From Malacoraja senta (taxonomy: Eukaryota): a DNA stretch of 64,000 bases. The notes below the pieces were generated by a model. It was not told where the DNA came from. It searched no databases and saw nothing but the letters and a program-made list of their open reading frames with translations. The stretch covers positions 5,580,001 through 5,644,000 of the forward strand of contig CM075989.1 in the NCBI GenBank assembly GCA_038087875.1, read 5' to 3'. Made by a program: the position numbers and the translations under genes. Below, in pieces: positions 1 through 64,000 of the stretch (its first letter is position 1; every line of letters begins with the position of its first letter).

Positions 1-473
1 TCAATCTGGTTTGGGAACAGCTCTGCCCAGGACAGGAAGGCTCTGCAGAGAGTGGTGCGTTCGGCCGAACGCACTATGGGAACAACACTCACCCCCCTGC
101 AGGACCTATACACCAGGAGGTGCAGATCCAGAGCCAGCAACATTATGGGGGACCCCTACCACCCCAGCAACGGACTGGTCCAGCTGCTACTGTCAGGCAA
201 ATGCCTCCGCTGTCACGTTGTGAAAACAGAGAGGATGAGACGGAGTTTCTTCCCACAGGCCGTCAGGATTGTAAAACTCTTATCTCACGAGGGACTAATT
301 TACTAATTTCCTGTTGTGTTGTGTCTTTCTTTCTTTATTTTTTCTAAAATGTAAATACTGGTTTTGTTCTCTTCGGTTCTGTAGTTTTTGCACAATTCGC
401 AGACATTGCCACTTTCATTTCACTGCACATCTTGTATGTGTATGTGACAAATAAAGTTGACTTGACTTGACTT
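1..473 (+). mobile_element. Rex1/Babar-type LINE, 3' fragment running off the window start
   Basis: Translation IWFGNSSAQDRKALQRVVRSAER...DPYHPSNGL...SFFPQAVR is typical of the Rex1/Babar ORF C-terminus; 3' UTR ends in AATAAA plus a (GACTT)n tail at ~450-473. Confidence 0.8.
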
Positions 474-783
474 CAGGGAATGAACGTCACTGGAAACAGC
501 CAGTGCTGAGATAAAACCTGTCGATGGGCTTTTGTACACAATCTGCACGATGCACCGTGAATTCTAGCCAGAAATACACTCAGCACTGAGGTAGATGTTC
601 TTTTGGATGATAGGCGGGGTCAAAGGTTTTGGGGGAAAATGCATAAAAGTGAGACTGAAGTGAATGACCAGGTCACCATTATCCTAATGAATGCAGGAGG
701 AAGTTCAAGGGGTTTATTCTTAAGCTATTAAATTCAAACGGAAATAAAAATATGAAATAATTCATGTCTGGTTTGAAGCTTTA

Positions 784-1355
784 TGGGCCTGTCCCACTTA
801 GGCGATTTTTTCGGCGACTGTCATAGTCGTAGCAGGTCGCCGAAGAACCGGCGACTGGAACCCCCCCGATGACAATGTCTACAACAACCTACCACCTAGT
901 CGACGTCAAGCTAGGGCAAGCTACCGACAACCGGCGACGTATTAGGACGTCCACCTACGACCACTACTACGACAACCTACGACAACCGAAGTTAACTTAT
1001 GTCCACCCGCGACAAGCTACGACCCTGTCGGCGACAACAGCAGACAACTGAAGACAATTCAGTCGCTGGTACCTTACACCGGGTGACGTAGGTTGCCGTA
1101 GGTAGTCGCCAATGGAATTCACAGAAGCCAGCACCGGCAGCAACCTACATCATCCTGGCGACAACCTACGACAAGCCATCTGTCGCCGAAAAGTTTTGAA
1201 CATTTCAAAATCCAGCGACGACCAGAAAAACGCTACGACTCTTTGGGCGACCGAGGAGACTACTCACGACCATACAGGCGACACCCCGGAGACCGTGTGG
1301 CGACAGCCTAGTTGCCTGTAGTAGCCTAAAAAATCGCCAAAGTGGGACAGGGGCA
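784..1355. mobile_element. MITE, PIF/Harbinger-like (interior type A)
   Basis: Imperfect TIRs TGGGCCTGTCCCACTTAGGCGATTTTT / AAAAATCGCCAAAGTGGGACAGGGGCA; flanks TTA (781-783) and TAA (1356-1358); non-coding interior rich in ACGAC. Confidence 0.8.
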
Positions 1356-1366
1356 TAAGAAACAGA

Positions 1367-1670
1367 GCGGCAAAGTGGAGCAACGGTAGAGATGCTGCTT
1401 TACATCCCCAGAGACCCTGGTTTGATCCTGACTATGCTGTTGTCCGTATGGAGTTTGTACGTTCTCACTGTGACCTACGTGGGTTTTCTCACAGTACTCC
1501 GGTTTCCTCCCACACTCCAAAGACGTACAGGTTTGTAGGTTATTTGGCATCTATAAATTGTAAATTATCCCTAATGTGTAGGATGGTGCTAATGTACGAG
1601 GTGATCACTGGTTGGCACGGACTCGGAGGGCCGAAGGGCCTGTTTCCACGTTGTATCTCTGAAGTCTAAA
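1367..1670 (+). mobile_element. tRNA-derived V-SINE (HE1-like)
   Basis: Decayed A/B-box head, V-domain (GGAGTTTGTACGTTCTC...GGTTTCCTCCCACACTCCAAAGAC) and CR1-like tail GGGCCGAAGGGCCTGTTTCC. Confidence 0.8.
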
Positions 1671-1724
1671 TTTCTGACCTGTCGCACATTTCCTCCACTT
1701 CCCTTAAACTGATCTCCCAATTTC

Positions 1725-1815
1725 TAGAAGGTAGACACAAAATGCTGGAGTAACTCAGCGGGACAGGCAGCAACTCTGGAGAGAAGGAATGGGTGACGTT
1801 TCGGGTCGAGACCCT
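1725..1815 (-). mobile_element. Short Penelope-type terminal-repeat element
   Basis: Matches the recurring arm ACACAAAATGCTGGAGTAACTCAGCGGG...GGTGACGTTTCGGGTCGAGACCC; 10-bp direct repeat TCCCAATTTC at 1715-1724 and 1816-1825. Confidence 0.7.
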
Positions 1816-1829
1816 TCCCAATTTCAAGT

Positions 1830-2122
1830 GTCGTACAGCATGGAAACAGACCCCTTGTCCCAACTTGCCACGCCAACCAACATGTCCCATCTATTGTAGT
1901 CCCACCTATAAGGTCATAAGTGATAGGAGTAGAATTAGGCCATTTGGCCCATCATGTCCATTCAATCATGGCTGATCTATCTCTCCCTCCTAACCCCATT
2001 CTCCAGCTTCCTCCCCATAACCTCTGACACCCATACTAATCTATCTATCTCTGCCTTAAAAATATCCACTGACTTGCTTAAGTTTGGCCCACATCCCTCC
2101 AAACCTGTCCTCTCCATGTACC
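1830..2122 (-). mobile_element. Nested CR1 3'-end fragments
   Basis: Two CR1 3' UTR types, one interrupting the other; similar to the complete CR1 ends elsewhere in the window. Confidence 0.65.
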
Positions 2123-2344
2123 TTGAAGAGCTGTTAGGAACTTCAGTCACTGATCCATTTCACCAACTGCATCGCTCACTTGGTAATTTGCACTCAGCAA
2201 TATTTATAATGAAAGATTAATTCCCGTGACAAGATTATAATTAAAAACACACATCCACTGTTACACATGGGAAACTATGCAGGGAATTTTAACCAACGGG
2301 CATTTGCTATTTTACCTTGCACAATTTAGCAGTACCGCTACAAC

Positions 2345-2360
2345 CCACCAGAGGGTGCTG
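2345..2360 (+). promoter_or_regulatory. Candidate CTCF-binding motif
   Basis: CCACCAGAGGGTGCTG is one change (CG to TG) from the CTCF core CCACCAGRGGGCGC and lies in apparently unique sequence; motif match only. Confidence 0.35.
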
Positions 2361-2539
2361 AGATTAATTGGCGTCCAATGAATAAAAACTTGAACTTTCT
2401 TTTCATGGTTTGTCACAGGTCAAAATACAAATAATACAAATAATCCAAATAATAGCGATGTGTAAACATAGCCGTTATTTTGCCATCTGTGAGAAAACTC
2501 AAAAGGAGCGATTGGGTTAATCTGCTACAAATTGTTTGG

Positions 2540-2775
2540 TGTCGTGATTCGGCTGGAACTCGATGGCCCCGACCACGGGGGAAAATGGAGGAGGACTGAC
2601 TATACTTCGTGCCTTCCACCACAGTGAAGAATGCTGTGGTGGATGTTTGTGTTAAATTTCTATTGTGTATTGTGTGTTCTTTTTTATTGTACCGCTGCTG
2701 GCAAATTCATTTCACTACACTTCATTGTTACTGTGTATGTGATGAATAAATCTTGATTGATCAATTGATTGGTTG
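2540..2775 (+). mobile_element. 3' end of GC-rich non-autonomous retroposon
   Basis: Segment CCTTCCACCACAGTGAAGAATGCTGTGGTGGATGTTTGTG...AATAAA plus (TTGA)n tail, shared with elements at 34115, 42535 and 43905. Confidence 0.6.
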
Positions 2776-2867
2776 ATGCCTGAAAGAATTTCTTCCCAGT
2801 AAGATTCCAAGGGCTGAATTGTGACCAAAACATTTGGAGAATGTCACCTAGCATTTATATGCTCTTT

Positions 2868-3355
2868 AAAAAATAGTCAATTAAAATACACCAATACCAA
2901 CGCTTAAAATGTGGATTTCAAGCATGTTGGACACCGGACATCTTGAGGAAATGCGATTCCTCCTAATAGATAAATCAGACCAATTCTTAACGAGTTGGTC
3001 TCCATTTGTCGTCTTTTTGGAAGCATATGGTGCAACACAATTGTAGAAGCTAACTGTTCCAGGACTGGGTGAGGGATGGGCAAGATTATAAATAATGATC
3101 TCCTGAATTTTTTAAAAACGTTCTACTCTTTTTCTTTCTATCTTCTTTATCTTCACTTTTCTTCTTTCACCCCTTTTTTCTTTTTCACACACTATATATC
3201 TCACGTTTTTCTATCTTTTATTATTTATTCTCTTTTCTTCTTCATTATAATAAAAAAAAATAAGAAGCTGTCCGTAAAATGTATGATGTCAATATATATT
3301 AGGCACTTTGGTGCCATATGATTGTACTCACTTCTAATAAAGTAAAAATATTAAA
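2868..3355 (+). mobile_element. L1-clade LINE 3' fragment
   Basis: Translation PIPTLKMWISSMLDTGHLEEMRFLLIDKSDQFLTSWSPFV is similar to the ORF at 17719; T-rich 3' UTR ending in AATAAA and an A-rich tail. Confidence 0.7.
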
Positions 3356-3616
3356 ACTAGTAAATTGCCCTGGTTGGTTCCAGATCAATCTTCAAACATA
3401 ATTTGACACCAAGCCCCTTGAAGATACATATTGGGACAAAATGGGTACGAAGGAACTGCAGATGCTGGTTTCAATCGAAGAGAGACACAAAATGCTGGAG
3501 TAACTCAGCGGGACAAGCAGCATATGTGGAGAGAAGGAATGGGTGATGTTTTGGGTCGAGACCCCTCTTCAGACCGATGTCAGGGGAGTGGGAGGTACAG
3601 AGATAGAATGTAGTAA

Positions 3617-4137
3617 AGGGGCTGTCCCGCTTGAGCGACCTAACTAGCGAGTTTAGAAGAGTTTGAAAAAATGACATGTTGAAGACCTCCTTCGACTATG
3701 TTGAAGACCAGCTACGACTAGCTACGACTAGCTTCGGGAAAATTGGACGCCGAATAGTGGAGAGTGAAGACGACCTCCTTCGATCTCCTTCGACCTATCT
3801 TCGACTATGATGAAGACTATCTACGACTACCTTCGACTACCTTCGACTACCCTCGATTACCTACGACTAACGTGCCGACCTACTACAACTAAACCTACGA
3901 GTAAAAAAAGTATCGATTTTTTCCATGGCGACCTTTTATTACTCGCGGGCATTTTTTAACATATTGAAAAAAAACGCCGCGACCTAGCTGACGCCTCGAG
4001 TACGCGGAGACCACTCTCGAGCATGAAGGAGAGTTACAAAGACCTCCTACGACCTCGTGTCGACCATGCCGCGAGTATGAGTCGAGGGCAAACTCGCCAG
4101 AACTCGCCGATTAGGTCGCCCAAGTGGGACAGGCCCT
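3617..4137. mobile_element. MITE, PIF/Harbinger-like (interior type B)
   Basis: TIRs AGGGGCTGTCCCGCTTGAGCGACCTAA / TTAGGTCGCCCAAGTGGGACAGGCCCT; flanks TAA (3614-3616) and TTA (4138-4140). Confidence 0.85.
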
Positions 4138-4389
4138 TTAGACTGATAGGGGAACTGGGAAGGGGAGGGGATGGAGAGAGAGGGAAAGCAAGGGCTACTT
4201 GAAGTTAGAGAAGTAAGTCAATGTTCATACTGCTGGGGTGTAAGCTACCCAAGCGAAATATGAGGTGCTGTTCCTCCAATTTATGCTGGGCCTCACTCTG
4301 ATAATGGAGGAGGCCCCGGAGAGAAAGGTCAGTGCGGGAATGAGAGAGGGTGTTAAAGTGCTGGGCAACCGGGAGATCAGGTAGGTTTA

Positions 4390-4716
4390 TGCCCTGTCCC
4401 ACGGTACGAGTTCATTCCAAGAGCTCCCCCGAGTTTTTAAATAATCAAACTCGTGGTAAGCACGGAGAATGAACGTAGCGGGTACGTCGGAGCTCGGGGA
4501 CGTCTCTTAGCGGCTCGTAACGCTAACGGCAGGTACTCGGGAAGACTCGCTAACGGCAGGTAAGCTCGGGAAGACTCGTGAAGATTTGTCAACGTTGAAA
4601 AATGTCCACGAGAGCCCCGAGTACCGACGAGTGGCCATTACCGTAAATCTCTGAGTTCGAATCAGGGCAAAGTCGGGAGAACTCTTGGAACGAACTCGTA
4701 CCGTGGGACAGGGCCA
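4390..4716. mobile_element. MITE, PIF/Harbinger-like (interior type C)
   Basis: Long TIRs TGCCCTGTCCCACGGTACGAGTTC / GAACTCGTACCGTGGGACAGGGCCA; TTA on both sides; removing the element plus one TTA rejoins the host Penelope coding sequence; close copy at 59068. Confidence 0.9.
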
Positions 4717-4905
4717 TTAGGCGGACTGAACGGAGGTGTTCAGCGAAACGATTGCCGAGCCTGCACTTGTTTTCGCCGATATTCAGGGGTCCACATTTGG
4801 GATATGTTGGCCAAAGGTTTGGTCCTGGGGATGGATCTTCAGCGATACAGAGAGATTCAGGGAGGGAACTAGCAACACAATGTATTGTGGATCGGGAACC
4901 TCATA

Positions 4906-4978
4906 GTGTGTAAGAAAGAACTGCAGATGCTGGTTTAAATCGAAAGTAGACACAAAATGCTGGAGTAACTCAGCGGGT
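4906..4978 (-). mobile_element. Truncated Penelope-type terminal-repeat element
   Basis: AAGAACTGCAGATGCTGG...CTCAGCGGGT flanked by 10-bp direct repeat GAACCTCATA (4896-4905, 4979-4988). Confidence 0.7.
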
Positions 4979-5158
4979 GAACCTCATACTGATAGATTGC
5001 TAATTTTCTGTGTAAGAAAATTATGGTTCATTTCCCCTTAAAACTCTTTCCTCTCACTTAATACTTATCTTTTTCATACCCCGACCACGAGATGAAGATT
5101 CGGACCATTAATGACACCTAATTTTATACACCTCTATCCTTCACTATCCTTCACTTTA

Positions 5159-5385
5159 GGGTGGCACGGTGACGCAGCTGCTGCCGTACAGCACCAGAGA
5201 CCCGGGTTCGATCCTGACAACGGGTGCTGTCTATACGGAGTTCGTACGTTCCCCCTGTATGTTCCTAAAATTGTAAATTGTCCCTATTGTGTAGGGTGAT
5301 GCTAGTGTACGGGGTGATTGCGGGTCGGCGGGTCGCTGGGTCGAACAGCGTGTTCCCGCACTGTATCATTAAAGTCTATATTCTA
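5159..5385 (+). mobile_element. V-SINE, internally deleted
   Basis: B-box GGTTCGATCC, partial V-domain, decayed tail. Confidence 0.7.
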
Positions 5386-5464
5386 GTCTAAATACCCTAG
5401 CCATTTCCAGTGGGAACATTTGCTCACTTCCAGAAGGAATGTCAACTTAGAATCATAGAGGTGA

Positions 5465-5757
5465 GTTTAGAGATACAGCATGGAAACAGGCCCTTCGGCC
5501 CACCGAGTCCACACCGAACAGTAATCCCCATACACTAACACTATCCTACACCAGGGACAATTTACAAATATACCAAGCCAATTAACCTACAAACCTATAC
5601 ATCTTTGTAGTGTGGGAGGAAATGGTAGTACACAGAGAAATCAGACACAGTCATGGGGAGAACGTACCAATTCCGTACCGATAACACCAGTAATTAGGAT
5701 TGAACCCGAGTCTCTAGCGTTGCAAGGCGGCAACTCTACCTGCGTGCCATTGTGCCG
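5465..5757 (-). mobile_element. V-SINE
   Basis: Reverse complement of head, V-domain and tail. Confidence 0.75.
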
Positions 5758-6023
5758 TTATAAAGTCACACAACATGGAAACAGGTCCTACATCCCAACT
5801 TGCTCATGCCCACCAAGATGCCCCAACTAAGCTAGTCCCATTCACCCCCTGTTTAGCCCATATCCCTCTATCCTATGTACCATGTACCTGGCCAGATGCC
5901 TTTTAAACGTTGTTCTGGTACCTGCCTCAACTACTTCCTCTGGCGGCTTATTCCATATACCTACCACCTTCTGAGTGAGGACTTGGCATCGAACCTATCA
6001 TTGAATCATAACCACAATGTCAA

Positions 6024-6510
6024 TGTCACAGTGGCGCAGAGGGTCAAGTACCAGAAACCCGGATTCAATCCTGACTATGGGTGCTGTCTGTGCAGAGTTT
6101 ATACTTCCTCCCTGTGACCACGTGGGTTTTCTCCAGGTGCTCCAGTTTCTTCCCAGATTCCAAAGATGTGCAGGTTTGTAAGTTCATTGGCTTCCATGCT
6201 TCCGAAAATTGTCCCAAGTGTGTAGGATAGTGCTAGTGCAGTGGTTCTTAACCTGGGGGTCGTGACCCCCCTATGGGGTCGTTTGGGGCTTTGCCGGAGT
6301 TCACGAAGGGGACACAAATAACATATCAATTTGTTGAGCTCATGTTTAGGAACCTAACAAACATACAGTATTTTGTTCGCGTATGTGCGTACTGGTGCCA
6401 AAAAGGTTAAGAACCACTGTGCTGGTGTATGGGGTGATGTCTGGTTGGCGCAGACTCCGTGGGCCGAAGGGCCTGTTTCCACGCTGTATCTCTAAACTGA
6501 ACTAAACAAA
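6024..6510 (+). mobile_element. V-SINE interrupted by a hAT MITE
   Basis: Head and V-domain at 6024-6238; tail with (CTAAA)n resumes at 6420. Confidence 0.8.
6239..6419. mobile_element. hAT (Charlie-like) MITE
   Basis: Perfect 16-bp TIR CAGTGGTTCTTAACCT / AGGTTAAGAACCACTG; 8-bp TSD TGCTAGTG / TGCTGGTG (one mismatch). Confidence 0.9.
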
Positions 6511-6707
6511 TCTTTGAAATCAAAATCTCTGTCAATATAATGGGCCACTCTCATGTCGTTGCTGAATTTAACTTATAAAGTGTTGGAATAACTCAAAGGT
6601 TTAGGCAGCATCTGTAGTTTGGGTGTCAAGGGTTATGAGGAGAAGGCAGAAGAATGGAGTTGAGAGGGAAAGATAGATCAGCCATGATTGAATGGTGGAG
6701 TAGACTT

Positions 6708-7351
6708 ACATAGATACATAGAAAATAGGTGCAGGAGTAGGCCATTCGGCCCTTCGAGCCTGCACCGCCATTCAATATGATCATGGCTGATCATCCAACT
6801 CAGTATCCCGTACCTGCCTTCTCTCCATACCCCCTGATCCCCTTAGCCACAAGGGCCACATCTAACTCCCTCTTAAATATAGCCAATGAACTGGCCTCAA
6901 CTACCCTCTGTGGCAGAGAGTTCCAGAGATTCACCACTCTCTGTGTGAAAACGTTTTTCCTCATCTCAGTCTTAAAGGATTTCCCCCTTATCCTTAAGCT
7001 GTGTCCCCTTGTCCTGGACTTCCCCAACATCGGGAACAATCTTCCTGCATCTAGCCTGTCCAACCCCATAAGAATTTTGTATGTTTCTATAAGATCCCCT
7101 CTCAATCTCCTAAATTCTAGCGAGTATAAGCCAAGTCTATCCAGTCTTTCTTCATATGAAAGTCCTGACATCCTAGGAATCAGTCTGGTGAACCTTCTCT
7201 GCACTCCCTCTATGGCTATAATGTCCTTCCTCAGATTTGGAGACCAAAACTGTACGCAATACTCCAGTTGTGGTCTCACCAAGACCCTGTACAACTGCAG
7301 TAGAACCTCCCTGCTCCTATACTCAAATCCTCTTGCTATGAAGGCCAACAT
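6708..7351 (-). mobile_element. Young CR1 LINE, 5'-truncated
   Basis: Open 183-aa ORF2 C-terminus (LYRVLVRPQLEYCVQFWSP...RVVNLWNSLP), 3' UTR with 8-nt repeat tail, short TSD GACTT; inserted in an older CR1 tail. Confidence 0.92.
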
Positions 7352-7880
7352 GGACTTGATGAGCCAAATGGCCTAATTCTGCTCCTAGAACTTATGAACA
7401 TGAAGTTATGAGTCGGTGCCGACCAGCGATCTATAATGATCCTTCTTCAGTCTTCTATGGAGGTTGCTCATCCATTCCCTCCACGGATGTTGCCCGACCC
7501 ACTGAGTTACTCCAGCACTTTGTGTTTTGCTCTGGACTCCAACATCTGCAGGTCCCTGTGTCTCCTCTTGCTGAAATGGTGTTGGTGAAATGTTGCTTCC
7601 CAAAAGAGTACAGTCACAATCATTCCAGGAAATAAGAGCACTCAGAAGGGTTAAGCATCAATTACCCTTTTAATACTTTCTGGAGAAAATTCTGAAAATG
7701 AATTATTTGTGATAGTGGGCTGTGGCATGCGTCCAAGACACATGAGTGGCACATTGTTTGGCCGTGCTAATTTCTACGGCTACTCAATGAGGCACACAGC
7801 GGTTCAACGTTAATCTTTCACTTCATGTGTTGCCGTTTATCATTCCAGGAACATGTCGCGTCGTTTTGTTAGAATCCATT

Positions 7881-8158
7881 TTCTTAGGGCCTATTTCTTA
7901 CTCTTTTTCTTTTTGTTTTTAATTTCGCTCTCATAGGGTCCTCGTCCTTTTTTTTTTGTTGTTACATTTTCTACACTTTTCTACACTTGCACTTTTTCCT
8001 TCACTTTCTTCTCTCTTTCAATCTTTTCTTTTCTTTAGTGTAAAAAAAAAATAAAGGGAGTACATTAATTGTAAGAAGATATTAAATGACGAGTATTAAT
8101 GTATGTGGCTGTGATGTAATGTACTTCTAATAAATAAAAATTTAAAAAAAAAAAAAAA
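7881..8158 (+). mobile_element. Poly(A)-tailed retroposon (probable L1 3' UTR)
   Basis: 10-bp TSD AGAATCCATT (7871-7880, 8159-8168), AATAAA plus A-run; 3' end resembles 3290-3355. Confidence 0.75.
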
Positions 8159-8595
8159 AGAATCCATTGAAAGTTATTTTCTACGAAAATGGCAAACCTG
8201 AAATTGATTGTGGCACCACGATCTCCCCAAGGCTCTCGCACAATGGACGTCAGCCCCAGCACAAACTGTTCAGCTTTGCACGGCCCTGTAGAACACGATG
8301 TACTCCTTTCCCATTCACTTCCCAGTAGATCGCCCACTCCCCCCGCAGCTTGGATTGTGACGGAGATGGAGAGGTTTGGATCGATGGATTGTTGATCGAT
8401 TGAAGCTTCCACCTCCAAACAGGCCCATTGGCCCACCGAGTCCGCACCCACCAGCGATCGATCACCCGGTCACACTGGCTCTGTATTACACCACTCTCGC
8501 ACACCAAATAATTCTAAATAAGCTCTGAACTACATAGACTTGGGGCAATGGTTTTGTCTTTTTTCACTATTATTGTTTATCTGTTTTTAAATGTT

Positions 8596-8804
<209 letters not shown>

Positions 8805-8806
8805 AA

Positions 8807-9218
8807 CTAGACGAAGGGGGACCCGTTGGGTCCCGTCCCCTGAACGCGGGGGGGGGGGGGGGTGAGAGAGGGGGAGGGGGGTGAGAGCGGTAGAGGGGAG
8901 ACAGGGGGAAGAGGGGAGGGAGGGAGAGGGGAGAAGGGGAGAGGGGTGGAGGGGGAGGGGGAGGGGGAGAGAGAGGAGGGGGCAGGGGGAGAGAGTGGGG
9001 AGTGGGGAGAGAGGGGAGTGGGGGGGAAGGGGAGGGGAGGTGGAGGGGGGGGAGGGGGGAGAGGGGGGGAGGGGGAGGGGAGGAGAGGGGGAGTGGGGGT
9101 GGGGATGGAGGGGGGAAGGGGGAGGGGAGAGAGGGGGTAAGGGGGGAGAGAGTGGGGTGGGGAGAGGGGGGAGTGGGGGGGGGAGGGAGGGGAAGGGAGA
9201 GGGGGAAGGGGAGAGGGG
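8807..9218 (-). mobile_element. Helitron-like 3' terminus plus G-rich purine tract
   Basis: Minus strand GGGACCC-AAC-GGGTCCC hairpin 11 nt upstream of a CTAG|T end; body 8848-9218 is low-complexity G/A; no canonical 5' TC seen. Confidence 0.5.
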
Positions 9219-9622
9219 CATATATATATATATATGTATATATATATATTTACTGAACCTAATTCTTTCATTTATTATATTTTTACAGTACTAAGTTTAC
9301 ATCTTCTGTGTGCTGCTGTAAGTAACAATTTCACTGATCTATCTATGTTGACATATGACAATAAAACACTCTTGACTCTTGACATGAAGGGCAATTTCAG
9401 AGACCATTTAACCACAGACCCACACATCTTTGCAATGCGGGAGGAAACCGGAGCATCTGAGGAAACCTACATTGTCACGAGGAAAATGTGCGAACTTCAC
9501 ACCGAGAGCACCCGAGGGCAGGATCGAACCTGGCCTGGGTAGAGTGGATGTGGAGAGGATGTTTCTACTCGGTGGCAGAGTCTAGGACCAGAGGTCACGG
9601 CGTCAGAATTAAAAGGACGTTC

Positions 9623-9822
9623 NNNNNNNNNNNNNNNNNNNNNNNNNNNNNNNNNNNNNNNNNNNNNNNNNNNNNNNNNNNNNNNNNNNNNNNNNNNNNN
9701 NNNNNNNNNNNNNNNNNNNNNNNNNNNNNNNNNNNNNNNNNNNNNNNNNNNNNNNNNNNNNNNNNNNNNNNNNNNNNNNNNNNNNNNNNNNNNNNNNNNN
9801 NNNNNNNNNNNNNNNNNNNNNN
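9623..9822. other. Assembly gap (200 N)
   Basis: Run of N. Confidence 1.
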
Positions 9823-9933
9823 ATTGACCTCCCCGCCATCTTGGACTTGGAAGATGGTATAAAAGTTTGAAAACTGTGACCTCCAGGTTCAGGGACAGCT
9901 TCCACCCAACAACATTCAGGCCATTGAACACTA

Positions 9934-10245
9934 GGGCGGCACGATGGCGCAGCGGTAGAGTTGCTGCCTTACAGCACCAGAGACCCGGGTTCGATCCTGA
10001 CCACGGGAGCTGTCTGCTCAGAGTTTGTAGGTTCTCCCCATCACCTGCGAGGGTTTTCTCCGGGATGTCCGGTTCCTTCCCACACTCCAAAGACGTACAG
10101 GTTTGTAGGCTAACTGGCTTTGGTAAAAATTGTAAATTGCCCCGAGTGCGTGTAGTGTGTGTTAGTGTGCGGGGGTCACTGTTTGGCGTGGACTCAGTGG
10201 GCCGAAGGGCCTGTTTTGTGCTGTATCTCTAAACTAAACTAAGTA
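9934..10245 (+). mobile_element. V-SINE, full length
   Basis: A-box TGGCGCAGCGG, B-box GGTTCGATCC, V-domain, tail ending in (CTAAA)n. Confidence 0.9.
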
Positions 10246-10392
10246 AATGAAACTGCGAGTACCAACATCAACTAAGCTATGAACCACAAACTCTCTTGGT
10301 TACAGAAGAGATTTGTATTTGCACTAATATCGGATGTTTGAAAAATATATTGAGTTTTCCCTGTTATGCTGCTGCCATTAAGAATGTCATTG

Positions 10393-11090
10393 GTAGCCAA
10401 AAATGCTGGAGAAACTCAGCGGGTGAGGCAGCATCTATGGAACGAAGGAATAGGTATCGTTTCGGGTCGAGACCCGAAACGTCACCTATTCCTTCGTTCC
10501 ATAGATGCTGCCTCACAATAGACAATAGACAATAGACAATAGGTGCAGGAGTAGGCCATTCGGCCCTTCGAGCCAGCACCGCCATTCAATGTGATCATTG
10601 CTGATCATCCCCAATCAGTACCCCGTTCCTGCCTTCTCCCCATATCCCCTGACTCCGCTATTTTTAAGAGCCCTATCTAGCTCTCTCTTGAAAGCATCCA
10701 GAGAACCTGCCTCCACCGCCCCTCTGAGGCAGAGAATTCCACAGACTCACCACTCTCTGTGAGAAAAAGTGTTTCCTCGTCTCCGTTCTAAATGGCTTAC
10801 TCCTTATTCTTAAACTGCGGCCCCTGGTTCTGGACTCCCCCAACATCGGGAACATGTTTCCTGCCTCTAGCGTGTCCAAACCCTTAACAATCTTATATGT
10901 TTCAATGAGATATCCTCTCATCCTTCTAAACTCCAGAGTGTACAAGCCCAGCTGCTCCATTCTCTCAGCATATGACAGTCCCGCCATCCCGGGATTTAAC
11001 CTTGTAAACCTACGCTGCACTCCATCAATAGCAAGAATGTCCTTCCTCACCCACCTTCGATTTTTCCAGCATCTGCAGTTCTTTCTTAAA
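10393..11090. mobile_element. Fold-back Penelope-type short element with nested CR1
   Basis: 17-bp TSD CATTAAGAATGTCATTG (10376-10392, 11091-11107); inverted arms centred on CGTTTCGGGTCGAGACCCGAAACG. Confidence 0.8.
10517..11049 (-). mobile_element. CR1 LINE 3' fragment (subfamily with 7-nt CAATAGA tail)
   Basis: ORF KDILAIDGVQRRFTRL...RVVSLWNSLPQR; close to the copy at 41353. Confidence 0.9.
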
Positions 11091-11137
11091 CATTAAGAAT
11101 GTCATTGTTCCGTTTTCAGTCCATACGGCAATTAAAC

Positions 11138-12110
11138 TCTGGACGAGGGAATTGAAAGCAACATCTCCATGTTTGCGGATGACACTAAGCTGGGGGGCAG
11201 TGTTAGCTGTGAGGAGGATGCTAGGAGACTGCAAGGTGACTTGGATAGGCTGGGTGAGTGGGCAAATGTTTGGCAGATGCAGTATAATGTGGATAAATGT
11301 GAGGTTATCCACTTTGGTGGCAAAAACGGGAAGGCAGACTATTATTTAAATGGTGGCCGATTAGGAAATGGGGAGATGCAGCGAGACCTGGGTGTCATGG
11401 TACACCAGTCATTGAAAGTAGGCATGCAGGTGCAGCAGGCAGTGAAGAAAGCGAATGGTATGTTGGCCTTCATAGCAAGAGGATTTGAGTATAGGAGCAG
11501 GGAGGTTCTACTGCAGTTGTACAGGGTCTTGGTGAGACCACACCTGGAGTATTGCGTACAGTTTTGGTCTCCAAATCTGAGGAAGGACATTATAGCCATA
11601 GAGGGAGTGCAGAGAAGGTTCACCAGACTGATTCCTGGGATGTCAGGACTTTCATATGAAGAAAGACTGGATAGACTTGGCTTATACTCGCTAGAATTTA
11701 GGAGATTGAGAGGGGATCTTATAGAAACGTACAAAATTCTTATGGGGTTGGACAGGCTAGATGCAGGAAGATTGTTCCCGATGTTGGGGAAGTCCAGGAC
11801 AAGGGGTCACAGCTTAAGGATAAGGGGGAAATCCTTTAAGACCGAGATGAGGAAAAACCTTTTCACACAGAGAGTGGTGAATCTCTGGAACTCTCTGCCA
11901 CAGAGGGTAGTTGAGGCCAGTTCATTGGCTATATTTAAGAGGGAGTTAGATGTGGCCCTTGTGGCTAAGGGGATCAGGGGGTATGGAGAGAAGGCAGGTA
12001 CGGGATACTGAGTTGGATGATCAGCCATGATCATATTGAATGGCGGTGCACGCTCGAAGGGCCGAATGGCCTACTCCTGCACCTATTTTCTATGTTTCTA
12101 TGTATCTATG
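11138..12110 (+). mobile_element. Young CR1 LINE, 5'-truncated (RT C-terminus)
   Basis: Uninterrupted 280-aa ORF beginning at the RT catalytic motif FADD; full 3' UTR and tail; TSD TAAAC. Confidence 0.95.
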
Positions 12111-12534
12111 TAAACACTCTTGACTCTTGACTCCTCAAGAAAATGAGCAGCAGCCAACATTTTCACTCCTACATTTTTCAGAGAGGGACTCAAATCCAAA
12201 ACACTTGTTGGCACTCAAGACAAAAGGCTGCTGTATGTTCTTGATGGAGGAGATTCATTCCTAAGCCGTTTCTCGTTAGAACAGACTCAATAAACAGACA
12301 CGTGATACCATTGAACATAAAGACGTTATTTAAAAGAGATTTGCTTTTATTCTTCTGGTTTTCATTGACATACAAGCAATTTATGAATTATAGACCACAT
12401 CCAGCGATGAATGTATAATTTTAGGGGGAACTCATGAAACTCAAACTCCCGTTCAAAGTGTGTTGCTTTTGGGTTGTGGGTGAATGTTGCGACTTGAGAT
12501 GCAACTTGTTTCTTCAGATCAAGAGTTCTTTTCG

Positions 12535-12845
12535 TTTTGTTTAGAGATACAGCACGGAAACAGGCCCTTCGGCCCGCCGAGTCCGCGCCGACCAGCGATC
12601 CACGCACTTCAACACCGTCCTCCACACACCAGGGACAATTTTACATTTATACCAAACCAATTAAGCTACAAACCTGTACGTCTTTGGAGTGAGGGAAGAA
12701 ACCGAAGATCACGGAGAAACCCCACGCGGTCATAGGGAGAACGTACAAACCTGGTACTGTCCTGTGGTCGGGATCGAACCCGAGTCTCTGCCGCTGTAAG
12801 CGCTGTAAGGGAGCAACCCTACTGCTGCACCACCGTGTTGCCCCC
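12535..12845 (-). mobile_element. V-SINE
   Basis: Head, V-domain and tail on the minus strand. Confidence 0.8.
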
Positions 12846-13127
12846 AAAGGGAACATTCATCAGAGAGGTTTGCAGCAGCATTCAAATGGTGCACATGGAT
12901 GATATTCAGGGAAGATTGAGTGTATACACCCCATAGAATTTTAGTCTAAATTCCCAAACAGAAAGTAAGTAAGTAAGTTTATTGGCCAAGTATTCACATA
13001 CAAGCAATTTGCCTTTTTGCTCCGCCCACTAGTAACAAGTTTATTTATCTACAGCATTTGGGCGTTACTAATTATCATTTATATGGTTTAGGTTTATGTG
13101 TATGATTGTCACGTGTACTGAGGTACA

Positions 13128-13505
13128 GTTTAGTTGAGTTTAGAGATACAGACCCTTCGGCCCATCGGGTCCGTGCCAAACAGCGCTCACTGCACACGAG
13201 CACTATTCCACACACGAGGGACAATTTACAATCTTGTCTGAAGCCAATTGGCCTACAAACTTGTACGTCTCTGGGATGTCGGAGGAAACTAGAGTACCTG
13301 GGGCAAACCCATGCGGTCACAGGAGGGACGCACAAACTCCATACAGACTTCACCCGTAGTCAGGATCGAACCCTGGGTCTCTGGCGCTGTAAGGCAGCAA
13401 CTCTACTGCTGCGCCACCGTGCCGCCCACAATCTCTGGGATTTCTTGGATTCGAGGAACCCGGGATCTCTGGCGCTGTGAGGCAGCAGCTCTTCCACTGT
13501 GCTGC
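13128..13505 (-). mobile_element. V-SINE with a second partial head
   Basis: Full copy at 13128-13428 plus an extra head segment at ~13455-13505. Confidence 0.75.
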
Positions 13506-13897
13506 CTCAATAACTAACTGAGAGGGAATTTGATGAAAAGACATGTTTCAGTGGGATCTTTGGAATGTGGAGGTGGAAAGGATGCTTTCTCTGCTGTTAA
13601 AAATTAGAACAAGGCATCACTGTTCAAAAGTGAGGCCTTTAACTACTTCCATGGGTTATTTAGATCCTTGCTAAGCAAAGAGATCATAGTGAGGGTCAGG
13701 ATCACAGATCTGAAGAATCAGATACAATCAGATCGGATCGGATTTTACTGAACGGCTTGAGAGGGCCAAGTGGTCTGCTCCCGTCTTAGTTCAAATACAT
13801 AACGCATGTTTCTTCTTAGTTAGTTTCCATACTTTATATCCAACTCAACAATATAGGTTGTAGCTTTAAAGTTATTGCTCCACTGGCACAGTTCCAC

Positions 13898-14208
13898 ATT
13901 TAGTTTAGTTTAGTTTAGTTTAGAGATACAGCATGGAAACAGGCCCTTTGGCCCACCGAGTCCGTGCCGTCCAGCGATCCCCGCACACTAACGCGATCTT
14001 ACTCACGCTAGGGACAATTTACATTTATACCAAGCGAATTAACCGACAAACCTGGATGTGGGAGGAAAACGGAGAAACTGGAGAAACCCCACGCAGGTCA
14101 CTGGGAGAACGTACAAACTCCACACAGACAGCACCCGTAGTCAGGATCGAACCCGGGTCTCTGGCGCTGTAAGGCGGCAACTCTACCGCTGCGCCACCGT
14201 GCAGCCCC
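13898..14208 (-). mobile_element. V-SINE, near full length
   Basis: (TTTAG)n tail at 13898-13923, V-domain, intact A/B boxes. Confidence 0.9.
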
Positions 14209-14646
14209 GAGGGACTCACATCTTGTTAAAATACCATACAAATCCTTCATGCACCGGTTACAAGCTCGCATCTCCCCATCCACTATTTTGATTCAATAAC
14301 CAATGCAAAACACTGTTTCAATGCTCCCCCTATTGTCTACATTGAAGTGTCCATCCATGTAATTGCCCGATCACTAATCTTGCCTGTACTCGTTGCCACG
14401 AGCCAGGTCCAGTCAAGTTTTCATTTGGATAAATACCGTGAGTTACAGATACAATGAACAATATTGCTGCAGTATTGCAGGCACATAGACTCAGATAAAG
14501 AATCAACTCTCCAAGACAGTGTACAGAAAACAAATGTGCAAACTAACAGTTAGAAAGAATTCCAGAGTCGAACAAGTGCTGGTGCATGGTGGTCATGTTT
14601 AGTCATTGAGGTAGGATAAAAATGGTGTCGGTTGATTCAAGAACCT

Positions 14647-14862
14647 GTGTCGAAAGGAACTGCAGATGCTGGTTTATACCGAAGATAGATACAAAGTGCT
14701 GGAGTAACTCAGCGGGGTCAGGCAGCATCTCTGGGGAAAAAGGATGTGTGACGTTTCAGCTCGGGTCTGAAGGAGGGTCTCGACCCGAAACGTCACCCAT
14801 CCTTTTTCTCCAGAGATGCCGCCTCTCCCGTTGAGTTACTCCAGCACTTTGTGTCCATTTTT
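14647..14862. mobile_element. Fold-back Penelope-type short element
   Basis: Inverted arms; decayed TSD GATTCAAGAACCT / GGTTCGAGAACCT; hammerhead-like motif at 14763-14798 with 4-bp stem I (GGGT/ACCC) but core variant CUGAAGG. Confidence 0.75.
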
Positions 14863-14935
14863 GGTTCGAGAACCTAATGATTGTACAGAAGTAATTGTTC
14901 CTGAACCTGGTGGTCTGGGACCTCAGGGTACTGGG

Positions 14936-15235
14936 TGGCTTGATGGCACAGCGGGTAGAGTTGCTGCCTTACAGCGCCAGAGACCTGGGTTTGTTCTTGA
15001 CTACGAGTGCTCTCTGTACGGAGTTTGCATGTTCTCCCATGACCACGAGGGCTTTCTTCGGGTGCTCTGGTTTTCTCCCACACTCCACGGACGTACATAT
15101 TTTCTAGGTTAATTGGCTTTGGTAATTAAAAAATCGTAAATTGTCCCTAGTTTGTTTAGAGTGCTGGTCGATGCGGACTTGATGGACTAAAGGACCTGTT
15201 TCCGCACTGTTTCTATAATCTAAACAAAACTAAAT
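14936..15235 (+). mobile_element. V-SINE
   Basis: Head, V-domain, tail. Confidence 0.8.
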
Positions 15236-15650
15236 CCCCTTCCCAATGATGGTGCTGAGGAGGGCATAGACCAGATGGCCGTGATCATAGATGATTGATG
15301 CCACCTTCTTCATTCAGTGTCCAATGTCGATGGATTCAGTGATGGGGTGGGCTGCCATCAGCTTGAAGTCCTGTCGCTAACAGTGCAGGCAGATTTATCA
15401 AAGAACTTTTATCAATTCATCCAAAGCACAACTAATGTTCAAGAGTAGTTTATTGTCACATGTACTGAGGTACCAGTGAGATTCTTTGCATTCGCATACA
15501 ATCCGGTAAATTCATACAGCAGACTTCACCCCTGCAGTAGACAAAGAGTCTCCACGTCTCTGGTACCGACAAACTTTCAGAAGTTCTTAGTACAATCTTA
15601 TCTTCTTGCTGCGGCGAACCAGGACTGGCATCGCACGTGGCCGCAAACGC

Positions 15651-16752
15651 GCCCCCCCCCACTGCTCCCCCCACTGCCTCCCCCACAGCCTCCCCCACTG
15701 CCCCCCACTGTCCCCCACACTGCCCCCCACTGCCTCCCACTGTCCTCCACACTGCCCCCCCACTGCCTCCCCCACAGCCTCCCCCACTGCCCCCCACTGT
15801 CCTCCACACTGCCCCCCCACTGCCTCCCCCACAGCCTCCCCCACTGCCCCCCACTGTCCCCCACACTGCCCCCCCACTGTCCCCCACACTGCCTCCCCCA
15901 CTGCCCCCCACTGTCCCCCACACTGCCCCCCCACTGCCCCCCCACTGCCTCCCCCCCACTGCCCACCCCCCCACTGCCCCCCCACTGCCCCCCCACTGCC
16001 CCTCACTGCCCCCCCACTTCCCACTGCCCCCCCACTGCCCCCCACACTGCCCCCCCTACTGCCTCCCCCACTGCCTCCCCCCCACTGCCCACCCCCCCAC
16101 TGCCCCCCCACTGCCTCCCCCACAGCCTCCCCCCCACTGCCCACCCCCCACTGCCCCCCCACTGCCCCTCACTGCCCCCCCACTTCCCACTGCCCCCCCT
16201 ACTGCCTCCCCCACTGCCTCCCCCCCACTGCCCACCCCCACACTGCCCCCCACTGCCCCCCCACTGCCTCCCCCCCACTGCCCACCCCCCCACTGCCCCC
16301 CCACTGCCCCTCACTGCCCCCCCACTTCCCACTGCCCCCCCACTGCCCCCCACACTGCCCCCCCTACTGCCTCCCCCACTGCCTCCCCCCCACTGCCCCC
16401 CCCCCTCTGCCTCCCCCACTGCCTCCGCCACTGCCCCCCCCCACTTCCCACTGCCCCCCCCACTGCCCACCCCCCCACTGCCCCCCACCCCACTGCCCCC
16501 ACACACTGCCCCCCCCACTGCCCACCCCCCCACTGCCCCCCACCCCACTGCCCCCCACACTGCCCCCCACTGCCCCCCCCCCACTGCCCCCCCCACTGCC
16601 CACCCCCCCACTGCCCCCCCCCCACTGCCCCCCCCCCCACTGCCCCCCCCACTGCCCACCCCCCCACTGCCCCCCCCCCACTGCCCCCCCCCACTGCCCC
16701 CCCCCACTGCCCCCACCCCACTGCCCCCCCCCACTGACCTCCTCCCCCCCCC
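15651..16752. repeat. C-rich degenerate minisatellite, core CACTGCCCCC(C)
   Basis: Direct observation; generates all the Pro/Gly-rich ORFs here. Confidence 0.95.
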
Positions 16753-16884
16753 CCTCGGCTCTCTCTTTGTTCTTGGCGGCACGGCTCTTTGGGTCCACTC
16801 ATGGTGGCCTCATGCCGGGTCGCTCTTCATTCTCTGTCCCCCCCCCCCCCGCTGGGTCCCTCTTAGTTCTCGGCCCAGGAGCTT

Positions 16885-17231
16885 TATGCTTGGCCTGGCC
16901 AAGCTGGCCATCCGCGTGCGGTCTGCCTGAGCCGGCTGCCAGCACCTTTCTGGGGTTAAGTCCGCGCCCGGGTGCTATTAGAAAGGAACCACGGGCACCC
17001 TGGGCGATTTCCGGGACCACTGGGCACCGCGGGGGGTGGAATGCATCCTTGACAAGGATTGTAATATAGTTGTTTAATATTGTATTTAGTTATGTATATA
17101 AGAATGGTACATAAGAATATTTGTTTGGATAATTGTGTGATTTTGTATTATGGTGGTGGGTTGGTTTGGTATTACTTTGTATTGTATATATTATTATAAT
17201 AAATGATTAAACTTATTTTTGTTTAAAAAAA
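16885..17231 (+). mobile_element. Tx1-like LINE 3' fragment
   Basis: Frameshifted translation LGLAKLAIR...VRARVLLER...GDFRDHWAPRGVECILDKDCNIVV*; AT-rich UTR with AATAAA and A-run. Confidence 0.6.
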
Positions 17232-17361
17232 GGATCTTTCTGCGGCTGCGCGGTGCATCCCGCCAGGCCTATGTACAGTTTACGTCACGTGTTATAGACA
17301 AGGGGATTCATCCAAGAGAAGCACATTTGACAAGGGTTAGCTTGCACAGTTATTAAACAAA

Positions 17362-17537
17362 AGTGCTGGAGAAACTCAGCGGGTGCAGCAGCATCTATGG
17401 AGCGAAGGAAATAGGCAACGTTTCGGCCCGAAACGTTGCCTATTTCCTTCGCTCCATAGATGCTGCTGCACCCCGCTGAGTTTCTCCAGCACTTTTGTCT
17501 ACCTTCGATTTTCCAGCATCTGCAGTTCCTTCTTGAA
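17362..17537. mobile_element. Fold-back Penelope-type short element (young)
   Basis: Essentially perfect hairpin of ~70-bp arms centred on CGTTTCGGCCCGAAACG plus an unpaired 3' extension; 17-bp TSD CACAGTTATTAAACAAA (17345-17361, 17538-17554). Confidence 0.88.
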
Positions 17538-17717
17538 CACAGTTATTAAACAAATAGGATCAGTTTGATCAAGGTGTGGGTGAAGTTTCAGTTTCCTCCT
17601 GAATGTTTGCTCAATTTTCCCGCATCACTTGGGATTATATCCACAGCACTGCAATAGAAAAATGACTGGCCTGTATGAGATGGGGTAAAATCACAGTGCT
17701 CACTAACCTTAAAAACT

Positions 17718-18432
17718 TGTGGTGAATTATATTAAAAGCACTTTTCAACAAAAAAATTATAAAATCAATGTTAAAATAATCTCTGTAGTTGTTAATACTC
17801 AACTGGATCCCGATCCTAAATTAATAATATTGGGCATGTCAGAACAATACGTAAAACTTACAACAAACCAAAGAAATTTCCTTGACTACAGTATAATAAT
17901 TGGGAAAAAATTAATATTAAAATTTTGGAAAAATCCTGCAACCCCCACAATTAAGATGTGGATTATGGAGATGTCCGAGACCTTATATTTGGAAAAAATT
18001 AGATATGTCTTAATTAACAAACCAGAATTATTTACTAAAATATGGTCTCCATTTATAGATTATCTGAAGGGGTAGACTGGGCCGGCACGGAGGCCTGACT
18101 GAAACCTGAACCCAGGACTGGATGAATAGTTACGTTTTCTGACCTATGGACCTATCTCCTAAGTTGTATTATTGATAGTTTATCTTACTTTTTTAATTTC
18201 TTCTTTTTATTTCTTTATTTTTATTATCTATAAATATAAATAAATAATTAGAGGCAACGTTAATATGTAACCGATAAAGGAGGACCCCAGCTACTTTGGT
18301 AACTGGGTACCCGGAACCCTGGATACTTAATATGTAACCGTTATACAAAGTTTGTATTGGGTTGGACTATGATATGCAGATACCTCTAATAAAAATGTAC
18401 AATAAAAAAATATATAAAAAATAAAAATAAAA
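17718..18432 (+). mobile_element. L1-clade LINE 3' fragment
   Basis: 118-aa ORF ...KKLILKFWKNPATPTIKMWIMEM...LEKIRY...FTKIWSPFIDYL typical of fish-type L1 ORF2 ends; A-rich tail. Confidence 0.8.
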
Positions 18433-18473
18433 TTAGTTCCCGACGATCAAGGTCTGCTAGAATAAAATTCATG

Positions 18474-18620
18474 AAGGCACAGTGGCTCAGCTGGTAGAGC
18501 TGCTGCCTCTCAGCTCCAGAGATCCAAGTTCGATCTTGACCTGGGGTGCTGTCTGTGTGGAGTTTGCACGTTATCCCTGTGATGCCGTGGGTTTCATCCA
18601 GGGGGCTCCTTTCTTCTGAA
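18474..18620 (+). mobile_element. V-SINE 5' half
   Basis: A/B boxes and start of V-domain. Confidence 0.7.
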
Positions 18621-18894
18621 ACTTTGGAAGCAGTTTCATTTTTGACTGACAAATCAGTTTCATGGATGAATCCATTTCTGTTATACCTGTGGCCCCTGGC
18701 AAAGCCACAACGAGGTGACTGGTAAGAACATTTGGAGATGACTCGAGCCGTTGAGCGACTGTGATCCAGACTATATATAACTGCTGGAAAATAGCTCACG
18801 GCTATAACAAGGTCATGTTCTCTTCAGGGTAAACATAGCACATGGAAAGGTGCAGCACATGAACAGGCCCTTCGGCCCACAGTGTCCATGCTGG

Positions 18895-19120
18895 TAAAAG
18901 GGGAGAGGATATAGTTAGAGAGAGAGAGGGGAGAAAGAGAGAGAGGACAATGAGGGGTGTGTGGAGAGGATAGAGTGAGAAGGAGAGAGAGAGAGAGGGA
19001 GAGATAGAGTGAAGGAGAAATAGAGAGATGGACAGGGAAGGAGCAAAAGAGAGAGATGAGAGAGAGGGGGGGAAGAGCAAGAATGAGAGAGAGAGTAAAG
19101 AGGGGACAGGGAAGAGGTAA

Positions 19121-19155
<35 letters not shown>

Positions 19156-19535
19156 AAGAGAGAGAGAGAACTGGAGAAAGAGAGAGAGAGAGTGAGGACG
19201 GAGAGTGAGAGAGGAGAGAGAGAGCAAGAGAGAGGACAGAGAGGACAGTGAGAAAGGGCAGAGAGGGTAAAGAGAAAGAGGAATAAAGAGAGAAAACATG
19301 AAGAGAGAGAGAATTACATACTGTATAGAGGGAGATATAGTAAGAGCATAAAGAGAAAATAAAGAGATAAAGAGAGAGAGGGGGGGATAAAGAGGAGGTT
19401 GAGAGAAAGGGAGAGAGAGGATAGAGAGAAACAGGTGGGCAGAAAGAGAGCAAGACAGGTGAAGGAAAGAAGGGGAAGGAAAGAATAAAAGATGACTATA
19501 TTGAGAAAGACAGGATACAATAAACAGCAGAGAGG
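18895..19535. repeat. GA-rich polypurine low-complexity tract
   Basis: Direct observation; includes (GA)n runs. Confidence 0.9.
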
Positions 19536-20264
19536 GTGTTGCAAGCTGGACGTGGTGTTTTAGCCTTTGAGAAGCCAAAGCGTAAATAACAGTGTGGCTG
19601 GTGTGCACAGAGATTCCTGTTCCATGAAGTGTAGAAGCCACAGAACTGGTTCGGTTCCGGGAATGACCTGGAACAGAGGGGCAGGCACTGGCTCTGTCAA
19701 TGTGTCCAATCACTCAATTCCCAGCAATTGCAGGGCCACTGACTTCTGTTTCAACAGAATGTTAATAAACATCTCTGAAGCACATACTGATGTCTTTCAG
19801 CGGGGATGGACAGGTAATTCAGGAATTCTCTGTCCCGGAATTAGACCTGACATCCTGGGATGCAGCTGCAGGCAAGGTCTCCCTCCCCGGGCTACATTCT
19901 TTGCAGCCACGCGCTTCCTCCTCTGCTGAAGAGTAGCGTTAGTGGAGTTCTCTGCACCGGTTTGCCCACGGAATCCGAGTGGGGAGGTGACTGGGTGGAA
20001 AATGCCCCGACAGGGAGGTCTGTGGAATCCCGCTTCCATTAGTGAGTGGACATTGCAGACATGCCTTCCTAAGCTCGCATGGGCAGGTAGGAACCTCAGG
20101 TACTCAAGTCACTGGGATAAGGTGGCTTAATGTAAAACAACACAAACTGCTGGAGTAACACAGCGAGTCAGGCATCATCTCTGGAGAACATGGATAAGTG
20201 ATGTATCAGATTGGGACCCTTCTTCAGACTGATTGTGGGGGAAAAAGCTGGGAAAGTGTAGGGG

Positions 20265-20690
20265 CAGGAGCGTTTGATGGTACTGGGCCTGTAATCGCTG
20301 GAGTTTAGAAGAATGAGGGGGACCTCATGGAAACGTACAGAATAGTGAAAAGCCTGGATAGAGTGCATGTGGAGGGGATGTTTCCACTAGTGGGAAAATC
20401 CACAACTAGCCTCAGAATTAAAGGGCGTTCTTTTAGGAAGGAGATGTGGAGGAATTTCTTTCATCAGAGGGTGGTTTATCTGTGGAATTCTTTGCCACAG
20501 GAGGCTGCGGAGGCCAAGTCAGTGGATATTTTAAAGGCAGAGATAGACATATTCTTGGTTAGTACATGTGTCAGAGGTTATGGGGAGAAGGCAGGAGAAT
20601 GGGTTTAGGAGGGAGAGATAGATCAGCCATGATTGAATGGTGGAGTAGACTTGATGGGCCGAATGGCCTAGTTCTGCTCCTATCACTTAG
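20265..20690 (+). mobile_element. CR1 3' fragment nested in Penelope-type repeats (~20130-20830)
   Basis: ORF ETYRIVKSLDRV...RVVYLWNSLPQ...GYGEKAGEW; Penelope-type arms on both sides. Confidence 0.8.
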
Positions 20691-21013
20691 GATCTAAATG
20701 GACAAAGCCTTTTATCAGTCTGAAAAGGGTCCCAACCCAAATCGTGTTCAGGGATGTTGCCTAACCCACTGAATTACTCCTGGACTTTGTGTCATTTTTT
20801 GTAAACGTATCTGCAGTTCTTTGTTTCTATATGAGTTTGCTTACATGTTGCAATCAGAACTACCTGGGTGGATGAGGCAGCCCCACCAACGGATACAGAA
20901 TTAGATCTAGGTAGAGATATAGGCGTTGATGAGCTGCATTGCAGCAAGGATACAGAGTGGGAGCGCCTTGGAACCAGCTTGTGTTTCGATAATACTAAAT
21001 TGAAGATTTGTAT

Positions 21014-21925
21014 TATAATAATAATAATTAATAATTCATTTTATTTACTGGCGCCTTTCTAAAACCCAAGGACACCTTACAAGGCATAGAATCACAAAAA
21101 TACAAAACACATAATCGGAGTAAATTAAATATAAAAACACCACAGTACACAAATCAAGGACAGAATTCAAGTACAAAAGCACAAAAAGAAAATAAGAAAC
21201 ACAATTTGAGGAGAGAGCAGCGGTGACCAATTCGCGCCAGCGTCCACTCTCCCCTCCGACCGCCATCTTGTACATGGACTAACAGGCACAGCACACAAAA
21301 ATCATCCCCCCACAATGGTTACCACTGTGGGGGAAGGCACAATGTCCAGTCCCCAACCCAGTTCTCCCCAGAGTCAGGCCCATCGAGGCCATCACAGTTG
21401 CCTCTACGGAGGCCCGATGTTCCTGGCTGTCGGGAGAGTCCTCGCAGCGGCTGGAACGGCCGGTTTCCCAGCGGAGTCGATGGCACCCGAAGCCGACAGG
21501 GCCGCGCCGATTTGGAGCCACGAGGCTCCCGATGTTGGAGTCGGCGCCGTCGCCCGCGGCTGGTCGCTCCGCAGTCCCGCAGCCCGGAGGTGTTGATCTC
21601 GGCGGTCAACGCATACCGGAGCTCCAGCGCGTCGATCCAGCGCGGCGACCCAGGCAAGGCATCGCCCGCTACGCTCCACAATAGCGCTCCAGCGCTGTGC
21701 CGCCACCGAAGCTGAAGGTGCTGGGCGGTCCCCATCAGGAAACGCCGCTCCACGCCCGCTGGTAGGCCACGAGGACTGGAGAAAAAGCTGCCTCACCGAC
21801 CAGGTAGGGACCCAAAAATAGTTTCCCCTTACCCCCCCCATTAAAAGTCAAAATCCCCAAAAACGAAGAAATAAAAAACACTAAAATTAAAGAAAAAGTG
21901 AATTTGACGGACGGCTGCGCCATCC
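21014..21925 (-). mobile_element. GC/CpG-rich non-coding retroposon with LINE-like 3' tail
   Basis: (ATA)n tail at 21014-21035, L2-like terminal motif, GC-rich body with no TE-like ORF. Confidence 0.55.
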
Positions 21926-22043
21926 CTTTAGTGTCCCAGTGATAGAATTCTATACTCCTGAAAGAGGGATGGTGGTCTCAGAGTCTCCAATCTTGAAATA
22001 GAGATCGCAATGAAATCCCAAACTCATAGTATGCTTTCTATGG

Positions 22044-22520
22044 TCATCTATAGAAGTTTGTAAGAGTCTTTGGAGACATTACGAATTCTCTCAGTCTCTT
22101 CAGGAAGTGGAGGTGTTGGTGAGCCACCTTAGTTGACAGATCATTGTGGTTGGTCAACGACAGATGATTGGTAATATTAACGCCAAGAAACTTGAAGCTC
22201 CATACCTTTTCCACTTTGGCACCATTGATGCTGGTTGGGGCATGTACTTCCCCAATCAGCCTGAAGTTGAAAACTAGCTCCTTTGTCCTGCTGACATTGA
22301 GGGAGAGGTTGTTGTCCTGACACCATGTTACTAAGTGCCCCATCTTGTACTCCTTATTCACGACTCCGCCCACCACAATGGTATCATCTGCAAACCTGTA
22401 GATGGAGTTAGAGCCCAATTTGGCCGTTACCGTGAGAGTACGGGGAGCACAGTAGGGGATTGAGAACACATCCTTGCAGGGCACCGGTGTTGAGGATTAT
22501 TACAGATGAGGTGTTGTCAC
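22044..22520 (-). mobile_element. Old Rex1/Babar-type RT fragment
   Basis: IYRFADDTIVVG...WCQDNNLSLNVSRTKEL...FKFLGVNI...LTNFYR. Confidence 0.75.
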
Positions 22521-23035
22521 TGATTGTGGAGTGGCCCCACAGCAGTAGCGTCCACGTCGCGGGGCTGGAATCTGGAAGTATCCCCAGCTAATTCTGCTAC
22601 CACCATCATGTATTGCAACAAGTGATGGCACCCACTGATTGTCGCCGGAAGCTCAGGACGGACGATGACAGCGGTCAACACTTGAAACATGGAAGATGGA
22701 CATGAAAGAAGAAGACGGATTGTGGACTATGGGTCAGAAAGTTGAGTATCCAGTGGCAGAAGGGGGAGCTGATTTCTAGGCATGGGAGTTTGGAGATAAG
22801 TTTGGATGGGAGAATAATTTTGAAAATGAAGCTATAGTCCATAAATGGGAATCTAACTTTGGAGTCTTGTTGTCTAGGTATATCAGAGATGAGGTTAGGC
22901 CCACGGAGATGGTGTCTGCTATGGATCTGGTATGACGGGAAGAAAACTGCAGAGATAAGGTGGCAAACATCTTTCCCCAGGGTAGAGGAATCAAAAACTA
23001 GAGGCCATAGGTTTAATGTGATTGAGGAAAGATTA

Positions 23036-23325
23036 CATAGAAACATAGAAACATAGAAAATAGATGCAGGAGGAGGCCATTCGGCCCTTCGAGCCAGCAC
23101 CGCCATTCATTGTGATCAATGTCTGCCTTCTCCCCGTATCCCTTGATTCCACTAGCCCCTAGAATTCTATCTAACACTCTCTTAAATCCATCCAGTGATT
23201 TGGCCTCCACTGCCCTCTGTGGCAGGGAATTCCACAAATTCACAACTCTCTGGGTGAAAATGTTTTTTCTCACCTCCGTCTTAAATTGCCTCCCCTTTAT
23301 TCTAAGACTGTGGCCCCTAGTTCTG
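23036..23325 (-). mobile_element. CR1 3' fragment nested in an older plus-strand CR1
   Basis: (CATAGAAA)n tail; SRTRGHSLRIKG...RVVNLWNSLPQR. Confidence 0.85.
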
Positions 23326-23618
23326 GAATTAATAGGAACCCAAGGAACAGCTTCTTTGTAGAGAGGATGATGAGATATGGAACAAGCTGTCAGAGGAAGT
23401 GGTTGAAGCAGGTTCAATAAAAGCATTTAAAAGACTGATACATGGATAGGAAAGGGTTTGAGGGACATGGGACGAGCTTAGATGGGTATCTTAGTTGGTA
23501 TGGACGAGTTGGGGCTGTTTCTATACTGTATGACTATAACTCTATAAGACATAGAGAAATTGAGTGAGTGGATGAAAGTTGGCAGATGGCAATTGTGAAG
23601 CTATCTGCTTTTGTTCAG

Positions 23619-23917
23619 GCAGATGTGCAGGCAGTCTAGAATGCAGATGTGCAGGCAGTCTAGAACGCAGATGTGCAGGCAGTCTAGAACGCAGATGTGC
23701 AGGCAGTCTAGAACGCAGATATGCAGGCAGTCTAGAACGCAGATATGCAGGCAGTCTAGAATGCAGATATGCAGGCAGTCTAGAATGCAGATGTGCAGGC
23801 AGTCTAGAATGCAGATGTGCAGGCAGTCTAGAACGCAGATGTGCAGGCAGTCTAGAATGCAGATGTGCAGGCAGTCTAGAATGCAGATATGCAGGCAGTC
23901 TAGAATGCAGATGTGCA
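23619..23917. repeat. 24-bp minisatellite, ~12.5 copies, inside a decayed CR1
   Basis: Unit GCAGAT(G/A)TGCAGGCAGTCTAGAA(T/C); flanks 23560-24110 resemble degenerate CR1 ORF2. Confidence 0.95.
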
Positions 23918-24535
23918 AAGCAGCGAAGGATATTGGCATTCTGGTGCACCAACCACAAAAGGTTAGCAGGCAACTGGGAAGGAAAGTGAATGTAATGTTG
24001 GCTTTTATCACAAGAGGTTTGAATTTAGAACAGAAAAGTATAGCTATAATTGCACAGTGTATTGGTGAGGCTAAACCTGGTGTAGTGTGCACAGTTTTGG
24101 TCACCTTAGAGTCATAGAATCATAGAATCATACAACATGGAAACATTGTCCTTCAGCCCAACTTGCCTACACTGACCAACATGTTAATCTACACTTGTCC
24201 CACCTGTCTGCATTTGGCCCATATCCCTCTAAACCTGTCCTATCCATGTACCTGTCTAAATGTTTCTTAAACATTGCAATAGTACCTGCAAACAAATAGC
24301 TTGTTTAGGAAAATAGAACCCTGCTTTAGAAGTGGTTCAAAAGAGATTATCCAGCTTAATACCTGAGACGAGAAGCTTTTCCAGTCAAAAAAAGACACAA
24401 AGTGCCGGAGTAACTCAGCGGGTCAGACAGTATCTCTGGAAAATGTGGATAGGTGATGTTTCGGGTCGGGACCCTTCCTCAAACTGCCTGGGTTTCCTGT
24501 CTCAAGCAGTGAAAGAAATTGGATGAATGTTCTTA

Positions 24536-24743
24536 AGGGCCTGTCCCACTTTCACGACCTAATTCACGACCTTTTTTACTCGTGGACATTTTTCATCAGG
24601 CTAGAAAAACGCCCCGACCTACTTGATGCCACGAGTACCTACGACTAGCATCACGACCTACCTATGACCTCCTACGGCCTCCTACGGCCTCGTGACGACC
24701 ATGCTGCGAATATGAGTCAGGTCGTGAAAGTCGAACATGCCCT
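24536..24743. mobile_element. MITE, PIF/Harbinger-like (short, related to type B)
   Basis: Left TIR AGGGCCTGTCCCACTTTCACGACC, decayed right TIR GGTCGTGAAAGTCGAACATGCCCT; TTA on both sides. Confidence 0.8.
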
Positions 24744-25061
24744 TTAGGAAGAATGAGGGATGATCTTGTTGAAACATATAAAATCCTGAAGGGGCAAGAT
24801 GGGGTAGATGTTGAAATGTTCCCACAAGTGGAAAAACTGAATTGAGGGGGCATAGTTGCATGATATGGGGATGGCCATATAAAACTCAGCTATATGAACA
24901 TCTTGCAGGGCGGTGAGTCTCTGATTGAGATGTGCTCATTGTGGGTATTTGATGAAAAAAATAGATTTTTTTTTTAAAGATCAGGGAAATGGCAGCTGTA
25001 GGAAACTGGCATAAAGAGAGATTTAGTCTCTGGAAGATCAGCCATGATCATATTGAATGGC

Positions 25062-25325
25062 ATGGTGGCGCAGCGGTAGATTTGCCAGCACCAGAGACCC
25101 GGGTTCGATCCTGACTACGGTTGCTGCCTATACGGAGTTTGCACGTTCTCCCTGCATGGGTTATCTCCGGGATTCCACCAGAACTCAAAAGATGTACAGG
25201 TTTGTAGGTTAATTGTCTTGGTATCATTGTAAATTGTCCCTAGTATGTGTGGGGTAGTGCTAGTGTATGGCGATCGCTGGTTGGCGTGGACTCGGTGAAC
25301 CAAAGAGCCTGTTTCCTGTTTCTAA
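25062..25325 (+). mobile_element. V-SINE
   Basis: Head, V-domain with deletions, tail. Confidence 0.75.
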
Positions 25326-25475
25326 GTCTTTTTGATGCCCTATGATTTTGTCTCCGGTGTTTTTTGCAAGAAACAGAACAATAAAATCCTTACTTGCAGC
25401 AGCAGTATAACAGTATTGTAAACACAGCACTAAATAAATAACTTAATGAACAAACTTTAAAAAGTTTAATAATAA

Positions 25476-25697
25476 AACACCAGTCCCACTTTCACGACCT
25501 AATTCATGACATTTTTTACTCGTGGACATTTTAAAAAAAGCCCCGACCTACTTGATGCCACGAGTACCTACGACTAGCATGATGGCCTGCTACGACCTAC
25601 CTACGACCTCCTACATGTGACGACCATGCTGCGAGTATGAGCCAAGGGCAAACTCGGCAGAGGTCGTGAATTAGGTCGTGAAAGTGGGACAGGCCCT
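25476..25697. mobile_element. MITE, same family as 24536
   Basis: Intact right TIR GGTCGTGAAAGTGGGACAGGCCCT followed by TTA; left TIR decayed at its tip; interior aligns with the 24536 copy. Confidence 0.8.
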
Positions 25698-25947
25698 TTA
25701 TGAGTGAGTTGTCATCCATAGTGCAATGGTTCTGTATTTTCACCTCTGCAGTGAAATTCGATTTTGCATACAATTCGTTATATGTAATGGTGTATCACAA
25801 TTGTGCCTGTAAGATTTTACTATCTATAGGCAGAATCGTACATAAGGGTAAGAGTGTAAGGATAGTAGACCCAAGATGGCCCATTAGACATGGTTGGGAT
25901 TGCAGGCATAGTGAATAAGGAAAAAAATAATGAAAACAAGTATAACT

Positions 25948-26260
25948 TTAGCTTAATTTAGTTTTGAGATACATCGTAGAAACAGCCCCTTCGGCCCACC
26001 GAGTCCGTGCTGACCAGCAATCCCCGCACATTTACACTATCCTACACTAGGGGCATTTTTTACATTTGTACCAAGCCAATTAACCTACAAACCTGCTCGT
26101 CTTTAGAGAGTGGGAGGAAACTGAAAATCTCGGAGAAAACTCATGCGGTCATGGGGAGAACGTACAAACTCCGTACAGACAGCACGAGTAGCCAGGATCG
26201 AACCTGGGTCTCTGGCGCTGTAAAGGCTGTAACTCTACTGCCGCGCCACCGCACCGCCCA
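25948..26260 (-). mobile_element. V-SINE
   Basis: Full structure on the minus strand. Confidence 0.85.
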
Positions 26261-26868
26261 AACTATTTGAATTTTTTTTTTTAAACAAAATATTTATTTT
26301 TGGAAAGTCCTCATAATTGTAAGCTGCAAGAATAGTTTCTTGACAGAAGAATATGAATTACTTAGAGAGCGAGTAGGGCTTTGGATGAAACTGGGTTCCC
26401 GACCTAGCCTGGATGGGATGAATAGTGTCTCTTGTGCTGGAACCTTTACTAATTCCATTAGTTGTCTGGATAGGAATTTGATGTGAATGTGTTAAGTGTT
26501 GGCGGACTTTGCAGGGTGGAAATCTTCACGGACATTTTTACCATATCCCAGCACTTAGTAACCAAAGGAATTCTTAACCATAACACATTCAGGTGCCTTA
26601 CAGAAATGATACTGAACTCTACCCTTGTGGTTTCGAAGATGATCTAAATCCACAGCTCAGTTCCTGCCTCCGCACATATCTGTTATCCCACTGCGTCGCA
26701 ATTAGAAACTGTAGCCTTAATTAACAGAGACTTTGTGTGTAGGAATGAAGATGCTGGTTTACATCGAAGATCATCCAGAACGTTTAATATTTCAGTCTGA
26801 AGAAGGGTCTCAACCCAAAACGTCGCCCATTCCTTCTATCCAGAGATGTTGCCTGACCCGCTGAGTAA

Positions 26869-27297
26869 ACGGCCTGTCCCACGGGCATGCGACTCCATGC
26901 GGCAAGCGCAACCTAACCGCAAGGTCGCGGGGCCGGTCCCACTTCGATCGCGGGAGCCGCATGGAGTTGTGCGGAGCTGGTCCCGACATCGCGCGGGGCT
27001 CCGAAAAACTAACACTGTTCAAAAATTCCATGCGGCAACGGCCTGCCGCCCCGCAGCCGCATCGAGGTCGTGCGCACCGCCCCAACGGCCGTGCGCACCA
27101 CTTTGCCGCCGTACGCACTGTCTTGACGGCACTCGACCTCCGCGCGGCCCCCGCTTCCGATTTGGTAGCGCTTGCCGCATGCAGCCGCATGCTGGTGGGA
27201 CCGGCCCTGTACGGGGATCACTCGACCTCCGCGCGGCCCCCGCTTGCGGTTACGTCGCGCTTGCCGCATGGAGCCGCATGCCCGTGGGACAGGCCCT
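26869..27297. mobile_element. MITE, PIF/Harbinger-like (GC-rich interior type D)
   Basis: ~40-bp TIRs ACGGCCTGTCCCACGGGCATGCGACTCCATGCGGCAAGCGC / GCGCTTGCCGCATGGAGCCGCATGCCCGTGGGACAGGCCCT; flanks TAA and TTA; inserted in a Penelope-type arm. Confidence 0.85.
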
Positions 27298-28134
27298 TTA
27301 CTGTCTCTTTAAAGTGGGCCGAAGTTTTGCCTTGAACATGCGACTTCAGATCATAAGATCATAAGTGATGGGAGCAGAATTAAGCCAGTCGGCCCATCCA
27401 GTCTACTCCTCCATTCAATCATGGCTGATCTATCACTCCCTCCTAACCCCACTCTCCTGCCTTCTCCCCATTACCACTGACACCCGTACTAATCAAGAAT
27501 CTATCTGTCTCTGCCTTGAATATATCCACTGACGTTGCCTCCACAGTCTTCTGTGCCACAGCCACAGCCACAGCATTCAGAGAGCAAACCCCCAGCAAGG
27601 CTCCATGAACCCTACGTTTGTTGGGCGCATAGCAGCAGATGAAAGACAAAGGACTTTTCAGTGCAAACCCCTAAAAGCAGCAAGTTTTTGGCCTCTGCAC
27701 TGTGGAAGCGCTGGCACCACGAAGGTGCAGTGTGCGCACGACTGCTTATAATTGCACGGCCCATTTCAGGGAAGCATTGAATGAATCTCACCCATTCTGT
27801 GGACATTACATAATCAGGGAACTATGGTGTCATTGGCAAGGAGGCTAATATTTGCAACAGTGATTCCTTATGTGTTGCACAGCAGTGCTATTCTTCTGCC
27901 CGATACAAAAATTGGTAAATTTGCTGTATTTCTTTGAAAGGGTGGTCTTTACCTTTACAAGCTAATTATAAGGGAACTGATTCAAGCGATCTAAGGACCA
28001 CATCAACTCTCCCCATCGGAGTGAATGCTAGATACTCAATTCACTCCATCAGCTACTCACCCACGACCTGTGGCCCAGGACTGTTCTGATTCGGGAGGTA
28101 CTTGAGAAAAAGTTTAACATATTACTGCATAGCC

Positions 28135-28520
28135 TCAGAGAAGATCTTATGGAGGTGTATAAAACCATGAGAGGAATAGTTTGGGTAGACGCACAGAGCC
28201 TCTTGCCCAGAGTGGGGGAATTGAGAACCAGAGTTCAGAGGTTTAAGGTGAAAGGTGAAAGATTTAATCGGAATCTAAGGGGCAACTTTTTCACACAAAG
28301 GGTGGCGGGTGTACGGAACGAGCTGCCAGAGGAGGCAGTTGAGGCAAGGACTAAGGCAAGGCAATGTTTAAGAAGCAATTAGACAGGTACATGGATAGGA
28401 CGGGTTTGGAAGGCTATGGGCCAAATACAGACAGGTGGGACTGGTGTAGCTGGGACATGTTGGTTGCTGTGGGCAAATTGGGCTAGGGATATTTTTCCAT
28501 GCTGTGTGACAATGACTCTA
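28135..28520 (+). mobile_element. CR1 3' fragment
   Basis: EVYKTMRGI...FNRNLRGNFFTQRVAGV; 3' UTR follows. Confidence 0.8.
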
Positions 28521-29679
28521 AAAGAATCAGTACCTATCCTCCTGAGACTGAATAGATGAAGAGGTGAAGATGAGATTGGCCGTGAGTGGAATGCCTGGTT
28601 GAGTAGGGTTGCGTAGAGTTTAAGGATCAGTAGGTTGGAAACTCTGGGAGATGAGTGGGATACCAAAAATAACATCAGGAAGTACTGGAAATACCGTAAT
28701 ACTCAGCTAGTCCAGTAAATTTAAGAGTTAAGGTGGTGCAGACGGACAGATCCTGAATGTTTGTTATTTCAATGTCTACGCCTACATGTTTTAATTCACT
28801 CTTTTTTTTAATGAGGTTACACAGAAAAGCAGAATGTTAAACTTTCCATTGAAATCAGCAGGTTGCAGGAAATGGTTTCTCAGCTTTCAAAGGAAGTGTG
28901 GGAACCAGGTCCCCAGTGAATTTAAAAAGAGTCGTTTTAATTTTTTTGAATTACAGCACGGAAACAGTCTCTTTGGGGCACCGAGTCCATGCCGACCATC
29001 GATCACCAGTTTACACTAGTGCTGTTATCCCGCTTTCTCATCCACTCCTTACACATTTGGGGCAATTTTACAGGGCCAATTAACCGACGAACCCGCCCGT
29101 CTTTGGGATGTGGGAGGAAACCGGGGCACCCAGAGGAGGGAGATAGACACAAAATGCTGGATTAACTCAGCGGGTCAGACAGCATCTCTCGAGAAAAGGA
29201 GTAGGTGAAGTTTCGGGTCGGAACCCTTCTTCAGAGTGAAAGTAGGGCATGGGCCATCGTGGAATCTATTCACGGAGAGAATTAATGTTGATGAGGCACT
29301 AGTTAAGCTGCCTGCTTAGTGCAGGACAGTATTGAGCTTCCTCAGAGTTGTTGGTGCTGTAGTCAACTAGGCAGATGGAGACATGCCTCCAACACACAGC
29401 CAACATGCCTTGTGGATGATGGAAAGACATGTGCAGGTCAGAAGGTGAGCCACAGTCTCTGAACCAGTTCTTGTAGTCATAATATTGATGTGGCCGGTTC
29501 CATTTGAGTTTCAAGTCAGTGGAGGCCTTAAGAATATTAGGGTCTTCCTGTCACCTCTCGCTTCCATTCTCTGACTTATTCCAACTGTTAGTCTCTTGGA
29601 CAATTCCAACAAAGCTCCACAACCTCATCTCCCCATGCTATAGCCTCTAAATACAGCAGCGAGTTCAACACCCTCTGCA

Positions 29680-30010
29680 TTTAGAGTCATAGAGTGATAC
29701 AGCCCAACTTGCCCACACCAGCCAACATGTCCTAGCTACACCAGTCCCACCCGCCTGAGTTTGGTCCATATCGCTCCAAACTTGTCCTATCCATGTGCCT
29801 GTCTAACTGTTTCTTAAACGTTGGGATAGTCCCTGCCTCAACGACCTCATCTGCCAGCTTGTTCCATACATCCACCAACCTTTGTGTGAAAAAGTTACCC
29901 CTCAGACTACCATTAAATCTACTCCACTTCACATTAAACCTACGCCCTCTGGTCCTTCGATTCCCCTACTTTGGGCAAGCAACTCTGTGCATCTATTCCT
30001 CTCATGATTT
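29680..30010 (-). mobile_element. CR1 3' fragment
   Basis: RGNFFTQRLVDVWNKL...FKKQLDRHMDR. Confidence 0.8.
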
Positions 30011-30064
30011 CCTTCCTACACTTTCCCTTTCACACACCATGCCCTTGGTTCTCTTACACAGTGT

Positions 30065-30520
30065 GGCACAGTGGCATCACTTATAGATCTGCCCTCTCAC
30101 AGTGCCCGAGACCCGGGTTCGATCCTGACCTCAGGTGCTGTCTGTGTGGAGTTTGCGCGTTTCTTGTAACTGTGTGGGTTTCCTCCAGCTGCTCGGGTTT
30201 CTTCCCACATCCCAAAGATGTGCGGGTTTGTAGGTTAATCAGGCTTCGTATACAGCCCCTCGTATGTACTTAGTGGATGTGAAAATGGGATAACATATAA
30301 CTAGTGTGGATAGGTAATCGGCATGGACTCGATGGGCCGAAGGGTGTATATCCATAGTTTAGTGATACAGCGCGGAAACCGGCCCTTCGGCCCTTCGAGT
30401 CCATACTGACTAGGGAGAACGTACAGAGTCCATACAGACATAACCCATCAAGATCAAACCCGGGTCTCTGGCACGGCAAGCTCTGTAAGGCAGTAACTCT
30501 ACCTCTGCTCCACCGTGTCA
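30065..30520. mobile_element. Two V-SINEs tail-to-tail (+ then -)
   Basis: Plus copy at 30065-30356; deleted minus copy at 30357-30520. Confidence 0.7.
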
Positions 30521-30644
30521 CACACAATTGTATCGTTCAATCAATTCGATCAATCAAATAAATCTCAGCATTTTTCATTGCAAATTATTTGACGAAGCCT
30601 GGTTTCAATAGGTTTCTTTTGCAATTAACTTTGTGAAATGTCAT

Positions 30645-30960
30645 TTAGTTTGAAGTTTAGTTTATAGATACAGCACGGAAACCGGCCCTTCGGCCCACCG
30701 AGTCCGTGCCGACCAGTGATCCCCGTACACTAGCGCTATCCTACACAATAGAGACAATTTACAATTTTACCGAAGCCAATTATTCTACAAACCCTGTACA
30801 TCTTTGGAGTGTGTGAGGAAACTGGAGATCCCAGAGAAAACCCTCGCAGGTCATAGGGGAGAACGTAAAACTTTGTACAGGCAGCACCTACGGTCAGGAT
30901 CGAACCCGGATCTCTGGCGCCGTGAGGCGGCAACTTTACCGCTGCGCCACCATGCCACCT
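30645..30960 (-). mobile_element. V-SINE, full length
   Basis: Tail, V-domain, A/B boxes. Confidence 0.88.
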
Positions 30961-30997
30961 GAGAACCCAGCACAAGCTTTAAATGCAGGGACGTAGG

Positions 30998-31197
30998 NNN
31001 NNNNNNNNNNNNNNNNNNNNNNNNNNNNNNNNNNNNNNNNNNNNNNNNNNNNNNNNNNNNNNNNNNNNNNNNNNNNNNNNNNNNNNNNNNNNNNNNNNNN
31101 NNNNNNNNNNNNNNNNNNNNNNNNNNNNNNNNNNNNNNNNNNNNNNNNNNNNNNNNNNNNNNNNNNNNNNNNNNNNNNNNNNNNNNNNNNNNNNNNN
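30998..31197. other. Assembly gap (200 N)
   Basis: Run of N. Confidence 1.
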
Positions 31198-31349
31198 GGC
31201 CTGGAACGCGTTGCCAAGAGTGGTGGTGGAGGCAGAAGGTTTTGGATAGACATAGAGATTTGCAGGGAACGGGGGGATGTGGATCACTTGCAGGCAAATG
31301 TGATCAGTTCAAACTAGGGCATGGACATTGTACTGTACTGCAGCATTTT

Positions 31350-33996
31350 TCAGTAAAAGGCATCGCTCCCACCAGGTGGGTCTCCGCCAAGAATGCGCCG
31401 CACGGCGTCGCTGCACAGGTCAGCCTGCCACGTTTTGTCTTAGACGGTCATTGATTGGACTATTCCAGCGCACCATGGAACAGCTAGGGCGTCGCTGAGC
31501 ACGACCTGCACCCTCCACCAAAGTCCTAGACAGGGCTCGTAAAACAATCTCAAGCTCAACCCCAAGAAGTGTTGGTTCCGGGTCCCGGAAGTCACTTACG
31601 TTGGTCACGTTTTCACGGCAGGGGGTTTAAAGCCTGACCCCCAGAAAACATCAGCAGTCACCGAGATGCCCGCTCCTACTGACGTTCCCGGCCTGCAGCG
31701 CCTTCCGGGCCTGGTCAATTACCTGGGGAAGTTCATACCTGACCTCAGCGAACTGAGTGCTCCCCTGAGGGAGCTGATCAAGAAGGACTCCGCATGGGTC
31801 TGGCTCCCGCATCACCAGTCGGCGTTCGTGGCTCTGAAGTCCAAGCTCACACACACACCGACTCTCAAGTTCTTCCGATCTGCACAGACCAATTGTCCTC
31901 ACTTGTGATGCCTCTAAGTTCGGTCTCGGTGCCGCATGTCTGCAGCTTTATGACGGCCTGCAGCTACCTGTCTCCTAAGCTTCTCGCACCATGACCCCTG
32001 CCGAGCAACGTTATGCACAGATCGAGAAGGAGCTACTTGCCGTGGTGTTCGCCTGCTCCAAGTTTAGGGATTACATTCTGGGCAACACCTTCACCATTGA
32101 GATGACCACCAGCCACTGGTCACTATTCTGAACAAGCCTATCCATGTCGCCTCTTCCCGGTTGCAGCGGATGATGCTGCAGCTCCAGCGTTTCACGTTCC
32201 GGATTGTGTACCGCAAGGGCAAAGATATGTTTGTGGCCGACACATTGTCCCGTGCGCCGCTCCCTTCAGTTGCCCGCCACCCGTACGAATCCTCTGACCT
32301 GATGGTACTGAATGTTAACATTGTTCCATCCCAGCAGATGCAGTCCCTGGTCAAACACACTGCTGATGATCCTGCCCTGCAACAACTTGCGGACGTTATC
32401 CGCCGTGGTTGGCCTGACCAACGCTCTTCCCTGCTGGCTGTTGCCGTGCCCTACTCCTGGTTCGTGATGAACTAGTGCTACATGACGGCGTGGTGGTGAA
32501 GGGTCACAAGGTCGTGGTGCCGGCCGCTCTGCGGGATCACTATTTTCAAACTGCACACAATGGCCACCCCGGTGTGGAGGCCACTTTGTCCCAGGCCCAG
32601 AGCCAATTCTACTGGCCAGGTATGGCTCAGGACATCCGTGACAGGGTCTCCGTTTGCGCTGCCTGTAACAGTCTCCTGCCTCATCAGCAGCGCCAGCCCT
32701 CCTGCAGCAGCCGGCCCCCGAGCCTACCGTGGATGTATATTGCCACGGACCTTTTCGAATGGCGTGGCAAGCATTTCCTGGTCCTGGTGGGCTCATACTC
32801 CAGTTGGTTTGAGGTGGATCAGCTGCCTTCCATCACCTCTGCCGCCGTCATCGGGAAGCTTCGCCACCACTTTTGCACCTTCGGACCCCCGGTGACCCTC
32901 CCAATCGGACAACGGCAGCCAGTTCTCCAGCGCCGAGTTCCGTGCCTTCGCTGCCCGTTGGAACTTTCGTCACATCACCAGCAGCCCTGAGTATCCGCAG
33001 AGCAACGGCCTTGCGGAACGCGCCGTCCGCAGTGCCAAGGAGCTGCTGGAACACTGCCGCCTTTCACATTCCGACTTCTACCTTGCCCTCCACAACCTCC
33101 GCAACATTTCCCCGCGACCCCGCGCTCGATTCACCTGCCCACGCCTCATGTCCGCACCACTAGACCACCTCTCCCTGTCTCGCAACAGTCCCTCAAACCC
33201 TCGGTCCAGAACCTGCAGGTGGTTCGGATGCAGTCCCCCTCCGGGCACTACAGGCTGGCCGTAGTGGTTGGTAATGCCGGCTCTCCCCGGTCATACCTCG
33301 TCGACTATGAGGGCGCTATCTACCGTCGGTCACGCCAGCACCTCCTGCTCGTCAACGAGCCTCCTCCGCCTCCCGCGGACCCGTTTCAGCCACCTATCCC
33401 TTCCATTCTGCCCGAGGCTCCGCCAGCCCTGTCACTCCTCGCATGTCGCGGAAACTGCCCTCCCAGCTCTCTATGCCCCACGCTCACAAGCCTCTTTCCC
33501 CTGCCTTGCCTGCCAGCGTGCCCGTTTCGCCTCGCTGTTCTCTCCATCTCCGGTTCGTTCCCCGCCCGGCTCTCCCACCTCTTTCCCTGACTCTGTCCCT
33601 TCTGCTCCTGCGGTTGAGGGGAATGCGGGTTGCGCACCCACTCTGGCCGGTTGGTCAAGCCGCCTGTCCGTTACGGGGAGCTCGCTTAGCTGTGTTATGA
33701 CACGATTAACTGTTCCCAGCGCGGTTTGTAATCCTAGCGTATGAGCCGTGGTCGCTCTGTGTATTGCCATGTTTTTGTTTCCAAGAGGAGGGATGTAGAT
33801 CAGTGCATGTTCCTTTAACTTAGTGACCTCACCACTACTAACCACTCCCCATTGTCTCTCCTATAATTGTAAGGTCCCCACCTCCAGCCCGCTCTCTAGC
33901 TCCAGTGATGACCACGGACAGCTATTGCATAGTGTGTGTTAGTGATTTAATAAACCATCAGTAAAAGACTCTGTGTAGGAACCAAGTCATTTTGCA
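31350..33996 (+). mobile_element. Decayed Ty3/Gypsy LTR retrotransposon (RT C-terminus, RNase H, integrase, PPT, 3' LTR)
   Basis: Frameshifted pol: VTYVGHVF...GLVNYLGKFIPDLS (RT), TCDASKFGLGA...YAQIEKELLAVVF (RNase H), AHNGHPG...[16 protein letters not shown] (integrase); RT-RH-IN order. Confidence 0.9.
33794..33996 (+). repeat. Putative 3' LTR of the Gypsy element
   Basis: Polypurine tract AAGAGGAGGGA (33783-33793) directly followed by TGT; TATAA and AATAAA inside; right boundary (…TTTGCA) uncertain. Confidence 0.7.
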
Positions 33997-34114
33997 AGCG
34001 TAAGAGTCTATTCAAATGCGTGATTCTCACGCTCAAAGTGTGAGAGTTGGCAGCCCTGTGTACTGTTCCACAGACTAAGACACAACAATTCTATGAACAC
34101 CTCTCATATAATTA

Positions 34115-35022
34115 CCAATTACCAAGCACTTTATTTGTCCCCGAGGGGCAATTTAAACAAACAATACATTTAATCTGCACCAACCGGTCGACCGCATGAG
34201 CAGCGACCCGGCAATGATTGGGTTGTCAGCAGCGATACAATAAAAAAGAACACACAAAAGGTAACACAAACATCCACCACAGCATTCATCACTGTGGTGG
34301 AAGGCACAAAAATTTGGCCAGTCCTCCTCCATTTCCCCCCCGTGGACAGGACCAGGTCCAAGTCAAGTCAGGATCGGCTCTTCCTCACCGGAGACCGCGG
34401 CTTTAGATTGTTATGGGCCGCAGGCCGGCGGTCAAGATTTAAGGTTCCCTGCCGCAGCCAGAAGCACCGTAGACTTGCAGGGCCGGCGGTCGAAGCTCCC
34501 CTCCAGGGGTGATGGTAAGTCCATGCCGGCCCCGCGGTAGAAGTTGGCCGCGGGCTGGCAGTGATGGCTTCTTCTTCTTCCCCCGGGTCCCCCACGAGGG
34601 ATCCGGGCTGGTAGACGCCGCACCAGCTGGAGCTCTGCAGACCGCGACTTCAGGCTGCGACTTCAGGCTGCCGGCTGCCCCGGGCCAGCGAAACGGAGCG
34701 CTCCCCTCCAGCGAGCCCCAGCGAGGGTTCACCCGCTCCACGCCGAGAGTCCACGCTGCGCCCGCCGCTGAAGCCCGGCACGTCTCCGGGAAAGGCCGCG
34801 CCGATCCTTGATGTTAGGCCACGGGGGAGGCGACCTGGAAAAAGTCGCCTCTCCATGGAGGAGGCGACCGAAGCGGTTTCCCCCTTACCCCCCCACACCA
34901 CCCCCCACGCAAGACACACAAAGGAACACAAAATACATACTTTAAAACATACTAAAAAATAAAAAAAAGTTGAAAAAACTGATGCACTGCTGACATGGCC
35001 GCTGCCAGAGCAGCGCCCCCTA
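34115..35022 (-). mobile_element. GC/CpG-rich non-coding retroposon
   Basis: (AATTACC)n tail plus TTTATT at the left; shares segments with the 21014, 42535 and 43905 elements. Confidence 0.6.
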
Positions 35023-35267
35023 CAGACACCTGGGGCAAGTTTGCCCAGGTGATCTCAACGTGTACAGAGTCAAAACCACATGAATAAACTGTGAAGTGCA
35101 GATAGGAAAAAGACACAAAGTGCTGGTGTAACTCAGTGGGTCAGGCAGAACATAGATAGGTGATATTTTGAGTCAGGTCCCTTGTTCAGACTGAATATAG
35201 TGGGGGTGGGGGAGAAGAAAGTGGAAGAGAAGAGAGGCAGGGCAAGGCCTAGCAGGTAATAGGCCGA

Positions 35268-35479
35268 AGATCAAAGATAGACGCAAAATGCTGGAATAAT
35301 GCAGTGGTTCAGGCAGCATCTCTGGAGAGAAGGAATAGGCGAAGTGTCTGAAGAAGGGTCTCGACACAGAATGTCACCCATTCCTTCTCTCCAGAGATGC
35401 TGCCTGTCCCACTGAGTTACTCCAGCATCTTGTGTCCATCTTCGGTGTAAACCAGCATCTGCAGTTCCTTCCCACACAT
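35268..35479. mobile_element. Fold-back Penelope-type element nested in an older Penelope-type repeat
   Basis: 14-bp TSD AGGTAATAGGCCGA (35254-35267, 35480-35493); inverted arms; decayed CTGAAGAAGGGTCTCGAC motif. Confidence 0.8.
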
Positions 35480-36089
35480 AGGTAATAGGCCGACACAGGA
35501 GAGGAGCTTCGTGTTTTTTTTTCCTAAACCAACGACATCAGTCCCTTATTTGTCCAAGTGCATCTCGGAGCTGTGCTGAAATGAGAAGGAGAGTCTAACA
35601 GTTCAGGGAAGAGAGAAAAGCAGTATTAACGTTAAAAATAGATAACCGTGTAGCAGAACTGACCATTTCTGAGACAAGCGAGAAAAGCAATTTACCTGAA
35701 ATTGTTCAGTCATTAATAAGTCACAAAGACTACAATATGTCCGTGTGGAAGATGAGATGTTTTTCTCAAGTTTATATCCTCTACATCAATGGAGCATTTA
35801 GAGGGCTATAGACGGAGAAGTGGGAGTAGAGGTGGGAGTGGGATGAAGATTAAAGCACTGGGCAGCTGGATCCCCCTCAGTCACCCATGCCATTGAGTCA
35901 CAGGTTCAATACCAGTGCTCCATCAGTGTACAATAAAGTGAGAGGACTGAAGAATCGACATGTTATATATTTTCCAATGGGGAATGAAGCAAAAAGCTCA
36001 CCCATCACTGGAACACTTCCTATCCCAGCTGTAAGAAATTCCTTGCTTGACTGAATTTGGAATTTTCATGCAAGTCTGCATTAGAAATG

Positions 36090-48626: not shown

Positions 48627-49085
48627 CTAATGAATGAATAAGATTATTGGCCAAGTATTCACATACAAGGAATTTTCCTTGGTGCTCTGCCCGCAAGTGA
48701 CAGCATGACATACAGTGACAGTTAAGAATGACACATAAACATTAATAATAAAACATTATCGAATAAACATGTGAATTAAATAAAATACCAGAGCAAAAGG
48801 AGGCTACAGATTTTTGGTTATTGAGTAGAGCTACTACTCATGGAAAAAAAGCTGTTTTATGTCTGGCTGTGGCAACTTTGACAGTCCGGAGTCGCCTTCC
48901 AGAGGGAAGTGATTCAAAGAGTTTGTGGGCAGGGTGAGAGGGGTCAGAGATGATCTTACCCGCTCGCTTCCTTCCCCTTGCAGTGTACAATTCGTCAATG
49001 GAGGGAAGGTTGTAGCCAACAACCTTCTCAGCTAATGGAACGATTCGCTGCAGCCTCTGGATGTCGTGCTTGGTGGCTGAGCCAC
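48627..49085 (-). mobile_element. Rex1/Babar LINE 3' fragment
   Basis: ATKHDIQRLQRIV...ISDPSHPAHKLFESLPSGRRLRTVK; (AATG)n tail. Confidence 0.8.
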
Positions 49086-49479
49086 ACTAAACTAAACCCT
49101 TGTGCAAGCAGTGAAATGTGTTACTACCTCAAATCCACCTGCCCCACCTGTGTGTGATTCCTAACTGGTTTCATCACTCATCTTGGAGAACCACTGGCCT
49201 GAAGTGGAAGTAAGTCCTCCTCCAAGCAGACGGACTGGCTAAGCAGAAGAGAAACGGGTGCCAACTAAGAATCCAGGGGATGGGCACAAAATGTTGGTGA
49301 TACTCAATGGGGTCAGGCAGCATCTCTGGAGAACATGTGTAGAAAGGAACTGCAGATGCTGGTTTAAACCGAAGATAGACACAAAATGCTGGAGTAACTC
49401 AGCGGGACAGGCAGCATCTCTGGAGAGAAGGAATGGGTGACGTTTCACCTCGAGACCCTTCTTCGGGCTGATGGTTTAA

Positions 49480-50110
49480 CAGGAGGATTAGGGGTGATAA
49501 TATAGAGGTGTACAAAATCATAAAAGGAATAAATCCTCAGAGGGCGGTGGAGGCCGGTTCTCTGGATACTTTAAAGAGAGAGCTAGATAAGGCTCTTAAA
49601 GATAGCGGAGTCAGGGGATATGGGGAGAAGACGGGAATGGGGTACTGATTGGGGATGATCAGCCATGATCACATTGAATGGTGGTGCTGGCTCGAAGGGC
49701 TGAACGGACTACTCCTGCACCTATTGTCTATTGTCTATATAAGCAAGTAAAAATGTCATTGTTCTATCTGGGACATGACAATAAAACACTCTTGACTCTG
49801 GTGGATGTACAGAGACTCTTGCTCAGAGTAGGAGAATCGAGAACCAGAGGACATAGGTTTAAGGTGAGAAGGGAAAGATTTAATAGGAACCTGAGGGGTG
49901 ACCTTTACACAAAGGGTGGTGGGTGTATGGAGAGAGATGCCAGTTGAGAATGCAGCATTTAAGAAACATTTAGACAGCTACATGGTTAGGATAGGTTTAG
50001 AAGGATATGTGCAAAATGCAGGCAGGGGGAGACTAGTGAGATGGGACATGTTGGCTGGTGTGGGCAAGTTGGGCCGAAGAGCCTGTTTCCACGCTGTATC
50101 ACTTTATAAC
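49480..50110 (+). mobile_element. Nested CR1 3' fragments
   Basis: Younger CR1 tail (~49535-49737) inside an older CR1 end. Confidence 0.7.
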
Positions 50111-50454
50111 TCAATACCGAAATGTAACGAGTCAAGAAATCCCTTAACAACTGAGTCAATGTCTACTTCAATTTGCATTTTGTATGTTATCTAGATCTTT
50201 AATGAATAAACTAATTTGCCCAAATTCTATGCCCATTCATCGCAGGTTTTGGAAACATTGTCTGCTTCACACCATATTATTCAATGTAAAGTCCCTCATG
50301 ACATCTCATTATCTCTGAAAGCAACAGTTTATCCTCATGTTTACTGGGTAGTTTAACATTAATAACACCTTTGCAATTCACCTCATATCAACACAGATTC
50401 TCAGTTTAATCTTGTTGATGTTAAATAACTGCTGTTAAGAAAACAGTAAGCATA

Positions 50455-50780
50455 CTAAGTTTAATTTCGTTTAGTTTGGCGAGACAGCGTGGAAACAGGC
50501 ACTTTGGCCCACCGAGTCCGCGCCGAGCAGCGATCACCCCGTCCACGAGCACTATCCTAACATGCTGGGGACAATTTACAATTTTATTACCAAAGCCAAT
50601 TTACCTACAAATCTGTAAGTCTTTGGAGTGTGGGAGGAAACCGGAGCACCCGGGGATAGCCCATGTGCTATGGGGGAGAACGTACAAACTCCGTCCAGAC
50701 AGCAACCGTAGTCAGGATCGCACCCGGTTCTCTGGCGCTGTAAGGCAGCAACTCTACCGCTGCGCCACCGTGCCGCCCAG
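50455..50780 (-). mobile_element. V-SINE, full length
   Basis: Tail, V-domain, head. Confidence 0.88.
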
Positions 50781-51079
50781 AAGCATGGTTGAAAATATTG
50801 TTCTGCTCCAAGTGACACTGAGTCCACTACCGATCTAGACACTTTTTCCTGGCCACTTCTGTGGTCCTTTCGTTCAAGAATTAGGTTCTCTGCAGTCCCA
50901 TGAAGAGCATTCAGGTGGTTTAAGTCACAGGTCATTGAGAGAGGTAAGAGATTGTCAGGGTCTTGACAAAGATCTTTGCACCCTCTTACCATGCAGGAAG
51001 GTGGATTAGTTTAATTTGACATAATGTTCGCCACATAATGTTCCTGGGTTGTATTGTGTTCCTCTCTGTCTTTCAATCG

Positions 51080-51545
51080 GCAAGGATGTTGCCAGGACTC
51101 GAGGGTTTGAGCTATAGGGAGAGGTTGAGCAGGCTGGAACTCTATTCCCTGGAGCGCAGGAGGATGAAGGGTAATCTTATGGAGGTGTATAACATTATGA
51201 GAGGATTAGATCGGGTAGAGACACAGAGTCTCTTGCCCAGAGTAGAGGAATCGAGAACCAGCGGGCATAGGTTTAAGGTGAAGGGGGGAAAGATTTTATA
51301 GGGATCTGAGGGATACCTTTTTCACACAAAGGTTGGTGGATGTATGGAACGAGCTGCCGGAAGAGGTAGTTGAGGTAGGGACTATCACAACGTTTAAGAA
51401 GCAAATAGACATATACATGGATAGGACAGGTTTAGATGGATATGGACCAAACGCAGGCAAGTGGGACCAGTGTGGGTGGGACATGTTGGTCGGCGTGGGC
51501 AAGTCGGGCCAAAGGGCCTGTTTCCGCACTGTATGACTCTATGGT
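51080..51545 (+). mobile_element. CR1 3' fragment
   Basis: RMLPGLEGLSYRERLSRL...VWNELPEEVVE. Confidence 0.85.
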
Positions 51546-52295
51546 AGAAGAGACACAGCAGGGACCCCCAAACTATGAGGAGGCTGCAATCAGGAGAGGC
51601 CCAGGAAATGTTGCAGTCCGTGCCATGCATTATACAGCACAGTATATTAGCAGGCATTGTATCGAATGCAACTGCACTTCAAAGGGATAAAGTCACAACC
51701 ATGCGTTACAGCTCAAGGCTACAACTGCGCTGCATGTGGTAGTGAATGTCCTTGTGCCTTTATAATGTTTCTGCCTCTGGTTCCTTCCAAACCACCTCCA
51801 ATGATACAAAGTCCGTTTGTTCTGCATGCAATGAGCCAGTGAATTGGAACATAGGGGCTGGAGGAGGATACTCAATCCCTCAGGTTTATTCAACAGCCTA
51901 AAGTCTTTTGTTCCCTTTTCCCCATGCTCCTCAACGCCTCTGGTCATTGAAATAAACCCAGTTGAAAACTTAAAATTAACACTCGACTGATCATCAATTG
52001 CCCTTTGTAGAAGATGCTTCTGAAGCACTACCACCCTCTGTGTGGTGAGATGTTACTCCATCCAACTCCTTCAAGCTCTGTTTCTAACATGAGATCTTGC
52101 CCCCTCCTGTTAGACCTCCCAAGCAATGGAAATTTTAAAATCATATCCAGTCTTTTCAGTTCCCCAAAATATCTTGAACATTTTGGTGACATTACACTGA
52201 AAAGTATGAGCATATTAGTCTATGGACCAAGTTGATATGAAGGTTTGATTGTAGGGCGACTCCATTTTGGCTAGTAGGTGTATGATGGGCCAAAT

Positions 52296-52689
52296 CTTCT
52301 TCTGTCGTGTGTCTTTTAGACCTGCAGCTCCGTTGAGGCGAGCCAGGCCAACGTGTCATCGTCCAGGTCAATCAGACCGCGTTCACCATTCGGTGGCCGG
52401 TGTTTGGGGCAACTGGTGACTATGTGCTCCACTGTCTGTGTTGGGTCCCCACACTCGCAGGAGGCACTCGCTGTCCACGAGGCCCCACCTCTTCATCGCT
52501 ACTCCATAGCGTCCGATGCCTGTCCTCAAGTGGTTGAGGGTTGTCCACTGCTTTCGGGGCAGGTCCTGGCCAGGGTCGTCCATGGGGTCATCGATGTAAT
52601 GGTGTAGCCTAGATGGTTCCGCTGACTTCCACTGGTCTCTCCATCTCGTCTTGACCCAGGCGGCCTTAGAAGCATCAGCCGGTGTTGTT
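52296..52689 (-). mobile_element. Ingi/Vingi-like LINE 3' fragment
   Basis: LPRKQWTTLNHLRTGIGRY...KRWGL then, after a frameshift, CECGDPTQTVEHIVTSCP zinc knuckle; short (GAA)n tail; 11-bp TSD ATGGGCCAAAT (52285-52295, 52690-52700). LINE status is firm, clade less so. Confidence 0.65.
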
Positions 52690-53044
52690 ATGGGCCAAAT
52701 GATCGCCTTCTGTACCATTAATTTACAATGGTTTTACACGCCCTGTTATGCATCTGACCAAGCAAAGTACAACCCCTGTGTGTGGAATACATAGAGAGAG
52801 GTTTACTTATACCATACATAGTCCATGTATACATGGCGAGCTGGCTGAATAATTGCCACGGAAAGTTACTTTAAGGAATTGCTCATCTAATTTTGCAACA
52901 TTCAAAATGCCGACATATTGGATATTACCAAGACATCTGCTCAAAAGACCATTGGAACTTCTTAGAAAGCAGGACTTTCATTTATATAGCAACTTTGAAG
53001 AACAGGGCTTCTCAAAGCAATTTCCCAATAAGTAGATGTTTTTA

Positions 53045-53370
53045 GACCATAAGGCCATAAGAGCAGTATTTGGCCATTTGGCCCATCAAGTCTGCTCTGT
53101 CGTTCGATCATGGCTGATCTATTTTTCCTCTCAACTCCATTCTCCAACCTCCTCCCCATAACGTTTGACATCCTTACTAATTAAGAACTTATCCATCTCT
53201 GCTTTTAAAAATACCCGATGGTTTGGCCTCCAGAGCCGTCTGTGGCAATTAATTCCACAGATCCACCACCCTCTGGCTAAAGAAATTCCTCTTCATCTCC
53301 ACTCTGAAGGTAGGTCCTTTTATTTTGAGGCTGTGTCCTCTGGTCCTAGACTCTCCCACTAGTGGAAGCA
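53045..53370 (-). mobile_element. CR1 3' fragment
   Basis: (CATAAGG)-type tail and colinearity with other CR1 ends. Confidence 0.75.
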
Positions 53371-53954
53371 TTCTTTGGAATCAGGGCCGACCTAAAGCCG
53401 ATTGGACCGATTGCTCCCAATTGGGCCCAGCGACAAAGGGGGCCCCGCGCCAGTAATCGACTCTCGGCTCGGGTAGATCTTTCCCGGGTGGAGGGGGGAG
53501 AGAGAGGGGTGGAGAGAGAGCAGAGGGGTGGAGAGAGAGCAGAGGGGTGGAGGGGGAAGAAAGGTGTAGACGGGGAGGAGGGTGTGAGGGGTAATGGAGA
53601 AGGGGGAAAAAGGGGGAGGTGGGTCATTCCCTCATGGTCCCAGGGCAGCGCTCCCGCCCCTCCAGTCGCCGTGCATCACCCAGACAGCCCCAGCTCCACC
53701 CCTCTCTCTCTCCGGGAAGACGCGGTGAACACCAAAGATTATCGGCTCTATGATCTTTGGTGAACACTACAGGGAGGGACGGGCCGGGGTTGGAGCAACG
53801 TTTACAAACATCGGCCTCAGCTCACACCCGGACCCCGGCATCTGCTCCCACCGCCGGCCCTCTCCCTCCCTTCTCTCCTTCCCTTCCCTCCCTTCCCTTC
53901 TTCCCTCCCTCCCTTCTCTCCTTCCCTTCCCTCCCTCCCTCCCTTCTCTCCTTC

Positions 53955-54144
53955 CCTCCCTCATTCCTCTCTCTCTTTTCCATTCTCTCCTTCGTTCTAT
54001 CCATTCTTTCTGTCCTTCCCTATTCTACTTTCTCTACTTCCCACCCTCCCTTCTGTGGGAAGTAGAGAAAGTAGAATAGGGAAGGACAGAAAGAATGGAT
54101 AGAACGAAGGAGAGAATGGAAAAGAGAGAGAGGAATGAGGGAGG
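53955..54144. repeat. Perfect 89-bp inverted repeat with 12-nt spacer
   Basis: 53955-54043 is the exact reverse complement of 54056-54144. Confidence 0.95.
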
Positions 54145-55238
54145 TGATCTACATAGGTATGTTACAAAACTTACCTTCAGTCGCGCTGTAATTCTGCCAC
54201 TCTCCGTGTGCGCGATTTTGGCGCCTTTAAGGGGGGGCGGGGTTAAAACGCGGGTTTCTCCTCCCTTGTCCTGGTTAATATTTTGTTGGAGTACAAGCGT
54301 TGGCTGAGGAATCGTTCCTAGTGGCGATTTGTGTGATTTTTATTTTTTATTGAATCGTCAATGTCAGCGCTAGAGTAATTTTAAAAGCAGCCCCTGAAGC
54401 GTCAACGCCGATAACGGGGACGGATTTCACACACGGTAAACGAACGTGGTTTCTTTAAATGTATAAAAGTGCTTCTTAAGAAGCCTTTAATTCACATTTT
54501 TTCATGCGACACGGTGATTTTATTCCCTGAATTAACTGCAGTATTTTTCATGCCAATACGGGGTTAAATTCACCGCAAATGAACGTTCCAAAAGATCGCA
54601 TTCCAGAAATCCTCACTCACAAGATGATTTCAATCCCCATTAATTTACAGGTATTAAACATCCAATTCCTTCCATTTGGCCTGTAAATTCATGAAAATGA
54701 GATTTAAAAATTATGTTATATTGTGAATTATTGTGTGAATGTTATTTGGACACTTAGGCTATTTAAAAATGTTAATCTATTCTTAAGAAATTGATAGATG
54801 TTTAGATCTAGTAATTGAATTTTGTAATTAGCTACAATTAAGTGACTAACTAATTATATGCTTTACTTTCATGTCTTCTAAGTAAGATTGTTTCATATTT
54901 GTTTCAGAATGCTTCAATCTATAATAACTGAAAAGTTCTTTCAGTTATCTTAATTTTTAAGAAAGTTATGGGCTTTTACTGTCCTCGATCACAGCTTTTG
55001 TGTTAAGTCAATGGAAAAGCAATATGGAACAAGATGCTAATTTCCGAGTATGAAAATGGCCATAACTTCTTTAATACTGAAGATATGAAAGTGAATTAGG
55101 TGTCAAATTAAACTTCTTTTTATGCTTTATCTGATGGGATAAATTGCAGACTTTATTTTTAAAATGTAGTTAGATCTGTTTGGTCCATTAAGTCGCAGGC
55201 ACGTTTTAAGCGCACATTTTGATTACTTTCCATTCTAC

Positions 55239-55283
55239 CATAGAGATATATAGTCTATAATAGACTTTATTTCTATTTCTATG
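55239..55283. mobile_element. 45-bp palindromic insertion with CATAG...CTATG ends
   Basis: 7-bp direct repeat ATTCTAC (55232-55238, 55284-55290); termini and TSD length fit P-superfamily elements. Confidence 0.55.
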
Positions 55284-55388
55284 ATTCTACAGACCTTGGC
55301 TGGGAACCTGGGGCTCACCAAAATTGTTCCAGATTGGGCCCCGCACCTCCTAAGGCCGGCCCTGTTTGGAAGTGTGAGCAATGCTTAC

Positions 55389-55460
55389 GTTGGAATTGAA
55401 TTGGCATTGGATGTTCCTGTTTGATGTTGAATGGAGAAGAATTGTCTGCCTTGGTAAAGA
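55389..55460 (-). other. Candidate 72-nt internal exon of an unidentified host gene
   Basis: Acceptor TTTTAATTTCATGTTTTGCTGCATTTCAG, donor AAC|GTAAGC, length divisible by 3, no stops; product not recognised. Confidence 0.35.
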
Positions 55461-55895
55461 CTGAAATGCAGCAAAACATGAAATTAAAAATGTAAACTGC
55501 AATGGGGAATACAAATAAAAGATGAGAAGCAAGCTGTCACAATCAGCCGAACATTGCTCCTCATCACTTTCTACACAATCTTCAATCATGTGATCTGCTC
55601 CGAGTAATGTATTTGACGTAGGCCTTTGGGATGCTGCACTTGTTGAAATGGCTGCTCCACAGGGAAGCACTTGTTATCAAAATTAACCAGGCTATTTCCA
55701 CAAAATGCATCACATATTCAAAACACACTGGATGTCAAATGAAAGAAACAAATCCACAAGACACACAAAGGGTGGTGGGTGTATGGATCAAGCTGCCAGA
55801 GAAAGTAGTTGAGGCAGGGACTATCCAAAGCAGTTAGACAGGTACATGGATAGGACAGGTTTGGAGGGATATGGACCAAATGTTGGCAGGTGTGG

Positions 55896-56207
55896 CTAGT
55901 GTAGCTGGGACATGTTGCCCGGTGTGGGCAAGATGGGCTGAAGGGCCTGTTTCCACACTGTATCACTCTGTGACTAGTGTAGCTGGGACATGTTGCCCGG
56001 TGTGGGCAAGATGGGCTGAAGGGCCTGTTTCCACACTGTATCACTCTATGACTAGTGTAGCTGGGACATGTTGCCCGGTGTGGGCAAGTTGGGCTGAAGG
56101 GCCTGTTTCCACACTGTATCACTCTGTGACTAGTGTAGCTGGGACATGTTGCCCGGTGTGGGCAAGATGGGCTGAAGGGCCTGTTTCCACACTGTATCAC
56201 TCCGTGA
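55896..56207 (+). repeat. 78-bp tandem repeat x4 of a CR1 3' UTR
   Basis: Units start at 55896, 55974, 56052 and 56130; directly continue a CR1 end at 55760-55895. Confidence 0.95.
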
Positions 56208-56459
56208 CAACATGACTGTACATCTTCTTGTCTCTTGGTCTTAACAATATTTCTTTTAGCTTTTAGTTTAAAGATGCAGCACGGAAACAGGCCCTTTGGC
56301 CCACCGAGTCCACGCCGACCGAGGTCAGGATCGAACCTGGGTCTCTGGCGCAGTGAGGCAGCAGCTCTACCAGCTGCACCAAGCCGATACCAACCCAGTT
56401 CCGTGTTGCTAAGTCACTATTCCACTTACTGGTGACGGCAGTTTGCATGAGCAGCTTAG

Positions 56460-56812
56460 AAGTCAAGTCAAGTCAAGTCACATTTATTTATATAGCACGT
56501 TTAACAAACAACTCTCGTTGGCCAAAGTGCTTTACATTTGTTATAAGAATAGTATAAACAAACAAACTACATACATATATACATATAGCCCTCGCTCAGA
56601 GGACGTCAAGAAAGGCTTGGGAGTATAGATAAGTTTTTAGTCTTGACTTAAAGGAGTCGATGGAGGGGGTAGTTCTGATGGGAAGGGGGATGCTGTTCCA
56701 CAGTCTAGGAGCTGCAACCACAAAGGCACGGTCGCCCCTGAGCTTATGCCTAGACCGCGGGATATTCAGCAACCCCAAGTCAGCCGGTCTGAGGGACCTG
56801 GAGGTGGAGTGT
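56460..56812 (-). mobile_element. L2 LINE 3' fragment
   Basis: LLNIPRSRHKLRGDRAFVVAAPRLWNSIP...FKSRLKTYLYSQAF; (CAAGT)n tail. Confidence 0.85.
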
Positions 56813-56817
56813 AGAAA

Positions 56818-57107
56818 GGGCGGCCCAGTGGCGCAGCCGGTAGAGCCACTGCCTCATGGCGCCCGGGTTCCATCCTGACCTCGGGTGCTGTCTGTGTGGA
56901 GTTTGACTGTTCTCCCTGTAACCACTTGGATTTCCTCCCACATCCAAAAGACGTGCGGGTTTGTGAGTTAAATAGCCTCTGTAAATGTCCCTTGTGGTAG
57001 GGAGTGGATGAGAAAGTGGGATAACATAGAACTCGTGTGAACGGGAATCGATGGTTGCCAAGGATTCGATGGGCTGAAGAGCCTGCTCCAATGCTGTATC
57101 TCTAAAC
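56818..57107 (+). mobile_element. V-SINE
   Basis: Head, V-domain, tail. Confidence 0.8.
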
Positions 57108-57579
57108 TATCTCTGCTCAGATGAATAATGTTTCTGATTTGTATCATTTCGGGCAAAGCAAGACTTAAAATATTGCCTGGATGCTTAAAATATACCTAAG
57201 TATTAAAATTAAACTATAAAAAGAAAAAAAGGCAGTCCTGTCAGGATTGTATTAAATATGTATGCGTATGGCTAGATTCAATTCCATTCATCTTCTCTTA
57301 TGAATGGATTAAGATATAAAGCCGATAGGTATGGTAATGTAGCTGGCAATATATCTCCACTGACACTGTGGTATGAAGGCAAGAGACATCATTATATTTC
57401 AGATGAACTATGCTGTTCATTGTTGTCTCCCCCTTCCTCCACCACTCCTCTCTCCTCGTCTCCAAATGGAGTATAACTTCACAGGCCGATCGACCGGCAG
57501 GTCGCCGAGAACAGAACGAGACCCGGCAACTCAGCAGGCCAGCCACCAAAAGTTGAGAGGAACCTCCACTGTCAGATTG

Positions 57580-57955
57580 AAGCCAAACACTTTAACTCCC
57601 CTTCCCATTCCTACACCGACCTTTCTGCCCTGGGCTTCCTCCACTGTCAGAGTGAGGCCAAATGCAAATTGGAGGAACAGCACCTCATATTTCACTTGGG
57701 CAGCATACACCCCAGCGGTATGAATATAGATTTTTCTAATTTAATGTAACCCCTGCATCCCCTCTCTCTCCGTCTCTCCCTCACACTAGTCGCCTTACTG
57801 GTTTCACTGTCGTCTTGTTGAGTTTTGCCATCTATATAAATCGTTGTCACCAAGCCCACAGCCAACAATGGACCATTGTGGGCTCCACCTTTCCTTGATC
57901 ACCGTTACTTTTTGCAAATCTTTCATTCATTCGATCAACATCTCACTATATCACC
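57580..57955 (+). mobile_element. Penelope-like GIY-YIG 3' fragment
   Basis: AKHFNSPSHSYTDLSALGFLHCQSEAKCKLEEQHLIFHLGSIHPSGMNIDF, matching 4205-4386. Confidence 0.8.
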
Positions 57956-58029
57956 GTTCACGCCAATCAAAATAAGTAAGAAAGGATATTAATATTGTCT
58001 TCCACAAGAAGCCTTGCCCAGACTAATGT

Positions 58030-58320
58030 TGGCGGCACAGTGGTGCAGCAGAAGAGTTGCTGCCTTATACAGCGCTAGAGACCCAGGTTCGATCCTGACT
58101 AGCAGTGTTGTCTGCATGAAGCTTGCAGGTTCTCCCTGTGACCGCGTGGGTTTCCTCCGGGTGCCCCTATTTCCTCCCACATTCCAAAGGCGTAGGTTCA
58201 TTGGCATCTGTAAATTACCCCTAGTATGTGGACTAGTGTACGGATGCTCCTTGGTTGGCATGGACTCGGTGTGCCCAAGACCCTGTTTCCATGCTGCATC
58301 TCCAAACTAAACTAAACTAA
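58030..58320 (+). mobile_element. V-SINE
   Basis: Head, V-domain, (CTAAA)n tail. Confidence 0.85.
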
Positions 58321-58902
58321 TCCCGACATAATGCTGGCTGGGCTTTTAGATACAGTGACCTCCAAACCAGTCAAGGACCGTAGCTTCACTTGGCAAATGG
58401 CCCACAGCCAGTAAGTAATGGGTTGAAATCTCAGACCAGCATTTCAGTTTCCGACACCGCGCAGTAAATGCTGAAAATAGCTGAACTTAAAAACAAAACA
58501 CTGCACATCACAAGAGTAAATGTAGCCTGATGATGGAGCCTGGTTATTTTTAGCATTGGTCCAATCTATAGAATGTGTCCCTGGAGACCTTTCCTGTACT
58601 CGCATCAGCAAAACCAACTGGAAAAGCAACTGATTCATTTATAGTGAGAACTAACATCCTCCATCCATCATTCACTTGCAAGGCAATGGTTACTGGAAAC
58701 TGTCACACGCCGGTGTCTTGATGCCAAGGAATTGCTCAGTGTGGGACCCCTACACTCTGTAGCACACTGCAGTCATCGAACGGCACTGGGGTGTAAATGA
58801 AGATGAGCATTTATAAACCACAGTTCACAGAGACCACATGTTTCAAGTGAAGCAAAGGTTAGGACCAGTTTGGAGGTCAATGTACCTACAAGCACACAGT
58901 AT

Positions 58903-59710
58903 CAGCCAGAAGAAGGGTCCCAATCCAAAACATTACCCATCCATGTTCTCCAGAGATGCTGCCTGACCCACTGATTAGCTCCAGCACTGATGTACTTTTG
59001 TGTAAACTAGCATCTGCAGTTCCTTGTTTCTATATTTTAACTGTGAAATCTCGTCAAGGAATGCTTATGGCCCTGTCCCACGGTACAAGTTCATTCCAAG
59101 AGCTCTCCTGAGTTTAAAAAAAAAATCAAACTCCTGGTAAGCACGGAGAATGAACGTAGCGGGTACGTCGGAGCTTGGGGACGTCTCTTAGCGGCTCGTA
59201 ACGCTAAAGGCAGGTACTTGGGAAGACTCGCTAATGGCAGGTAAGCACGGGAAGACTCGTGAAGATTTTTCAACATGTTGAAAAATGTCCACGAGAGCCC
59301 CGAGTACCGCCGAGCGGCCATTACCGTAAATCTCCGAGTTCGAATCAGGGCAAACTCGGGAGAGCTCTTGGATTGAACTCGTACCGTGGGACAGGGCCAT
59401 TACTTTGAAGTTCTCCTCTTTCCAGATACGTTTGAAGAAGGGTCCCGACCCGAAACATCACCTATCCATGTTCTCCAGAGATGCTGTCTGACCTGTTGAG
59501 TTGCGCCAGCACTTTGTGTCCATTTGTGTCAACCAACATCTGCAGTTCCTTGTTCCTATATTATGACTGTTCCGCTGTGAAATCCCCACAAGGTATCCCT
59601 ACTTTGAAGAAGTTCTCCTCCTCTCTGCAGTTCAGTCTGAAGGAGGATCACCTATCCATTTCCCCAGAGATGCTGCCTGACCCACTGAGTTACTCCAGCA
59701 CTTTGTGCCC
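58903..59710 (+). repeat. Tandem ~200-bp Penelope-type units, each starting with a decayed hammerhead motif
   Basis: Motif starts at 58907, 59432 and 59637; spacer CTGTGAAATC...TACTTTGAAG...TTCTCCTC is repeated; first spacer interrupted by a MITE. Confidence 0.7.
59068..59399. mobile_element. MITE, PIF/Harbinger-like (type C)
   Basis: TIRs TGGCCCTGTCCCACGGTAC / GTACCGTGGGACAGGGCCA; TTA TSD; same family as 4390. Confidence 0.9.
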
Positions 59711-59934
59711 AGGAGTCCGAAGATGCTTTAGAATAATTTTAAGCTGTGAATGAGAACATTCAGTAGCTTAATACATGCATGGCAATAACCACAGTGAAAA
59801 AAGCACATGGCTGTGATCAGCTGATGTTCATTGAGGGATACATATTGACCAAGGAATCTGACAACTTACACCCAAGGTAAATATTAATCCGAGTTCTGTC
59901 GAGAGAGATAATTGCCAAAGGACAATTACTGGGA

Positions 59935-60505
59935 GTGCAGGTACAGAGTGCAGGTGTGTTGGTGAGACCACACTTGGAGTACTGTGTGCAGTTCTGCTCA
60001 CACAGCTATAGGAAGTTTGTCATTAAGTTGGAAATGTTGCGATGCAGATTCACCAGGATGTTACCTGGCTTGAGTTGGGGAGGTTGGATAAACTGAGACT
60101 TTTCTCTTTGAAACGTAGGGACTGAAAGTGACCCTGTTGAGGTGAAGAAGGTCATGAGGGGCATGGATAAAGTGAACAGTGGCAGCCTTTCTCCCAGGGG
60201 AGGGGATTCCAATGCCAGTAGGCATAGGCTTAACGTGAGAGGGGAGAGATTTAAGAGGGAGCTCTGGGGCAACCTTTTTCCTCAGAGGGTAATCTGTATG
60301 TGGAATGAGCCAACAGAAGAAGCTATAGAAGCAGATACGATTATGACTTTAAAAATATATTGGGCATATATATGTATAAGAAGGGGTTTAGATAGATATG
60401 GATGAATTGCAGGCAAATTCGACTAACCCAGTATACCAACTTGGTTTGCATGGACAAGGTGGGACAAATGGCCTGTTTCCGTGCTGTACAGCTCTTAGAC
60501 TTATG
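59935..60505 (+). mobile_element. Older CR1 3' fragment
   Basis: LVRPHLEYCVQF...RGMDKVN...QRVICMWNE. Confidence 0.8.
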
Positions 60506-60692
60506 ACAAGGGAAAAGATAGAAGGACATGCTTAATGATGTGAACAATGCAACATTTCCGCAATCCCTGGCTCACGACTGTTAAAAGTGGAGAAGGGACA
60601 TTCGGGAAGATGTTACATCCATTCCCCAGTTGCGCACAGAGACCTTGCTTGAGATGTTGCCTCACTCATTGAATATTTCTCAGTAAGAATCA

Positions 60693-61012
60693 GGGTGGCA
60701 CGGTGGTGCAGCGGTAGGGTTGCTGCCTTTCCGGCGCTTTCAGCGTCGGAGACCCGGGTTCGATCCCGACTACGGGCGCTGTCTGCACGGAGTTTGTACG
60801 TTCTCCCTCAGTTGTTTTTTTTCGAGATCTTCGGTTTCCTCCCACACTCCAGACATACAGGTTTGTAGGTTAATTGGCTTGGTGAATGTAAAAATTGTCC
60901 CTAGTGTGTGTAGGGTAGTGTTAATGTGCGGGGATTGCTGGTCGGCACGGACCCGGTGGGCCGAAGGGCCTTTCCGCACTGTATCTCTATACTAAAGTAA
61001 ACTAAACTAAAC
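60693..61012 (+). mobile_element. V-SINE
   Basis: A/B boxes, V-domain, tail. Confidence 0.88.
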
Positions 61013-62077
61013 CTGAAGAGCATAGAGTGACAATCTACACCGACCAAAGCAGGGATTTTCACATCATTGATAAAATTGATTGATTGATACCGAATTGTCA
61101 CGTGCACTTGGTACAGTAAAATTCTTTGTTTTGAATGCAGTACACAAGTATGCAAAGAGTGGCCATGTAACGGGCGCCAACAAACGTACACAAGTATTCA
61201 AGGTAGTCCCTCTTCATTCTCTCCCTCCCCCCCTCCCCGTCCATCTTTGTTCTTGGCACCGCACCCCACCCGCACCCCCACCCCCCCACACAGGGTCCCT
61301 CATAGTTCTCTCGGCGGCAGGTCCTTGACTGACATATTCTCACTGTATTCTGAACGCTAACTTAATAAACCGATCAGCAATGAATTCTCACAGGAGAATG
61401 TGGTTTAATAAAGCCGTTAAGCTTTTCTCTTCCCATGTATTGAAAGCGGATAAAGTATTGTATCAGTGGCTGGGTTTTGTGGATCAGGATATGTTTATGT
61501 GACATTTCAATACACTGTGACAACATCAAATGGCAGATGCAGAAGCCAAAAATAGAACTTGTATTTTTTAAATCTCACGCTTCACACCCGACGCAAATTC
61601 ATCCAGATTTTGACAACGTTTTAAATCTTGTTCATTCTTTTATTTTTGTTGAATTCTTTGCTCCGCAGTATTTTACTGAAGAAGGGTCTCGAACCGAAAT
61701 GTCCGCTGTCCCTTCTGTACAGAGATGCTGTCTGACCCGCTGAGTTACTCCAGCAATTTTTTGTCTAACTTTGAATTAAACCAGCATCTGCAATTCACTC
61801 CTACATATTTTACCAAATGGATGTTAGGTGCCTCAACTACAATTTTTATTGATTGCAAAACCTCTCATTCTATTTAATCAAGACCAGCATGATATACAAA
61901 CGGAAAATGATGGAAAACACTCAGCAGTTCAGGCAGTAAAAATGGAACGAGTTAAAGAGACTTTGTCATAACACAGATGGAGAGAAATCACGTTAGCATA
62001 AGTTGCAGAGAAGGTGAGGGAGGGATGAATACGATAAAAACTGATATTTCTGTTAGAGTGAGGCCAAATATATGTAT

Positions 62078-62240
62078 TTAAGAAGGAACTGCAGATGCTG
62101 GAAAATCGAAGGTAGACAAAAGTGCCTGGAGAAACTCAGCGGGTGCAGTCTGAAGAAGAGTATCGGCCCGAAACGTTGCCTATTTCCTTCGCTCCATTGA
62201 TGCTGCTGCACCCGCTGAGTTTCTCCAGCACTTTTTACTA
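62078..62240. mobile_element. Fold-back Penelope-type element retaining the hammerhead core
   Basis: 14-bp TSD CCAAATATATGTAT (62064-62077, 62241-62254); motif AGU-CUGAAGA-A-GAGUAUCGGCCC-GAAAC-GUU at 62147-62180. Confidence 0.85.
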
Positions 62241-62259
62241 CCAAATATATGTATACTGT

Positions 62260-62620
62260 AGAGTAACTCAGCGGGACAGGCAGCATCTCTGGAGAGAAGG
62301 AATGGGTGACGTTTCAGGTCAAGACCCTTCTTCAGACTGAAGTCAGGGGAGTGGGTGGTACACAAATAAGGAAGTGTATAGATAATGAAGTGTAAGGTGT
62401 GAAAACAGGACAAAGGGAATGGAGATCAATGAACATGTGGAATAGATCATTGTTAGTTGGGGGAAGGTAACAACAAAGCAAACAGAGATAAAATGTAGTC
62501 GGAAAACCGGGAAAGGGGAGGGGATGGAGAGAGAGGGAAAGCAATGGCTACTTGAAGTTAGAGAAGTCAATGTTCATACCGCTGGGGTCCAAGCAAAATA
62601 TGAAGTGCTGTTGCTCCAAT
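62260..62620 (-). mobile_element. Penelope-like 3' end
   Basis: Colinear with 3500-3613 and 4141-4280 (terminal repeat plus end of GIY-YIG). Confidence 0.75.
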
Positions 62621-62689
62621 ATGTTGGCATGGACATAATGGGCCAAAGGGCCTGTTTCTGTGCAGGACAACTCCATGGTTGTTCCTTTA

Positions 62690-63000
62690 GACTTTATACT
62701 TTAGAGATACAGTGCGGAAATAGGCCCTTCGACCCACCTTGTCCGCATCGACCAGCGATCACCCCGTACACTAGCACAATCCTACACACTCGTGACAATT
62801 TACAATTGTACCAAAGACAATTAACCTACAAACCTGCACGTCTTTGGAGTGTGGGAGGAAACCGGAGCACCCGGTGAAAACCCACACAGTCACAGGGAGA
62901 ACGTACAAACTCTGTACAGACAGCACCCGTAGTCAGAATCGAACTCGGGTCTATGGCGCTGTGAGGCAGCAACTCTACCGCTGCGCCACCGTGCTGCCCC
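62690..63000 (-). mobile_element. V-SINE, full length
   Basis: Tail, V-domain, head. Confidence 0.88.
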
Positions 63001-63109
63001 CTTACTATAAACCTTCTTTTCCTCTTCAACTCCAGCTAGATCTTCCTTTTTCAACTCCTCGTCCCTCAGTCCAACACATTTCAATTGGAGAGAGGAGTCT
63101 GTTTACGTT

Positions 63110-63235
63110 CGATGCTTAAGATATCCCGAAGCACTTCACAATCAATAAAATAGTTTTTTAAATGTTATCACTATTGTATTGCAGGAAAGGCAACAGATAG
63201 ATTCTGCACAGCAAGTTTTTCAGACAATAATGTCT
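63110..63235 (-). mobile_element. Ancient DeuSINE-like (SacSINE1/AmnSINE1-type) remnant
   Basis: CCCGAAGCACTTCACA...TCACTATTGTATTGCAGGAAA...TGCACAGCAAG resembles the Deu domain from memory; a weaker copy at ~59715-59855. Confidence 0.45.
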
Positions 63236-63826
63236 AGATATTTATAGGAACGCAAGTGACTGCAGAGAGTGGTGGAGTCAGCCCAGTCCATAGTCGAGCA
63301 GCGGTAGAGTTGCTGCCTCACAGCGCCAGAGACACGGGTTCGATCCTCACTACGAAACCAAGATGGTGGCATCAATCATCAATGATCCGCACCATTTTGG
63401 CCATGCCCTTTACTCACTGCTGCCATCAGGCAGGAGGTACAGAAGCCTGAAGTCCCACACCACCAGATTCAGGAACAGCTACTCCCCCCCCCCCCCACGC
63501 CACGGGTACCATGCAACCCCGTGCTACCTGCTCCATGGTCGGATAGTCGGCGACTAAACCGTCTCCCCCAGCTGGTTTGCCAGGTGAGGAGGGGGCTGTG
63601 GACCCCCAGCAGGACCAAAGACAAGACCCGTCAAAGGGCGGATGAGCTCCTAGCGAGCCAACGGCCGTCCACACTTCAGTAGAAGTTGCGATCACTGTCG
63701 TACACGGCATTGTAAGGCACCACCGTGCCCGTTGATGTTTTCAACAATGATGATGATGATGATGATGATGACACTTTCCTACTACCTACGAGGTTCTTAA
63801 ACTGACCTACACAACCCTAACCCTGG

Positions 63827-64000
63827 ATACACAAAAATGCTGGAGAAACTCAGCGGGTGCAGCGGCATCTATGGAGCGAAGGAGATAGGCAACGTTTCGG
63901 GCCGAAACATTGCCTATCTCCTTCGCTCCATAGATGCTGCTGCACCCGCTGAGTTTCTCCAGCATTTTTGTGTACCTTCGATTTTCCAGCATTTGCAGTT
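63827..64000. mobile_element. Fold-back Penelope-type element (cut by window end)
   Basis: Near-perfect hairpin of ~72-bp arms centred on CGTTTCGGGCCGAAAC; same subfamily as 17362. Confidence 0.85.

Follow-up and report, generated by a model that had tools for sequence, protein, structure and literature searches.

Hairpin stumps of a Penelope-like retrotransposon in Malacoraja senta: anatomy, copy-specific junctions and a possible origin by priming from both target strands

Two studies (PMC11167929, PMC8557442) still call it unvalidated how Penelope-like elements (PLEs) form their inverted copies and how they finish the second strand. PLE hammerheads are mostly solo motifs from truncated copies, and opposite-strand motif pairs 100-700 bp apart were noted in 2014 (PMC4209133). 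In D. virilis the intron whose end falls at helix I (PMC4209133) lies 46 nt downstream of the transcript start. In vitro, a lizard PLE cuts both strands and extends them, works without hammerhead cleavage and begins copying internally at two sites, one at either end of the tail; inverted copies are not explained in the accessible part of this Anolis Poseidon study (PMC11167929). How does a hairpin insertion at 17345-17554 of the window, the whole 64,000-nucleotide stretch of Malacoraja senta DNA analysed here, compare with these elements? The data directly support its PLE identity, retrotransposon insertion with target-site duplications (TSDs) of variable length, a lineage-specific focal insertion and junctions that are particular to each copy. 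On balance, the best explanation of the whole is that these hairpins are PLE stumps formed by priming from both nicked strands.

Anatomy, age and identity of the insertion

The focal insertion (17345-17554) is a stem of ~69 bp with one bulge and a one-sided tail of 39 nt, with exact 17-bp repeats outside (Table 1); the last 5 nt of the left TSD (17345-17361) double as the start of the left arm. As RNA the copy folds at -140 kcal/mol (z = -21.9), and 0 of 200 shuffles did equally well. Arms are numbered so that +1 is the predicted hammerhead cut site, which in the tailed focal arm would fall between 17437 and 17438. In the young subfamily, hammerhead stem II together with the GAAAC box forms the micro-palindrome at the centre; the upstream CTGAAGA box is present at 62150 and in the loose ends of 420-1026 contigs per sequencing run.

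Contigs of 4 of 23 listed sequencing runs aligned to 17060-18050 (991 bp) and provided an empty-site comparison. In organisms B and C, one contig each goes from 17344 to 17538 with contiguous record positions. Because this join is gapless, 193 bp (the insert plus one repeat copy) are absent from both, and the flanks of the two contigs differ at 23/451 and 29/454 letters. In organism A the left junction is filled and identical over 17060-17368, and the fourth run gave no informative piece. The search for orthologous empty sites, named as a check in the original prediction, has thus been carried out for the focal copy and found the site empty in two other organisms. The focal 17-bp repeat is therefore a true TSD and, given the flank differences, the insertion is younger than a split at roughly 5-6% divergence.

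All seven TSDs listed in the original prediction (10-17 bp) are exact: 17 bp at 17345 and 10376/11091, 14 bp at 35254, 42305 and 62064, and 10 bp at 1715 and 4896. A further exact one of 16 bp (40496/40605) was missing from that list, and the lengths, once tabulated (10, 10, 14, 14, 14, 16, 17 and 17 bp), are as variable as had been claimed. Repeats of at least 10 bp occur at 8 of 27 loci tested, compared with 1.8% of 396 random pairs, and the TSDs are AT-rich (31% GC versus 46% in the 50-nt flanks). Exact TSDs of 10-17 bp together with the empty site bear out the proposal of target-primed retrotransposition with long TSDs of variable length.

Which element is responsible? The hairpins are very probably extreme 5'-truncated insertions of an EN+ PLE, cut down to the pLTR end. 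The suspected Penelope origin is supported by arms joined through a 3' UTR to GIY-YIG remnants at 3447-4800 and 62256-62623. These remnants, and a third at 57567-57749, match the C-terminus of the GIY-YIG endonuclease, with the best named protein matches in Rhinoraja, Leucoraja and Mobula, which would suit a batoid host. The third remnant (60 aa) is 65% identical to a Mobula protein that combines YIDD with a CxxxxCxxC linker and has a GIY-YIG domain slightly under the Pfam cut-off; used as a query, this protein retrieved 63 longer ones, most of them with an RT domain. The relative P0003 has a Zn-finger-like cysteine linker and is 56-68% identical to the window remnants; the linker itself is absent from the window. 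Linkers of the CxxxxCxxC type mark Neptune/Nematis elements (as described in the accessible part of PMC8557442), and the element would be Neptune-type by its nearest named relative. No RT-domain sequence and no full-length PLE copy were found in the window; for the 60-aa remnant, a Pfam search returned nothing and a comparison with solved structures gave no match. A UTR or ORF link is seen for the older subfamily and none was found for the young (focal) one, whose ORF link is presumed from similarity. The stumps had been called ORF-less, which holds for each stump itself but not for the family: same-family arms are joined to PLE coding remnants, and so a separate non-autonomous family is not needed. 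A pattern scan with a 17-mer gave 19 matches in viral contigs; scans for further copies gave 0 and 0 in metagenome contigs and 0 in prokaryote genomes.

In the window the family comprises about 40 arm segments, of older subfamilies and of the young one that includes the focal copy, and covers about 7% of the sequence (4751 bp in 31 hand-bounded segments). Most insertions are the pLTR alone, 123-212 bp. Between 39,188 and 93,195 contigs per run match the 991-bp stretch, which includes other repeats. The copy at 10376 reaches ~700 bp because a LINE fragment (about 10519-11049) is nested in its right arm and ~30 bp are missing; the hairpin at 63828 runs past the window edge and is therefore outside the TSD check. 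In the PLE at 3447-4800 the coding remnants lie at 4187-4378 and 4724-4798, and two unrelated repeats are inserted.

Table 1. Features of the focal insertion and of related copies in the window
Feature	Positions	Strand	Basis or remark
Left TSD, 17 bp	17345..17361	.	exact repeat; single copy at the empty site in two other organisms
Tail-less inverted arm	about 17357..17426	-	antisense pLTR, about +64 back to hammerhead stem II
Junction	17420..17434	+	natural micro-palindrome, 7 bp / 1-nt loop
Tailed arm	about 17428..17498	+	sense pLTR: 3' half of minimal hammerhead, then arm
Unpaired PLE 'tail', about 39 nt	17499..17537	+	fold and arm comparison
Right TSD, 17 bp	17538..17554	.	exact repeat; empty-site comparison
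Hairpin, 17-bp TSD	10376..11107	+	junction in stem II, loop from tail-less arm
Older hairpin, 14-bp TSD	35254..35493	+	tailed arm the longer, begins at -30
Short hairpin, 14-bp TSD	42305..42455	-	junction +17/+21
Hairpin, 14-bp TSD	62064..62254	-	tail-less arm exceeds tailed by about 60 nt; 3-nt microhomology
Hairpin cut by window end (locus 63828)	63826..64000	+	centre as in focal copy, opposite loop base
Older hairpin	14652..14861	-	exact 7-bp repeat in the flanks, or by eye 11 bp allowing one mismatch
Older hairpin, no clear TSD	40125..40364	+	both arms end at -29/-30, short spacer
Older hairpin, no clear TSD	42122..42307	-	end interrupted by the 42305 insertion
Hairpin-type pair, no TSD found	26741..26866	-	tail only plus long tail-less arm, 20-nt spacer
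Hairpin-type pair, no TSD found	47726..47870	+	long tail-less arm plus tail only
Solo tail-less arm, 10-bp TSD	1715..1825	-	
Solo tailed arm, 10-bp TSD	4896..4988	-	
Solo tail-less arm, 16-bp TSD	40496..40620	+	
Longer 5'-truncated PLE	3447..4800	-	tail, arm, hammerhead, 3' UTR, GIY-YIG coding remnants
Longer 5'-truncated PLE	62256..62623	-	arm, hammerhead, ~210-nt 3' UTR, last ~23 ORF codons (62551-62619)
PLE endonuclease C-terminal coding remnant, 60 codons	57567..57749	+	

Several smaller features of these copies deserve a record. At 35254, 42305, 49340 and 62064 the insertion is within or immediately next to an older family member, perhaps through a preference for the family's own sequence. 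In two old hairpins a short stretch is duplicated where the tail-less arm ends on the outside (35268-35285 and 40125-40145), which resembles priming slippage. The old arms at 42245-42307 and 59625-59707 apparently both lack the same ~15 nt of the hammerhead; the missing stretch runs from the loop of stem II as far as the cut site and has a 3-nt microhomology at its borders. A 20-nt piece at 62050-62069 (+) is identical at 19/20 positions to the PLE ORF just upstream of the 62256-62623 break; it sits inverted beyond the 62064 insertion and suggests local inversion of an older copy. A repeat with short terminal inverted repeats (3614-4140, 4373-4720 and 26867 onward) interrupts PLE copies three times and is probably a true MITE-type family.

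Hammerhead, arm ends and junctions

In sense orientation, a minimal type I hammerhead motif stands at the start of a full arm (19 matches in the window, 0 in 5 shuffles). Among 18 aligned cores 88.9% of cells are paired; covariation stayed within the shuffle range (71/500 shuffles), and the Rfam hammerhead search gave no match at E up to 1 in the window or up to 10 in 40200-40300. The motif fits the published minimal hammerheads of PLEs (core boxes, stem II and palindromic helix III). It has, like those of metazoan PLEs, CUGANGA and GAAA boxes, an extra base before stem II, a G-C first pair of stem II and a palindromic minimal helix III, and its helix I is only 2 bp, as described for D. virilis (accessible part of PMC4209133). 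Cleavage of the window hammerheads is a prediction, and no Rfam model matches them. The hairpins also drew sub-threshold microRNA matches in Rfam, and a CPEB3 (HDV-like) ribozyme model matched at 22523-22598 (+), with 37.8 bits versus a gathering score of 35, next to a LINE-like coding fragment on the opposite strand (22044-22496).

Is the template RNA cut by this hammerhead, as had been suggested as a possibility? The arm ends argue against it. Among 27 5' ends whose position is set by a TSD or by the opposite arm, none lies within 3 nt of the cut site and 21 lie upstream of it. The template RNA was therefore uncut at the hammerhead, since most cDNAs cross the scissile bond, and an uncut template is also found in vitro for the lizard PLE (accessible part of PMC11167929). 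Those 21 ends fall between -35 and -4; nine of the 27 are at -35 to -26, five in stem II, and six downstream of the cut. The pile-up in -35 to -4 has p 3e-6 against a uniform distribution (14/16 per locus, p about 0.001), values that overstate the certainty because ends were hand-read and short arms under-detected, BLAST favouring longer arms and so inflating the pile-up. Thirteen arms or loci with neither TSD nor partner lie outside the 27 (3449, 7450, 20130, 20754, 24390, 29140, 35111, 49286, 49340, 58909, 59434, 59630 and 62256), and about six of them appear to continue into the UTR. The pile-up at the hammerhead's 5' border may come from structural stalling or from run-off near the transcript start. 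A splice acceptor or cap-derived G at -30 (AG at -31/-30) was considered and set aside, being indistinguishable from an allele in the long copy 3449. The 3' ends form two groups, one at about +60 to +76 for tail-less arms and one at about +95 to +100 for tailed arms, and both occur in hairpins and in TSD-bounded solo arms.

Eleven head-to-head hairpins are found in the window, with 10 different junctions. A common centre is found in 17345 and 63828, but their unlike loop bases and subfamily sites point to a recurrent hot spot, not to amplification of a single master; the proposal that each hairpin is made anew at insertion is thus supported by the window copies. Breakpoints had been placed in or beside stem II, which is indeed a hot spot, but a second one lies at the hammerhead's 5' border, and both overlap natural micro-palindromes.

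The tail-less arm is the longer in 7 of the 11 hairpins (10376, 14654, 26741, 42305, 47730, 62064 and 63828, the asymmetry of the last resting on one base), the tailed arm in two (17345 and 35254), and in two the arms are level with a short spacer (40130 and 42120). Within the five TSD-verified hairpins the tail-less arm is longer in three and the tailed arm in two. In other genomic copies, 11 of 14 centre-skipping joints among those listed are asymmetric, 7 of them in one direction and 4 in the opposite one, with the tailed side and the letters between mostly unread; 'goes back' joints 17450>17420, from short contigs that defy interpretation, stand outside these counts. Arm-versus-arm identity, named earlier as a check, does not discriminate, the own arm being the best match in 4 of 9 hairpins.

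Three unrelated features of the window are mentioned for completeness. A perfect palindrome at 53954-54144 (90-bp arms, no mismatch, ~11-nt loop, CT-rich sequence) is either a recent fold-back event or an assembly artefact; LINE 3' fragments at 6707-7351 and 11460-12104 form an inverted pair (645 nt, 99% complementary); and a frame at 32418-32990 (+) resembles, by eye, an LTR-retrotransposon integrase fragment.

How the two arms may be made

We propose that a GIY-YIG nuclease would make two nicks, one per strand and 10-17 bp from each other, at an AT-rich site, and that each nicked 3' end would prime reverse transcription separately inside uncut RNA. One priming, at the distal start (about +95 to +100), would give the tailed arm, and a second one, from the proximal start at about +60 to +76, the tail-less arm. 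Both cDNAs would usually halt in the hammerhead or at its 5' border (-35 to -4), owing to RNA structure or to run-off near the transcript 5' end. Head-to-head joining, in many cases on a natural micro-palindrome, and repair would follow; priming from only one end would leave a solo arm with a TSD. The hairpin would be a by-product. The two-priming step seems somewhat probable to us, and separate priming from two strands is preferred because it is the single model that covers both asymmetries, the spacers, the two 3'-end classes and the solo arms. All its ingredients except joining have been seen in vitro (PMC11167929), in a Poseidon-clade element, the window family being Neptune-type by its relative. 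The scheme draws on 11 hairpins, five of them TSD-verified, with hand-read ends. What counts against it is that the focal copy itself fits fold-back, that a central deletion after insertion also gives asymmetry, and that in the young hairpins the arms share subfamily sites (5/5), as fold-back also predicts.

Could a single priming suffice? Fold-back was the route originally put forward: a tail-primed cDNA would fold on the micro-palindrome, prime itself back to about +64 and later suffer central deletions. The focal copy suits it well, with its junction exactly on a 7-bp natural palindrome and its loop base from the tailed arm, and 35254 likewise has the longer tailed arm. However, if a tail-primed cDNA folds back, the tail-less arm has to lie within the extent of the tailed one. 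It is doubtful as a general route because in 7 of the 11 hairpins the tail-less arm has sequence absent from the tailed arm, among them 62064, 42305, 14654, 26741 and 47730. The loops at 10376 and 63828, moreover, read in the tail-less arm's orientation, and a separate reason is needed for the copy-back to stop at the second start site. At site +32, where each of the 27 old arms that include it has either A or T, the arms are discordant in 3 of 4 old hairpins; this site was chosen post hoc (about 0.007 after correction for 80 sites), and most other diagnostic sites agree between paired arms. Altogether we consider fold-back unlikely.

A similarly low probability attaches to an alternative that concerns the template and can be combined with any junction mechanism. 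Here the young subfamily would be copied from a dedicated short non-autonomous PLE RNA of ~130 nt, retrozyme- or SINE-like, that starts just upstream of the hammerhead. The nine 5' ends at -35 to -26 are consistent with such an RNA, as are the loose-end consensus of four runs, which decays upstream of about -33, and the young subfamily's lack of a UTR or ORF link. Older arms of the same family nevertheless continue into UTR and ORF (3447-4800, 62256-62623), no head-to-tail array is seen among the window copies, and an ordinary transcript would give the same ends by run-off from its upstream pLTR.

Self-priming of an antisense transcript, proposed for rotifer PLEs and accompanied there by palindromes at inverted junctions (accessible part of PMC3846280), is in our view the more improbable still. 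The RNA's 3' end would fold and prime a sense tailed arm, so that loop and extra sequence come from the tail-less arm, which predicts the majority pattern (tail-less arm longer in 7/11). It misfits 17345 and 35254 as well as the solo tailed and solo tail-less arms with TSDs, and the in vitro work uses sense RNA (accessible part of PMC11167929), antisense RNA being a supposition. Taken alone, the focal copy cannot separate two-strand priming, fold-back with deletion and antisense self-priming. A MITE-type DNA transposon or a single amplified hairpin master is suggested by the inverted arms and very high copy number and is extremely improbable: the TSD varies from 10 to 17 bp, the termini are asymmetric, junctions are copy-specific, solo arms occur and the sequence is that of a PLE pLTR, while the fixed-length TSD and symmetric fixed termini that were looked for are absent, as the description 'not MITEs' had it.

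Returning to priming from two strands, might it be the rule and not the exception? Tentatively, and with more doubt than confidence, PLE integration might normally consist of two independent primings, one per nicked strand, at two internal start sites. These would sometimes use different RNA molecules or pLTR copies, and initiation in an upstream pLTR would yield short run-off cDNAs like a strong-stop product. If so, batoid genomes would hold a very large natural record of this unresolved integration step and would receive a steady supply of new perfect hairpins. A literature search found no paper on twin priming in PLEs.

Comparison with known systems

The eleven head-to-head pairs match the published pattern of EN+ PLE insertions, and the inverted partial terminal repeat was rightly taken for a Penelope trait. 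Shared with these insertions are the head-to-head inverted pLTR, a variable TSD, heavy 5' truncation and palindromes at the inverted junction (accessible parts of PMC3846280, PMC8557442 and PMC2377424), as well as a tail of 30-40 bp on one side only (accessible parts of PMC8557442 and PMC11167929), 39 nt in the focal copy. The published TSDs are 8-10 bp (accessible parts of PMC3846280, PMC8557442 and PMC2377424), whereas here they reach 14-17 bp; a further difference is that the window copies are mostly the pLTR alone, in a family that makes up about 7% of the window. As a discovery this is modest, because the structure is the published PLE insertion pattern: what is new is a further PLE family, the inverted pLTR, one-sided tail, variable TSD and junction palindromes having been published already. 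No paper on this elasmobranch family was found in the literature searched; Repbase/Dfam entries may include it, and published supplements may contain elasmobranch motifs. Its short, numerous copies with long exact TSDs offer a test bed for junction statistics, which could separate two-strand priming, cDNA fold-back and antisense self-priming. For annotation they carry a warning, as such hairpins can be mistaken for MITEs or microRNA precursors.

The Anolis Poseidon element studied in vitro has the same two internal RT starts bounding the tail, AT-rich targets, an uncut hammerhead RNA as template and extension of both strands (accessible part of PMC11167929). It differs in that its ORF starts at stem II (same source), while none of four window arms translated has an ATG-led frame starting there, and in that the nearest named protein of the window family has a Neptune/Nematis-type cysteine linker. 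Animal non-LTR retrozymes are likewise short, non-coding, hammerhead-bearing and pLTR-related, but they are head-to-tail tandem repeats (accessible part of 10.64898/2026.07.22.740005), whereas the window copies are dispersed hairpins or TSD-bounded solo arms. Tandem head-to-tail units and monomer ends at the cut site (0/27) were both absent from the window. In L1 twin priming, cDNA is primed from either end of the target, each cDNA copies its own part of a single RNA, and the resulting inversion is joined by microhomology. Here, in contrast, both cDNAs would copy the same ~100 nt from two fixed starts, and the product would be a palindrome.
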